Source of the DNA: an uncultured Trueperaceae bacterium
GTDB taxonomy: Bacteria > Deinococcota > Deinococci > Deinococcales > Trueperaceae
NCBI GenBank assembly: GCA_963727505.1
Contig: CAVSGP010000014.1
Coordinates: 1 to 64,000, forward strand
Direction: 5' to 3'
DNA length: 64,000 bases
The notes beneath the pieces were generated by a model. That model had not been told where the DNA came from. It did not search any database and saw only the letters and a list, made by a program, of their open reading frames with translations. Made by a program: the position numbers and the translations under genes. The first letter of the stretch is position 1; every line of letters begins with the position of its first letter. This document shows positions 1 through 64,000 of the stretch, piece after piece.

Positions 1-331
1 TGTTGTTGAGGAAGGCGCTCACGATGCTGACGGGGGCCATCACGCGGAGCTGGGCGCCCGTCGTGGTCGTGGGTCGACCCAGGACGCGCTGGCTGATCCA
101 GTAGACGGCACCCGTCTCGCGCAGGCCTGCGGCCACGATGTACAGGACGCCCACGGTGACGAGTCCCTGGTTCCCGAAGCCGGCCAGGGCCTCTTGCGGC
201 GCCAGCACGCCCGTGGCCATCAGGAGCGTGAGCACCCCGGCGAAGACCAGATCGGCGCCCACACGCGTGAACACCAGGACTGCCAGGGCTCCCAGCACCA
301 GGAAGGCGGTCAGTGCCGCGGCCGCAGTCAT
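1..331 (-). CDS. SLC13/CitMHS-family permease (Na+/sulfate- or dicarboxylate-type), 3' part outside window
   Basis: Not in ORF track. Manual translation from ATG at 331: [76 protein letters not shown]...[23 protein letters not shown] and SAFLNN are typical SLC13 N-terminal motifs. Confidence 0.8.
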
Positions 332-338
332 CGCACGA

Positions 339-1215
339 TCAGGGCTTCGGGCTGTCGACCAACGAGAGCAGGTAGCGCCCGTAGCCGTTCTTGCGCATCG
401 CGTCGGCCAGGCGCTTCACCGCTTCGGCGTCGATCCAGCCGTTCCGGTAGGCCACCTCTTCGGGACAAGCGATCTTGAGCCCCTGCCGCGCTTCGACCGT
501 CTCGACGAAGTTGGCCGCCTGCAGCAGGCTCTCGTGCGTCCCCGTATCGAGCCAGGCCATGCCGCGGCCGAGCACCTCCACGTGGAGGTGCGCCCTCGGC
601 CAGGTAGCGCAGGTTCACGTCGGTGATCTCCAGCTCGCCACGCGCGGAGGGCTTCAGCTCCCGCGCGAACTCGACGACGCGTGCGTCGTAGAAGTAGAGC
701 CCCGTGACGGCGTAGTGACTGCGGGGTTCGGAAGGCTTCTCCTCGAGGCTGACGACGCGGCCGGCCTCATCGAACTCGACGACGCCGTAGCGCTCCGGGT
801 CGCGCACGTTGTAGCCGAACACCGTGGCGCCGTCTTGGCGGGCGACCGCGTTCTTGAGCCGGCCCGTGAACCCGTAGCCGTAGAAGATGTTGTCGCCCAG
901 GATGAGCGCGACCCGGTCACCGGCGATGAAGTCCTCGCCGATCAGGAAGGCTTGTGCCAGCCCTTCGGGCCTCGGTTGCTCGGCGTAGGTGAGCTCGATC
1001 CCCCACTGGCTGCCGTCGCCGAGGAGCTCGCGGAAGAGCGGAAGGTCGCGCGGCGTGGAGATGACGAGGATCTCCCGGATGCCCGCGAGCATCAGCACCG
1101 ACAACGGGTAGTAGATCATCGGCTTGTCGTAGACGGGGAGAAGTTGCTTGCTGATGGCGAGCGTCGCCGGGTAGAGGCGGGTGCCACTCCCGCCTGCCAG
1201 GATGATGCCCTTCAT
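339..1215 (-). CDS. rmlA: Glucose-1-phosphate thymidylyltransferase (frameshifted near 588)
   Basis: [34 protein letters not shown]; the C-terminus ([21 protein letters not shown]) continues in another frame. Confidence 0.93.
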
Positions 1216-1216
1216 C

Positions 1217-2169
1217 TCACGCTTCCTCCTGCAGCCATTCGGCGAACAGGCGGACACCTGCCTCGAACGACATGCTCGGCTCATACCCGAGTAGCTCTCG
1301 GGCTCTCGTGATGTCCGCCCAGGTGTGGGGGACGTCGCCAGGTTGTGCCGGTAAGGACGTTCGCCTGGCACGTTGATCGAGGGCCGTCTCGACCGCGGAG
1401 ATCATCCCGTCCAGGGAGACCGTTCTGTCGTTGCCGAGGTTGATGATCTCGTACGGCGTGGCCTCGTAGTCCATGGCCGCCCGGGTCGCCGTGACGGTGT
1501 CACGCACATAGGTGTAGTCCCTGGAGGTGGTGCCGTCGCCGTAGACCGGGATGGGCCGACCCGCGAGCATGAGCCGGGCGAACTTGTGGATGGCGAGATC
1601 CGGCCGCTGGCGGGGCCCGTAGACGGTGAAGTAGCGCAGGCCGATGAAGCGCATGCCGTAGAGGTGGCTGTAGACGTGCCCGAGCAACTCGCCGCGACCT
1701 TGGTGGCGGCGTAGGGGCTGATGGGCCGGAAGACGGGATCGTCTTCCTTCCACGGCGCGTTCGGATTGGTGCCGTAGACGCTGCTGGACGATGCGAAGAC
1801 GAACTGGGGCGTTCCCCACGCGCGGGCCGCCTCGAGCAGCGCCTGGGTGCCGCCGACGTTGTTGTCCATGTAGCCGACGGGATCTTCCAGGCTGGGTCTC
1901 ACGCCTGCTTTGGCCGCCAGGTGGACGATGACGTCGATGGATCGCTCGGCGCAGGCGTCCAGGGCGGCCGCGTCCCGGAGGTCGCCCTCGACGATCTTCA
2001 GGTGCGGGTGGCCCCGGTGCTGCGCGAGGTTCCGCTCCTTGGTCTCGCGCGGATAGAAGGGGTCGTAGTTGTCGAGGACGGTGACGTCCCAGGTCCCCTC
2101 TGCGAGCAGGAGGTCCACCAGGTGGCTGCCGATGAAACCGGCGCCGCCGGTCACGAGCGCATGCCTCAA
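1217..2169 (-). CDS. NAD-dependent epimerase, UDP-glucuronate 4-epimerase-like (frameshifted near 1692)
   Basis: [35 protein letters not shown]; second half ([24 protein letters not shown]) is in another frame. Confidence 0.88.
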
Positions 2170-2216
2170 CGGCGGCTCCCTTCAAGGCGCACTTTCCCAT
2201 CACAGAGCAGTCCCGT

Positions 2217-3572
2217 TCATCGACCCACCCCGACGTAGGTGAAATCGGCTTCCCTCGCCGTCTCGGCGTGGAGCAGATTCCTGGCGTCGACCAGGAGGCT
2301 GCCCCGCATCTGCTGGCGCAGATCGGTGAGGGAGAGGTGCCGATACTCGTTCCAGTCGGTGAGGATGACGAGTGCGTCACAACCGGCCGCGAGACTGCGG
2401 GCGTCTTCGCAGTACGCGATGTCGAGATCGGGCCTGGTGCGCCGAAGGTTGTCGAGTGCGACGGGGTCGTGAAGGCGGACGTTGGCGCCTTGATCGAGGA
2501 GGCGCTCGATGACCGTGAGAGCGGGGGCGTCACGGATGTCGTCGGTGTTGCCCTTGAAGGCCACCCCGAGGATGCCGATGGTGGCACCCCGGAGGACCTT
2601 GAGGTGCTCCTGGAGCCTCTCAACGATGTGGGAGCGCTGGCGCCGGTTCACGTCGACGGCCGCCTGGACGATGTCCATCGGGTAGTTGTAGGTAGCAGCC
2701 GTCGCGATGATGGCACTGGTGTCCTTGCCGAAGCAGCTTCCGCCCCAGCCCGCCCCCGCATGGAGGTAGCGGGGCCCGATGCGGTCGTCGAGGCCGATGG
2801 CCCGGGCGACCTCGGTGATGTCGGCGCCGATGCGTTCGGCCAGGCCGGCGAACTCGTTGATGAAGCTGATCTTGGTGGCGAGGAAGGCGTTTGCCGCGTA
2901 CTTCGTCAGCTCGGCGGAGGTGGGGGTGGTCGTGATGAGGGCGGGGAGCACGTAGCGTTCGGGCCGCGGTGTCTGGGAGGGGGGCTCGAACGTCTGTTCG
3001 AGGAGGGGGGCATAGAGTTCCCTGAGCACGGCCACGGTGCGGTTGGAGGCCGAGCCGATGACGATCCGATCGGGGTAGAGGCTGTCCCTGACGGCGTTCC
3101 CCTCGGCCAGGAACTCGGGGTTCGAGGCCACGTCGACCTCTGCGTCGACGCCCCTCGCCTCCAGTGCACGCTGGAGGATCCCCTGGACGTGGCGGGCGCT
3201 ACCGATGGGGACGGTCGACTTGTTGACGACGACGAGGCGGCTGCCGTCCGCAACGCGCTCGGCGATCTCTTTCGCGGCGGTCTCGACGAAGACGAGATCG
3301 GCGTCGCCGTTGTCCTTGGGAGGGGTCCCAACGGCGATGATGACGACCTGGTCGCCACCCAGATCGGGAAGGTGATCCTGCGCATCGAACCTGCCCCGCG
3401 TCTCCCGGAGCATCTGTTCCAGGCCGGGCTCGTGGATGGTGGGTTCACCTCGACGTAGGCGCTCGACGATGGTCGGGTTCTTGTCTACGCACAGCACATC
3501 GTGGCCGATGTAGGCGAGGGAAACTCCTGTCGTCAAGCCTACGTAGCCGGCACCAACGATCGTCACGTTCAT
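2217..3572 (-). CDS. ugd: UDP-glucose 6-dehydrogenase
   Basis: GAGYVGL, KSTVPIG, SNPEFLAEG, KYAANAFLATKISFINE, GWGGSCFGKD. Confidence 0.95.
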   Translation of the reverse strand: MNVTIVGAGYVGLTTGVSLAYIGHDVLCVDKNPTIVERLRRGEPTIHEPGLEQMLRETRGRFDAQDHLPDLGGDQVVIIAVGTPPKDNGDADLVFVETAAKEIAERVADGSRLVVVNKSTVPIGSARHVQGILQRALEARGVDAEVDVASNPEFLAEGNAVRDSLYPDRIVIGSASNRTVAVLRELYAPLLEQTFEPPSQTPRPERYVLPALITTTPTSAELTKYAANAFLATKISFINEFAGLAERIGADITEVARAIGLDDRIGPRYLHAGAGWGGSCFGKDTSAIIATAATYNYPMDIVQAAVDVNRRQRSHIVERLQEHLKVLRGATIGILGVAFKGNTDDIRDAPALTVIERLLDQGANVRLHDPVALDNLRRTRPDLDIAYCEDARSLAAGCDALVILTDWNEYRHLSLTDLRQQMRGSLLVDARNLLHAETAREADFTYVGVGR

Positions 3573-3675
3573 CGTTCCACGTCCTTCTCCAGTTGGCAGT
3601 CTGGATCGCTGCGCGTCGCAAGAGCCCGCAAGGCGGGCGGGTCATCCATGCCGATGCGCGCGGATCCGGCCAGGC

Positions 3676-4735
3676 TCATGCCAGGCTACCGAGTCGTTCG
3701 AGCCGGTACCGCCCGGCCGTCACGGAGGTGCACCAGTCCCCGTGCTGCAGGTACCACTGCACCGTCGACGTGATCCCCTCCTCGAAGCTCCGCTGTGGTC
3801 GCCATCCGAGCTCCTGCCGGATCCTGGTTGCGTCCACGGCGTAGCGGAGATCATGGCCGGGCCGGTCCGGCACGAAGCGGATGAGGTCACGGCGGTCGCT
3901 ATCGGACGGCACCAGGTCCTCGAGCGCGTCCAGGATCGCGTGAACAACCTGCAGGTTGGTCCGTTCGTTGGAGCCGCCGATCAGGTACGTCTCACCCGGA
4001 CGCCCCTCGCTCATGGCGGCGAGCAACCCCGCGACGTGATCGTCCACGTGTAACCAGTCGCGCACGTTGGAGCCGTCACCGTAGACGGGCACCGTCTCGC
4101 CCGCCAGGGCCTTCAGGAGGGTGAGGGGGATCAGCTTCTCGGGGTACTGATAGGGACCGTAGTTATTGGAGCAGTTGGTGACGAGGACGGGAAGCCCGTA
4201 GGTGTGCCAGTATGCGCGGGCCAGATGGTCTGCACCGGCCTTGCTGGCCGCGTAGGGGGAACGCGGCCGGTAGGGGCTGTCCTCGGTGAACACGCCTTCC
4301 GCCCCGAGGCTGCCGTACACCTCGTCGGTAGAGACCTGCAGGAAGCGGAAGGCATCGCGCGCGGCGCCATTCAGGGACGTGAAGTGCCGTCGTGCGGCGT
4401 CGAGCAGACGTTGCGTACCCAGCACGTTGGTGCGCACGAACGCTTCGGGGCCGTCGATGGAGCGGTCGACATGGCTCTCCGCCGCCAGATGGAGCACGGC
4501 GTCGGGTGGCTCCTCCTCGAAGATGGAGCGCAGTCCGTCTCGCATCCGTGATGTCGAGCTCGACGAAGCGGTGGTTGGGCGCGTCTTCTACGTCGGCGAG
4601 GTTCTCGCGGTGGCCGGCGTAGGTGAGCGCATCGATGGTGACCACGCGCCGGTACCCGTCGTTCACGAGCCGCCGGACGACAGCGGACCCGATGAAGCCC
4701 GCGCCGCCGGTCACGAAGATGGTCCTATCCTTCAC
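3676..4735 (-). CDS. rmlB: dTDP-glucose 4,6-dehydratase (frameshifted near 4543)
   Basis: TGGAGFIGS and DALTYAG in the first frame; HLAAESHVDRSI, STDEVYG, SPYAASKA, NCSNNYGPYQYPEKLIP, DRPGHDLRYA in the second. Confidence 0.93.
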
Positions 4736-4762
4736 GTTATCCCCCGTCCTCTCGGCACCAGC

Positions 4763-5341
4763 CTACCCGGAAGTGCCGTCCGGGGCAGCGCCGTACGTGA
4801 AGCCGGACTCGAGGGTCGCCAGTGTCGGGAGGCGCTGGTCCTTCGCCGACACGATCGCGTCGGACACCCCCCACGCGACACCGATCGCGGGATCGTCCCA
4901 CCGGAGCCCACCCTCGGCTCCGGGCGCGTAGGGCGCGTCCACCTTGTAGAGCACGTCCGCGACCTCGCTCTGGACCGCGAAGCCATGGGCGAATCCGGCG
5001 GGCACGAAGAGCTGGTGGAGGGACACGTCGTCGAGGACGACGCCGACCCACTGGCCGTAGGTGGGAGACCCCACACGGATGTCGACGGCGACGTCGACGA
5101 TCGTCCCGCGAGCCACGGACACGAGTTTCGACTGCGCGTGGGGCGGCCGCTGGAAATGGAGGCCGCGGACGGTGCCACGGAGTGAGCGCGAGTGATTGTC
5201 CTGAACGAACGTCGCGTCGATGCCAGCCTCGACGTAGGCGTCGCGGCGATAGCGCTCCAGGAAGAACCCGCGCTCGTCGCGGTGCACACGCGGCGTGATG
5301 AGCTTGACCTCGGGGATCTCGAGCGGTTGGACGTCGAACAC
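4763..5341 (-). CDS. rmlC: dTDP-4-dehydrorhamnose 3,5-epimerase
   Basis: DERGFF, QDNHSRS, RGLHFQ, DVAVDIRVGSPTYGQW, GFAHGF. Confidence 0.95.
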   Translation of the reverse strand: MFDVQPLEIPEVKLITPRVHRDERGFFLERYRRDAYVEAGIDATFVQDNHSRSLRGTVRGLHFQRPPHAQSKLVSVARGTIVDVAVDIRVGSPTYGQWVGVVLDDVSLHQLFVPAGFAHGFAVQSEVADVLYKVDAPYAPGAEGGLRWDDPAIGVAWGVSDAIVSAKDQRLPTLATLESGFTYGAAPDGTSG

Positions 5342-5351
5342 GGTTCGAAGC

Positions 5352-6115
5352 TTAACGCGCAGAGGCGCTTCCTGGGTCGACGAGACGGGCTTTTAGCGCC
5401 CGCCATCGGGACACGTCCAGGGTGATGTCGTCGGGCAATTCGACGCCGGCCTCTCGCTTCGTCCCCGGGCGCACGTCCGGCCGGCGCCGCCGCGCCAGCT
5501 CGAACGCGCTCTTGCGCTCGGTGGCGATGTGGAGCGTGTCATACGGAATGTCGTCGAGGTGACGGATCGCCAGCGCGATGTCGGGCGCGATCACGTCCAC
5601 GTAGTCCTGCGAGGTGAACACGTCGGTGAACGCCACCGGGTAAGGCCACACGTTGGGCCGGAAACTCGTGCGGACGACGAGCGTGCCGGGCAGCGTGCGT
5701 GAAACCTCTTCCGCCGCCAGTTTGCTGAGGGCGTAGTAGTTGCGCACCGGCCCCGGCGGGTCGTCCTCGCAGTACCCCCGACCGTCGTGAGCGTCGTCGC
5801 CGTAGAACACGTAGTCCGTGGAGATGTGCACCAGTCGGGAGCCCGTCTCCCTGGCGGCCGCCACCACGGCGCGTGTCCCCCGTACGTTCACCTGCCAGCA
5901 CGCGGCGTGCTCCCGCTCCGCTCCGGCGACGTCGGTGTAGGCGGCCGCATGGATGACGACGTCGGGCCCATAGGCGCGGATCCGGTCCATGACCTCTCGT
6001 GATCGAGGAGATCGAGTTCGGTGTGCGTTGGTGCATGGAGTCCGGGGAGCAGCCCGCGAAGCGCTGTGCCGAGGACACCTCTGCCTCCCGTGAGGAGGAC
6101 GCGTGCACGATTCAT
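5352..6115 (-). CDS. rmlD: dTDP-4-dehydrorhamnose reductase (frameshifted near 5995)
   Basis: LLTGGRGVLG in the first frame; HAAAYTDV, HISTDYVF, YALSK in the second. Confidence 0.88.
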
Positions 6116-6174
6116 GATTCGAGACCAGTCATGCCAGGCCCACCCTCAGGAATGGACTACGGACCGCTCCGCTG

Positions 6175-7658
6175 TCAGCGATCGCTCGAACCGGTACCCA
6201 CGGGCTCGGAACCGGGCCCGCCTTCGGACCCCGTCGCGCGTAGCGTTGACGCCGGCGGGATCGACCGCTGGTGACTGCGCACGAGGCCTAGGGTTCCGGC
6301 CGCCGGTCGCTTGGGCGACTCGCCGTCCCCATGGACCCTTCCGATGCGCCCCGGGCGAAGGCTGTCCGCCCCCGGGTCTTCGGCGACCGCCGCGCGCAGG
6401 AACACGAACAACACCATCGCGAAGAACGCCAGCACGAAGGCCACGGCCGTCACCACGGCGGTCCGCTGCTCGACTGCGGCTGCTCCGGTACCGAGGCGCG
6501 TTGAACACGCCCGCCATGCTCGGCACCAGCTTGTCGGCCACATCGATGAGCGGCGCCGCCTGCGAGACCTTGTCGTACGCCTGCTGCGCGCTGTCGAGCT
6601 GACGCTGGAGCTGCTGCGCTGTCTGTTGCTGGGTCGCGAGCTGGCTCCGCAGGTCGCTCGCCTGCTTCGAGAAGCCGTCGAGCTGCTGGCCGACCGTCCG
6701 GCGCTCGGCGACGTAGCCCGCCAGGTCCGCGGTCTGCTGCTGGAGCTGGGCCCGCGCCACCAGGGTCGCGAGGTCCTGGCTCGCCGCACCGGGTGTGCTG
6801 GGCACCGAGGCGATGACGTCGGTGAGCTGCTGCGCCAGCTCCGGCGAGAGCACGCCCTGGTTGCTGAGCGCCTGCATCTGGGCCGCCAGATCGGCCGGCT
6901 TGCCCTGGCTGCGGGCGGCGACCACACTCTGGAGCATCGCTTGCTGCGCCTTGGCCGTCGCGACGCTACGGTCGAGCTCATCGAGCTTCTCCTGAGCGGA
7001 GGTGGTGCGGGTGTCGAGCGCGTCGAGCTGCGCCTGCAGGGAGCTGCGGTCGTCCTGCTTCTGGAAGCCCGCCCATTGCGTCTCGGCCTGGGTCAGCGCC
7101 GTCGTCAAGCTGGTGAGCTGGGCTGTTCATGGTCGAGCGCACGCCCCCGAGCGCCTTTCCGATCGAGCTGCGCGCGGCGTCGGCGCTGGCGTTGGCCCAG
7201 GCGTTCGCCAAGGCGGCCGCTCGCTTCGGGTCGGTGGACGTGACCTCCTGCGAAACGATCAGCGGGTCGCTCCCGCCCCCGGAGACCTTGGTCACCGTGA
7301 CCGCCTCGGCGAGCTGCTTCGCGCCGAAGTCACTCGGCAACGAGGGCGTCGCCTTGACGGCGCTCGCGAGCACGTCGTGCGAGAGCGCGACGGTGCGGTA
7401 GGCGTCGAAGCCGATCTGCGTCACCGAGTTGACGTCGATCATGTTCTGCTGGAGCTGGCCGTTCTGGAGCGTCTGCCCCTGCACCTGCAGGGGCGATACT
7501 CGCACCGTGGCGGTGGCCTGGTAGCGCTCCGGCTGGAGCTGCAGGACGGCGAAGGCGAGCACGGCGATGCCCACGGAGACGCCGAGGATCCAGCGCAGCC
7601 CGCCCTTGAAGATCAGGTAGAGCTCGCGCAGCGAGATCTCGTCCTGAGGCTCACCCAC
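6175..7658 (-). CDS. wzz: Wzz/GumC-type polysaccharide chain-length determinant (several frameshifts: near 7122 and about 6465-6500)
   Basis: N-terminal DEISLRELY plus TM, central Gln-rich coiled coil, C-terminal TM (RTAVVTAVAFVLAFFAMVLFVFLR), distributed over several frames. Confidence 0.8.
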
Positions 7659-7782
7659 GGCAGTCCCCGCGCGTCAAGGAAATCATCGAAGGTTTCGTCA
7701 TAGGCTCGTTCTCCGGTGTGGAGGGCGCGTGCTGGGAGCCAACCACGGTCTCGATTCTAGCGAGTATCGGCGTAGGGACCCC

Positions 7783-8835
7783 TCACACCCCACTCGCGCG
7801 CACCAACCCTTCGTCCTCCAACCGCTTCAACCACGGTTTCAGCTCCTGCAGGTCGAGGTGGAGTTGCTCCGAGGTCTGCTCCAGGGTGAGCCCGCCCCCC
7901 AGTGCCTCCAGGACGCGCTGCCCGACGCGCCCGAACGAGCTCCGGAAGTGCATGGCGAGCTCGGTCATGGGGTTGAGCGCGTCCTGGCCGCGGAGCGTCA
8001 GGGCGTAGCGCTGTTGCTCCCAGCCGGGCGGCTCGTCAGGGAGGTGGAGGTCGGGCATGGCGGCGTCGTCCTCCAGCAGGGCGAAACGGGTCGTCGGGCC
8101 GCCGGCGCCCCCCTCGATCTGCAGGTAGGGTTGGCCGTTGCGCACGAAGCGCGCGCCCTGCGCCTCCAGCACCAGGCCGTTGAAGGTGCTGGGGTCGGCG
8201 CTCGGGGCGCTGCGGCCCAGCGCCATGCCGAGCAGGCTGCGCACCAGGAGCGGGTCGAGGGCATCGAGCTCGAGCTCCGGCCCTTCCGGGTCGAGCCCGG
8301 CCCGCTGCAACACCCGCATGGCGTCGGTACCGACGTGCACGTGGCCCGCGCGCTCCGCCGCAGCGGCGCCGATGCGCCCCTGCAGGAACAGCGCCGCGGC
8401 GCTGCTCCCCGCGCTTCCGCTTCCAGCAGGGCCGCCCCCCTTGGCCGCGAACGACAGCGCCCCGTTGAAGGCGCTGCCCCGCAGCTGCTCCAGGAGCATC
8501 CTCAGGTCCACCAGGGCGGGCGGCAGGATCTTGGGCGGCCGGAAGCGCGGCATCGCCCGCAGCAGCGGGCTGGCGCTCTCCGGGCAGCGGCTCGGCAGCC
8601 GCGGCGCCTCGGCCGGCTCGTGGGGGTGCAGGTGGAAACCCTGCCCCGTCGCTTCGAGGCTGTCGTAGTGCCCGAGCTTGTAGCTGGCCTCGACCTGGCC
8701 CCGCGCGACCTGTAGCAGCACCGCGCCGTTCTCGGCCGACAGCGCCAGCGTTCCGCTGGCGCGTAGGCTGCGAAGGCCCTCGAGCAGATCCTGGCCGCTG
8801 AGCGCGCCGGTGGTGCCGATCAGCCCGAAGCTCAC
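7783..8835 (-). CDS. Hypothetical protein with DUF4388 (PatA-N)-like repeats and C-terminal winged helix
   Basis: DLLEGLRSLRASGTLAL and MLLEQLRGSAFNGAL...LFLQGRI resemble DUF4388; C-terminal RVLEALGGGLTLEQTSEQL...LKRLEDEGLV resembles a wHTH. Confidence 0.55.
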   Translation of the reverse strand: MSFGLIGTTGALSGQDLLEGLRSLRASGTLALSAENGAVLLQVARGQVEASYKLGHYDSLEATGQGFHLHPHEPAEAPRLPSRCPESASPLLRAMPRFRPPKILPPALVDLRMLLEQLRGSAFNGALSFAAKGGGPAGSGSAGSSAAALFLQGRIGAAAAERAGHVHVGTDAMRVLQRAGLDPEGPELELDALDPLLVRSLLGMALGRSAPSADPSTFNGLVLEAQGARFVRNGQPYLQIEGGAGGPTTRFALLEDDAAMPDLHLPDEPPGWEQQRYALTLRGQDALNPMTELAMHFRSSFGRVGQRVLEALGGGLTLEQTSEQLHLDLQELKPWLKRLEDEGLVRASGV

Positions 8836-8899
8836 GTGCCCCGCCTCACGGAACGCCGCGTGGCGCCGCTCGGCCCTGGAGCCCGCCCCGGGCCCAGGC

Positions 8900-9418
8900 T
8901 CACGCCCCGCCCTCCGAGCCGCTGTCGACTTCGGCCAGCAGGCGCTCGAGGAGATGCCGGTCCTCGTAGAAGCTCAGCCGCGCCAGCGCCTCCCCAGGCG
9001 GGACGAAGGCGCCGTCGGGGAAGAGCTTCTCGCGCAACACGGGCTCGCTGGCGTCGGTGCGCATGCGGAACCAGGTGATACGGCGCAGCTCGCCGCGGGG
9101 GTTGTGGTAGCTGGTGGTGAAGGTCTCGTCGGCGTCGTCGCAGCGGGCGGTGACGCCGGCTTCCTCCTCGATCTCGCGCACAGCGGTCTCGAGCGGCACT
9201 TCGCCCGACTCGATGTGCCCTTTGGGGAAGACCCAGGAGCCGCTCTGGTGCCGGATGAGCAGGACGTCGCCGTCGGCGTTGAACACCACGCCGCCCGCGC
9301 CACGAACGGCGTTGTCCCCCGCGGGATCGTCGCTCACGGCAACCTCGTCGCTCACGGCAACCTCGTCGCCTTCAGCGTCGGGGGTCTCGGAGGTGCGGCG
9401 CGGTGCGGATTCCGACAT
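8900..9418 (-). CDS. NUDIX hydrolase (Ap4A hydrolase/Ndx1-like)
   Basis: Nudix box GHIESGEVPLETAVREIEEEAG; AGGVVFN and WVFPKG. Confidence 0.88.
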   Translation of the reverse strand: MSESAPRRTSETPDAEGDEVAVSDEVAVSDDPAGDNAVRGAGGVVFNADGDVLLIRHQSGSWVFPKGHIESGEVPLETAVREIEEEAGVTARCDDADETFTTSYHNPRGELRRITWFRMRTDASEPVLREKLFPDGAFVPPGEALARLSFYEDRHLLERLLAEVDSGSEGGA

Positions 9419-9495
9419 GCTGCGGTCATGCTACCACCTGCCCGAGCTGCCCTCAGGGGCGACCCCCACGCGAACCGGGAGCGCTGCCGCCGCCT

Positions 9496-11043
9496 TCACC
9501 GCTGCGCCAGCATCCCCCCGCCGTGCAGGAACTCCAGGATGCCGGATGCGAGCCCCTGCGCGAGCTTCTCCTGGTAGTTGGAGGCGCGCAGGTCGGGCCC
9601 CTCGGTGGGGTTCGTCACGAACCCGATCTCCACCAGGATCGACGGGATGCGCGCGGTCCGCAGCACGTAGAACAGGTTCTTGCGCACGCCGCGGTCGGTG
9701 GCGCCGGTCGCCGAGATGAGGTGTTGCTGCACGTCGTCGGCCAGCGTCATGGAGAAGTTGAACTGGGTCTCGCGCAGGATCTGGCCGGCGATGTCGTCCG
9801 CCGTCTTGCGGGCCTTCTCGGTCAGGGCCTGGCCCTGCGCGCCGGAGCCGTTCTCCTGGATGGCGAGGTTGATGTAGTTGGGGTCCAGCGGCTTTCCGAA
9901 CACCCAGGTCTCGATGCCCGAGGCGCTCGCCACCGGCGCGCTGTTGGCGTGGATGGACACGAACAGGTTGCGCTCGGGTGTCTCGAACGCGGAGCGCTGC
10001 GCCAGCGTCAGGAAGGTGTCGTTGTCGCGCGTCATGATGACCTTGACGTTGTTGTCCTCGAGGATCTTCCGGACCTTGAGCGCGACGTCGAGCACGACGG
10101 CCTTCTCGACCGACCACTTCGACGATGTGCCGGGGTCCATGCCGCCGTGCCCGGGATCGATCACCACCACCTGCGGCTGCGGCTTGGGCGCGGCCAGAGC
10201 CTGGGGGGCACTGGGATCGCTCGAGAGCAGCTTGGCGATGGGCTGGCCCGTCAGCGAGGGCGCGAAGTCGACGTAGAGCGTCTTGGTGTCGCCCTTGTCG
10301 AGCGTGCCGACATCGAAACCCTTGCCCTCGGGATCGAGCGTGTAGCGGGTGTGCACGACCAGCGACGCCTTCCCGTTGCTCTGCGTGACGTCGACCTCGC
10401 TCAAGTTGGGGTCGCTCATCTTGGTGCTCTGGGCCTTGGCGTGGGCGTCGGGGAAGTGGACGACCAGTGCCTTGCCGTCAGCGGCCACGGTGTAGCCGGC
10501 AGCGGAGGGGAGATCGATCGCGACTCGCGATACCCCGTTCGTCAACCCGGTACGGGGGTCGGGCAGAGCGTAGCCGAGCTGGTCGGCGGTCTCGATGGTG
10601 ATGACGTGCTTGTCGCCGTTCCACGGGCTGATGCCACCGAAGGCGGCCACCGTCGGCGTGATCGGGACGTAGGCCGTGCCGTCCACCAGGATGGCCAGCA
10701 GGCTTGCCACGCTGCGGCCGCCGACGACCAGGCCACCGTCCTGCTTGACCAGGCCCTGGGGGATGTCGCCGGTGGCGCGGAACACGGCCTTGGTCGAGCC
10801 ATCCGAGAAGGTCAGCGTCTTCGCGTCGGCGTCGTACTTCACGTCGAGGTTCATGGCCTTCGCCAACGGCGCGGCCTTCGCGAAGGCGTCGACGTTGTCG
10901 CCCTGGTCGATGAAGTAGTAGGGGCCGGCAGCGTCGAGCAGGGCGCCGTTGACCGCGAGGTAGTTGACCTTCTGCTGGCCGCAGGCCAGACCTGCCATCG
11001 CGGCCGCCAGTGCCAGGAGGACCGTGAGGAAGGGGCGATTCAC
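9496..11043 (-). CDS. N-acetylmuramoyl-L-alanine amidase (Amidase_3) with signal peptide and N-terminal accessory (stalk/AMIN-like) domains
   Basis: VVIDPGHGGMDPG, EKAVVL, FVSIHANS, ILVEIGFVTN; GTG start at 11043 followed by a hydrophobic signal sequence. Confidence 0.9.
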   Translation of the reverse strand: MNRPFLTVLLALAAAMAGLACGQQKVNYLAVNGALLDAAGPYYFIDQGDNVDAFAKAAPLAKAMNLDVKYDADAKTLTFSDGSTKAVFRATGDIPQGLVKQDGGLVVGGRSVASLLAILVDGTAYVPITPTVAAFGGISPWNGDKHVITIETADQLGYALPDPRTGLTNGVSRVAIDLPSAAGYTVAADGKALVVHFPDAHAKAQSTKMSDPNLSEVDVTQSNGKASLVVHTRYTLDPEGKGFDVGTLDKGDTKTLYVDFAPSLTGQPIAKLLSSDPSAPQALAAPKPQPQVVVIDPGHGGMDPGTSSKWSVEKAVVLDVALKVRKILEDNNVKVIMTRDNDTFLTLAQRSAFETPERNLFVSIHANSAPVASASGIETWVFGKPLDPNYINLAIQENGSGAQGQALTEKARKTADDIAGQILRETQFNFSMTLADDVQQHLISATGATDRGVRKNLFYVLRTARIPSILVEIGFVTNPTEGPDLRASNYQEKLAQGLASGILEFLHGGGMLAQR

Positions 11044-11153
11044 TCTACGTTCGAGTCTAGCACGGCATTCCGCCGGAGTTGAGGGGAAATTCACGCCAGG
11101 GGCGGCATTTCTCGGCGCCGGGCGTGAGAAACGTGAAGGCTTCCCGGTTGGCC

Positions 11154-11549
11154 TCAGGGGCGAGGATCCCCGTCGGTGACGGAAGAGTCCGCTTCGTGCG
11201 AGCTGGCGCTCGTCCTGTCGGGCCCCTCTGGGACCGGCGTGCGCTCCAGGTCGCGCAGGCGCCGTTGCAGCGCCTCCTCGCCCACCAGGTCCGTGGCGCG
11301 GTCCTCGACCTCGCCGTACAACTGCTCGAAGGCGCCCCGCAGGCGGCTCAACAACTCGCCGGTCTGCGTGAAGTGCCGCGCCACCTCCGCCTGGTACTGA
11401 TCGTATTCGCGCCTCAGCCGCCGGATCCGCTGTTCGGTTCCGCTCCCGCGCTTGAGGAGGGCGGTGATCCCGATGCCCACCAGGATCCCAGCGACGAAGG
11501 TGCCGGCCAGCCAGAGTCCGACATTCATGACGACCTCCGGAGCCAGCAT
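11154..11549 (-). CDS. YhcB/ZapG (DUF1043)-like membrane-anchored coiled-coil protein
   Basis: N-terminal TM (GILVGIGI), then coiled coil YQAEVARHFTQTGELLSRL...QLY, matching the DUF1043 pattern. Start 11549 or 11528. Confidence 0.65.
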   Translation of the reverse strand: MLAPEVVMNVGLWLAGTFVAGILVGIGITALLKRGSGTEQRIRRLRREYDQYQAEVARHFTQTGELLSRLRGAFEQLYGEVEDRATDLVGEEALQRRLRDLERTPVPEGPDRTSASSHEADSSVTDGDPRP

Positions 11550-11624
11550 AGCAGCCCTCCTGGCCGGTGCTTCGGGCGGATGCGCGTCTCGAACACTCGT
11601 CGCGGCCGGTAGACTGACGGAACC

Positions 11625-12521
11625 ATGACGGGTCCAGCAGACGGTTCCGGCGGCGGTTCCGGCGGCGGAAGGGCGCACGATCCGGCGGCGCGGCGCGTCT
11701 ACCTGCGCTCGCTGCCCGACACGCTCGTGCCGGGCCGGCACTCCGTCGGCGCGCGCCGACGCACGGCACAGCTTCAGCGCTTCCTGCGGCCGCTGGAAGG
11801 CGTCGCGCGCGAGGCGCTGCCGATCCAGGGGAAGGTCCAGCTGCTGGTGGCCGCCGGGCGGGACTGGCGGCGGCTATCGAGTTATCCCTACGGACTGCCG
11901 TTCGCCCGCACCACCCGGGAGCTGGTGAGCCTGGTGGTCGCCGCCGATTACCCGCCGCGGCTCATCGCACGCTTCGACGACCTGCTGCTGCGCGCGGGGA
12001 AGAGTGGCGTGCGCGCGCCCGGCGATGTCCGGGAGTTCCTCGACCTGCTTCTGGGGCACGAGTGGGGGCACGCCGCGGCCAACCGCGCGGGGCTGCGCAC
12101 GCGCGTCAAGTGGTTCGACGAGCTGATGGCCACCTACCTGTTCGCGCAGGCCCTGCGCGCCGCCGGCGCCGACGGCGCGCTGACGCGGCTGGCGGCGTGG
12201 GCCGCGCTGCAGACCGCCGCCACCGCCGAGGAGCGCAGCGCGCTCGACGGCTTCGAATACCCGCGTGGCAAGATGCCCTTCGCCCGCATGTTGTGGTACC
12301 AGGGGGTCTTCACCGAGCGCGCCCTGACGCTTTCGGCCGAACGTGGGTGGGACTTCCCGCGGGCGCTGGCCGCTCGGTTGCCAGCCGCAGACCGTGGCGA
12401 GCTTGCGCGCGCAGTGGTCGACGTGGATCCGGGATTCAAACCCTGGTTCGCCGTGTTCGCGCCGGAGGAGGAAGGACTCCCAATCGGGGGAGGGTCGCCC
12501 CCGCAAGGTGGGCTTGCCTGA
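11625..12521 (+). CDS. Hypothetical protein with HExxH...E gluzincin-like motif
   Basis: LGHEWGH...WFDELMATY; TAGACT box upstream. Confidence 0.6.
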   Translation: MTGPADGSGGGSGGGRAHDPAARRVYLRSLPDTLVPGRHSVGARRRTAQLQRFLRPLEGVAREALPIQGKVQLLVAAGRDWRRLSSYPYGLPFARTTRELVSLVVAADYPPRLIARFDDLLLRAGKSGVRAPGDVREFLDLLLGHEWGHAAANRAGLRTRVKWFDELMATYLFAQALRAAGADGALTRLAAWAALQTAATAEERSALDGFEYPRGKMPFARMLWYQGVFTERALTLSAERGWDFPRALAARLPAADRGELARAVVDVDPGFKPWFAVFAPEEEGLPIGGGSPPQGGLA

Positions 12522-12636
12522 CGAAGGGCATTTCGCCGTGCCCGCCGCGTCCGCAACCGGATGCTGGTCACCGGGTGGGCGAGGGAATGCCGCCGATCGG
12601 CCAGCGCCCCTAGCCAGCGCCCCTAGGCCAACGCCC

Positions 12637-14745
12637 CTAGGCCAGCGCCTCGGCGTCGCTTCGCAGCCGTTGCTCCACCCGCTCCAACTCGTCCCGTTCG
12701 CCCTCGTCGCTCTGTGCGATCCAGCCGCGCGCCCGCGTCAGCTCGGCCATCGCACGTTCGCGGTCGCCGCGCGCCAGCGCCGCATTGGCGTACGCGAGAG
12801 CCCCCTCGGCCAGCAGGTCCGCGCTCAGGTCGAGGCCCAGCAGGCGCTCGTAGAGGTCGTCGGCGCGCTCGGCATCGCCCTGGGCGGCGGACTGGTCGGC
12901 GGCGGCAAGGTAGTGGGCGTAGGCGGCGTCGGGGGAGCCACCCCGTTCGAAGTGCTCGGCGATCAGCTCCGAGAACGTCAGGGGGGCGTGGCTCTCCAGC
13001 CAGGTCGCGATGCGCAGGTGAAGCAGCGGGCGGTCGGAGAAGGGGATCATGCGCAGCACCGCCTGGCGCAGCAGCTCGCTCTGGAAGCGGTATTCGATGT
13101 CCTCGGGGACGGTGGAGTGAGCTTCGCGCACCAGCAGGTCCTCGTCGACCAGGGCGCTCACCAGTTCGTCCTCTTCGCCGCCGGCGAGCTCCAGGAGCAG
13201 CCCCTCCCAGGTTGCTTCGCCGGTGAGTGCGGCCTGGGCGAGCAGCAGCCGCGCCGGAGCCTCGACCATGTCCAGCCGTGACTGCAGAAGCGAGGCCAGC
13301 GATCCGGAGAACGAGCCGCTCGGCGTGAGCGACAGGGCCCGCCCCAGCTCGAGCACGTAGGCGGGAACCCCTCCGACCTGCCGCACCAGCGCCTCGCTGG
13401 CGGTGCGCATCTCGGGGCTCGCCAGCTCGTCGAGCAGCGCCAGGCTCTCATGGAAGTCGAGCGGCCCCAGGGCCAGGCTGTCGGCCTCCGCTGGCAGATT
13501 CTCCCAGCGACTGGTGCGTAGCAGCAGGATCGGCGCTTCGGCGGCACCCAGCAGGGCCAGGAACTCCAGCAGCGCTTCGTCGCGCGGCTCGTTGTCGACG
13601 GCCACGACCAGCGCCACTTCGCCGCCGGAACGCGCGAGCGCGACCAGCAGGTCGCGCCAGGCGAGGTTGGTGCGGTCGACGGTGCGGCGGTCGAGGCGCG
13701 TCCAGGGTTTGGTGCTGATCAGGTCGAGACTGTTGAGGATCGCCTGATGCCAGCGCGGCTCGTCGGGGAGGAGCCGCTGCAGCGATTCCTGAACGTGCTG
13801 ATGGCGCGCGCGCTCGTCCTCGTCGGCATCGGTACCGAAGAGCTGGGGCTCCAGCGCCTTCCAGGAGAACTCCTCGGTGGGATGTACCTCGATCCAGATA
13901 CTGCTGAGCGCGTTGCTCACCGAGTTCAAGAACTCGTTCAGAAGCCGGGTCTTGCCACGGCCGGCTTCGCCCACCAGCCACAACTCGCGCGCCCTTCCGG
14001 CTTTCACGGTCTGCTCGTAGGCGTCCTTGAGCGCCGCCAGCTCCTTCGCCCGGCCGATGAAGCGGATGCCGGCGTACGGGTCGGACTCGCGCGGCTGCAC
14101 CGTTGACACGAGCCGGTGCGCGCGGCGCACCGCCGGGAAACCGGGGAGCTGCAGGGGGCCGGTCTCCTCGAACGCCAGCCGGTTGCGCGTGGTCTGGAAG
14201 GTCTCGTCGCCGACCCACACCTCGCCGGGGGTGGCGGCTTCCTCCAGGCGGGCTGCCAGGTTGACGGCGCTGCCCATCACCGTGTAGCTGCGGACGCGTC
14301 CGGAGCCCACCGAGCCGGCGATGACCACGCCGGTGTTGACGCCGGCCCGGCCCTCGAGCCGGATGCCGCGGCTGCGCCCGATCGAGCGGATCGCCTCGAG
14401 GCTGGACGACGCCGCCAGCACCGCGCGGCTGGCGTCATCGGGGTGGGAGTGCGGTGCGCCGAACAGCGCGATGAGCCCGTCGCCGCGGAACGCGTCGACG
14501 TGGCCGTCGTATTCCTCGATGATGCCGGCGACCATGGTCAGCACCTCGTCGGCCAGGTCGCGCAGCTCCTCGGGGTCGAGCCCGTGTGTGAGGCTGCTGA
14601 AGCCCGCCAGGTCGACGAAGACCACGCTCACACGGCGACGTTCGCGCGCCGTGAGCTGCCGCTCCAGGCGGCTGCCGCACATGCCACAGAAGCGCATGCC
14701 GGGCGGGTTGCGGGTGCCGCACGTGGAACAAACCATCAGCACCAC
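12637..14745 (-). CDS. Class III nucleotide cyclase with zinc ribbon, AAA/STAND ATPase and short TPR region
   Basis: CSTC...CGMC ribbon; FVDLAGFS, GDG, VNLAARL; Walker A GEAGRGKT. Confidence 0.88.
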   Translation of the reverse strand: MVLMVCSTCGTRNPPGMRFCGMCGSRLERQLTARERRRVSVVFVDLAGFSSLTHGLDPEELRDLADEVLTMVAGIIEEYDGHVDAFRGDGLIALFGAPHSHPDDASRAVLAASSSLEAIRSIGRSRGIRLEGRAGVNTGVVIAGSVGSGRVRSYTVMGSAVNLAARLEEAATPGEVWVGDETFQTTRNRLAFEETGPLQLPGFPAVRRAHRLVSTVQPRESDPYAGIRFIGRAKELAALKDAYEQTVKAGRARELWLVGEAGRGKTRLLNEFLNSVSNALSSIWIEVHPTEEFSWKALEPQLFGTDADEDERARHQHVQESLQRLLPDEPRWHQAILNSLDLISTKPWTRLDRRTVDRTNLAWRDLLVALARSGGEVALVVAVDNEPRDEALLEFLALLGAAEAPILLLRTSRWENLPAEADSLALGPLDFHESLALLDELASPEMRTASEALVRQVGGVPAYVLELGRALSLTPSGSFSGSLASLLQSRLDMVEAPARLLLAQAALTGEATWEGLLLELAGGEEDELVSALVDEDLLVREAHSTVPEDIEYRFQSELLRQAVLRMIPFSDRPLLHLRIATWLESHAPLTFSELIAEHFERGGSPDAAYAHYLAAADQSAAQGDAERADDLYERLLGLDLSADLLAEGALAYANAALARGDRERAMAELTRARGWIAQSDEGERDELERVEQRLRSDAEALA

Positions 14746-14820
14746 GAGTATACGGACCCGTATCAGGGCACCGTGTCCCCGGGCGTTCGGCCGGCGCCGG
14801 CTCCCGGCGGGGAACTCCGC

Positions 14821-16116
14821 TTACTGCCCGAAGAGCGGGGCCGGGTTGATGAAGGCGGAAGTGCCGCCCTTGTCGGTGCGCGCGTAGAAGGGGAGCAGAT
14901 CGTTGCTGAGCGTGCCGCCGCCCAGGTAGCCGAGCACCTGGCCCTGGTCGACGCTGTCGTAGAGCGTCACCACCGGCGTGCGCAGGTTGGTGTACACGGT
15001 GGTGAGCCCGCCACCGTGCTGCACGGCGACCATGTAGCCGAAGTTGGCGCCCAGGTAGGAGATGGCGACCACCTTGCCGGCCTGCACCGAGCGCACCGCG
15101 GCGTTGGGAACGGCCGCCTTGATGGCGATGTAGGAGTTGTTTCCCTCGCCGAAGCGACTCACGATCTTGCCCTTGTCCAGGGGAAGCACGAACCCGGTCG
15201 GCAGCGAGTTGGACGGCGCGGTGAGGGCATCGAGCCGCGCCCGGGCGGCGTCCGCCTGCTGCTGGTACTTGAGCTGTTTGGCGCGGTCGCGCGCGTAGCC
15301 GGCGGCGGCCGCGCGCGCCTCCTGCTCCTGCTTCTTGAGGCGGGCGATCTCCGCGTCGAGTTGCTGGTTCAGGTTCTGGACGTTGGCTGCGATCTGGTTC
15401 TGCTCCTGGAGCAGAGCCTGCTGCTGCGCCAGCTGCCCCTCCTTGCTCTTCTGGAGGTCGGCGATAACGGCCTCGAGCTGCTTGCGCTTGGCCTCCCGGT
15501 CGGCCGCGTTCTGAGCGACCTCGGCCTCCTTGGCCTTGAGGGCGGCCATCTGCTCAACGAGCTGGCTCTGCGCGTCCTTGAGCTGCCCCAGTACCGAATC
15601 GAGCCGGTTGATGACGTCCACGTCCTGCTTGGAGAGCAACGACAGGTAGTAGTTGTTGACCTGGAACTGGTGCAGGGTGCGGCTCTTCGCGAGGCTGTTG
15701 GCGTAGCGCGCCACCCGCTGCTGGTAGAGGTTGAGCAGCAGTGCCTTGATCCGTTCCTTGAGTGTGTCGAGTTGCTGGTTGAGGCCGGCGATCTTGGCCT
15801 CGGTGTTGGCGCGCTGGTCTTCGAGGGTCGCGAGCTGGTCCTGAAGATCGGCCTGCTGCGCGCGCAGGTCCTCGAGCTCCTTGTTGACGGCGTCGCGCTG
15901 CCGGATCTTCGCCTGCAATTCCTGGGCGGTGGCGCCCAGCTTGGCGGTGATGTCCTGGATCTCCTGCTTGCGCGCATCGAGCAGACTCTGCGCCTGTTGG
16001 ATATCGGACTCCAGCGTCCGCTTCTTGCTGCTGTCCACGCTCTGGGCGCGCGCCGGCGTGGGAGTCGCAAGGACGGCGCCGACCAACAGGAAGAGGAGGA
16101 GCACGCGCTTCAGCAC
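14821..16116 (-). CDS. envC: Murein hydrolase activator EnvC (coiled coil plus degenerate M23/LytM domain)
   Basis: Signal peptide, long coiled coil, M23 fold lacking Zn ligands (YIAIK, VYTNL); directly downstream of ftsX. Confidence 0.82.
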   Translation of the reverse strand: MLKRVLLLFLLVGAVLATPTPARAQSVDSSKKRTLESDIQQAQSLLDARKQEIQDITAKLGATAQELQAKIRQRDAVNKELEDLRAQQADLQDQLATLEDQRANTEAKIAGLNQQLDTLKERIKALLLNLYQQRVARYANSLAKSRTLHQFQVNNYYLSLLSKQDVDVINRLDSVLGQLKDAQSQLVEQMAALKAKEAEVAQNAADREAKRKQLEAVIADLQKSKEGQLAQQQALLQEQNQIAANVQNLNQQLDAEIARLKKQEQEARAAAAGYARDRAKQLKYQQQADAARARLDALTAPSNSLPTGFVLPLDKGKIVSRFGEGNNSYIAIKAAVPNAAVRSVQAGKVVAISYLGANFGYMVAVQHGGGLTTVYTNLRTPVVTLYDSVDQGQVLGYLGGGTLSNDLLPFYARTDKGGTSAFINPAPLFGQ

Positions 16117-16200
16117 GGCGGTAGTCTAGCAACCCCTCCGGGACGCCGGATGATGGCGGTCCGGGGGAGCCTCATGAAGGTGCGCGGCGGCACGGCGGGT

Positions 16201-17064
16201 CTAGGTGGGCTCGCGCAGGTGTTGCGACACGGAGATGGCGCTGCCGACCAGCCCGACCAGCACCGACAGCGCGGCGAGCAGGCCGGCGATCTGTCCCAGC
16301 GTGGCGGTGTCGTGGACGAACGGGATGAAGGCCAGCTGGTCGGACAGGCGCAGCACGATGAACTGGTAGCCGGGGACGGCCAGTGCCAGCGTGACGACGG
16401 CGCTGATGAGGCCCAGCAGGAAGCCCTCGATCAGGAACGGGGAGCGGATGAAGCCGCGCGTCGCGCCGACCAGGCGCATGACCTCGATCTCCTGGCGGCG
16501 CGCCGCGATGGCCGCTCGGATCGAGTTGACGATGGCGAACAGGGCAGCCGATAGGAGAACCACGATGAGGATCGAGCCGCCCACGCGCAGCGCGTCGTTG
16601 ATCGCCAGGAAGGTCTGCACCGCGTTGGAGCCGTCTTCGATATGGTTCACGCCCGGCAACTGCGCCAGCTTGGTGCGCACCAGCGGCGTCTGGGCCGGGT
16701 CGAGCAGACGGATCTCGAGGGTGTTGGGAAGCGGATTGCTGATCAGCGCGGCCGCCTGGTTCAGCGACGGCAGCGACTGGACCATGTTCGCCAGTGCCTG
16801 CTTCTTGGACACGAAGTCGACGCTGGCGACCTCCGGCCAGCTCCGGACGGTGTCCATGAGCTGCGGCACCGGCGCGTTGTCGTCGAGGAAAGCCGAGATC
16901 TGCAACTCGCTCTGCAGGTTCTGCAGCACCGCGTTGAGGTTCACGCTCACCAGGCTGAACGCCGCCAGGATGGTGAGCGACAGGGTCATGGTGGTGATGG
17001 TGGACACGCTCGCCACCCAGTTGCCGCGGATGGCACGCATGGCCTGAGCGACGGCGTAGCTCAT
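16201..17064 (-). CDS. ftsX: Cell division permease FtsX
   Basis: VDFVSKKQAL, NPLP, IVNSIR, EIEVMRLVGATRGFIRSPFLIEG. Confidence 0.92.
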   Translation of the reverse strand: MSYAVAQAMRAIRGNWVASVSTITTMTLSLTILAAFSLVSVNLNAVLQNLQSELQISAFLDDNAPVPQLMDTVRSWPEVASVDFVSKKQALANMVQSLPSLNQAAALISNPLPNTLEIRLLDPAQTPLVRTKLAQLPGVNHIEDGSNAVQTFLAINDALRVGGSILIVVLLSAALFAIVNSIRAAIAARRQEIEVMRLVGATRGFIRSPFLIEGFLLGLISAVVTLALAVPGYQFIVLRLSDQLAFIPFVHDTATLGQIAGLLAALSVLVGLVGSAISVSQHLREPT

Positions 17065-17242
17065 CGCGCTGCCACGGCTCGATCCCGTCGTTGCTCCGGT
17101 CGCGCACAGCGAGGCGGATCGGGCGGCCTCGGCGTGGAGACGGTTGGCGAGACCGGGTGCGTCACGTCAGCACTATAACCAAGCCTCGCGCGCCCCGAGA
17201 TGAAGCGCCCGGGCCCCACCTTCACCATCCCGGACGACCGGA

Positions 17243-18241
17243 TCAGGCGTGCCGATAGGCGGCGATGACGGCGTCGGTGAAGCTCTCGGTGGAGGCGTCG
17301 CCGCCGAGGTCGGCGGTGCGCGGTCCATGCTCGAGCACCGCGTCCACGGCACGGTCGATGCGCTCCGCCGCGTCGCGCTCGCCGAGGTGCTCCAGCATCA
17401 TGGCCGCTGTCAGCATGGTGGCCGTCGGGTTGGCGGCGCCGCGCCCGGCGATGTCGGGCGCGCTGCCGTGTACCGGCTCGAAGATGGCGTGGTGGTCGCC
17501 GAGGTTGGCGCTCGGTGCCACGCCCAGGCCGCCGACGAGGCCGGCCATGAGGTCCGACAGGATGTCGCCGAAGAGGTTCGTCGAGACCAGCACGTCGAAG
17601 CTCTCCGGGTCGCGCACCAGCTTCATGGCCGCGGCGTCGACGATGATGTCCGTGCTCTGGACGTCCGGGTACTTCTCGGCCACCTCCAGCGCGGTCTGCA
17701 GGAACAGGCCCGAGGTGACGGGCAAGACGTTGGCCTTGTGCACGATCGCCACGCGCCCCCGACGCAGCCGGGCCTGCTGCATGGCCACGTGGGCGATGCG
17801 CTCGCACGCACCCCTCGACACCATGGCGTCGGCGATGGCGATGTCGCCGTAGCGGCGCTCGTTCTCGACGTAGAGGCCCTCGGTGTTCTCACGCACCATC
17901 AACATGTCGATGCCCGGCAGACTGCCCGGCAGGGGGCGGGTCTTGGCGGGCCGCAGGTTGGCGAAGAGATCCAGCTCGCGGCGCATGCTGCGGATGGCGC
18001 CCTTGTGGCCTTCGACCTTCCGCTTGGGGCTGGTGAAGGCGCCGGCCAGCGTGGCGTCGGCGGCGCGGACCTTCTCCATGGTCTCGGCCGGCACGCTGGT
18101 TCCGCGCTTCTCGAAGGTGGCCCAGCCCGCCTCGGCCTCGACGAACGTGAGCGGCGCGCCGCTCGCCTCGAGCAGGCGACGGGTGGCGGGAACGACCTCC
18201 TGGCCGATGCCGTCCCCGGGGATGAGACAGATGGTGTGCAT
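17243..18241 (-). CDS. hicdH: Homoisocitrate dehydrogenase (alpha-aminoadipate lysine pathway)
   Basis: Closely follows Thermus HICDH (ICLIxGDGIG, EAEAGW, RGTSVP, RENTEGLYVExERRY, HKANVLP, EPVHGSAPDIAG). Confidence 0.85.
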   Translation of the reverse strand: MHTICLIPGDGIGQEVVPATRRLLEASGAPLTFVEAEAGWATFEKRGTSVPAETMEKVRAADATLAGAFTSPKRKVEGHKGAIRSMRRELDLFANLRPAKTRPLPGSLPGIDMLMVRENTEGLYVENERRYGDIAIADAMVSRGACERIAHVAMQQARLRRGRVAIVHKANVLPVTSGLFLQTALEVAEKYPDVQSTDIIVDAAAMKLVRDPESFDVLVSTNLFGDILSDLMAGLVGGLGVAPSANLGDHHAIFEPVHGSAPDIAGRGAANPTATMLTAAMMLEHLGERDAAERIDRAVDAVLEHGPRTADLGGDASTESFTDAVIAAYRHA

Positions 18242-18600
18242 CGTCGGCTCCTTCGATGGTGGGATGCGGGTTCCGCGCCGGTTTGCCGGGCGCCGGCGAT
18301 CCCGGCGTCGTGGGCGGGGTCGAGGCGGGCCGTGCCCGCGGGCGGGTTCAAGCTACCACGCCGCAGGCGCGGCCGGCGGCGCCTCCTCCTGTGGGACGGC
18401 GCTCCTGGGCGGCATACGGGTTGGGTGGTCCGCCTCACCGGCGGTGGTTAGAATGCGGCATTCGGTAGAGTCCCCACGGGAGACGCCTACGCACGTGGCG
18501 GTCGGTCCCTACGTGGGCCCGGCTCGATGCCGGCGGGGGGATGCGCAAAAATCGCTATGGGAACGCGGATCAGGGTCCGTAGGGTATGGGAGGCGACGCC

Positions 18601-19389
18601 GTGAGCGCGTTGCACGGAGACATCGAGGAAGGGGTGCTGGCGAACCTGCTTCAGTACCTTGCGCTCAGTCAGGCCAGCGGTTGTCTTTCCCTGCGTCATC
18701 CAGCTCGGGCGAGGGGGGACGTCTACCTGGAGAGTGGACGTGTGGTGTACGTGGACGCGGATCCCCATTTCGACCTGGCCGGGCTCACCGAGCTGATGCG
18801 CTGGCAGCGTGGGAGCTTCAGCTTCCGACCCGGCGTCGACGCCCCACACCGCACCCTCAGCGATTCCACCGAACGCCTGCTGCTCGAGGCCAGTCACCGC
18901 TTCGACACCGAGCCGACGGGGTCGGCGAACGAGCCGCTCGATGGACCCACCGTCCTGGTGCCGCACGCCTCGCCCGTCGACGGCCACACCCTGGTGTCGC
19001 TCTCGGCGTTGCACGTGTGGCGCGCGCTCGACGGCGAGGTCAGCCTGGCCGACCTGGCCGAGGCCTCCGGCCTGCCGCTGCGCGTCGTGGTGGGTGGGGC
19101 CGGCGAGCTCGTGCGTCGCGGCCTGGCGGCGCCCGCCGACCAGGTGCTGGTCGACCGTGCCTTCGTCCAGGAGCTGACGCGCGAGGCGGTGGACATCCTC
19201 GGCCCGGTGGCCGAGATCTTCGTCGAGGACGCCGTCTTCGACCTTGGCCTGGAGCACGGTCCGCTCGCGCTGACCGCCCTCGATGACCTCGTCACGGCCG
19301 TCGCGATGCAGTTCCGGCGGAGCGACTGGCAGCTCGAGTTCCTTCAGCGCATCGAACGCATTCGTCACGACTACGGCCTGAGCGCCTGA
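18601..19389 (+). CDS. DUF4388 (PatA-N) domain protein with central wHTH and C-terminal helical domain
   Basis: LHGDIEEGVLANLLQYLALSQASGCL...YLESGRVV...LMRWQRGSFSF...LLLEA; GTG start after GGAGG. Confidence 0.85.
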   Translation: MSALHGDIEEGVLANLLQYLALSQASGCLSLRHPARARGDVYLESGRVVYVDADPHFDLAGLTELMRWQRGSFSFRPGVDAPHRTLSDSTERLLLEASHRFDTEPTGSANEPLDGPTVLVPHASPVDGHTLVSLSALHVWRALDGEVSLADLAEASGLPLRVVVGGAGELVRRGLAAPADQVLVDRAFVQELTREAVDILGPVAEIFVEDAVFDLGLEHGPLALTALDDLVTAVAMQFRRSDWQLEFLQRIERIRHDYGLSA

Positions 19390-19408
19390 TCCGGTACCGG
19401 GAGGTCCC

Positions 19409-21298
19409 ATGAAGTACATCGTCGAGGTGCGCGAGCCCGTTCCGAGCAACCTGGACGAGATCGCGGCCAAGGTGGCCGCGTCCTTCCACATCAGCGACGA
19501 CAAGGCGCTGTCCCTGCTCCGGCGTGCGCCGGGTGCTGTCACGCGTGCCGTGAGCGAGCGCGAGGCGGACGTCGTGGCGGGAATCTTCGAGCGCGCCGGG
19601 CTCAACGTCGTCAAGCGTCCGGCCGAGGAGGCGCCGCCGGCGCCTCCAAGCGAGCCTGACGCCGCCGAGCCCCCCGTTGGGGAGCCCGGTGCTGGTGAGC
19701 CCGGTGCTGGTGAGTACGGTGCTGGTGAGTACGGTGCTGGCGAGCCCGGTGTATACGAGCCCGGAGCGGGCGAGGCCATGGCGGGCGAGTCCGCGTACGA
19801 CGAGTCCGCGTACGACGAGCCCGCGTACGACGAGCCCGGTTCGGAGGCCGCGGCGCACGAGGACGACGTTTGGAACCGGCCCCTGGACGCCGGCACGGAG
19901 GAGCCCGTCGACGCCTTCTCGCGCCGCGACGGGCTGGCGGAGGGGACCGACCTGGGATGGGGGGCGGCCGATGACGCCGCTGCCTCCGACGGCGATCGCT
20001 TCGAAGCCGGTGACGGTTTCGACGAAGGGGCGAACCTCGATGGAGTGGAGCTCGGCGGGGCGGATCTCGGCGACGAGCCGGTCTCCGACATGTCCGCCGA
20101 CATGTCCGCAGAGACGGTTGCCGATCTGGGGGGCCGGGCTGACGGTGACGACGTCATCGAGCTCGAGGACGACGTGGGCGCGGAGATGCCGGGCGCCTTG
20201 GACGCCGAAGCGGAAGGCGCGGCCGCGGACTCGCCGGGATCCCGCGCCCGGCAACGCTGGGCCGATGAGGGGGGCGCGCTCGGCCCCGAGATGGGCGCCG
20301 CCGCATCTGCAGCCGCTGCCGCGGGCGCCGGGGACGCTGCTGTGGGACGCCCGTCGCAGACCCCCGAGACGATGCGAAGCTCGCGCACGCCCGAGACCGT
20401 GCGTCGCTCGCAGACGCCGGAGACGGTGCGTAGCACGCTCACCCGTACGCCGGCCACGCTGGAGCGCGGCGGCCTGAGGCGCCGGGTGGCTCTGAGCAGC
20501 ATCCTTCCCGCGCTCCTCACGCTGGTGGTGATGGGCGTGGCCATGCTCGTCACCACGATCCCGTTGCTGCGTGCTCAGCAGGCGGCTCGGGCGGCCGACG
20601 CGGCGCACGCCGAGGCGAGCACCCTGGAAGCGCTCACGGGCGGGATGCCGCTCGATTCGCAGACACTCCAGACCGCGCTGGTCGACCTGGCACGGCGCTC
20701 GGAAGCGGTGCTCGGCGGCGGCGGTGTGCGATTGATGGTCGTCACCGACGCCACCGGTGCGCCACTCGCGGGCTGGTACGGGCCCGCCACGACGCCGGCG
20801 GCGATGCCGCCCGACGTACGCCAGCAGGTGAGCGGCAAGGCGCTCTCGGCCGTGGCCGGACAGGTGCAGAGTAGTGAGGGCCTGGCTAAGAGCCTGCAGG
20901 CCACCTTGAAGACGACGTTCGCGATGCTGGGCCTGGGAGTCGCCGGCGACGTGTACGGTTCGGCGCCGGTGATGAGCGCGGGACACGCCATCGGCGCGGT
21001 GGTGGTCGGCGTCCAGCCGGTGAGCGCCAGCGCCCTGGTGGGGAACGCCTTCCTCACCACCCTGCTGGTCGGGCTGGTGCCGCTGTTGATCGCGATCCTG
21101 GTGGCCCTGGCGCTGACGCGCGGCCTGCGCTCGCAGGTGAGTTACCTGCTCGGCGCCGCCGATCGCATCAGCCGCGGCGACCTCGAAGAGCCCGTCGGGC
21201 TCGATAGTAACGATGAGCTGGGGCAGCTCGCACGCGCCATCGAACGCATGCGGGTGAGTCTGCAGGAGGGCATGGAGAGGCTGCGAAACAGGCGCTGA
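19409..21298 (+). CDS. Two-TM HAMP-domain sensor-like protein with long acidic repetitive N-terminal region and no output domain
   Basis: TM at about aa 365-385 and 545-570; HAMP LLGAADRISRGDLEEPVGLDSNDELGQLARAIERMRVSL ends near the C-terminus. Confidence 0.8.
   Translation: MKYIVEVREPVPSNLDEIAAKVAASFHISDDKALSLLRRAPGAVTRAVSEREADVVAGIFERAGLNVVKRPAEEAPPAPPSEPDAAEPPVGEPGAGEPGAGEYGAGEYGAGEPGVYEPGAGEAMAGESAYDESAYDEPAYDEPGSEAAAHEDDVWNRPLDAGTEEPVDAFSRRDGLAEGTDLGWGAADDAAASDGDRFEAGDGFDEGANLDGVELGGADLGDEPVSDMSADMSAETVADLGGRADGDDVIELEDDVGAEMPGALDAEAEGAAADSPGSRARQRWADEGGALGPEMGAAASAAAAAGAGDAAVGRPSQTPETMRSSRTPETVRRSQTPETVRSTLTRTPATLERGGLRRRVALSSILPALLTLVVMGVAMLVTTIPLLRAQQAARAADAAHAEASTLEALTGGMPLDSQTLQTALVDLARRSEAVLGGGGVRLMVVTDATGAPLAGWYGPATTPAAMPPDVRQQVSGKALSAVAGQVQSSEGLAKSLQATLKTTFAMLGLGVAGDVYGSAPVMSAGHAIGAVVVGVQPVSASALVGNAFLTTLLVGLVPLLIAILVALALTRGLRSQVSYLLGAADRISRGDLEEPVGLDSNDELGQLARAIERMRVSLQEGMERLRNRR
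19678..19840 (+). repeat. In-frame 15-bp tandem repeats (GEPGA/GEYGA and AYDES/AYDEP pentapeptides)
   Basis: GGTGAGCCCGGTGCT-like and GAGTCCGCGTACGAC-like units in tandem. Confidence 0.9.
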
Positions 21299-21350
21299 TC
21301 CCCGACGGGGGCGCGACACCGCGGAGCGTCGTCATCACCGCAACGAAACC

Positions 21351-21386
21351 TCGTCGCCGCTCGGGATCGCGTCCGAGCGGCGACGA
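21351..21386. terminator. GC-rich hairpin between convergent genes (putative bidirectional terminator)
   Basis: TCGTCGCCGCTCGG-8 nt-CCGAGCGGCGACGA, perfect 14-bp stem. Confidence 0.7.
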
Positions 21387-21409
21387 CGCAGGGAACGGAT
21401 GCTCGGGGC

Positions 21410-22651
21410 TCAGGGCATCGGGTGGGTGCGCGCCAGCGCGCGCACCTCGTCCAGCAGACCTTCCGGCTGGTCGCTACGGAGCGCGCGGTCGATGAGGTCG
21501 GCGACGGTGTCCATCTCCTGCGGTGCGAAGCCGCGGGTCGCCAGCGCCGGTGTGCCGATCCGGATGCCCGAGGTGACCCAGGGCTTCTCCGGATCGAAGG
21601 GGATCATGCTCTTGGAGACGGTGATGCCGGCGGCCTCGAGGCGCTTGCTGGCCGTGTTCCCCGTCATCTCCAGCGGGCGCAGGTCGACCAGGAAGAGGTG
21701 GTTGTCGGTGCCTCCGGACACGATGCGCAGTCCCCGCGAGACCAGCGCCTCCGCCAGGGCGTGGGCATCGTCGAGGACGGTCTGGATGTAGCCCTGGAAG
21801 CTCGGCCGCATGGCCTCGAAGAACGCCACCGCCTTTCCCGCGATGACGTGCTCGAGCGGCCCCCCCTGCGTGCCGGGGAAGATCATGCGATCGATCTTCT
21901 TGCCGACCTCCTGGTCGTTGCCGAACAGGATGCCACTGCGCGGCCCGCGCAGCGTCTTGTGCGTGGTGCTGGTCACGATGTGAGCGTGCTCCACCGGGCT
22001 CGGGTGGTGGCCGGTGGCGACGAGGCCCGCGATGTGGGCGATGTCGGCCATCAGGTAGGCGCCCACCTCGTCGGCGATGGCGCGGAAGCGGGCGAAATCG
22101 AGCACCCGGCTGTAGGCGCTGGCGCCGGCGATGATCAAGCGGGGCCGGTGCTCCAGCGCCAGCTCGCGCACGCGGTCGTAGTCGATGCGCTCGGTGTCGG
22201 GATCGACCGGGTAGCCCACCACCTTGTAGTTGCGCCCGGAGAAGTTGACGGGGGAGCCGTGCGTGAGGTGCCCGCCGTGCGCCAGGTCCATGCCCAGCAC
22301 GGTGTCGCCCGGCTCGAGCAGCGCGAAGTAGACGGCCAGGTTCGCCGACGAACCGGAGTGCGGCTGGACGTTCGCCCAGCGGCAGCCGAACAGCGTCTTC
22401 AGCCGTTCGATCGCCAGGCGCTCGACCTCGTCGATGACCTCGCAGCCGCCGTAGTAGCGCTTGCCGGGATAGCCCTCCGCGTACTTGTTGGTGAGGACCG
22501 ACCCCACCGCCTCCATCACCGCGCGGGAGGTGAAGTTCTCGGAGGCGATGAGTTCGAGCCCGTCACGTTGCCGGTCGAACTCGCGGTCGATGAGGGCGAA
22601 GAGCTCCTCGTCCCGTGTCGAAGCGCCGTCGGTGACCTGCTGGCTCGTCAT
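21410..22651 (-). CDS. glyA: Serine hydroxymethyltransferase
   Basis: [40 protein letters not shown]. Confidence 0.98.
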
Positions 22652-22717
22652 GCGCGGAGTATACCAGCGGCCCGCGGAAGTTCTCGAGGCGGGCCGGAAT
22701 CGACCCGGTGCGCCGCC

Positions 22718-22936
22718 CTAAAGGTCGGTCTCGTCCTCCGCGGCGGGCTCGGTGGCCTGCGCGGCCGTGCCCCACTCGTCGCGGCGCGTCACGTCGAGCA
22801 TGTAGCTGCGGTAGGCCTTGTCGCGGTACGCCCGGGCTTCGTTCTCGTCGGGTTGCTCGGGCGCTGCCAGGCCGGTGCGCCGCTCGATCTCCTCGAGCGA
22901 CATGCGTTCGAAGTCCTCGAAGCTGAGCTGTTCCAC
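22718..22936 (-). CDS. Small acidic hypothetical protein (72 aa)
   Basis: Strong SD (GGAGGTG) before GTG; GC3-rich codons. Confidence 0.6.
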   Translation of the reverse strand: MEQLSFEDFERMSLEEIERRTGLAAPEQPDENEARAYRDKAYRSYMLDVTRRDEWGTAAQATEPAAEDETDL

Positions 22937-23003
22937 GCTTCACCTCCCCGTGCTTTCCAGGCTAGCAGCGCGGCGGCCCTCGCTCCGTCGGCCGGCCGCC
23001 TGC

Positions 23004-23585
23004 TCAGGTCGAACGATACGTGCGGTGGCGCGTTCCGACGCGCGCCGGCGACGCCGCGCTCAGCAGTGTCGAGAACGCCTCAGCGAAGCGCCGGATATCG
23101 TCCCAGTCCGTGAGCTCCACGTTGCCCCGCAGATCGGCGTCGATGGCGGCCCGGCGCGCCATGGCGCGCACGAAGTGTGCCTTGAAGTACGCGTAGCGGT
23201 CGAAGCGAAGCGCCCCGGCGGCGCTGGCCGCGAGGTCGGGTCTCCAGCCGGTGCGGCTCATGAAGTCGCGCAGATAGCCGTCGGCCTCGGCGCGCTGCAG
23301 CGGGTCGCTGCCGGCGGCGCACAGACAGACCGACAGGAAGGCGCTGGGCAGGTGTTCGAACACGCGCCGGTGGGCGCGGACCGCGCGCATGAGCGCGATG
23401 GGGTGCCGTCCGCGATGCACGCTGGCGGCGATGATCACGCCGTCGGCGCCGCTGGCGCCCGGGAAGGGACTCGAGGGCGCGAGCCGAACCTCATGGCCGT
23501 CGGCCTGCAGCGTCTCGGCCAGGCGCTCCGCGATGCGCTGCGTGTGCCCCTCACGAGAGGCGTGCATGATCAGCACCTTCGCCAT
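23004..23585 (-). CDS. hemG: Flavodoxin-domain protein, HemG-like (menaquinone-dependent protoporphyrinogen oxidase)
   Basis: LIMHASREGHTQRIAE, AASVHRGRH, AFLSVCL, AGALRFDRY, ELTDWDDI. Confidence 0.72.
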   Translation of the reverse strand: MAKVLIMHASREGHTQRIAERLAETLQADGHEVRLAPSSPFPGASGADGVIIAASVHRGRHPIALMRAVRAHRRVFEHLPSAFLSVCLCAAGSDPLQRAEADGYLRDFMSRTGWRPDLAASAAGALRFDRYAYFKAHFVRAMARRAAIDADLRGNVELTDWDDIRRFAEAFSTLLSAASPARVGTRHRTYRST

Positions 23586-23750
23586 GCCGCTCCTGTCGCC
23601 GGAGCCCTTCCCACCACCCCGGGTTCGCGTCGACATCAGCCTGCCCGCGTCCACACCGTCACGCCAGAGGCGCATGTCCCTTGCTGCACGCGGGGCGTTG
23701 GGAGCCTGCGTGCGGGGCTCGCTTCGGACGGCTCAGAGGGTACCTTGCGT

Positions 23751-24713
23751 TCAGAATGCGCTACGTGCCTGTTCGCGGGAAGGCAGCAATTTGTCCAGAG
23801 CGCGCTCGAGCGTGCCCCACTGGTACGTGAAACCCTGCGCCGGCAGGCGCGCCGGCACCACGCGTGCGCTCTGCAACAGCGCCCCCTCCGCCAGGCGTCC
23901 CAGCACCAGCCGCAACACCCAGGCGGGCGCCGGGAACCAGAAGGGTCGGCGCAACCGGCGGGCGGCCGCTCGCCCGAGGTCGCGCTGCCGCACGGCTTCG
24001 GGTGCGACCGCGTTGTAGGCTCCGTCGCACGACGACTCGTCGATCACGTACAGGTAGGCACGCGCCAGGTCGTCGGCGTCGATCCACGGCAACCACTGCG
24101 CGCCGCTGCCGAGGCGTCCGCCGAAGCCCAGCCGGATCGGCATGAGAAGGCGTTGCCAGGCGGGCGCATCCCTTGCCAGCACCACTCCCGTGCGGAGCAC
24201 GCAAAGCCGCGCGCGAGCCGCGCCAGGGGCAGCGGCCGCCTCGGTGGCGATCGCGACCGGGGCGAGCACGAAGCCTTCACCGGGCCCCGCCTCCTCGTTG
24301 AGCTCGTCGTCGCCGCGTTGCCCGTAGTAGCCGGTCGCGGACGCCTGGACCATCACCTCGGGAGGCCGCCGGCAGCGCTGGAGCGCGGTGACCAGGGTGG
24401 TGGCGCTGTCGACGCGGCTGGTCAGAAGGCGGTGCATGTGTGCCGGCCCCAGGCGCCCCGCGGCGAGCGACGAGCCTGCCAGGTTCACCAGCGCGGTCGC
24501 GCCCTCCAGGGTGGAGGTGAGCCGCGACAGCGCCTCCTCGTGCCCGCAGCGGGCCGCGTCGGGTTGCCACGTGGCGGGCTCCGCGCCGGGCGGTTCGGAG
24601 CCGGTGACCTGGCGGGTCAGCACGGTGACGTCGAAGCGTTCGCGGGCCGCCGCGACCAGGTGGCGCCCGACCACGCCGGAGGCGCCTGCGATGACGATGC
24701 GGGGACGGGGCAT
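23751..24713 (-). CDS. TIGR01777/YfcH-family NAD-dependent epimerase-like oxidoreductase
   Basis: AGASGVVG, VNLAG, SRVDSA, ASATGYYG, GGRLGSGAQWLPWI. Confidence 0.88.
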   Translation of the reverse strand: MPRPRIVIAGASGVVGRHLVAAARERFDVTVLTRQVTGSEPPGAEPATWQPDAARCGHEEALSRLTSTLEGATALVNLAGSSLAAGRLGPAHMHRLLTSRVDSATTLVTALQRCRRPPEVMVQASATGYYGQRGDDELNEEAGPGEGFVLAPVAIATEAAAAPGAARARLCVLRTGVVLARDAPAWQRLLMPIRLGFGGRLGSGAQWLPWIDADDLARAYLYVIDESSCDGAYNAVAPEAVRQRDLGRAAARRLRRPFWFPAPAWVLRLVLGRLAEGALLQSARVVPARLPAQGFTYQWGTLERALDKLLPSREQARSAF

Positions 24714-24915
24714 GGCCTCACGCTAGCAGGGGCGTGGTGCCGGCGACCGTGCCGCGAGCGCTTGTGCGCCCCGTTCGGGTGGGCTGAGCGAACCGCCTGG
24801 GCAGGCCGCGGCCCGGCTCGGGACAAATGTCCCGGCTGCGTCGAAGGGGGAGATTCGCTATGCTGGCGCCCAACAACCGTACGTTCGAGCAGGAACCGCG
24901 CCCAGGAGGTGTTGT

Positions 24916-25071
24916 GTGACAGACGACGAGCGAGCCGCTCCGGAGTCCGTGGAGACTTCGGTCGATGGAGAGTACAGGCCCTACGGCGCCCTTTTCGTGA
25001 CGATCGTCCTGGGGGTGGTCATCGTCGGCTTCTGGGCGCTGATGTTCGTGCTGGCGCAGCTCCGGGGCTGA
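24916..25071 (+). CDS. cbaD: ba3-type cytochrome c oxidase subunit IIa (51 aa)
   Basis: Below ORF-track cutoff. AGGAGG, then GTG: MTDDERAAPESVETSVDGEYRPYGALFVTIVLGVVIVGFWALMFVLAQLRG; PxGA...FW...RG pattern of Thermus CbaD. Confidence 0.88.
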   Translation: MTDDERAAPESVETSVDGEYRPYGALFVTIVLGVVIVGFWALMFVLAQLRG

Positions 25072-25075
25072 AAGC

Positions 25076-26059
25076 ATGGACGAGCGCCAACACCAGGTCA
25101 TCGCGCGCTGGGAACGACGCTGGCTCGTCACGGGCATCGTCATGCTGGTGGTCTTCGTCGTGCTGATCGCCTACTCCCTGATCACGCAGGGCGGCCACAT
25201 CGTGCACGGCGGTGGCAAGTTGCCACCCAGCGCCGTCCAGAACGTGCCGTTGTTCGCCACGCCGGGCGTGCGCGAGCTCTCCAACGGGGAATACCAGGTC
25301 GGGGTGGTGGCGCGCGCCTTCGCTTTCAACCCCGCGGACATCGTGCTGCCGGTCGGGGCCAAGACGCGCTTCTACCTCACCAGCGTGGACGTCCTCCACG
25401 GTTACCTGATCCACGGTACCGCCGTGAACATCGAGCTGATCCCCGGTCAGCTCGCCTACTTCGACTTCACCTTCGCCCATCCAGGGACCTTCCACGTGGT
25501 GTGCGACGAGTACTGTGGCATCAACCACCAGAACATGGTGGGCACCATCACCGTGCTGCCCGTGGCGGAATACCGTCAGCGCCAGGCGGCAGGCAACCTG
25601 CCGGGCCACGTTGCCCCAGCCGCGCCGGCTGGGAGCGCCGAAGCCGCGGCCCAGGCCGCGGCCCCGGTCGACGGTCAGCAGGTCTTCGACGCCAATTGTG
25701 CGGCCTGCCATCAGCAGAACGGCCAGGGCCATCCCGGTGCGTTCCCGCCCCTGGCGGGGCACGCCCCCAGCCTGTACCAGGCCGATCGCAGCTACCCCGT
25801 CGACGCGCTCCTCTACGGCCTGCAGGGGCCGATCACGGTGGACGGCAAGGACTACAACAACGCCATGCCCGGCTGGTCGCAGCTCTCCGACGCGCAACTG
25901 GCCGCCGTGGCGGATTACATGATGCGCGCCTGGGGCAACGACGCCGCTCTCGGCGCGGACTACCAGCCCTACGTCGCCAAGGACTTCGCGGACGCGCGCG
26001 CCACCTCCATGAGCGCCGCCGACGTCCACGCGCTGCGCGCCAAGCTGGGGTTGCCGTGA
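25076..26059 (+). CDS. cbaB: ba3-type oxidase subunit II (CuA) fused to a cytochrome c552 domain
   Basis: One N-terminal TM, DVLHG, CDEYCGINHQNM (CuA); Ala/Pro linker; CAACHQQNGQG...AFPPLAGH...LLYGLQG...NAMP. Confidence 0.92.
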   Translation: MDERQHQVIARWERRWLVTGIVMLVVFVVLIAYSLITQGGHIVHGGGKLPPSAVQNVPLFATPGVRELSNGEYQVGVVARAFAFNPADIVLPVGAKTRFYLTSVDVLHGYLIHGTAVNIELIPGQLAYFDFTFAHPGTFHVVCDEYCGINHQNMVGTITVLPVAEYRQRQAAGNLPGHVAPAAPAGSAEAAAQAAAPVDGQQVFDANCAACHQQNGQGHPGAFPPLAGHAPSLYQADRSYPVDALLYGLQGPITVDGKDYNNAMPGWSQLSDAQLAAVADYMMRAWGNDAALGADYQPYVAKDFADARATSMSAADVHALRAKLGLP

Positions 26060-26105
26060 GCCGCGCCGCGAGAACCACCCTGCGCAGGTCCGAAGGGAGC
26101 CCGGC

Positions 26106-27788
<1,683 letters not shown>

Positions 27789-27953
27789 GGGTGCACGCGT
27801 CGGCCTGAACTCCGAGAACGCCGTCCGGTATCCCGGCCCGGTCTACGCAAGGACGTGTGCCGGCTACGAACGCCGGTTCGGCGGCATCATGGTGGATGTG
27901 GGACGCGCCCCGACGCCCTCGGCGCGGGACACGGACCCCGGAGAGGGGGAGCC

Positions 27954-28709
27954 ATGGCTCTCCTCGAAGGCAAGGTAGGACTGGTCACGGGCGCGGCGTC
28001 CGGCATCGGCCGCGCGGTCGCCGAGACGTACGCGCGGGAGGGCGCCAGCGTGCTGGTGTCCGATGTGGACGAAGCCGGAGGTGCGGAGACGGTGGACCTC
28101 ATCCGCTCGGCGGGGGGCGACGCGGTCTTCGAGGTCGCCGACGTCTCCGATCCGGCGGCGGGGGAACGGCTCGTCGCTCGTGCGGTCGAGCACTACGGCG
28201 CGCTCCACATCGCCTGCAACAACGCCGGCATCGGCGGCGCGCAGGCGCCGACGGCGGAGTACCCGGTCGAGGACTGGCGAAGGATCCTCGAGATCAACCT
28301 CTCGGGCGCGTTCTACGGCATGCGCACGCAGATCCCCGCCATGCTCGAGGCGGGGGGCGGTGCGATCGTCAACATGGCTTCGATCCTGGGGCAGGTCGGG
28401 TTCGCGAACTCATCGGGCTACGTCGCGGCCAAGCACGGCCTGGTGGGGCTGACCAAGAACGCCGCCATGGAGTACGCCGCACAAGGCGTGCGGGTCAATG
28501 CGGTCGGTCCCGGATTCATCGACACTCCGCTGCTGGCTCCCCTCAAGGCGGAACCGGCGGTGTACGACCTGCTGGTGTCGCTCCACCCGATCGGCCGTCT
28601 CGGCACGTCGCAGGAGGTCGCCGATCTGGTGGTGTTCCTGTCGAGCGACAAGGCGTCGTTCATCACCGGCGCCTACATGCCGGTGGACGGTGGCTACCTG
28701 ACGCGTTGA
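27954..28709 (+). CDS. Short-chain dehydrogenase/reductase
   Basis: TGAASGIG, NNAGI, YVAAKHG, PIGRLG. Confidence 0.92.
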   Translation: MALLEGKVGLVTGAASGIGRAVAETYAREGASVLVSDVDEAGGAETVDLIRSAGGDAVFEVADVSDPAAGERLVARAVEHYGALHIACNNAGIGGAQAPTAEYPVEDWRRILEINLSGAFYGMRTQIPAMLEAGGGAIVNMASILGQVGFANSSGYVAAKHGLVGLTKNAAMEYAAQGVRVNAVGPGFIDTPLLAPLKAEPAVYDLLVSLHPIGRLGTSQEVADLVVFLSSDKASFITGAYMPVDGGYLTR

Positions 28710-28733
28710 CGGGACGCCCCCTGAAGGCGGACG

Positions 28734-28771
28734 ACGTCGGGCCCGGGTCGACTTCATCCCGGGCCCGACGT
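28734..28771. terminator. Hairpin between convergent genes
   Basis: ACGTCGGGCCCGGG-10 nt-CCCGGGCCCGACGT, perfect 14-bp stem. Confidence 0.7.
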
Positions 28772-28788
28772 ATGTCACGCAGAGGGGC

Positions 28789-30357
28789 TCAGCCCTGATC
28801 GCGCAGCGTGCGCCGCAGGATCTTGCCGGTGGCGTTCATGGGGAGATCGCCGCGGAACTCGACGATGCGCGGGTACTTGTATGCGGCCATCTCATCCTTG
28901 CTCCAGGCGATGAGCTCTTCGGCGGAGACGCTCTGCCCGTCGGCGAGCACCACGAAGGCCTTGATCTCCTCGCCGTGCTCGTCATGGGGGACGCCCACAA
29001 CAGCCGCCAGCGAGACGGCGGGGTGCGTCATCAGGACCTCTTCCACCTCCCGCGGGTAGACGTTGAAGCCGCCGCGCAGGATCATGTCCTTCAGTCTGTC
29101 CACGACGCTGAAGTAGCCGTCGGCATCGACCACGCCGATGTCGCCCGAGTGGAACCAGCCGCCGCGCATCGCCTCGGCGGTGGCGTCGGGGCGCTTGTAG
29201 TAGCCCTTCATGACGTTGTGGCCGCGGATGACGATCTCCCCCGCCTCGCCGACCGGGACGTCCTGGTCGTTCTCGTCCACCACGCGCATCTCGCAGCCGA
29301 AGATGGGTTGCCCGATGGTGCCGGGGCGGCGCTCGCGGTCGGCGTGGTTGAAGCTCGCCACCGGGCTCGTCTCCGACAGGCCGTAGCCCTCCATGATGCC
29401 GATGCCGTAGACCTCCTCGAAGCGCCGCAGGATCTCCACGGGCAGGGCCGCGCCACCGCTCAGCGCGAAGCCGAGGTGGCCGCGCAGGCGCTCCTTCTGG
29501 GCGTCATCGAGCGACGCAGCGGCGTTCAGCAGGGCCCAGTACATGGTGGGAACGCCTGCGAAGACGGTGATGCGGTGCTCGAGCATGATCTTCAGCGCCT
29601 GGCCGGGGTCGAAGCGCGGCAACATGCTGACGCTGCCGCCACCGTAGAACATGCTGTTCATGCCGACGGTCTGGCCGAAGGAGTGGAAGAGCGGCAGCGC
29701 CATCAGGAAGGCGTGCTGCTCCGGGGGCATGGTGGAGTTGCGGACCAGCCCGTTGCTATGGATGGCGTTCATCACCATGTTGAGCTGGCTGAGCTCCGCG
29801 CCCTTGGGCTGCCCGGTAGTCCCGGAGGTGTAGAGGATGACCGCGGTGTCGAGCGCGCCGCCCGGGTGGATGTCGGTGAGCGGCTCCTGGCCGGTGAGGA
29901 TGTCGCCGAGGGTGGTTGCGCCGTCGACGGGGGCGGGTGCCTTGGGGTCGGAGGTCATCACCACCAGGTGTCGGCAAGCGGGGCTGTCCTCGAACGCCTG
30001 CGCCCCCTCGCGGGCCATGGGCAACTCGGGGGTGCCCTCGAACACGAAGTAGGCGGCCGCGTCGCTGTCGCGCAGGTGGTAGGCGATCTCGCGCGCCTTC
30101 AGCAGCACGTTGAGCGGCACCACCACGCACCCGGCCTTGAGGATGCCGTAGTACACGACCGGAAAGAACGGCAGGTTGGGGCAGGAGAGCGCCACCTTCT
30201 CGCCGGGCTCGACGCCGTTGGCGCGCAGGTAGCCGGCCACCCGGTCGCTCATGGCGTCCAGGGTGCCGTAATCGAGCGTGGTGTCGCCCATCCTCACCGC
30301 CACCCGTTCGGGGTAGTGGAGGGCGTGTTCGCGGACGAAGCGGCCGAGGTTCAGCAT
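28789..30357 (-). CDS. Long-chain fatty acid--CoA ligase
   Basis: YTSGTTGQPKG, EGYGLSET, FHSGD, RGGFNVYPREVE, GKIL. Confidence 0.92.
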   Translation of the reverse strand: MLNLGRFVREHALHYPERVAVRMGDTTLDYGTLDAMSDRVAGYLRANGVEPGEKVALSCPNLPFFPVVYYGILKAGCVVVPLNVLLKAREIAYHLRDSDAAAYFVFEGTPELPMAREGAQAFEDSPACRHLVVMTSDPKAPAPVDGATTLGDILTGQEPLTDIHPGGALDTAVILYTSGTTGQPKGAELSQLNMVMNAIHSNGLVRNSTMPPEQHAFLMALPLFHSFGQTVGMNSMFYGGGSVSMLPRFDPGQALKIMLEHRITVFAGVPTMYWALLNAAASLDDAQKERLRGHLGFALSGGAALPVEILRRFEEVYGIGIMEGYGLSETSPVASFNHADRERRPGTIGQPIFGCEMRVVDENDQDVPVGEAGEIVIRGHNVMKGYYKRPDATAEAMRGGWFHSGDIGVVDADGYFSVVDRLKDMILRGGFNVYPREVEEVLMTHPAVSLAAVVGVPHDEHGEEIKAFVVLADGQSVSAEELIAWSKDEMAAYKYPRIVEFRGDLPMNATGKILRRTLRDQG

Positions 30358-30476
30358 GCTCTTCCCTTCCGGAGGCCGAGTTGTGGTTGCCGCTCACGAT
30401 AGCAGAGGGTGTGCCCCTGCCCCGGCCTGCCCCGCGCAGAGGAAGGACACGCGTCGCCGGCGCGCGCCGCGTGGCC

Positions 30477-31112
30477 TCACCAGGTGGCGAGCAGCAGCAG
30501 CGCGGCGGCGCGTTCGAGCTTGTTGACGGGGTTGGGCGTGAGCTTCACGAGGCCATCGACGGCCTCGGCGATCTGCTCGAGGTCGGCGCGGGTGGTCGCT
30601 CCACGCGCCTCGATCTCGACCTCGTCGAAGAAAGCGCTGCGCTCGGCGCCAGGTGCACGGGCGGCGACGGCATCGAAGCCGAGCTCCGCGACCACCTCGC
30701 CGTCGCGAAGTACGCGGAACAGCGTGCGCGTGGTGTCGAGCTCGATGCGGGGCTCCAGCTCGCCTACCTCGACGTGTCCGGAGAGCCGCTGCACGAGGGT
30801 CTCGGGCCAGTCGGCGTCGGCGTCGGAGTCCGCCATGGGGAACTCCCATTCGTCGCGCTCGTGGAGCCCTTCGTCGACCGAACCGGCCGCCTTGAGCCCC
30901 GCCCAGGTCTTCCCGTCCAGGCGCCGCCGGCGCAGGGCCAGCCCGGCGCGCCGCAGGCTGGCGGCGTCGTCGTCGTAGTAGCGATCGCGCAGCTCCTGTA
31001 CGGGCGCCTTCTCCACCTCGAAGGGTATCGCCGCCAGCGCCGCGCGCACCTCGCTGAGCGAGGGGACGTAGGCGTCCAGCACCGAGAACTTGAGCTCGCG
31101 CTCGAGGGGCAT
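30477..31112 (-). CDS. CYTH-domain protein (triphosphate tunnel metalloenzyme)
   Basis: ExExK motif LERELKF, DRYYD, LRRR, EVEIE. Confidence 0.85.
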   Translation of the reverse strand: MPLERELKFSVLDAYVPSLSEVRAALAAIPFEVEKAPVQELRDRYYDDDAASLRRAGLALRRRRLDGKTWAGLKAAGSVDEGLHERDEWEFPMADSDADADWPETLVQRLSGHVEVGELEPRIELDTTRTLFRVLRDGEVVAELGFDAVAARAPGAERSAFFDEVEIEARGATTRADLEQIAEAVDGLVKLTPNPVNKLERAAALLLLATW

Positions 31113-31350
31113 GTCCGAGTCTACTTCGGGGCGCGCCGTCGCCTCCCACCCGCCCGCCTGGGCAAGGCTCGCACGGTGCCTGGGAAGAGCCGGAATCTAC
31201 CGTGTGCGACGTGTTGTCGCAAGGGGCGCGTGGCCCTTCGGGCGGGTACCGACCGGTGGTATACTCGCCGGACCTAGGCAGCCGTGCCTGGCTTCATGGA
31301 CCTCGTGCCCGTGTCACCGCGCGCATTTGCACGAAAGGAAGCCGATTCCG

Positions 31351-33399
31351 ATGCCCAACATCCGCAACGTGGCCGTTCTCTCGCACAGCGGGGCGGGGAA
31401 GACGTCGCTCGTCGAGGCGATGCTCTACCGTGCCGGCGCGATCCCGAACCTCGGCAGGGTCGAAGACGGGAGTACGGTCTCCGACCATACTCCCGAGGAG
31501 AAGCGCCGCAAGATCTCCATCTACACCTCGATCCATCCCTACACCTGGAAGGGCGAGGCGTTCAACGTCCTGGACACCCCGGGTTACGCCGATTTCGCCG
31601 GCGAGATCCGCGGCGCGCAGGCGGCGGCCGACGCAGCGCTGGTCTTGGTGTCGGCGGTGTCGGGTGTGGCGGTCGGGACCGAGCGGGTCTGGTCCTCGAG
31701 CGTGGAGCGTGAGCTCTCGAGCCTGTTCGTGATCAACAAGATGGACCGCGAGAACGCCGACTTCTTCCGCACCATGGCGGACATCGAGGCCAGCCTCCAG
31801 GGCAACATCGCCGCCATCCAGATCCCCATCGGCCAGGCCGAGGATTTCCGCGGCATCGTCGACCTTCTCACCATGAAGGCCTACGTCTGGCCCGAGGGAG
31901 AGCCGCAGGAGGTCCCTGTCCCCGACGAGGTGGCCGGCGTGGCAACGGAGTACCGCGACCGGCTCATCGAGGCCATCGTCGAGACCGACGACGAGCTGAT
32001 GATGCAGTACCTCGAGGACGCGGACCTGGACGCCGACGCACTCATGCGCGCCTTCGACAAGGCCGTGCGCTCCGGCGAGCTCACGCCGGTGCTGCTCACC
32101 TCCGCCACCCGCGTCATGGGCGTCAGCCTGTTGATGGATTTCATGGTCCACGGCGTGCGGCACGTGAAGGACCATCGGCCGCTGGCCGTCGAGAAGGGCG
32201 AGCCGCCCGAGCTGGGCGAAGGGCATCCCTTCGGAGCCCGCGTGTTCAAGACGGTGGTCGACCCCTACCTCGGCAAGGTCTCGCTGATGCGGGTGCTGTC
32301 CGGCAGCGTCAAGGCGGGTAGCAACGTGCACGACCCCAACCGCGAGGCGGACGTCCGCGTGTCGCACCTGTACGTGCCCAACGGCAAGGACCTCTCCGAG
32401 GTCAAGGAGCTGAACGCCGGCATGATCGGCGCCATCACCAAGGTCGAAGAGGTCAAGACCGGCGACACGCTGTGCGATCCCGCGCATGTCTTCCAGCTCG
32501 CGCCCATCCGCTTCCCCTCTCCCGTCATGGCGCTGGCGCTGACGCCCAAGTCGCGCGGCGACGAGGACAAGATGTCCGACGGGCTCCACAAGCTCCTCGA
32601 CGCCGGCCCCACCCTGATGCTCGAGCGCAATGCCGACACCCACGAGACGGTGTTGTGGGGCATGGGCCACGTGCACCTCGAGATCGCCGTCAACGCCCTC
32701 AAGGACCGCTTCGGGGTCGAGGTGGACACCCGCCCGCCGTCCGTCGCCTACCGGGAGACCATCGGCGGCAACGGCGACGCCCGCTACCGCCACAAGAAGC
32801 AGACCGGCGGTGCCGGGCAGTTCGCCGAGGTGGCGCTTCGGGTCGCGCCCCTGACGCGCGGCGAAGGCTTCCAGTTCACGTGGAAGGTGGTGGGCGGCTC
32901 CATCCCCACGCAGTTCCAGCCGAGCTGCGAGAAGGGCGTCAAGAGCGCCCTGGAGGCGGGCGTGCTGGGCGGGTTCCCGGTGCAGGACGTGCAGGTCGAG
33001 GTCTACGACGGCAAGGATCACCCCGTCGACTCCAAGGACATCGCCTTCCAGATCGCGGCGGCGCATGCGTTCAAGGAGGCCATGCAACAGGCCAAGCCGG
33101 TGCTGCTCGAGCCCGTGGCGCTCCTCAAGGTCCGCGTCCCAGACCGCTACACCGGTGACGTCATCTCGGACCTCAACACCCGCCGTGGCCGCATCCTGGG
33201 CATGGACACCGAGGGTTCGGTGAGCGTGGTCAGCGCGCACGTTCCGATGGCAGAGATCCTGAGCTACTCCCCCGACCTGCGCTCGATGACGGGCGGCCGG
33301 GGCGTGTTCTCGCTCAAGTTCGAGCGCTACGACGTGGTGCCGAGTCAGGTCGCCGACCGGGTGCTGGCCGACCGCCAGCAGGAGAAGGCGGCGTCGTAG
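31351..33399 (+). CDS. Elongation factor G paralogue (EF-G2)
   Basis: Five-domain EF-G; G1 SHSGAGKT, G2 RKISI, DTPGY, NKMD, KKQTGGAGQF; not in a str operon. Confidence 0.9.
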   Translation: MPNIRNVAVLSHSGAGKTSLVEAMLYRAGAIPNLGRVEDGSTVSDHTPEEKRRKISIYTSIHPYTWKGEAFNVLDTPGYADFAGEIRGAQAAADAALVLVSAVSGVAVGTERVWSSSVERELSSLFVINKMDRENADFFRTMADIEASLQGNIAAIQIPIGQAEDFRGIVDLLTMKAYVWPEGEPQEVPVPDEVAGVATEYRDRLIEAIVETDDELMMQYLEDADLDADALMRAFDKAVRSGELTPVLLTSATRVMGVSLLMDFMVHGVRHVKDHRPLAVEKGEPPELGEGHPFGARVFKTVVDPYLGKVSLMRVLSGSVKAGSNVHDPNREADVRVSHLYVPNGKDLSEVKELNAGMIGAITKVEEVKTGDTLCDPAHVFQLAPIRFPSPVMALALTPKSRGDEDKMSDGLHKLLDAGPTLMLERNADTHETVLWGMGHVHLEIAVNALKDRFGVEVDTRPPSVAYRETIGGNGDARYRHKKQTGGAGQFAEVALRVAPLTRGEGFQFTWKVVGGSIPTQFQPSCEKGVKSALEAGVLGGFPVQDVQVEVYDGKDHPVDSKDIAFQIAAAHAFKEAMQQAKPVLLEPVALLKVRVPDRYTGDVISDLNTRRGRILGMDTEGSVSVVSAHVPMAEILSYSPDLRSMTGGRGVFSLKFERYDVVPSQVADRVLADRQQEKAAS

Positions 33400-33477
33400 G
33401 CGCAGCGTCTCGCCTCGGTACGGCCTCCGTCCGCTTCCGCGCGCGCAGTCGCGTGCGCTGTGCCGATCGGGACGGCG

Positions 33478-34236
33478 TCAGCGCTTCTGCGGCGAGAGCA
33501 GCGGCGCCAGGTTCATGCCGCTGAGGTAGGCCAGGAACGACGGCAGGATCGGCAGCACGCAGGGGGAGAGGAAGGACAGGGCGCCGGCCCCGAAGGCCAG
33601 CGCCAGCGTGGGCGCGGCCATGGTGCCGAACAGGGCGCTCTCGGCGCTCCCCATGTTGGCCAGGTAGGGGGACAGCGCGTTGAGCGCGCCGGTCAGCAGC
33701 AGCACGCCCACGGCGATGAGCAACACCGCCCCGACCTTCTCGAGCACGCCCGAGTAGCGCCGCAGTGCCCGCGTCAGCGGCAGGAGCTGGGACAGGGCCA
33801 GGAACGGCAGCGAGAAGCCGAGCGAGTAGGCCAGCAACAGGAGCCCTCCCTGCGCCCCGCCGCCGCTGGTGGCCGCGATGCCCAGGATGCCGGCCAGGAT
33901 GGGACCGATGCAGGGCGTCCAGCCCGCGGCGAAGGCGACGCCCACCACCGCCGAGCCCAGGTAGCCGCTCGGCTTGCGCATGAGGTGCACGCGCAGCTCC
34001 TGCTTGAACACCGGCAGCGGCACCACGTCCAGCATGATGACGCCCATCACCACCAGCAGTACCCCGGAGACGACGCGCAGGGCGCTGCCGTAGGCGAACA
34101 GGAGCTGGCTCAGCAGCCCGGCGCTGAAGCCCAGCGCCACGAACACCGCCGAAAGGCCGGCGACGAAGGCCAAGGTGTGGAGGGCCAGGTGGACCCGCAG
34201 CGGGAGCCCGGTCTCGGCGCTCGCCTCCGTCCTCAT
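33478..34236 (-). CDS. ccdA: Cytochrome c biogenesis thiol-disulfide transporter CcdA (circularly permuted)
   Basis: GWTPCIGPIL in the middle; the normally N-terminal LAFGAGALSFLSPCVLPILPSFLAYLSG is at the C-terminus. Confidence 0.88.
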   Translation of the reverse strand: MRTEASAETGLPLRVHLALHTLAFVAGLSAVFVALGFSAGLLSQLLFAYGSALRVVSGVLLVVMGVIMLDVVPLPVFKQELRVHLMRKPSGYLGSAVVGVAFAAGWTPCIGPILAGILGIAATSGGGAQGGLLLLAYSLGFSLPFLALSQLLPLTRALRRYSGVLEKVGAVLLIAVGVLLLTGALNALSPYLANMGSAESALFGTMAAPTLALAFGAGALSFLSPCVLPILPSFLAYLSGMNLAPLLSPQKR

Positions 34237-34260
34237 GGTGGTGCCTTCATGGCGCTGCCG

Positions 34261-35154
34261 TCATAGCGACGCTAGCTGACTGCGCACGTCTTGCGCGAGC
34301 TCGCGACCCAGCTCGTCGGCCTCCTTGGCCTCCCCGCTGACGCTGGCCTGCAGGGTCGTCTCGCCACGCAGCACGGCGCCGAACAGCGTCAGCTCGCCGT
34401 CGTCGGTGACGTTCGCCAGCGCGCCGACCACGCACTCGCGGCAGGCCTCGTCGCTCTCGGGCGGGCCCTGCCGCAGGGAGAAAGCGAAGGAGCGCTCGGC
34501 ACGCACGCGGTCGAAGCTGGGGCGGTGCTGCAGCGAGTAGGCCACCTCGAACGCGAGGTCATCGTCGGCGCGCACCAGCAGCCCCAGGGCGCCCTGACCG
34601 GGCGCCGGGGCGAAGGTCTCGGGATCGAGCACGTTGTCGAGCCGATTGCGATGGTCCAGCACGATGAGAGTGGCGGCGGGGACCAGCAGCCCGTCCAGTT
34701 CGCCGGAGGTCAGCAGCTTGAGGTCCCCTTCGATGGAGCCGGATACCTCGACGGCCTCGACGCCTCGATGCTGGCCGGCCAGGTAGGCGGCGTCCCGTGG
34801 CGTCAACACCCCCACGCGGGCACCCTGGGGCAGGTCGGACAGCGCGCGCGTGCCCTTGGTGACCAGCGCAGTACGCGGCTCCAGCCGGCGTGACACGGCC
34901 GCCAGCGTGACCTCCTCGGGCAGCGCCAGGGGGAGCGTCTCGAGCGGGGCCACCGCCACGCCGATCTCCCCGTTCACCAAGGCCTTCAGGAGGGGATCGT
35001 CACCGTCGGCCGGCTTCGCGGCAGCGTTCTTGATGGTGCGGAGGGCGAAGTTCACGTCCGGCCACTCGTCCGTCAGTTGCTCGAGCACTTCCCGAGCCTG
35101 GCGCAGCGCGAGTGCGCCGTCGCGGTTGCCCAGCACGATTCTTGCCATGGCCAT
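34261..35154 (-). CDS. Hydroxymethylbilane synthase (HemC)-fold protein with degenerate active site
   Basis: LALRQA, LPQGARVG, PAPGQGALG, AERSF retained; catalytic motifs altered. Confidence 0.8.
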   Translation of the reverse strand: MAMARIVLGNRDGALALRQAREVLEQLTDEWPDVNFALRTIKNAAAKPADGDDPLLKALVNGEIGVAVAPLETLPLALPEEVTLAAVSRRLEPRTALVTKGTRALSDLPQGARVGVLTPRDAAYLAGQHRGVEAVEVSGSIEGDLKLLTSGELDGLLVPAATLIVLDHRNRLDNVLDPETFAPAPGQGALGLLVRADDDLAFEVAYSLQHRPSFDRVRAERSFAFSLRQGPPESDEACRECVVGALANVTDDGELTLFGAVLRGETTLQASVSGEAKEADELGRELAQDVRSQLASL

Positions 35155-35299
35155 GTTGTATCACATTCGGCTGCGCCTGCGGATGCGAGAAAGCACTTGT
35201 GGAAGGGCATCGGTGGCGAGCGGGAAGGGCGGCGGACGCCAACGTGCGGGCGCCGCCCGCGGCCGTACCAGCGCCGCCGCCGAGGGCCCGTGCGGATGC

Positions 35300-36475
<1,176 letters not shown>

Positions 36476-36566
36476 GCCTGTGTCCTCCAGGGAGAGCCGT
36501 GGGGCTCGAGCGCGCCCGGCCCTCTGCCTCGGGGTGCGGCCGCGCTTCGTTCGATTCGCCATGCTA
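36476..36566 (-). promoter_or_regulatory. metK -10 box (TAGCAT) and structured 5' leader with SD-occluding pairing
   Basis: Stems AGCGCG/CGCGCU and GAGCC/GGCUC; CUCC immediately before GGAGG. Confidence 0.45.
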
Positions 36567-36630
36567 GCAGGGCGCGGCGCCGGTCAGGGTGCCGTGGGAT
36601 GGGGTCGGTGTGCGGCGCGATGGACAGGGG

Positions 36631-36731
36631 CCGGGTTGGGCTGTTCCGGGTTGGGGTGTTCCGGGTTGGGGTGTTCCTGGTTGGGGTGTTCCTGGTTGGG
36701 TTGTTCCTGGTTGCGTTGTTCCGGGTTGCGT
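36631..36731 (+). repeat. Intergenic 15-bp G-rich tandem repeat (about 6.7 copies, CC(G/T)GGTTG(G/C)GNTGTT)
   Basis: Units begin at 36631, 36646, 36661, 36676, 36691, 36706 and 36721. Confidence 0.92.
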
Positions 36732-36818
36732 GGGCCGGGCCGAGGGGTCCGGCGGAGCCGGCTCCGCGTTGGGCACGCGGGTCGCCGTTGCGGGAGGGAG
36801 CCGTGGCTATACTCGGGC

Positions 36819-37403
36819 ATGCCGGATACCCACGTGGGGCACGCCATCCGCCGAGCGCGCCCAGGCGACGCCCAGGAGATCGTCCGGCTCATGCGCACGA
36901 TCTACAGGGAGGGGCGCTACTTCGTCGGTAATGGCCCGCCGCTCGCCGAGTCGCTGGCCCGTCGCATCGCCGGTGACGACCCGTCGTACGCCCTGTACCT
37001 GGTGGCGGAGTGCGGGCAGGGTGATGTGCGCGAGGGCGACGGGCGCGAGGGTGATGTGCCCGATCGTGATGTGCGCGAGGGCGATGTGCGCGAGGTGGGG
37101 GCGTGGCTCGAGCTCCACCGCATGCAGCCGCGCCGCATGCAGCATGTCGCGGTGCTCACGGTGGCGGTGGCCCCCGCGTGGCGCCACAGGGGTCTGGGCC
37201 GGGGCCTGTTGCGGCGCAGCTACGCCTGGGCGGCCGAGGTCGGGGTGAGCAAGATCAGCCTCAACGTGCGCGCCGGGAACACTTCCGCCATCGCCCTCTA
37301 TCGCTCCGAGGGGTTCCTGGAGGAGGGGCGTGAGCAGGGGCAGGTGCGCACGGACGACGGTGGGTTCGAGGACAACGTGATCATGGGACGCAGGTTGCCC
37401 TGA
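36819..37403 (+). CDS. GNAT-family N-acetyltransferase
   Basis: VAVAPAWRHRGLGRGLL, NTSAIALYRSEGF; TATACT 5 nt upstream of ATG; internal 15-bp repeat (GDVRE). Confidence 0.88.
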   Translation: MPDTHVGHAIRRARPGDAQEIVRLMRTIYREGRYFVGNGPPLAESLARRIAGDDPSYALYLVAECGQGDVREGDGREGDVPDRDVREGDVREVGAWLELHRMQPRRMQHVAVLTVAVAPAWRHRGLGRGLLRRSYAWAAEVGVSKISLNVRAGNTSAIALYRSEGFLEEGREQGQVRTDDGGFEDNVIMGRRLP

Positions 37404-37481
37404 CGGGGTGCGCCGTCATCGCTCGTGCATGGGAAGGCCGGGCGGGTTCTCCCGTCTCCCGGGTTCCCCTAGACTGGCCCC

Positions 37482-38036
37482 ATGGCTGACCCCGATCCCG
37501 CCCTCGCAGCGGCGCACGGAGCGCAGGCTCCGGCCGCCCGCGTCGCGCTGTTCGTCGACACCCAGAACCTCTACTACGCTGCCCGCGACGGCTACGACGC
37601 TACCGTCGATTACGGTCGCCTGCTCGAGCTGGCGCTTCGCGGCCGCGACCTGGCATCGGCCACGGCCTACGTGGTGGAGCGAGAAGGGGACAGTACGGCC
37701 TTCGGGTTCGTCACCAAGCTCTCCGCGCTCGGGTACCGCGTGCGCCGCCGCAGCGTGCGCGTGCACCGCACCGACGAGGGCGGCGGCGTGGTGATGGAGG
37801 GGGACTGGGACATGGGGATCGCCGCGGACATGGTGCGCGCGCTGCCCTACGTCGACGTGCTGGTTCTCGGGTCCGGCGACGGCGATTTCGTGCCCATGCT
37901 GGAGCTGGCGCAGCAGCGCGGGGCCCGTGTGGAGGTGCTCGCGTTCCGCGAAGCGTCCGCCCAGAGCCTCATCGACCTCGCCGACCGCTTCAGTCACCTC
38001 GCTGACGAGGCCGAGGTGTTCGTGCGCAAGGGCTGA
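37482..38036 (+). CDS. NYN/LabA (DUF88) domain protein
   Basis: FVDTQNLYY, GDWDMGIAAD, LGSGDGDF. Confidence 0.88.
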   Translation: MADPDPALAAAHGAQAPAARVALFVDTQNLYYAARDGYDATVDYGRLLELALRGRDLASATAYVVEREGDSTAFGFVTKLSALGYRVRRRSVRVHRTDEGGGVVMEGDWDMGIAADMVRALPYVDVLVLGSGDGDFVPMLELAQQRGARVEVLAFREASAQSLIDLADRFSHLADEAEVFVRKG

Positions 38037-38065
38037 GCCGATCCGTGGCCTAACCGATCCGTGGC

Positions 38066-39550
38066 CTAACCGACCCGATCTGCGCAGGTGCTGGGCCGCA
38101 CGGGCCAGGCCAACCCGGGCGCTGGTGTGGGCGCTGGTGTGCGCGCTGACGTGGGTGCTGACGTGGGCGTCGCCGCGGGCGTCGCGGACGCAGCGCTCTT
38201 CGTGTCGGGCGCGCTTGCAGCGGCCCCCCAACTGCCGTCCACGCTTTCCAGGTAATCGTAGGTCGCGCCGATCACGTCCAGCCACGCGCCGTAGACGGCG
38301 TTCTCGCGTGCGAGCAGGGCGCGGCAGGCGCTCGGCGAGGTGGCGGGCGTGGCGGCGGTGTCCCGCCAGGCGGCGAGCTCGGCTTCGAGCAGCGCGGACG
38401 CGTCGTCGACGGCAGTCCGGGCGCGTGCGACATCGGCCGCGAAGCTCGCGTCCAGCGCGTCGAGCGCGGCCCGGGCGCGCCTGACGCGCTCGACGGCGGA
38501 GCTCCGGGCCGAATCGGCGCCGCCGTCGAGCCGTAGCCGTGCACGGAGCTCGATGCTCCACTGATCGTCCGCCTGCGGGCCTAGCTGACCGTTGAGATCG
38601 GCGGCGGGCCGGCCGCGATCGAGCGACAGCGAGGTGCTCACCTGGTAACCGACGCTGCTCGACTCGTAGGTGGCGCTCAGCGTCACGTCGCGTAGCACGT
38701 CGAAGGGCACGCGGTCGCGCTCCGCAGTCGCGCGCTCCAGCTCCAGGCGCAGCCGCTCCCGCTGGGGCGCCGTCGCGGCCGGTGGCGGCAATGCGAAGCG
38801 CAGCGGCACGAACTGCGCGGCGCCCGCGAAACCGAGTCGGGCGGCCTGCGTTCGCAGCGCCTGCAGCGCGTGGCGGCGCCCGTCGACCAGGGCCTCGGTG
38901 CGGAGCAGGGAGGGGCTCGATCGGGTGGCGTTCGATCGGGTGGCGTTCGACGGGGCGGCCCGCGTGGTCGCATGGAGCCGTTCCCTCGCAAGGTCGAGTT
39001 CAGCCCGCTGCACCGCCACTTCCGCCCTCAGCGCCTTGGCTTGGAGCCTCAGCGCGGCCAGGACGTCGCTGCGCCGTGCGTGACGTAGCCGCTCGCGGGC
39101 CAGGAGCAGATCGGCGCGGTCGGCCAGGATCGCGGCGTTGTCGTAGCGCCATGCCAGGTCGAGCTCCAGGTCGGCGCGGGCCCCCAGCGCGGCGGGGTCC
39201 TCCACGTCGGCGCCGTAGCTCAGGGCGGGACGGGCCGTGAACGTGACGTCGGTGCCGGCACGGCTGACGCCGAGCGCGCGTTCGGCGTCAGCGACCGCTG
39301 CCGCCTGCCGAAGGGAGCGCTCGCTGTCGGGCGTCGACGTCAGAACGTCGGCGGGCGCGAACGCCAGCACGAACGGCGCGCACAAGAACGTGGCAAGGCA
39401 GACGGCCGCGTGCGGTCGACGGCGGGCACGCCGGCGGAGGGCGCCCCGGCGAACGGCACGCCAAGCGCCGGCACGCCAACCGGCTCCTGGCGGGGGCGTG
39501 CGGGTGGGAGCGCCGCCTGGGTGCTCGGTAGCGCTGACGAGATCCCCCAT
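38066..39550 (-). CDS. Probable TolC-family outer-membrane protein (start uncertain)
   Basis: Signal-like hydrophobic segment, alternating beta-strand pairs and long Ala/Arg-rich helices in two repeats. Confidence 0.45.
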   Translation of the reverse strand: MGDLVSATEHPGGAPTRTPPPGAGWRAGAWRAVRRGALRRRARRRPHAAVCLATFLCAPFVLAFAPADVLTSTPDSERSLRQAAAVADAERALGVSRAGTDVTFTARPALSYGADVEDPAALGARADLELDLAWRYDNAAILADRADLLLARERLRHARRSDVLAALRLQAKALRAEVAVQRAELDLARERLHATTRAAPSNATRSNATRSSPSLLRTEALVDGRRHALQALRTQAARLGFAGAAQFVPLRFALPPPAATAPQRERLRLELERATAERDRVPFDVLRDVTLSATYESSSVGYQVSTSLSLDRGRPAADLNGQLGPQADDQWSIELRARLRLDGGADSARSSAVERVRRARAALDALDASFAADVARARTAVDDASALLEAELAAWRDTAATPATSPSACRALLARENAVYGAWLDVIGATYDYLESVDGSWGAAASAPDTKSAASATPAATPTSAPTSARTPAPTPAPGLAWPVRPSTCADRVG

Positions 39551-39653
39551 CTCCGTCCCCCTCTCCCCGGATGTTGAGCGGGCTATACCCTAGCGGAGGG
39601 CCGGTTGCATCGGGGTCACACGGGCGTTCTGCGCTAGCGATCGACGTCGTTCC

Positions 39654-41093
39654 CTACGGCTCTTCGGGTCCTCGCCCCAGCCGTTCCTGCAACAGCCGCC
39701 GCACCGCGTCGGGTCTGGCGGCGCCGCGGCTCTCCTTCATCACGCGCCCGAGCAGGGCGTTGATCGCCTTGGGGTTCTCCCGTGCGCTCTCGACCACGGC
39801 GGGGTTGGCCTCCATGATGCGCTCCACCAACGCGGCGAGTGCCCCCTCGTCGGTGATCTGCTTGAGCCCCCTGCGCTCGACGACGGTGTCGGGCTCCTCG
39901 CCGTCGATCACGTCGGGCAGGATCTCCTTGGCGATCTTGCCGGAGATGGCGCCCTCGTCGATGAGGCGGACCATCGCGGCCAGCCCCTCTGGCTTCAGCG
40001 GCACCTCGGCCAACCCCACACCGCGCTCGTTCAACAGGCCCGCCACGTCCCCGATCAGCCAGTTGGCGATGCGTTGAGCGGCCCCGTCGGGCGCGCGCTC
40101 GTAGGCCGCCGTCGCAGCGTCGAAGAACGCGGAGGTCGGGACGTCGAAGGCGATGAGCTCCGCGTCCTCGGCGCGCACCCCGAGGGCCAGGTAGCGTTCG
40201 CGCTTGGCCTGCGGCAGCTCGGGCATGGATGCGTGGATCTCCTCGAGCCATGCGCGGTCGAGCGTCAGCGGCGGCAGGTCGGGCTCGGCCATGTAGCGGT
40301 AGTCGGCCGACTCCTCCTTGCTCCTCAGAAGGTAGGTCTTCTGGCCGCCCTCGTTCCAGCCGCGCGTCTCCTGCGCCACGGTGCGCCCGTCGTCGAGCAG
40401 ACGCTGCTGGCGCTTGATCTCGAACTCCAGCGCCGACGCCACGCTCTTGAAGGAGTTGAGGTTCTTGACCTCGACCTTGGTGCCGAAGCTGCCGTCGGCG
40501 TTGCGGAGCGACACGTTGACGTCGGCCCGCATCTTCCCCTGCTCGGGGCTGGCGTCGGACACCCCGAGGGCGCGGGCGACCGCCTGCACATGGGTGAGGA
40601 AGGCGCGTGCCTCCTCCGGGGTACGCAGGTCGGGCTCGCTCACCATCTCGATGAGCGGCGCGCCGGCGCGGTTGAGGTCGACCAGGCTGTGGTCGGCGTA
40701 AGCGGGGTGGACCAGTCGGCCGGCGTCCTCCTCGACGTGACAGCGGGTGATGCCGATGCGCCGCCCGTTCTCCAGCTCCACCCAACCGTGCTCGCCGACG
40801 GGACGGTCGAACTGGCTTATCTGGTAGTTCTTGGGCGCGTCCGGGTAGAAGTAGTGCTTGCGGTGGAACTGCGTGAGCTCGGGGACCCGGCATCGCAGTG
40901 CCAGGCTGAAGCGGACCGCCTTCAGAATGGCGTCCTCGTTCGTCACGGGCAGGCTTCCCGGCAGCCCGAGGCAGACCGGGCAGGTGTTGACGTTGGGCTC
41001 CAGCCCGAAGCTGTCGGCCGAGCAGCCGCAGAACATCTTGCTCTTCGTGCGGATGGCGAGGTGGATCTCCAGACCGATGACGGGCTCGGGCAC
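39654..41093 (-). CDS. gatB: Asp-tRNA(Asn)/Glu-tRNA(Gln) amidotransferase subunit B
   Basis: IGLEIH, CPVCLGLPG, RKHYFYPD, HVEEDAG, EVKNLNSF. Confidence 0.97.
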   Translation of the reverse strand: MPEPVIGLEIHLAIRTKSKMFCGCSADSFGLEPNVNTCPVCLGLPGSLPVTNEDAILKAVRFSLALRCRVPELTQFHRKHYFYPDAPKNYQISQFDRPVGEHGWVELENGRRIGITRCHVEEDAGRLVHPAYADHSLVDLNRAGAPLIEMVSEPDLRTPEEARAFLTHVQAVARALGVSDASPEQGKMRADVNVSLRNADGSFGTKVEVKNLNSFKSVASALEFEIKRQQRLLDDGRTVAQETRGWNEGGQKTYLLRSKEESADYRYMAEPDLPPLTLDRAWLEEIHASMPELPQAKRERYLALGVRAEDAELIAFDVPTSAFFDAATAAYERAPDGAAQRIANWLIGDVAGLLNERGVGLAEVPLKPEGLAAMVRLIDEGAISGKIAKEILPDVIDGEEPDTVVERRGLKQITDEGALAALVERIMEANPAVVESARENPKAINALLGRVMKESRGAARPDAVRRLLQERLGRGPEEP

Positions 41094-41164
41094 GGGCGCA
41101 GTCTACCAGGGCCGGCGGAGGCGCCTCAGGTCGGAACACGCCGTGCCCTGCGGTAGAATGGCGC

Positions 41165-41596
41165 ATGGTCGAGGTCGAGCTCGAGGACATCGCGGTATCC
41201 GGCGACGAGAACCAGTTTCTCGTGCTGCTCCGTCGCAAGGACGGCCACGATCTCCTCCCCATCCAGATCGATGCCATGCAGGCTATCTCCATCGCCAGCG
41301 GGAGGGGCAGCGAACGCTTCGAGCGTCCGCTCACCCACGACCTGATGGTCTCGGTGCTGGAGATGCTCGGTGCCGACGTCGCCCGTGTCGAGATCACGGA
41401 TCTGGTCGAGGGAACGTACTACGCCATGCTGATCCTCGAGCGCTCGGGTGTGCGCTTCGAGGTGGACGCCCGGCCGAGCGATGCGCTGGCCCTGGCTGTG
41501 CGCGTCAAGGCCCCCGTCTTCATCGCCGAACACGTGCTCGACCAGGGTGCTTTGCAGGACGATGATTACGACGGCGAAGGTGGCGCCGAGGCCTGA
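41165..41596 (+). CDS. Bifunctional nuclease (DUF151) family protein
   Basis: LLPIQI, RPLTHDL, DARPSDALALAVR. Confidence 0.92.
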   Translation: MVEVELEDIAVSGDENQFLVLLRRKDGHDLLPIQIDAMQAISIASGRGSERFERPLTHDLMVSVLEMLGADVARVEITDLVEGTYYAMLILERSGVRFEVDARPSDALALAVRVKAPVFIAEHVLDQGALQDDDYDGEGGAEA

Positions 41597-41731
41597 TTGG
41601 CCATGGATTAGCCCGCCAGCGAGGGACGGGCCCGAGGCGAACGCCTCGGGCCCGCATGCGTGTACGGCGACGCGACCCGTGCTCCGGGCGGCGGCGCGCG
41701 GTTTCGCGTGTTCGCTGTCGGTTGCTCGGTC

Positions 41732-42919
41732 TCAGGCGTCCGGGAGGGCCGTCCACGCCGCCCGCAAGGCGCCGTCGATCGCTTCCAGGCGCGGTCCCGC
41801 CCCCTGCGCCCGCTCCGGTCGGCCGCCTCCGCGCCCGTCCACCTCGGCCAGCGCTGCCTCGAGGACCGGTCGCAGATCCCAGGCGACGGTGGGCCCCCGG
41901 GCGAACGCCAGTCGCACGCGTTCGCCGGCTCGAGATGCCAGCAGCGCGACGACGCCATCGCGGCCTGCCAGCGCGTCGAGCGCGGGCTCGAGCATCGCGT
42001 CCTCGACCTCGGCGCGCACCACCCGGACCCCGCCGCGACGCTCGGCCCGTTCGACGAGGCGCTCCGCCAGCTCGTCGGCGCGCCGTGCATGCGCCGCGGC
42101 GAGCTCCGCGCGCGCGTCCGAGAGCTCCTGCTGGAGCCGCGCGACGCGCGACGGCAGCTCCGGGACCGGTGCGCTGAAGCGCTGCACCAGCTCCGCGGCC
42201 AGAGCGTGCTTGGCGCCGTAGTCCTCGACCGCCTCCCAGCCGGCCCGGAAGATGACGCGTCGGAGCCCGCCGCGAACCCGCTCGGACCCCAGCACCTTGA
42301 TGGGCAGGGTCTCGGCCGTGCTCGCCAGGTGCGTGCCACCGCAGGCGGCGATCTCCACATCGCCCATCGCCACCAGCCGGATGCGGCCGCGCACCTTGGG
42401 AGGGCGCCGCAAGGCGTAGCCGTCGAGATCACTCTCGTCGACCTCGAAGCTCACGATCGGCAGGGCGGCGAAGGCGAAGGTGTTGGCGAGGCCCTCGGCG
42501 CTATGGAGATCGTCGTCGGCAGGGTTGCCGGCCAGGTCGAGCGTGCACTCGGGCCCGCGGAGGCTCACGCTGCGCGTCTCGAAGGCGCGAGCGACGCGCA
42601 CGAAGGCCTGCGAGAGCAGGTGCTGCGCGCTGTGACGCTGCATGTGACGATAGCGGCGCTCCCAGTCGAGCACGCCCTCGACCTCCTCGCCCGGTTCCAG
42701 CGCGGGAGCCTCGAGGCGGTGCCAGACCGTGCCGCCGCGCACCGTCACGTCGACGACGGCAACGCCGCCCAGGCGCCCGGTGTCGTGGAGCTGGCCGCCG
42801 GAGGTGGGGTAGAAGGCACTGGCGTCGAGGGCGACCCAGAAGCCGTCGTCACGGCTCTCCACCTCGCGCACGCGGTTGTGGAAGCGGCGCAGGTAGCTGT
42901 CTCGCTGCTCGAGGCGCAT
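41732..42919 (-). CDS. alaX: Alanyl-tRNA editing protein (AlaX-L type, with DHHA1 domain)
   Basis: [36 protein letters not shown]. Confidence 0.9.
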
Positions 42920-43081
42920 TCGGGAAGTGTACCCCGAGCCCGCCGGCCTCCCGACGCCTGCCCGCGCCCGAACCGTCGGGTGCGATACGGTCACGGATCA
43001 CCGCCCACGCCTATGTTTGCACCATGCCGCGCGGCGGCGGCCCCCGAAGGGGAGGCGCCCGCGCCCCGGAAGGAACCGGAC

Positions 43082-43860
43082 ATGGAATCGTCCCCCGAAC
43101 CGAACCCCGTCACGGCACCGAAGCGCGCGCCGTCTGCGCCTACAATGGGGGCAACGCTCGAGCCTGCCGCGTCCGGATGGGTCGCCGCCGAACCCGCCGC
43201 CGAACCGCCGCCGGACGGGCCGATTTCGAGCCGGTCGCAGCCACGGAGGTCCACGTGCGGAGCTCGCCCCACCTCATCCATCCCGCCGAGCCCGAGTTCG
43301 ACGAGGTCGGCGACACCCAGCTCGACCATCTCGTCGCCGAGTTGCTCACCGCGCTCGGGGAAGATGTCACGCGCGAGGGGATGCTGCGCACCCCGCAACG
43401 CGTCGAGCGCTCGCTGCGCTTCCTCATGAGCGGCTACGACGTGTCGGTCGATCAGATCATCAACGAAGCGTTGTTCACGGCCGAGGCATCCGACATGGTG
43501 GTCGTGAAGGACATCGAGTTCTACTCGCTGTGCGAGCACCACATGCTGCCTTTCTTCGGCAAGGCGCACATCGCCTACATCCCGGGCAAGAAGATCCTCG
43601 GTCTGAGCAAGTTCGCGCGCGTGGTCGACGTCTTCGCGCGGCGCATGCAGGTCCAGGAGCGGATGACCTCCCAGATCGCCGACGCCCTGGTGGAGGTGCT
43701 CGAGCCCGCGGGCCTGGCTGTCGTCACCGAGGCCAGCCACCTCTGCATGATGATGCGCGGGGTCGAGAAGCAGGGGTCCACCACCCGCACCGCGAGCATG
43801 CGCGGTGTGTTCAAGACCGACGCGCGTACGCGCCAGGAGTTCCTCGACGCCATCGCCTGA
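43082..43860 (+). CDS. folE: GTP cyclohydrolase I (start uncertain; possible frameshift near 43225)
   Basis: [42 protein letters not shown]. Confidence 0.93.
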
Positions 43861-43962
43861 CGGGCGTTGCTGTGAGAGGCCCTGCCGTGAGGGAACCTGC
43901 CGTGGAAGTCCCCCGCACGACGTTCGTGCGGGGGACCGCTCTTTCGTGCCGAAGGTCGCGCC

Positions 43963-44733
43963 TCAGAGCACGTGGGTCTCGAGCCAGGCGGCCACGCCGC
44001 CGTCCTCTGGGGAACCGATGTGCTCCGCGGCGGCCGCCACCAGATCGGGATGGGCGTCGCCCACTGCCACGCCATGGCCCGCCCAGGTCACCATCGTGAA
44101 GTCGTTCATGCCGTCGCCGAAGGCGACCACCTCGCTCCGCGGGATGCCCGCGAGCTCGGCGATGAGGGCGAGCGCCGATCCCTTGTCCGCATGGGCGGGG
44201 AGCACCTCCAGGAAACCGTCGCCCCACAGGTAGCGCAGCATGTCGGGGTGGCGCGTCGCCACCTCACGGTCGACCTCGCCGCTGCGCTCCTGCGAGTAGA
44301 ACACCAGCTTGTCCGCGTCGAGGGCCATGCCGGGGCGGAAGCGGTCGACGCGCCGGCTGCGGGTGTGGGCCCAGCCCCAGCGGTCGTCGTCCGGGTCGCG
44401 CACCCATAGGACGTCGTCGACGATGCAGCTGAACTCGACCTCGCCGTCGGTGAGGTAGCCGCCCAGGAGCCCGTCGACGTGCTGCGCGGCGATGCGCCGC
44501 CGCCGCAGCTCGTGGCCGCCCTCGCCCATCACGTGGCCGCCGTGGTTGACGCTGTAGGGCCCGGCGATGCCGAGCTGGTCGAGGTAGGGCTTGGCCGCGG
44601 CGAGGGGGCGGCCGGTCAGCACCGTGACCAGGTGGCCGCGCTCGCGGCAGCCGCGGATCGCCTGCTCGATCGCGTCGGGCAGGACGAAGTCGTCGGTGAC
44701 AAGGGTCTTGTCGAGATCGAAGGCCAGCAGCAC
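43963..44733 (-). CDS. Cof-type HAD-IIB hydrolase
   Basis: DLDKTL, TGR, KGSAL, FGDGMND. Confidence 0.9.
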   Translation of the reverse strand: MLLAFDLDKTLVTDDFVLPDAIEQAIRGCRERGHLVTVLTGRPLAAAKPYLDQLGIAGPYSVNHGGHVMGEGGHELRRRRIAAQHVDGLLGGYLTDGEVEFSCIVDDVLWVRDPDDDRWGWAHTRSRRVDRFRPGMALDADKLVFYSQERSGEVDREVATRHPDMLRYLWGDGFLEVLPAHADKGSALALIAELAGIPRSEVVAFGDGMNDFTMVTWAGHGVAVGDAHPDLVAAAAEHIGSPEDGGVAAWLETHVL

Positions 44734-44833
44734 GAGGTGAGCTTACCCCACGCCCCGGAGCGCCAGCGTCGCCGGCTCACCGGGCGGCGGCGCGGGCCGC
44801 GTGGTCGCTAGCAGCGCCGGATCCCCGGGTCCC

Positions 44834-46108
44834 TCACCGGGCTGCGGGCGGCTGCCAGAGCGAGGCGTCCAAGCCGAAGCTCTGCAGCGTCCCGTCGGCC
44901 TCGCCGGCGTAGAGCACGAGCCTGGCGCCGCGCCAGCGGGCCGCCAGGTTGCTCCGGAGCGGGGAGTCGAGCGAGAGCATGCGCTCGGTCGCGCACCCGC
45001 CAGCGGTGCAGGCGACCACCTGCACGTTTCGGAGGTCGAGACTGGGCAGGGCCAGCACGTCGACGGCGGTGCCGCCGGCATCCGCGGGCGGAGGGAGGAG
45101 CAGCCCCAGGTCCAGGTTGCGCGAGCCGAGCTGGTGGTTGGTGACGCCCAGCGCGTAGCGGGACACCTCCAGGCGGGCCCCCGCGATGCGGAAGCGTTCC
45201 AGCGGTCCGCCGAGGTGGGGCGTGCGCACGGCGTAGGCGTTCTCGCCCGAGGCGGCGAAGAGATTCGACCAGCGGTCGGGAGTGCCGATGGGCGGGGCGC
45301 TGGCCACCGCGGTGAGCGCCCCGCCCCGGAGCGCGATCGCCGTGACGCCCGCGCCCGCGTCGGGCGTGGAGCGCGTGATGAGCATGCCGTAGGGCCCGGC
45401 GGCCGGGAACGGTTGGATCCGTCGCTGCTCGATGACGGCGGGCGCGGCCACCTGGTAGGTCGCAACCGGGGAGAGGTCGTCCTGACGCAGCAGCGTCACC
45501 GCGCCGGCCTCGATCTCATCGCCGAGGATGCCGTGGCGGTAGCGCTGGGTGGGTTGCGACAGGACCGCCACACCGTCCTCCAGCGGGACCGGGTCACCGT
45601 CGGGGAGCGCGTCGAGCGACTGGCGGGCGATCGTCTTCAGTTCGGGGGAGAGCAGAAGCATGCTACGTGCGTCGGAGCTGACGGCTACCACGCGCCCGTC
45701 AGGAAGACACGCCGGCCGGCTGTGGGGACTGACCGCGGGCCCCACGTGCGAGCCCGGCCCGGTGAGCGTTCGGAGCCGCCCGTTCCCGTCGACGGCCAGG
45801 AGCTGGCCGCCGCAGAGCCGCAGGCTGTCGCCGCGCGCGGAGCCGGCCAACACCCTGACGGTGCCGTCCGCGAGATGCAACTGGACCTGGCCGTCGCTCT
45901 GCAGCGTGGCCGCCCCGTCGGGCGTCGGCGTCACCCAGATGGTGGCGGCGACGGGGGCCGCGGCGCGAGCGGGCGCGAACGCCAGGGTGGCCGCGGCGAG
46001 AACGGGCAACGCGCGCGCCAGCAGGGCTCGGGCGGGACTCCGCAGGGCGGCCGGCGACGGCCGCTCGCAGGGCTTCGTGGAGGGGGGCGAGCAACGGGCC
46101 ACGCGCAT
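44834..46108 (-). CDS. Secreted hypothetical protein, probable beta-propeller (start uncertain)
   Basis: Signal peptide ending AxA; PTQRYRHGILGDEIEAG, PIGTPDRW and RTPHLGG motifs; beta-rich. Confidence 0.55.
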   Translation of the reverse strand: MRVARCSPPSTKPCERPSPAALRSPARALLARALPVLAAATLAFAPARAAAPVAATIWVTPTPDGAATLQSDGQVQLHLADGTVRVLAGSARGDSLRLCGGQLLAVDGNGRLRTLTGPGSHVGPAVSPHSRPACLPDGRVVAVSSDARSMLLLSPELKTIARQSLDALPDGDPVPLEDGVAVLSQPTQRYRHGILGDEIEAGAVTLLRQDDLSPVATYQVAAPAVIEQRRIQPFPAAGPYGMLITRSTPDAGAGVTAIALRGGALTAVASAPPIGTPDRWSNLFAASGENAYAVRTPHLGGPLERFRIAGARLEVSRYALGVTNHQLGSRNLDLGLLLPPPADAGGTAVDVLALPSLDLRNVQVVACTAGGCATERMLSLDSPLRSNLAARWRGARLVLYAGEADGTLQSFGLDASLWQPPAAR

Positions 46109-46293
46109 CGTCCTGACGGTATCAGGCGGCGGTGACCGCGACGGCCTCGCGGCGTACCCGGGTTGCGGGGGAAGCGGCCTTGTGGGATTCCAGTGTCGGG
46201 GGCGGGAGGAATCGCGGGCGGAATCGGTTGCGACCGGTGATACAATCCCGTGAACATGGTTGTGAGCGTCCGCTCGGCCCCAGGAGGTTATTC

Positions 46294-46656
46294 ATGTATC
46301 GAGGAAGAGAGGGTCAGTGGGCCTTCGTGCTCCACCGGATCACCGGTGTAGCCCTGGCGCTGTACCTGCTTCTGCACGTCTTCGATGTCGGCTTGGTGAT
46401 GTACGGGCCCAAGGGTCCGTTCAACGTGTTCCTGGCGTTCTATCACCAGTGGCCGTTCCGCATCGGCCTCGTCCTGGTGATGGCGGCCGTCGTCTACCAC
46501 GGTCTCAACGGGTTGCGCATCATCCTGATGGACTTCACCTCGTGGGGCATCCGGTACCAGCGCGGTCTGTGGTACGGCGTGCTGGCGCTGACGACGGTGA
46601 TCGGCATCCCGATCCTGATCAAGGTCGTGCCCGAGATCCTGGCAGGGAAAGCCTGA
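46294..46656 (+). CDS. sdhC: Succinate dehydrogenase cytochrome b556 subunit
   Basis: MYRGREGQWAFVLHRITG, YHGLNGLRI. Confidence 0.93.
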   Translation: MYRGREGQWAFVLHRITGVALALYLLLHVFDVGLVMYGPKGPFNVFLAFYHQWPFRIGLVLVMAAVVYHGLNGLRIILMDFTSWGIRYQRGLWYGVLALTTVIGIPILIKVVPEILAGKA

Positions 46657-47084
46657 TGGCCGCCCGCCCCCGGACTCTCAAGCAGGCGCGCGCCACGTAC
46701 GACACCAACCGCGAGCTGGCGTGGTGGGTGTTCATGCGGATCAGCGGTTTCCTGCTGATCTTCCTGGTGTTCGCGCACCTGTTCTTCAACAACATCCAGA
46801 TCAACGTCGCGACCGTCGACTACGCCTACGTCGCGCAGCGGTTGTCGAAGGCCTGGGTGAAGGTCTACGAGTCGTTCCTGCTCGGGCTCGCCATGCTGCA
46901 CGGCACCAACGGGCTGCGCTACAGCATCGAGGACTACTTCACGCGTCCATCCACCCGGTTCTGGCTCAAGGCCGTGGTGTTCACCGTGGCAGCCGCGCTG
47001 TTCGTGATCGGTGTGATGGCGCTGTGGGCCTTCAGCTACCAGCAGATGGGCGACGCCATCAACGCTGCCAGTAACGGCGGCTAG
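46656..47084 (+). CDS. sdhD: Succinate dehydrogenase membrane anchor subunit
   Basis: [26 protein letters not shown] overlap with sdhC. Confidence 0.92.
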
Positions 47085-47101
47085 GAGGGCTGCACAACGC
47101 C

Positions 47102-48841
47102 ATGAAACGAGCACACAGGTACGACGTGATCGTCGTGGGCGCCGGCGGAGCCGGGCTCATGGCGGCGCGCTACGCCGCCCAGAACCCCAACGTCTCCGTG
47201 GCGGTCATCTCCAAGCTGTACCCGACGCGCTCCCACACCGGAGCGGCGCAGGGCGGCGTCGGAGCGGCGCTGGGCAACATCAGCGACGACAACCCCGAGT
47301 GGCACGCCTACGACACGGTCAAGGGCGGGGATTACCTCACCGACCAGGACGTGGCCACGACGTTCGCTCAGGAGGTCATCGAGGCCGTCTTCGACATGGA
47401 GCACATGGGGCTGCCGTTCAGCCGCACGCCCGAGGGCAAGATCGCCCAGCGCAAGTTCGGCGGGCATACCCGTGAGCACGGCAAGTCGGCCGTCGAGCGC
47501 GCCTGCTACGCGGCCGACCGCACCGGCCACATGATCCTGCAGACGCTCTACCAGCAGTCGATCAAGGACAACGTCACCTTCTTCAACGAGTTCCACGTGC
47601 TGGACGTGCTGATCGAGGATGGCGAAGCGCGCGGCGTGGTCGCTTACGAGCTGGCGACCGGCGAGCTGCACACCTTCCACGCCAAGTCCACGGTCATCGC
47701 CACGGGCGGCTTCGGGCGCATGTTCCAGGTGACCTCCAACGCCCACGCCCTCACCGGCGACCTGACGAGCATCGTCTACCGCCGCGGCATCCCCATCGAG
47801 GACCCGGAGTTCTTCCAGTTCCACCCCACCGGCCTGTATCGCATCGGCGTGCTCCTCACCGAGGGCGCGCGCGGTGAGGGCGGCATCCTGCGCAACAGCG
47901 AGGGTGAACGCTTCATGGAGCGCTACGCCCCCACCATCAAGGACCTGGCGCCGCGCGACATGGTGAGCCGCGCGATGTACCTGGAGGTTCGCGAGGGTCG
48001 CGGCGTCGGGCCCGAGAAGGATCACATCCTGCTCGACCTGACGCACATCGATGCGGCCATCATCGAGGAGCGCCTCCCCGACATCACGGAGTTCGCGCGC
48101 ATCTACCTCGGCGTCGATCCCATCAAGGAGCCGGTGCCGGTGCAGCCGACCGCGCACTACGCGATGGGCGGCATCCCCACCACCATCGACACCAACGTGA
48201 TCCGTGACGGTGCCAACACCATCGTCCCCGGTCTCTACGCCGCCGGCGAGGTGGCCTGCGCCAGCTTGCACGGCGCCAACCGCCTCGGCACCAACTCGCT
48301 GGGGGACCTGCTGGTGTTCGGCCGGCGGGCGGGTATGCATGCCGCCGAGTACGCGGCCTCTGCGAGCTTCGCGGAGCTCCCCAAGGATGCCGAGGAGCGT
48401 TCGCGCGCCCTCATCGACGCCGCGCGCGCCGGATCCGGGAAGGAGAAGGCGGGCCGGCTGCGCAAGGAGCTGCAACGCAGCATGATGGACCAGGCGTCGG
48501 TGTTCCGCACCGCCGAGACGCTCCAGGCGGAGGTCGACAAAGTCAAGGAGCTCAAGCAGCGCTACCGCGAGGTCGGCGTCGAGGACACCGGCGCCCAGTT
48601 CAATACCGAGCTCATGGAAGTGCTCGAACTCGGGTTCCTGCTCGACAACGCCGAGCAGCTCACCAACGCCGCCCTGAACAGGACGGAGTCGCGCGGCGCG
48701 CACTCGCGCGAGGACTACAAGGAGCGCGACGACGAGAACTGGCTCAAGCACACGCTGGTCTACAAGGACGGAAGCGGCGTGCGCATCGACTACAAGCCCG
48801 TGACGCTCGGCATCTATGAGCCGAAGCCCCGGGTGTACTAG
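47102..48841 (+). CDS. sdhA: Succinate dehydrogenase flavoprotein subunit
   Basis: [36 protein letters not shown]. Confidence 0.97.
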
Positions 48842-48852
48842 GGGGCGCTTGC

Positions 48853-49551
48853 ATGGACGTCACGTTCCGCATCAAACGCTTCGATCCCGACAAGGACGCC
48901 CGGCCCCACTGGCAGGAGTTCAAGCTCCAGGCGGGGCCGATGGACCGCGTCCTCGACGTGCTCAACGAGCTCAAGTGGGAGCAGGATGGCAGCATCAGCT
49001 ACCGCCGGAGCTGCGCCCACGGCATCTGCGGCTCGGATGCCATGGTCATCAACGGCGTCAACCGGCTGGCCTGCAAGGTGCTGGTGAAGGACCTCGGCAC
49101 CGAGATCGCGGTCGAGCCGTTACGCGGCCTTCCGGTGCTCAAGGACCTGATCGTCGACATGGAGCCCTTCTTCGACGCCTACAAGGCCGTGCTCCCCTAC
49201 TTCATCAACGACGATCCGGCACCCGCGACCGAGCGCTACCAGAGCGCCGAGGATCGCGACCGCTTCGACGCCACGACCAAGTGCATCCTCTGTGCGGCGT
49301 GCACGACGAGCTGCCCGGTGTTCTGGACCAACGGTCGCTACCTGGGGCCGGCGGCCATCGTCAACGCCCACCGCTTCATCTTCGACTCGCGCGACCAGGG
49401 TGCCGACCAGCGGCTGCAGGCGCTCAACCAGATGAACGGCCTGTGGCGGTGCCGCACTGCCTACAACTGCACCGAGGCGTGTCCGCGCGGCATCCCGGTC
49501 ACGCAGGCCATCGAAGAGGTCAAGCGCGAGGTGCTGTGGCGGCGCAGTTGA
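48853..49551 (+). CDS. sdhB: Succinate dehydrogenase iron-sulfur subunit
   Basis: SCAHGICGSD, CILCAACTTSCP, CRTAYNCTEACP. Confidence 0.97.
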   Translation: MDVTFRIKRFDPDKDARPHWQEFKLQAGPMDRVLDVLNELKWEQDGSISYRRSCAHGICGSDAMVINGVNRLACKVLVKDLGTEIAVEPLRGLPVLKDLIVDMEPFFDAYKAVLPYFINDDPAPATERYQSAEDRDRFDATTKCILCAACTTSCPVFWTNGRYLGPAAIVNAHRFIFDSRDQGADQRLQALNQMNGLWRCRTAYNCTEACPRGIPVTQAIEEVKREVLWRRS

Positions 49552-49673
49552 GGTCCCGTCGGGCCTCGGGCCGCACGGTCTGAGGGTCTGCCGATCGGTC
49601 CCGCGCAGGGTGTTCGCGGGTGGCGCGGCGGGGAGGTCCCCGCCGCGCGCCTGCCTCTCGGGAGGCGTCCGCT

Positions 49674-50597
49674 ATGAGCGTGGTGCTCGTCGTCGTCGGT
49701 GTTGTGCTGCTCTACGCCGGCGGGGAGGTGCTGGTCCGTTCGGCCAGCGGCCTGGCGGCGCGGCTCGGCGTTCGACCGATGGTGATCGGTCTGACGGTCG
49801 TGGCCTTCGGCACCAGCGCGCCGGAGCTGGCGGCCAGCCTGACGGCCGCCCTCTCGGGGACGCCCGAGATCGCCATCGGCAACGTGGTGGGCTCGAACAT
49901 CGCCAACGTGGGGTTGATCCTCGGTCTCACGGCGATGGTCTACCCGCTCGTCACCGGCAGCCGCTTCGTGCGGCGCGAGGTGCCACTGATGTTGCTGGTC
50001 ACCGCGCTGCTGGTGCCGGTGCTATGGGGCGGCGCGGTGCTCCGCTGGGAGGGCGTGCTCCTGCTGGCGGTGCTGGCGGGCTTCCTCTGGATCATCACGC
50101 GGACGGGCTCGAGCGTGCTGGACGAAGTGGCGGACGCGCGGCCGGCGCACGCCCCGGCCTGGCTGGGGTTGCTCGGCACCGCGGCGGGCATCGCCCTGCT
50201 CTGGTTCGGCGCCCGCTCGCTCGTCGGCGGCGCCGTGCAGATCGCGACCAGCTTCGGCATCCCGCAGCGGGTCATCGGCCTGACCCTGGTCGCGGTGGGC
50301 ACCAGCCTGCCCGAGCTGGCCAGCAGCATGGTGGCCGCCATGCGGCGCGAGACCGACATCATCCTCGGCAACATCGTGGGCTCCAACGTGTTCAACCTGC
50401 TGGCGGTGCTCGGCACCACCGCGCTGGTGCGGCCGATCCGCTTCGACGGCGCGGGCGCCACCGTCGACATCGTGGTGATGGCGCTGTTCAGCGTTGCGTT
50501 GCTGCCCCTGATGTGGCGCGGCGAGCGGCTGGGGCGCGCGGCGGGCTTCTTCTTGCTGCTGGGATACGCCGTGTACATCCTCACGCTGGTGGCGTGA
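49674..50597 (+). CDS. Calcium/sodium antiporter (YrbG/CaCA family)
   Basis: Two alpha repeats: GTSAPE...GNVVGSNI and GTSLPE...GNIVGSNV. Confidence 0.92.
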   Translation: MSVVLVVVGVVLLYAGGEVLVRSASGLAARLGVRPMVIGLTVVAFGTSAPELAASLTAALSGTPEIAIGNVVGSNIANVGLILGLTAMVYPLVTGSRFVRREVPLMLLVTALLVPVLWGGAVLRWEGVLLLAVLAGFLWIITRTGSSVLDEVADARPAHAPAWLGLLGTAAGIALLWFGARSLVGGAVQIATSFGIPQRVIGLTLVAVGTSLPELASSMVAAMRRETDIILGNIVGSNVFNLLAVLGTTALVRPIRFDGAGATVDIVVMALFSVALLPLMWRGERLGRAAGFFLLLGYAVYILTLVA

Positions 50598-50666
50598 GCG
50601 GGCGCGGCCCGCGCAGCGCTTCGTGCCAGGTTCCCCAGCGCCCATGTCGCGCCCGCACCCGCCCGC

Positions 50667-51368
50667 TCAGGCCTCCCGGTCGTTCCCGAGGAAACGCTCG
50701 AAGTAGCCCAGGGTCCGGCGCCAGGCGTCCTCGGACGCGGCGGGGTCGTGGCTGCGGGGGTTGCGGTCGTTGAAGAAGGAGTGGCGGGCGCCGGGGTAGA
50801 CGACGATGTCGTGCTCGATGTCGGCGTCGTCCAGCGCGCGGTCGAGGCGTCGGCCCATGCCCGCGGTGAAGTCGTTGCCAGGGTAGGAGCCCACCACCGG
50901 GCAGAGCCGCTGGACGGCTTCGAACGGCCGCGGGTTCTGGGCGTAGAAGGGGGCGATGGCCTGCAGCCGGTCGTCGCCGGCCGCCCAGGCGATCGCGAAC
51001 GATCCCCCCATGCAGAAGCCGACGGCGCCGACGCGCTCGGCCGCCACCTCGGGCCGCACGGCGAGCCAGTCGAGGGTGCGCCGGAGGTCCCGGATGCCCT
51101 GGTGGTCGAGCGCATTGAGCAGCAGGCCGCCCATGAAGCGTGCCATGCAGAGCGCGCGGTTGCGACCCGCGAAGAGGTCCACGGCCAGGGCGGCGTAGCC
51201 CTCGGCCGCGAAACGGTCGGCCACATCCCGGATGTGGTCGTTCAGGCCGAAGATCTCGTGGATGACCACGACCGCCGGGTGCGGGCCGCCCCCCGAAGGC
51301 AGGGCCAGGTGGCCCGTCAGCGTCGCCCCGTCGCCGGAGAGCGTGACGTCGCTGGTGAGCGTCTCCAT
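50667..51368 (-). CDS. Dienelactone hydrolase family protein
   Basis: HEIFGL, GFCMGG, YPGARHSF. Confidence 0.92.
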   Translation of the reverse strand: METLTSDVTLSGDGATLTGHLALPSGGGPHPAVVVIHEIFGLNDHIRDVADRFAAEGYAALAVDLFAGRNRALCMARFMGGLLLNALDHQGIRDLRRTLDWLAVRPEVAAERVGAVGFCMGGSFAIAWAAGDDRLQAIAPFYAQNPRPFEAVQRLCPVVGSYPGNDFTAGMGRRLDRALDDADIEHDIVVYPGARHSFFNDRNPRSHDPAASEDAWRRTLGYFERFLGNDREA

Positions 51369-51378
51369 GCGGCCTCCC

Positions 51379-51756
51379 TTAACCGACCTCGGCGATCGCC
51401 TCGATCTCGATGCGCACGTCCTTGGGCAGGCGCGCCACCTGGACGGCGCTGCGCGCCGGCGGCTCGGCGGTGAAGTAGCTGCCGTAGACCTCGTTGACGG
51501 CCGCGAAGTCGTTCATGTCGGCCAGGAAGCAGGTGCACTTGACGGCCCGCTCCAGGCTCGATCCGCCCGCCTCCAGCACCGCTTTGACGTTCTCCATCAC
51601 CTGGCGGGTCTGCTCGCGGATATCGCCTTCGACCAGCGTTCCGTCGGGCGTGAGCGGGATCTGGCCGGCGGTGAACAGCAGGTCGCCCACCCGAACCGCC
51701 TGCGAGTAGGGGCCCACGGCGGCCGGGGCGGCGTCGGTCTTCACGATGCGTCTCAT
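51379..51756 (-). CDS. ridA: RidA-family enamine/imine deaminase
   Basis: APAAVGPYSQA, GQIP, PARSAVQV, IEIEAIA. Confidence 0.92.
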   Translation of the reverse strand: MRRIVKTDAAPAAVGPYSQAVRVGDLLFTAGQIPLTPDGTLVEGDIREQTRQVMENVKAVLEAGGSSLERAVKCTCFLADMNDFAAVNEVYGSYFTAEPPARSAVQVARLPKDVRIEIEAIAEVG

Positions 51757-51806
51757 GGCCACCAGCCTAGCAGGGGCAGGACGCCCGCCCACGGCGGCCG
51801 CGAGCG

Positions 51807-52790
51807 CTAGCCACGCCAGAGGCTGAAGAGCAGGAACAACAGCAGCAGGTAGAGCGAGCCCAGGATCCAGATGCGATAGGGGTACCAGGGGTGCTTGCGC
51901 AGCTTCCCGAGCGGCCCGTTGGCGGGGAACTCGTCCTCGATGTGGCGGATGCCGCTCATGGTGTCGCTGATGTCGACCGACTCGGAGCTGCCCGCCTCGT
52001 CGGGGAGCGCGTAGCGCTTGGGCCGTGGCTCGACCTGGCGGATCTCGACCACCACCGCGGTGACGTTGTCGGGCGCGCCGCGGTCGTTGGATTCGGCGAT
52101 GAGTCGGCGCGCCGCCACCTCCGGCTCGGAGTCGGTGACGATCTGACGCAGCATCGTCTCGGACAGCAGCATGCTGACCCCGTCACTCAGTAGCAGGATA
52201 CGGTCGCCGGCCCGGACGTCGAAGTGGAGCACGTCGAGGCGGAAGCTGGCGGTGGCGCCGAGCGCGTTGGTGATGACGTTGCGCCAGCGGTGGTGGCGCG
52301 CCTCGTCGGCGGTGAGAAGCCCCTGCCGGACGCGGTCGGCGACCCAGCTGTGGTCGGCGGTGAGCTGGCGGATCTCGCCGGCACGGATCAGGTAGGCGCG
52401 GGAATCGCCGACATGGCCGATCAGGCCGACCTGGTCGTCGAGGTACACGGCGGTGAGGGTGGTTCCCATGCCGCGCACCTCGGGATGCTCGGCGGCATAG
52501 TCGTAGACCTCGAAGTTGGCCGTCTGCGCGGCCTTGGCCAGCGCTACCGGCGGCAGCAGGCGGGTGCGCTCGAGCTCGCGCCGCAACACCTCGACCGCCT
52601 TGCGGCTGGCGATCTCCCCGGCCCGGTGTCCGCCCATGCCGTCGGCGACGATCGCGAGGTAGCCCATGCCGGGCACGCGCCCGACGTAGAAGCTGTCCTG
52701 GTTGACCTGTCGGACGCGTCCTTCCTCGGACTGGCCGGCCCCCACGATCCGCGTGTCGGAAGGCGGGGTCGAGGGCTTGGGCGGTGCCAT
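51807..52790 (-). CDS. PP2C-family Ser/Thr protein phosphatase with C-terminal membrane anchor
   Basis: NQD, VADGMGGH, GMGTT, HVGDSRAY, SDG, DNVT; hydrophobic C-terminus. Confidence 0.92.
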   Translation of the reverse strand: MAPPKPSTPPSDTRIVGAGQSEEGRVRQVNQDSFYVGRVPGMGYLAIVADGMGGHRAGEIASRKAVEVLRRELERTRLLPPVALAKAAQTANFEVYDYAAEHPEVRGMGTTLTAVYLDDQVGLIGHVGDSRAYLIRAGEIRQLTADHSWVADRVRQGLLTADEARHHRWRNVITNALGATASFRLDVLHFDVRAGDRILLLSDGVSMLLSETMLRQIVTDSEPEVAARRLIAESNDRGAPDNVTAVVVEIRQVEPRPKRYALPDEAGSSESVDISDTMSGIRHIEDEFPANGPLGKLRKHPWYPYRIWILGSLYLLLLFLLFSLWRG

Positions 52791-52897
52791 GGCTGTCCAT
52801 TCTAGCCGCCCGTGGTGGTGGCGGCACGATGAAACAACGCACTCGAAGGCCGTGCGGGACGTACCTCCTGCGAGATGCCTCTGGTATGCTCGCCGGC

Positions 52898-54397
52898 ATG
52901 ACGAGCGCCTGGGAGTTGGCCCGCGAGGTGCGCGCGGGCAGGCGGAGTGCAGCGCGCGTCGTGGAGGACGCGCTCCGGCGTGCCGATGCGGCGGCGCCGT
53001 TGAACGCCTTGCTGACCGTTGCGGCCGACCGTGCCCGCGAACGGGCGCGTGCGCTGGATGAGGCTGTGGCACGGGGCGAGGACCCCGGCCCGCTGGCGGG
53101 CGTGCCGGTGGTGGTGAAGGACAACCTCTGCCTCGAGGGCGTACGCACCACCGCCGGCTCGCTCAGCCTGGAGACGTTCGTGCCTCCCTACAGCGCTACC
53201 GCCGTGGCCCGCTTGGAGGACGCGGGTGCGATCGTCATCGCCAAGGCCAACCTCGACGAGTTCGGGATGGGCTCGAGCAACGAGAACTCCGCCTTCGGTC
53301 CGGTCCGCAACCCGTGGGATCCGGAGCGCGTTCCCGGCGGCTCGTCGGGCGGCTCGGCGGCCGCCGTAGCGGCGGGCGTGGTGCCGCTGGCGCTCGGCAC
53401 CGATACCGGCGGCTCGGTGCGGCTCCCTGCTGCCTTCTGCGGCGTGCTGGGCTTCAAGCCTACCTACGGCCGCGTCTCCCGCTACGGGCTCATCGCCTAC
53501 GCCAGCTCACTCGACCAGGTCGGCGTGTTGACGCGCAGCAGCCGCGACGCGGCGCTGGCGCTGGCGGTCATGGCGGGTGCCGATCCGCACGACGGTACCA
53601 GCCTGGAGGCGGACGCGGACGCCCTGCGGACCCTGGCGGGGCTGGGGCCGGAAGCGCCCGAGCCCGAGGGCGCCAAAGGGCACGAGGCCCTGCGCGGACT
53701 GCGCGTGGCGGTGGTGCGTGAGCTGGCCGGCGAGGGCAACTCCCCCGGCGTGCTGCAGGGCCTCGCACGCAGCGTCGAGGCGCTGCGCGCGCTGGGCGCC
53801 GAGGTGATGGAGGTGAGCGCGCCCAGTGTGCGTCACGCCGTCGCCGCCTACTACCTGGTCGCCACCGCCGAGGCGAGCAGCAACCTCGCCCGCTACGACG
53901 GCATGATCTACAGCACCCGCGAGGGCGAGGACGCCGACGGCCAGGAGGCGGTGATGCGGCGCTCCCGCGGCCGCACCCTCGGCCGGGAGGTGCGTCGCCG
54001 CGTGCTGATGGGCAGCTTCGCGCTGTCCGCCGGCTACTACGACGCCTACTACGGCAAGGCCCTGAAGGTGCGGCGCGTCATCGCCGACGACCTCGCACGC
54101 GCCTTCGAGAGCGCCGACGTGTTGCTCACGCCGACCGCGCCGGGGGCGGCCTACCGCCTGGGCGAGAAGCTCGACGATCCCCTGGCGATGTACGTGGGTG
54201 ACGTCTGCACCTGTCTGGCGAACCTCTCCGGGATGCCCGCCGTGAGCGTGCCGGCCGGGCGCACTGAGGAGGGCCTGCCGACCGGCGTGCAGCTGATGGC
54301 GCCCGCGCTGCAGGAGGCGCGCCTCCTCGAGGTGGCGTCCGCCCTGGAGGCGCGCGCGGGCGAGGCGTTCGCGCCGCTGGCGCCGACGCAGGCCTGA
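52898..54397 (+). CDS. gatA: Asp-tRNA(Asn)/Glu-tRNA(Gln) amidotransferase subunit A
   Basis: KDN, DEFGMGSS, GGSSGGSA, DTGGSVR, SSNLARYDG, LSAGYYDAYY. Confidence 0.95.
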   Translation: MTSAWELAREVRAGRRSAARVVEDALRRADAAAPLNALLTVAADRARERARALDEAVARGEDPGPLAGVPVVVKDNLCLEGVRTTAGSLSLETFVPPYSATAVARLEDAGAIVIAKANLDEFGMGSSNENSAFGPVRNPWDPERVPGGSSGGSAAAVAAGVVPLALGTDTGGSVRLPAAFCGVLGFKPTYGRVSRYGLIAYASSLDQVGVLTRSSRDAALALAVMAGADPHDGTSLEADADALRTLAGLGPEAPEPEGAKGHEALRGLRVAVVRELAGEGNSPGVLQGLARSVEALRALGAEVMEVSAPSVRHAVAAYYLVATAEASSNLARYDGMIYSTREGEDADGQEAVMRRSRGRTLGREVRRRVLMGSFALSAGYYDAYYGKALKVRRVIADDLARAFESADVLLTPTAPGAAYRLGEKLDDPLAMYVGDVCTCLANLSGMPAVSVPAGRTEEGLPTGVQLMAPALQEARLLEVASALEARAGEAFAPLAPTQA

Positions 54398-54421
54398 GGG
54401 CGCGGCGCGCCAGGGTCGCCC

Positions 54422-55579
54422 TCAGGCTTCGAAGAGCTCCCTCGGGAAGTCGGTAAGGACCTCGCACCCGTCTTCGGTCACGCGGATGGTCTCGCTGCAG
54501 CCGACACCCCCCTTGCCGGGGATCTGCACCCACGGCAGCAGGTGGAAGGTCATGTTGCGCTGCAGCGGACGGCCCTCGCCGGGCTTCATGCTCAGGATCT
54601 GGCCCTCGCCCCAGTCGGGGGGCACCGCGATGCCGATGGAGTAGGCCGTGCGGGACGCCTGGTTCTCGCCGAAACCGGCGTCGGCGAGCAGCGCGCGGCA
54701 CACGCGGTCGACCTCGCCGGCGGGCACCCCGGGGCGGATGGTGCGCGTCGCGGCGTCGACCGCCTGCAGCACCACCTCGAAGGCGTGCTTCATCTCCGGG
54801 TCTGCGCGCCCGACGACGACGGTGCGCATCATCGCGGCGTGGTAGCGGTTGCGGCAGCCACCGATCTCCAGGAAGACGGTGTCGCGATCCCGGATGGTGC
54901 GCCCCTTCCAGGTGGCGTGGCCGATGGCGCCGCGCTCGCCGGAGGCGATGAAGGGCACGATCGAGGGCCAGTGGCTGCCGCCGCGGATGAGCGCAGCCAT
55001 CAGGTCGGCGGCCACCTCATCCTCGGTGCGGCCGCTCGCCACCGCCTCGACACCCGCCTGCATGCCCACGGCCGCGGCCGCCGCGGCTCGCCGGATCTGC
55101 TCGACCTCCAGGTCGGACTTGACCAGCCGGAGCTGCTCGATGAGCCCCGACACGTCCGTGAACGCGGTGGTGGGCAGCGAGTACAGCAGGCGCTGCTGCT
55201 GCGAGGCGGTGAAGAACCAGCAGTCCTGCTCGTAGCCGACGCGCGAGTTCGCCAGGCCGTTCTCGAGCAGGCGCGCGGCCAGCGACGCCATGATGTCGTC
55301 GCTGTCGTGGTAGCCGTAATTGAGCTCGATCCAGGTGCCGTCCTCGACCCCGCTGGTCTCCAACAGGCGCGAGAAGGTGAAGGGCTCGCCCTCGAGCGGC
55401 ACGACCAACCCCTGGAACCAGTAGTGGCCGGGCGAGTCGAAGCCGGTGAGGTAGGCGATGTTCTCGGGGGTGGTGGTCAGCATGGCGTCGAGCTCTTGCT
55501 CGGCCATCACGCCGCGCAGGGCGTCCAGCCGTCGCTGGTACTCCTGCATGGGAAAGACGAGGTCTTCGCGCTGCCGCAT
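54422..55579 (-). CDS. doeA: Ectoine hydrolase DoeA/EutD-like M24-fold enzyme
   Basis: FLEIGGCRNRYHAAMMRT, RTAYSIG, PPDWGE, NMTFH, SETIRVTEDGCEVL (DoeA-type, lacking canonical M24 metal ligands); ehu/eut context. Confidence 0.78.
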   Translation of the reverse strand: MRQREDLVFPMQEYQRRLDALRGVMAEQELDAMLTTTPENIAYLTGFDSPGHYWFQGLVVPLEGEPFTFSRLLETSGVEDGTWIELNYGYHDSDDIMASLAARLLENGLANSRVGYEQDCWFFTASQQQRLLYSLPTTAFTDVSGLIEQLRLVKSDLEVEQIRRAAAAAAVGMQAGVEAVASGRTEDEVAADLMAALIRGGSHWPSIVPFIASGERGAIGHATWKGRTIRDRDTVFLEIGGCRNRYHAAMMRTVVVGRADPEMKHAFEVVLQAVDAATRTIRPGVPAGEVDRVCRALLADAGFGENQASRTAYSIGIAVPPDWGEGQILSMKPGEGRPLQRNMTFHLLPWVQIPGKGGVGCSETIRVTEDGCEVLTDFPRELFEA

Positions 55580-55605
55580 CCATCGATCCCTTCCGCCCGC
55601 TACCG

Positions 55606-55710
55606 GAGGTTGACAACCTCTCGGTGGGACGCGTACACTCACGTTGTCGACAACTTGTATACAAGTACGCCGCTACCCGCATTCTAGGTCCGATGTTCGC
55701 CACGGGTCAA
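55606..55710. promoter_or_regulatory. Face-to-face sigma70-type promoters with tandem palindromic GntR-type operator
   Basis: Plus strand TTGACA(55610)-18-TACACT(55634); minus strand TTGACC(55710)-18-TAGAAT(55686); palindromes GTTGTCGACAAC and ACTTGTATACAAGT at 55643-55666. Confidence 0.7.
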
Positions 55711-55773
55711 CTATCGACGAGCCCGAAGGGTACGGTGCCGGCCACCGATCGGAAGGAAGGAAGCTGCAAGTCT

Positions 55774-56460
55774 ATGCATGCCCGCGACACCGCCGACCGC
55801 CCTCGCGGCGTCGAACTCATCTACCGCGAGCTGCGCGAGAGGATCTGCCTGTTGCGCTACCCTCCGGGAGCGATGCTGAGCGAGAATCCGCTCGCCGAGG
55901 AGTTCGGCGTCAGCCGCACCCCGATCCGCCAGGCTCTGCAGCGCCTGGAGTTCGAGGGGCTGGTGATGAGCCGTCACGGGGTGGGCACCATGGTCACCAC
56001 GGTCGACCTGCAGTATCTGCGAGAGGTCTACGCGCTGCGCATCAAGCTGATCGATCTGATCGGCGAGATCCCGCCGGCGCGCATCACCGAGGGCGACCTC
56101 ACGCTGCTGGCGGACCTCGTGATGCAGGCGCGCAAGTTGCGCGGGCAGCGCGAGCCCGAAGCGTTGGCGCGCATCTACCACCACTTCAACGAGGAGCTCT
56201 CGCGCGCCATCGGCAACCAACCTCTCCGGGAGATCGCCGACCGGCTGTTCTGGCAGACGACGCGCGTGTGGCTCCAACTCCTGCCGGAGATGACCTGGGA
56301 GGACGAGGTGGACTACATCGTCGACGAGATCGAGAGCGTGCTGCAGGCCCTCAAGCGCGAGGACATGGAGGGCGTCGCGGCGGTGCGGCGCAAGCACATG
56401 GTGCTGTGCCTGAGTCGCATCAACAGCTATCTGGAAGGACCCATCCTGGCCCTGCCGTGA
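55774..56460 (+). CDS. GntR/FCD-family transcriptional regulator
   Basis: LSENPLAEEFGVSRTPIRQALQRL wHTH plus FCD-like helical domain. Confidence 0.9.
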   Translation: MHARDTADRPRGVELIYRELRERICLLRYPPGAMLSENPLAEEFGVSRTPIRQALQRLEFEGLVMSRHGVGTMVTTVDLQYLREVYALRIKLIDLIGEIPPARITEGDLTLLADLVMQARKLRGQREPEALARIYHHFNEELSRAIGNQPLREIADRLFWQTTRVWLQLLPEMTWEDEVDYIVDEIESVLQALKREDMEGVAAVRRKHMVLCLSRINSYLEGPILALP

Positions 56461-56505
56461 GGCGGGCCGTGCACGACGAAGGAATCTTGGTTTGGAGGTC
56501 AAGGC

Positions 56506-57720
56506 ATGACGAAACGGCGTGAACCGGCGCTAGAAACGCTCGCCGTCTGGGCGGGCGAGGATCGACCCACGATGCAGGGAGCGACGCAGGTGCCTGTGGT
56601 GCACAGCGTGTCGTTCGGCTACGACGATCTCGACGAGTGGCGCGACGTCGCGCTGGGCAGGCGCGAGGGCCACATCTACGGTCGCAACACCAACCCCACG
56701 GTGCAGGTGTTCGAGGAGAAGATCCGCCAGCTCGAGGGGGGCGAGGCGGCGACCAGCTTCGCCACCGGCATGGCGGCCATCAGCAACACCCTGTTCACGC
56801 TGCTGGAGCCCGGTCAGCGAGTGGTGTCGGTGAAGGACACCTACGGTGGGACCAACAAGATCTTCACGGAGTTCTTGCCGCGCTTCGGCATCGACGTGCA
56901 GCTCTGCGAAACCACCGATTTCGATGCCATCGAGGCGGAGGTGGCCAAGGGTTGCCAGGTGCTCTACCTGGAGACCCCGACCAACCCGACGTGCAAGATC
57001 ATGGACATCCGCCGGCTGGCCGACAAGGCCCACCAGGTCGGCGCCACGGTGGTGGTGGACAACACCTTCGCCACCCCCATCAACCAGAACCCCCTCACGC
57101 TGGGAGCGGATCTGGTCATACACAGCGCTACGAAGTACCTGGGCGGGCACGCCGACGCCCTCGGCGGCGCCCTCATCGGGCCCAAGGAGACGGTGGAACG
57201 CGTCTACCACTTCCGTGAGATCAACGGCGCCACGTTGCATCCCGAGGCCGCCTACCTGTTGCTGCGCGGCATGAAGACACTGGCGCTGCGCATCGCCCGC
57301 CAGAACGAGAGTGCCCTCGCCATCGCCCGCCACCTCGCCGAGCATCCATCGGTCGCGGCCGTGTTCTACCCGGGTCTGGAGAGCCACCCCAACCACGAGG
57401 TGGCGGCGCGCCAGATGCGCGGGTTCGGCGGCATGCTGTCGTTCCAGATCCACGGTGGCTTCGATGCCGTGAAGACCTTGCTGCCCCGTCTGCGGTTCGC
57501 GCACCGCGCGGCCAACCTGGGCGCGGTCGAGACCGTGGTGGCGCCGCCGGCGACCGGCAGCCACGTCGAGCTGACCACCGAGGAGCGCGCTGCCATGGGC
57601 ATCCCCGAGAGCCTGGTGCGCTACTCGGTAGGGATCGAGAACGTCGATGATCTCATCGCCGATCTGGATGAGGCGCTCGCCTACACCGCCGAGCGGCACG
57701 GCATCGGGGAGGCCGTATGA
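56506..57720 (+). CDS. PLP-dependent cystathionine gamma-synthase/gamma-lyase family enzyme
   Basis: YGRNTNPT, FATGMAAI, YGGT, ETPTNP, VDNTFATP, HSATKYLGGH. Confidence 0.9.
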   Translation: MTKRREPALETLAVWAGEDRPTMQGATQVPVVHSVSFGYDDLDEWRDVALGRREGHIYGRNTNPTVQVFEEKIRQLEGGEAATSFATGMAAISNTLFTLLEPGQRVVSVKDTYGGTNKIFTEFLPRFGIDVQLCETTDFDAIEAEVAKGCQVLYLETPTNPTCKIMDIRRLADKAHQVGATVVVDNTFATPINQNPLTLGADLVIHSATKYLGGHADALGGALIGPKETVERVYHFREINGATLHPEAAYLLLRGMKTLALRIARQNESALAIARHLAEHPSVAAVFYPGLESHPNHEVAARQMRGFGGMLSFQIHGGFDAVKTLLPRLRFAHRAANLGAVETVVAPPATGSHVELTTEERAAMGIPESLVRYSVGIENVDDLIADLDEALAYTAERHGIGEAV

Positions 57721-58748
57721 CCGTCACCCGCCTGGCCCTCATCGGGTTCGGCACCGTCGGGCAGGGCTTCGCGCAGATCCTCGCCGAGCGCGGTGACGTG
57801 CTGGCCGCCAAGCACGGACTCGAGCTCTCGATCACCGCCGTCAGCGACTTCAACCGGGGCAGCGTCTACCGGGCCGGCGGCTTCGATCCCGAGGCCCTGC
57901 TCGGCGCCGCCGACGCGCTCGAGACCCTGGATGCCGATACCAAGGGCTGGGACGCGCTCACCACCATCCGCGAGTCCGGCGCCGACGCCGTCGCCGAGCT
58001 CAGCTTCACCGACCTGAAGACCGGCGAGCCCGCGCTCACCCACGTGCGGGAGGCGCTGTCGCGCGGGATGGACGTGGTGACCACCAACAAGGGGCCCATC
58101 GCGCTGCGTTTCGCCGAGCTGCGCCGTCTCGGCGCCGAGCACGGCGCGGGCCTCGGCGTGGAGGGCACGGTGATGAGCGGCACGCCCACCCTGGCGCTGG
58201 GCGCGGGGCTGCTGGCCGGGGCCGGCGTGCGTCGCATCCAGGGCATCCTGAACGGCACCACGAATTTCATCCTCACGCGCATGGAGGCCGGCCTCGACTT
58301 CGACAACGCACTGGCCGAGGCGCAGCGCGAGGGGTACGCCGAGGCCGATCCCAGCGGCGACGTGGACGGCATCGACGCCGCCGGGAAGGTGGTGATCCTC
58401 GCCAACCTGGTCATGGACGCGCCGCTGGCGATGGACGACGTGGAGCGCCAGGGCATCCGTTCCATCACGCCGGCCGATATCGAGGCCGCCGCGGCGGCAG
58501 GCGAACGCTGGAAACTGCTCGGCAGCGTCGAGCGTGCCGCCGACGGCAGCGTCACGGGGCGCGTGGGGCCGCAGCGCGTGCCGCTGTCGCATCCGCTGGC
58601 GGGTATCGGCGGCCCGACCAACGCCTGCACCTTCACGACCGATCTGCTCGACGACGTCACCATCGTCGGCCCCGGGGCCGGCCGTCTCGCGACCGGCTAC
58701 GCGCTCGTCGAGGACCTCATCGCGCTCCGCGGTGGCGGGAGGCGCTGA
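57717..58748 (+). CDS. hom: Homoserine dehydrogenase
   Basis: GFGTVG, VVTTNKGP, GILNGTTNFIL, GYAEADPSGDVDG, GPGAG. Confidence 0.92.
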   Translation: MTVTRLALIGFGTVGQGFAQILAERGDVLAAKHGLELSITAVSDFNRGSVYRAGGFDPEALLGAADALETLDADTKGWDALTTIRESGADAVAELSFTDLKTGEPALTHVREALSRGMDVVTTNKGPIALRFAELRRLGAEHGAGLGVEGTVMSGTPTLALGAGLLAGAGVRRIQGILNGTTNFILTRMEAGLDFDNALAEAQREGYAEADPSGDVDGIDAAGKVVILANLVMDAPLAMDDVERQGIRSITPADIEAAAAAGERWKLLGSVERAADGSVTGRVGPQRVPLSHPLAGIGGPTNACTFTTDLLDDVTIVGPGAGRLATGYALVEDLIALRGGGRR

Positions 58749-58751
58749 GTC

Positions 58752-60167
58752 ATGGAGATGCTGCTGGCCGGGGACTGGGTGGCGCGCGACGCGGTCATCG
58801 AGATCCTGGACCCAGACGACGAGAGCGTCATCGACACCGTGCCGCAGGCCACCACCGACGACATGGAGCGCGCGTTGGCCGCAGCCGAGCGCGGCGCGGA
58901 ACTCGCCCGCGCGCTCCCGACGCACCGCCGCATGGCGGTGCTGATGGAGGCGTCGCAGCGCCTCGAGCGCAACCAGGAGACGTTCGCCCGCCTGATCGCG
59001 CGCGAGGGGATCAAGACCATCCGGGAGGCGCGCAAGGAGGCGAACCGTGCGGTGGACACGCTGCGCCTCAGTGCCGAGGAAGCGCGCAGGCTGCACGGGG
59101 AGACGCTGGCCTTCGATCAGCGTCCGGGCAGCGAGGGGCGCTTCGGTTACTACGTTCCGGAGCCCGTGGGTATCGTGGCGGCCATCACGCCCTTCAACGA
59201 TCCGCTGAACCTGGTCGCGCACAAGGTCGGTCCGGCCCTCGCCGCGGGCAACGCCGTCGTGCTCAAGCCCGATTCGAAGACGCCGCTCAGCGCGCTCAAG
59301 CTCGGCGAGCTGCTGCTCGAGAGCGGCCTGCCGCCGGACGTGTTGCAGGTCATCACGGGCCGCGGCAGCGTGGTCGGCGACGCGCTGGTGCGCGACCCGC
59401 GGGTGCGCGTGGTGTCGTTCACGGGGGGCAAGGAGACGGGCGAGGCGATCGTGCGCGCGGGCGGGCTCAAGCGCTACAGCATGGAACTCGGTAGCAACGC
59501 GCCCACCATCGTCATGGACGACGCCGATCTCGATGCCGCGCTCCCTGCCATCGTGTCGGGAGCCTTCTGGGCCGCTGGCCAGAACTGCCTACACGTGCAA
59601 CGCCTGTTGGTCCACGAAGATGTCTACGACGAGGTCCGCGAGCGCATGGTGGCGGGCGCGCAGGCGGTGCGTACCGGCCCGAAGCTCGAGGAGGCCACCG
59701 ACATGGGCCCCGTCATCGACACGGGCAACGTGGAGCGGATCGCGAGTATGGTAGAAGAGGCACGGACCGCTGGAGCCCGCCTCCTCACGGGAGGTGGTTA
59801 CGAAGGCACGCACTTCGAGCCCACGTTGCTCGAGGGTGTTACGGCTGACAGCCGCCTCGCCCGCGATGAGGTGTACGGTCCGGTCACGATCCTCCAACGG
59901 GTGCGTGACCTGGACGAAGCGGTCCGCGTGGCGAACGACGTTGACTACGGCCTTCAGGCCGCGGTGTTCACCCGTGACCTCGACACCGCGCATCGCGCGG
60001 TCTCCGCACTCCACTACGGGGGCGTGATGGTGAACGACAGCACCGACTACCGCATCGACGCCATGCCTTTCGGCGGGGTGAAAGGTTCCGGGCTTGGCAG
60101 GGAAGGCGTGCGATTCGCCGTCCAGGAGATGACCGAGCTGAAGCTCGCGAGCTTCGCATTGCGCTGA
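58752..60167 (+). CDS. NAD(P)-dependent aldehyde dehydrogenase (possible aspartate-semialdehyde oxidation, DoeC role)
   Basis: [34 protein letters not shown]. Confidence 0.9.
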
Positions 60168-60199
60168 CGCCCGTTACGCGAACATATGAGGAGGGACCC

Positions 60200-61039
60200 G
60201 TGGCAGTGACGACCGGAAGCGAGGCATCCCAACACGACGAGGCCGCCAGGGCCGCGGCCCTGGCGAATGCGGAGCCGATGGTGCGTTTCGAGAAGGTGCG
60301 TAAGTCTTTCGGCTCGCTCACGGTGCTTCACGATCTCGATTTCACCGTGCGCTCGGGGGAGAAGGTGGCGATCGTCGGCCCCAGCGGCTCCGGTAAGACC
60401 ACCATCCTCCGGGTGCTGATGACACTGGTGAAGCCCGACGGCGGCAAGGTGTTCGTCGGTGGCGAGCCGCTCTGGCACCGCGAGGTCGACGGCAAGGTGC
60501 TGCCCGCTCCCGAGAGCCAGCTCAGGCAGGTGCGTAACCGCATCGGCATGGTGTTCCAGCACTTCAACCTGTTCCCCAACATGAGCGTGCTGCGCAACGT
60601 CACCGAGGCGCCCATCCACGTCAAGGGGGTGGCCCGCGCCGACGCCGAGAAGCGCGGCAAGGAGCTGCTCGACATGGTGGGTCTGGCCGACAAGCACAGC
60701 GCGTTCCCGTCGCAGCTCTCCGGCGGCCAGAAGCAGCGCGTCGCCATCGCCAGGGCGCTGGCCATGGACCCCGACCTGATGCTGTTCGACGAGGTCACCT
60801 CCGCGCTCGACCCGGAGCTGGTGGGCGAGGTGCTGGGCATCCTCCGTCAACTCGCGCACGAGACCAACATGACGATGCTGATCGTGACCCACGAGATGGG
60901 GTTCGCACGCGACGTCTCCGACCGGGTCGTGTTCTTCGACGCCGGGCAGGTCGCGGAGGAGGGGCCGCCGTCCAAGATCTTCAGCAACCCCGAGAACCCC
61001 AGGACGCAGAGTTTCCTGAAAGCAGTCCTGGAGCATTGA
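60200..61039 (+). CDS. ehuA: Ectoine/hydroxyectoine ABC transporter ATP-binding protein
   Basis: [36 protein letters not shown]; EhuA-type insert [13 protein letters not shown]. Confidence 0.85.
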
Positions 61040-61294
61040 CCCCGCGTGATCGGCTGCCGCGCTCGGTGCGTGGCCGCCTGGAGATGCCGGGGAACGCCCC
61101 GGCCACGGGAAGGATGTGAAGCGATGTCCGAGGAGCCGCCGTCAGGAGCCGAGGTTCCGTGCACGTGCGCGGAGCGCGGCCGCCCGACCGGCACCGGCCT
61201 GGCGCCCCCAGGCGCCTGCCGGATACGCCGCGTGGCGCGCACGTGGCCGCGTGCCCGCCCGAAGAACACGACGTTCGAATCGCAAGGAGGAACC

Positions 61295-62158
61295 ATGGCC
61301 AACCGTACGCTGAAAGCCCTGACACTGACGTTGTTCGCTGCCCTGATCGGCGCGCTGGCATTCGCCCAGGGCGACCTGATGCAGCAGATCCAACAGCGGG
61401 GATACATCCGCGTCGCGACCGCCAACGAGATCCCGTACGGCTACATCGACCAGAAGGGTGACGCCAAGGGGATCGCCCCCGACGTTGCCACGGCCGTGCT
61501 CAAGAGCATGGGGATCACCGACATCCAGTGGATCGTCACCGAGTTCGGCTCGCTGATCCCCGGCCTCAAGGCCAACCGCTTCGACATGGCGGCCGCCAGC
61601 CAAGCGATCCTTCCGGCGCGCTGCCAGCAGGTGATCTACTCGAAGCCCAACTCCAGCTACGGTGAAGGCCTCATGGTGGCCGCTGGCAACCCGAAGAACA
61701 TCCACGGCTACCAGGACTTCGTGAACAACTCGAGCCTCAAGATGGGGATCGTGTCCGGCGCCGACCAGCTCGACTTCGCGCATGCCATGAACATCCCCGA
61801 TAGCCAGCTCGTGAGCATCCCGTCCAACACCGATGCGCTCTCGGCCGTCACGACCGGCCGCATCGACGCCTACGCCGGCACGGGCCTGACGGTCGACCGT
61901 CTCGCCGCCAAGTCCGACAAGGTCCAGCCCGCCGACCCGTTCAACGACCCCGTCGTCAACGGCAAGGCTGTTCGCAGCTGGGGCGGCTTCACGTTCAACA
62001 TGAACAACACCGCCTTCCGTGACGCCTACAACAAGGCGCTCGCAGCGTTCCAGCAGACGCCCGAGTACGAGAAGATCCTGACGAGCTACGGCTTGAGCAA
62101 GGGCGACGTTCAGCAGGCCCTCGCCAAGACGACCCAGGAGCTGTGCAGCGGACAGTAA
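61295..62158 (+). CDS. ehuB: Ectoine/hydroxyectoine ABC transporter substrate-binding protein
   Basis: Signal peptide; ANEIPYGY, FGSLIPGL, ILPARCQQV, C-terminal TQELC. Confidence 0.85.
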   Translation: MANRTLKALTLTLFAALIGALAFAQGDLMQQIQQRGYIRVATANEIPYGYIDQKGDAKGIAPDVATAVLKSMGITDIQWIVTEFGSLIPGLKANRFDMAAASQAILPARCQQVIYSKPNSSYGEGLMVAAGNPKNIHGYQDFVNNSSLKMGIVSGADQLDFAHAMNIPDSQLVSIPSNTDALSAVTTGRIDAYAGTGLTVDRLAAKSDKVQPADPFNDPVVNGKAVRSWGGFTFNMNNTAFRDAYNKALAAFQQTPEYEKILTSYGLSKGDVQQALAKTTQELCSGQ

Positions 62159-62171
62159 CCGCTGCTGATCC

Positions 62172-62217
62172 GGCGGATGGGAGCCCTGAGGCTCCCATCC
62201 GCCCCCCTATCTTTCTT
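62172..62217 (+). terminator. Hairpin plus pyrimidine tail after ehuB
   Basis: GGCGGATGGGAGCC-CTGA-GGCTCCCATCCGCC, then CCCCTATCTTTCTT. Confidence 0.7.
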
Positions 62218-62363
62218 CAGGCCGTGACGCCCATCCGCCCCGCCCGGCGCCTCCTCGCGAGGCGCGTCGTCGTGTCGGAGCCCCGCCAGATCTGGCGGGG
62301 GTTCCCGGCGACCTGGCGAGGTCGAAGGCTCACGCGCTACCTCTGGGAAGGGGGAGGACGGGC

Positions 62364-63032
62364 ATGGACCTGAGCACCCTGTTGCCGCCGTTGCTCAAAG
62401 GCGCGCGGGTCACGGCCGAACTGGCACTGATGTCGACGGTTCTGGGAGGTGTGATGGCCTTCCTGACCGGGATCGGCAAGCTGTCGCGCTTCTGGCCGGC
62501 GCGCATCCTGTCGATCATCTATGTGGAAGTCTTTCGCGGCACCAGTCTTCTGGTGCAGATGTTCTGGATCTATTACGCGTTGCCGCTGCTGGGCGTGAGC
62601 CTGGGCGCCACCCTGGCCGGCGTCCTGGCGCTCGGCCTCAACATCGGCGCCTACGGTGCCGAGGTCGTGCGTGGCGCCATCCTGTCCGTGCCTACGGGGC
62701 AGTACGAGGCCTCGGTGGCGCTCAACTTCACGCGCCGCCACACGCTCTGGAACGTGGTGCTTCCGCAGGCGCTGGTGGAGATGATGCCGCCGTTCGGCAA
62801 CCTGGTCGTGCAGAACCTCAAGGATACCGCCCTGGTATCGCTGATCACCCTGAGCGACCTCACCTTCCGCGCCCAGAACATCCGCAACCTGACGTTGGAG
62901 ACGGTGCCCATCTACAGTCTCACGTTGCTCCTGTACTTCGCCATGGCGCTGGTGCTGATGTTCGGCATGCGCTGGCTCGAGCGCGTCATCGCGAACCGCG
63001 TCGGCGTGACCGCTGCGAGGGCACGCTCATGA
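62364..63032 (+). CDS. ehuC: Ectoine ABC transporter permease
   Basis: YVEVFRGTSLLVQMFW, GAYGAEVVRG, GQYEA. Confidence 0.85.
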   Translation: MDLSTLLPPLLKGARVTAELALMSTVLGGVMAFLTGIGKLSRFWPARILSIIYVEVFRGTSLLVQMFWIYYALPLLGVSLGATLAGVLALGLNIGAYGAEVVRGAILSVPTGQYEASVALNFTRRHTLWNVVLPQALVEMMPPFGNLVVQNLKDTALVSLITLSDLTFRAQNIRNLTLETVPIYSLTLLLYFAMALVLMFGMRWLERVIANRVGVTAARARS

Positions 63033-63721
63033 TGTTCGGCATCCACTGGGACCTCAGTTCCAACTGGGCGTTCGCAGTGTCCATCATCCCCATCCTGCTG
63101 CGCGGCATGATCATCACCGTCGAGGCCACGGCGCTCGGCTTCCTGGTCGCGTTGCTGCTCGGCATGGTCTTCGCGTTGTTGCGGGCCGTTCCGCTCAAGA
63201 TCGTGTCCTGGCCGGTGGCCTTCATCATCGAGTTCGTGCGCGACACGCCGCTGCTGGTGCAGCTCTACTTCCTCTATTTCGTGCTGCCCAATTACGGCAT
63301 CGTGCTGCCGGCCTTCATGACCGGCGCCATCGCGCTGGGCGTGCAGTACAGCGCCTACACCTCGGAGGTGTACCGGGCCGGGCTCGAGGCCGTGCCTCGC
63401 GGGCAGTGGGAAGCGTCGCTGGCGCTCAACATGCCCACCTGGCTGGTGTACCGCGACGTGGTGGTGCCCCAGGCCGTCCCGCGCGTGATCCCTGCGCTCG
63501 GCAACTACCTGGTGTCGATGCTCAAGGACACACCTATCCTGTCGGCCGTGACGGTGCTGGAGATGCTGAACCTGGCGACCATCATCGGGGACCGTACCTT
63601 CCGCTACCTGGTCCCGCTGTCGATGGTGGGTGGCCTGTTCCTGCTCCTGACCATCTTCAGCTCCTGGCTGGTGCGGGTGCTCGAGCGGCGGATGCCCAAC
63701 GACGGCATCCCGCTGCGCTAG
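63029..63721 (+). CDS. ehuD: Ectoine ABC transporter permease
   Basis: RDTPLLVQLYF, YSAYTSEVYRAG, GQWEA, PALGNYLVSMLKDTP. Confidence 0.85.
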   Translation: MMFGIHWDLSSNWAFAVSIIPILLRGMIITVEATALGFLVALLLGMVFALLRAVPLKIVSWPVAFIIEFVRDTPLLVQLYFLYFVLPNYGIVLPAFMTGAIALGVQYSAYTSEVYRAGLEAVPRGQWEASLALNMPTWLVYRDVVVPQAVPRVIPALGNYLVSMLKDTPILSAVTVLEMLNLATIIGDRTFRYLVPLSMVGGLFLLLTIFSSWLVRVLERRMPNDGIPLR

Positions 63722-63730
63722 GCGCAAGGA

Positions 63731-64000
63731 GTGGACCGACCCACGCTCCGCGACGTCTACGTGGCCGCCCGCGCCATGGCGGGCGTGGTGCGGCGCACGC
63801 CGCTGGTCGAGAGCGCAGCGCTGGCGGGCGCGGCCGGCGGCCCCGTGCACCTGAAGCTGGAGAACCTCCAGCTCACCGGCGCCTTCAAGGCGCGCGGCGC
63901 CACCAACGCCCTGGCCGCGCTCTCCGCCGAGCAGCGCGAACGTGGCGTGATCGCCGTCTCCACCGGTAACCACGGGCGCGCCGTGGCCACGGCGGCGCAG
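63731..64000 (+). CDS. eutB: Hydroxyectoine utilisation dehydratase EutB (threonine dehydratase family), truncated by window end
   Basis: Manual translation from GTG: ...RRTPLVES...HLKLENLQLTGAFKARGATNA...VSTGNHGRAVA; STGNHG is EutB-like. Confidence 0.78.
   Translation, partial: MDRPTLRDVYVAARAMAGVVRRTPLVESAALAGAAGGPVHLKLENLQLTGAFKARGATNALAALSAEQRERGVIAVSTGNHGRAVATAAQ

Follow-up and report, generated by a model that had tools for sequence, protein, structure and literature searches.

A probable natural circular permutation of the transmembrane redox protein CcdA in the Deinococcota

The permuted ccdA locus

The window analysed here is a stretch of 64,000 nucleotides of contig CAVSGP010000014.1 from an uncultured Trueperaceae bacterium (assembly GCA_963727505.1). 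Its minus strand encodes a CcdA-like membrane protein of 252 amino acids (33478..34236), delimited in the sequence and in the list of open reading frames by an ATG start at 34236, with an AAGG about 8 bp on its 5′ side, and a stop codon at 33478-33480. The first five helices of this protein correspond to TM2 to TM6 of canonical CcdA (residues 17-183; 33688..34188, minus strand), as assigned by alignments with the Thermus CcdA chain 5vkv_A and with the canonical CcdA encoded elsewhere in this genome, and by an AF2 model. Among them lies the GWTPCIGP motif, in which Cys109 (codon 33910..33912, minus strand) represents the canonical TM4 cysteine. The helices are followed by a linker of predicted extracytoplasmic location (residues 184-210; 33607..33687, minus strand), comprising the former C-terminal tail and the former N-terminus, and recognised by a gap in the BLASTP alignment and by its lack of lysine and arginine. 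Finally, the same two alignments identify a relocated helix, TM1′ (residues 211-238; 33523..33606, minus strand), as canonical TM1; its LSPCVLP motif contains Cys226 (codon 33559..33561, minus strand), the canonical TM1 cysteine. Both cysteine codons are found where the original prediction, made from the sequence alone, had placed them.

Beyond the ATG the open frame continues for just 8 codons (260 amino acids in all) and it contains no internal stops; no SPC-type helix is present upstream of the ATG, either in the open frame or in the upstream sequence. With the stop codon of a hemC-like gene only 24 bp away and the frame only 8 codons longer than the annotated protein, there is no space for an N-terminal SPC helix, in agreement with the earlier reading that no upstream copy of this motif exists.

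The hemC-like gene upstream (34261..35154, minus strand) encodes a divergent porphobilinogen-deaminase paralogue and is separated from permuted ccdA by a gap of 24 bp. It matches the Pfam family Porphobil_deam at 99-102 bits, over the N-domain (cofactor-binding) only, and a stronger HemC with 224 bits is encoded elsewhere in the genome (C15:69264, on contig 15). The hemC-like gene and permuted ccdA are probably co-transcribed. The two genes remain neighbours in the genus and in genome G019, and the gene order in genomes G012 and G016 is hemC-like, redoxin, permuted ccdA. Since the hemC-like gene stays linked to both redoxin and permuted ccdA in the latter two genomes, its role is perhaps tied to the redox module, and the paralogue may act there rather than in tetrapyrrole synthesis.

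On the opposite strand, a gene for an EF-G-like GTPase with all five EF-G domains of Pfam (31351-33399, plus strand) converges on permuted ccdA; its listed open reading frame extends 87 codons 5′ of the likely start.

Segment order, topology and predicted fold

The protein is a CcdA homologue, yet it is not collinear with the DsbD_TM family. It matches the Pfam profile DsbD_TM (PF02683) at 45.6 bits, above the curated cut-off of 27.1, and this match aligns residues 21-181 with profile positions 48-215 of 219, the first ~47 positions being absent at the N-terminus. In a phmmer search of the PDB, Thermus CcdA (5VKV) was the sole family matched (2e-26), and it was matched in two segments, with query residues 210-247 aligned to residues 4-41 of the chain and query residues 20-192 to residues 42-210. 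The genome's canonical paralogue likewise aligns by BLASTP in two segments, residues 14-195 with its residues 66-251 (40% identity, 1e-34) and residues 208-237 with its residues 2-31 (70% identity, 3e-10). The swapped order of these segments is clean and far beyond chance. It was anticipated that the chain would start at canonical TM2, carry the SPC helix last and give a split alignment in swapped order, and the profile, Thermus CcdA and the canonical paralogue all agree on this arrangement.

The canonical order, with TM1 and its SPC motif at the N-terminus, is thus replaced by TM2-6 followed by TM1, with the old termini joined and the new ends located in the loop between TM1 and TM2. The two redox cysteines characteristic of the CcdA family are both present in Pro-Cys motifs within the helix that opens each three-helix repeat of the fold, C109 in TPC and C226 in SPC. 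In comparison with canonical CcdA from Thermus thermophilus (5VKV), the window protein shares the family, the two Pro-Cys cysteines, six helices and a similar length, and its relatives also share the association with genes for thioredoxin-fold partners. However, the helix order is 2-3-4-5-6-1 rather than 1-2-3-4-5-6, and the termini, which are outside in canonical CcdA, are predicted to be cytoplasmic in the window protein, where the linker joins the former termini. The transmembrane core and cysteines are also those of the DsbD beta domain and of redoxin-CcdA fusions, to which the NCBIfam matches are weak; these proteins have extra soluble domains or helices, and TM1 precedes TM4 in all 124 of the long proteins.

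The distribution of charged residues fits a topology with both termini in the cytoplasm and the linker outside. Lysines and arginines number 2 in the N-terminal tail, 4 in loop 71-92, 3 in loop 151-163 and 2 in the C-terminal tail, and they are absent from loops 48-51 and 123-128 and from the linker, giving 11 on the predicted inside against 0 on the outside. The proposal that the permutation had moved the termini to the cytoplasmic side is therefore consistent with this positive-inside count.

Six hydrophobic helices are indicated by the AF2 model and by a hydropathy scan. The alignment-based AF2 model (pLDDT 76.8, pTM 0.73) consists of six long helices, with the helix broken at each Pro-Cys motif; in TM1′ the break falls at residues 222-227, around SPC. 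In a Foldseek comparison of the model with the PDB there was no match at E 0.001, and 5VKV came out on top at E 0.028 (prob 1.0, TMq 0.48), no other structure being conspicuous. By VIA-align, 170 residues of the model were aligned to 5VKV (Z 5.8, rmsd 4.9; model 13-204 to chain 35-224). The structural match to 5VKV spans TM2-6 only, with rmsd values of 4.9-6.7, and the moved helix is absent from it because the aligners are sequential. The model thus gives moderate support for a CcdA fold, and the case is carried by the evidence of the sequence.

Distribution of the permuted form

The permuted gene is a regular feature of the genus to which the window belongs. Among 41 related genomes, it was found at full length in all nine others of the same genus, as one collinear match with 82-95% identity in eight of them and in two contig-end pieces in the ninth (G008), and eight more distant genomes gave a single collinear match with 54-80% identity. 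Canonical paralogues in these relatives are recognisable by a match in two pieces, with the C-terminal piece of the query located upstream. The expectation that relatives would show the same order was borne out, and an N-terminal SPC helix was present in none of the 12 orthologous loci that were read.

Across 364 genomes of the phylum Deinococcota, 55 pass a threshold of E 1e-45 and 54 of these matches are collinear. By family, the permuted gene occurs in 52 of 127 genomes of f1, in addition to the window genome, and in one of 23 genomes of f3. No match passed this threshold in f2 (0/125), f4 (0/68) or f5 (0/19), and the match in f6 covers query residues 17-194 only, over which the permuted order is not established. 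A complete genome of the family, G304, contains two permuted copies (G304:C1:1927048-1927764 and G304:C1:3263347-3264063) with identical scores and 68% identity to the window protein, probably the result of a recent large duplication or a repeat.

The nearest proteins share the same order. A search of a collection of 5.8 billion proteins yielded the 100 best clusters at 90% identity, with 50-100% query coverage; SPC follows TPC in 99 of them, and the remaining one is a fragment of 145 amino acids. The next 20 clusters after these are canonical, with a coverage of about 64-77%. Names attached to some of the nearest clusters are those of Trueperaceae, Deinococcales and Deinococcota MAGs. A scan of contigs with back-translated alignment patterns also matched canonical CcdAs and hence says little on distribution; among the 80 loci listed, 2 are permuted, 72 canonical, 2 ambiguous in their motifs and 4 unclassed. 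Matches in one metatranscriptome run are confined to short conserved pieces at 90-95% likeness, such as the TM4 motif, and are uninformative on expression.

Overall, the open reading frame at 33478-34236 very probably encodes a functional, naturally circularly permuted CcdA.

Function and relation to canonical CcdA

CcdA proteins take electrons from thioredoxin in the cytoplasm and deliver them to a thioredoxin-like protein on the extracytoplasmic side, the classic client being a protein of the TlpA/ResA type. In five of the seven distant loci that were annotated (G012, G016, G011, G021 and G010), a gene of the AhpC-TSA/Redoxin type (181-268 amino acids) adjoins the start of the permuted gene or overlaps it. 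G030, the sole genome outside f1 with a permuted gene, has a DUF3179 gene and a DCC1-like thiol-disulfide oxidoreductase just upstream (L095 3541-5189), and no TlpA-like redoxin there. The locus of a further MAG (L015) has neither redoxin nor DUF3179/DCC1-like neighbours. Unlike in the more distant relatives, an adjacent redoxin gene is absent in the genus of the window. The window's own genome contains six redoxin-family loci, none of them adjacent to permuted ccdA, and no close orthologue of the TlpA-like partner; the best matches are partial, with 36-38% identity, and weak TlpA-like matches are located within the ccm cluster (C5:267715) and at C10:256-606.

Since a TlpA/ResA-type neighbour is the classic client, we infer that the permuted protein performs the same job, the export of reducing equivalents. 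By analogy with canonical CcdA, it most likely still supplies reducing power to an extracytoplasmic thioredoxin-like protein, and its mechanism is probably unchanged: the Cys226/Cys109 pair would take electrons from cytoplasmic thioredoxin and hand them on to an extracytoplasmic protein of the TlpA/ResA type.

The same genome also encodes a canonical CcdA of 260 amino acids (L013 1429-2211, minus strand, on contig 5), beside a ccmA-like ABC gene. It has the canonical helix order and is linked to ccm genes, and a tree places it outside the permuted clade. In all five f1 genomes that were checked, canonical ccdA adjoins a ccmA-like gene, and not a hemC-like gene or a redoxin gene, and these copies are 47-62% identical to the canonical copy of the window genome. 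The latter bears an insertion of ~35 residues, Gly/Ser/Val-rich and of low complexity, in the loop between TM1 and TM2. As the permuted form is opened at this same loop, the insertion suggests that the loop tolerates large changes.

Two genomes bear on the relation of the permuted protein to cytochrome c maturation. In G006 (same genus, 96% complete), CcmE and a ccmA-like gene are present, and the permuted gene is the sole match in a search with DsbD_TM. The slot of canonical ccdA is empty in G006 on an uninterrupted contig, where the orthologue of a secreted-looking protein of 212 amino acids and the ccmA-like gene that flank it are directly adjacent (L108, contig 13, ~6177-7645). This arrangement suggests that the permuted protein may serve cytochrome c maturation in G006. 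In G007 (96% complete), CcmE and ccmA-like genes were not found and the permuted gene is kept, which argues for a role not limited to the Ccm system; the function of permuted CcdA is thus not necessarily cytochrome c maturation.

It could be proposed that the permuted protein is functional but has diverged to an altered role, with another redox partner or direction or as an obligate helix-swapped dimer, rather than in classical reductant export. Such a role would accord with a separate paralogue lineage alongside the ccmA-linked canonical genes of the five f1 genomes, with the retention of the gene in G007, with a linker that has invariant S197 and E199, and with the linkage to a divergent HemC paralogue. 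However, the neighbour in distant relatives is of the standard TlpA/Redoxin type, the usual client of CcdA; every family-defining motif is intact; and G006 appears to depend on the permuted form alongside its Ccm system. We therefore regard a diverged role as unlikely and favour a permuted CcdA that still exports reducing equivalents.

Origin and recurrence of the permutation

The order 2-3-4-5-6-1 presumably arose by an in-frame head-to-tail fusion of two tandem ccdA copies, after which the first copy would have lost TM1 and the second TM2-6. The junction can be compared directly in a pair of related proteins. Residues 3-220 of the permuted protein P0121 align with residues 68-277 of the canonical protein P0123, which has 278 residues, and residues 220-254 of P0121 align with residues 6-40 of P0123; the permuted chain thus corresponds to a canonical C-terminus run directly into a canonical N-terminus. 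In the window protein, 12 residues (196-207) separate the two BLASTP segments, and the canonical paralogue has 9 and 1 residues left over at its ends, 10 together, which points to a junction of the same type. In sequence terms the junction is as tandem fusion and truncation would predict, and fission followed by refusion would fit it equally well.

Candidates for stages in this process were sought among related proteins. Neither tandem (12-TM) nor 7-TM intermediates occur among the matches listed, comprising 150 top representatives and 124 long proteins. Four proteins considered as intermediates from their aligned ranges (P0291, P0315, P0312 and P0319) each have a single N-terminal TM1. A derivation in situ from the ccm-linked canonical ccdA was likewise set aside, that gene being a separate conserved lineage with different neighbours.

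The existence of permuted CcdA is not confined to the Deinococcota. A Chloroflexi MAG locus among the 80 of the contig scan (L052) encodes a permuted CcdA whose nearest relatives include, among the matches listed, the permuted proteins P0121, P0122 and P0128, a further permuted set at 43-47% identity, and about 88 canonical Anaerolineae-type proteins at 48-61% identity. The permuted CcdAs of the Chloroflexota (L052; P0121, P0122 and P0128; P0214-P0240; and P0304, named Dehalococcoidia) share with the window protein the breakpoint loop and the order of TM2-6 followed by TM1. They differ from it in their linkers, are only 35-46% identical to it and form separate clades. When 1.84 billion cluster representatives were searched exhaustively, 12 of the best 150 were permuted, as called from the order of four segment HMMs.

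Trees were computed from the shared TM2-6 core, over ~200 columns, in quick IQ-TREE runs in which the root is unknown; their rows were drawn from the match lists by sampling at a fixed step, and proteins outside 200-330 amino acids or with other than one match per motif were dropped. In a tree of 79 rows, the permuted proteins fall into three starred clades, one of which is nested within canonical Anaerolineae-type proteins. On the maximum likelihood tree of 108 rows, in which 44 of 105 branches are unsupported, 9 changes of order are needed and at least 3 are forced by starred branches. Monophyly of the 32 permuted rows fails the AU test (delta lnL 144.3, p 1.8e-6), and on these alignments a single origin for the permuted CcdAs of Deinococcota and Chloroflexota is rejected.

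One ancient permutation, subsequently spread by horizontal transfer, would account for the fact that every permuted form breaks at the same TM1/TM2 loop, and the weakness of the deep branches leaves it some room. We nevertheless consider it quite improbable, in view of the AU test and of one group of Chloroflexota proteins in particular: clade A (L052, P0121, P0122 and P0128) is nested among 16 canonical Anaerolineae-type proteins that form a starred clade, and has the distinctive C-terminal tail of those canonical proteins. Repeated permutation is thus the preferred reading, with rearrangements in other lineages having occurred independently at the same loop. A fuller version of it is about evenly balanced between acceptance and doubt, namely that permutation at the TM1/TM2 loop is recurrent in CcdA, with at least three origins, one of which founded the family-wide clade of Deinococcota, and that the permuted form can fully replace the canonical one, as in G006, where no other DsbD-type protein accompanies a System I Ccm cluster.

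Maintenance of the gene and significance

The permuted gene is under purifying selection. Across 31 aligned permuted proteins, down to 47% identity, C109, C226 and their flanking prolines show no variation, and ~45 further positions are invariant, S197 and E199 of the linker among them. NG86 estimates of dN/dS against nine close orthologues are 0.10-0.27 for the gene as a whole and 0-0.07 for the moved helix (residues 209-240), and the linker (residues 196-208) is near neutral within the genus at ~0.9-1.5, a value that derives from few sites.

These estimates bear on the suggestion that the gene is a decaying, non-functional leftover from tandem duplication of ccdA, and the canonical paralogue the working copy. 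The presence of canonical ccdA beside the ccmA-like gene of the same genome and the missing redoxin partner in the genus might be read in this way, but a leftover would hardly retain such low dN/dS ratios, lowest on the moved helix itself, or both cysteines and their neighbouring prolines across all the aligned proteins, and the gene is retained in G006 and G007, each 96% complete, without a canonical copy. This explanation is accordingly very unlikely, and a natural circular permutation that keeps both cysteines, as the original prediction had it, is upheld by the swapped alignments, the relatives and the purifying selection.

An artefact of assembly or sequencing, in which a local misjoin or frameshift had put the TM1-coding piece behind the gene, can be discounted almost completely even though the genome is a draft of 15 contigs, given the same order in the 54 collinear matches among 364 independently assembled genomes and in all but one of the 100 nearest protein clusters, which stem from several sources, an open frame, and Logan contigs that match the start, linker, TM1′ and stop, with one bridging contig. 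The Logan contigs come from two studies and cover 34123-34332 and 33845-34352, including the junction of the start with hemC, and 33462-33655, from the linker through TM1′ to the stop, all without a single difference; 33300-34182 is spanned by a contig from a related strain, and no joints are reported. The local misassembly against which the original prediction had cautioned is therefore not seen in these independent metagenome contigs, which between them bridge every junction.

The CcdA family is well studied and its structure has been solved. Natural circular permutation is well known among soluble proteins and, to our knowledge, has rarely been documented for polytopic helical membrane proteins. 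No account of a permuted CcdA or DsbD emerged from full-text searches of literature outside subscription journals. The authors of a 2018 preprint on pseudo-symmetric membrane folds stated that they were aware of no circular permutation among membrane proteins (10.1101/465302).

The permuted form is of interest for the architecture and evolution of membrane proteins rather than for any new biochemistry. If it can indeed fully replace the canonical form, a cysteine-bearing helix that is normally first into the membrane could enter it last and still pack centrally, and the protein would constitute a natural experiment on the order of membrane-protein folding and on the elevator mechanism proposed for CcdA. 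The coexistence of both forms in one genome provides a clean pair for testing the order of helix insertion during folding. The same pair would bear on the motion of the two three-helix inverted repeats, TM1 being tethered to TM6 rather than to TM2, and on how such rearrangements arise.

Profile annotation covers TM2-6 only, and hence the permuted architecture is invisible in databases. Permuted members are labelled there as 'cytochrome c biogenesis protein CcdA', 'sulfite exporter TauE/SafE family protein' or 'hypothetical protein', and among the 12 permuted cluster representatives the few that are named (a Dehalococcoidia MAG and 'bacterium') are all annotated as plain CcdA.
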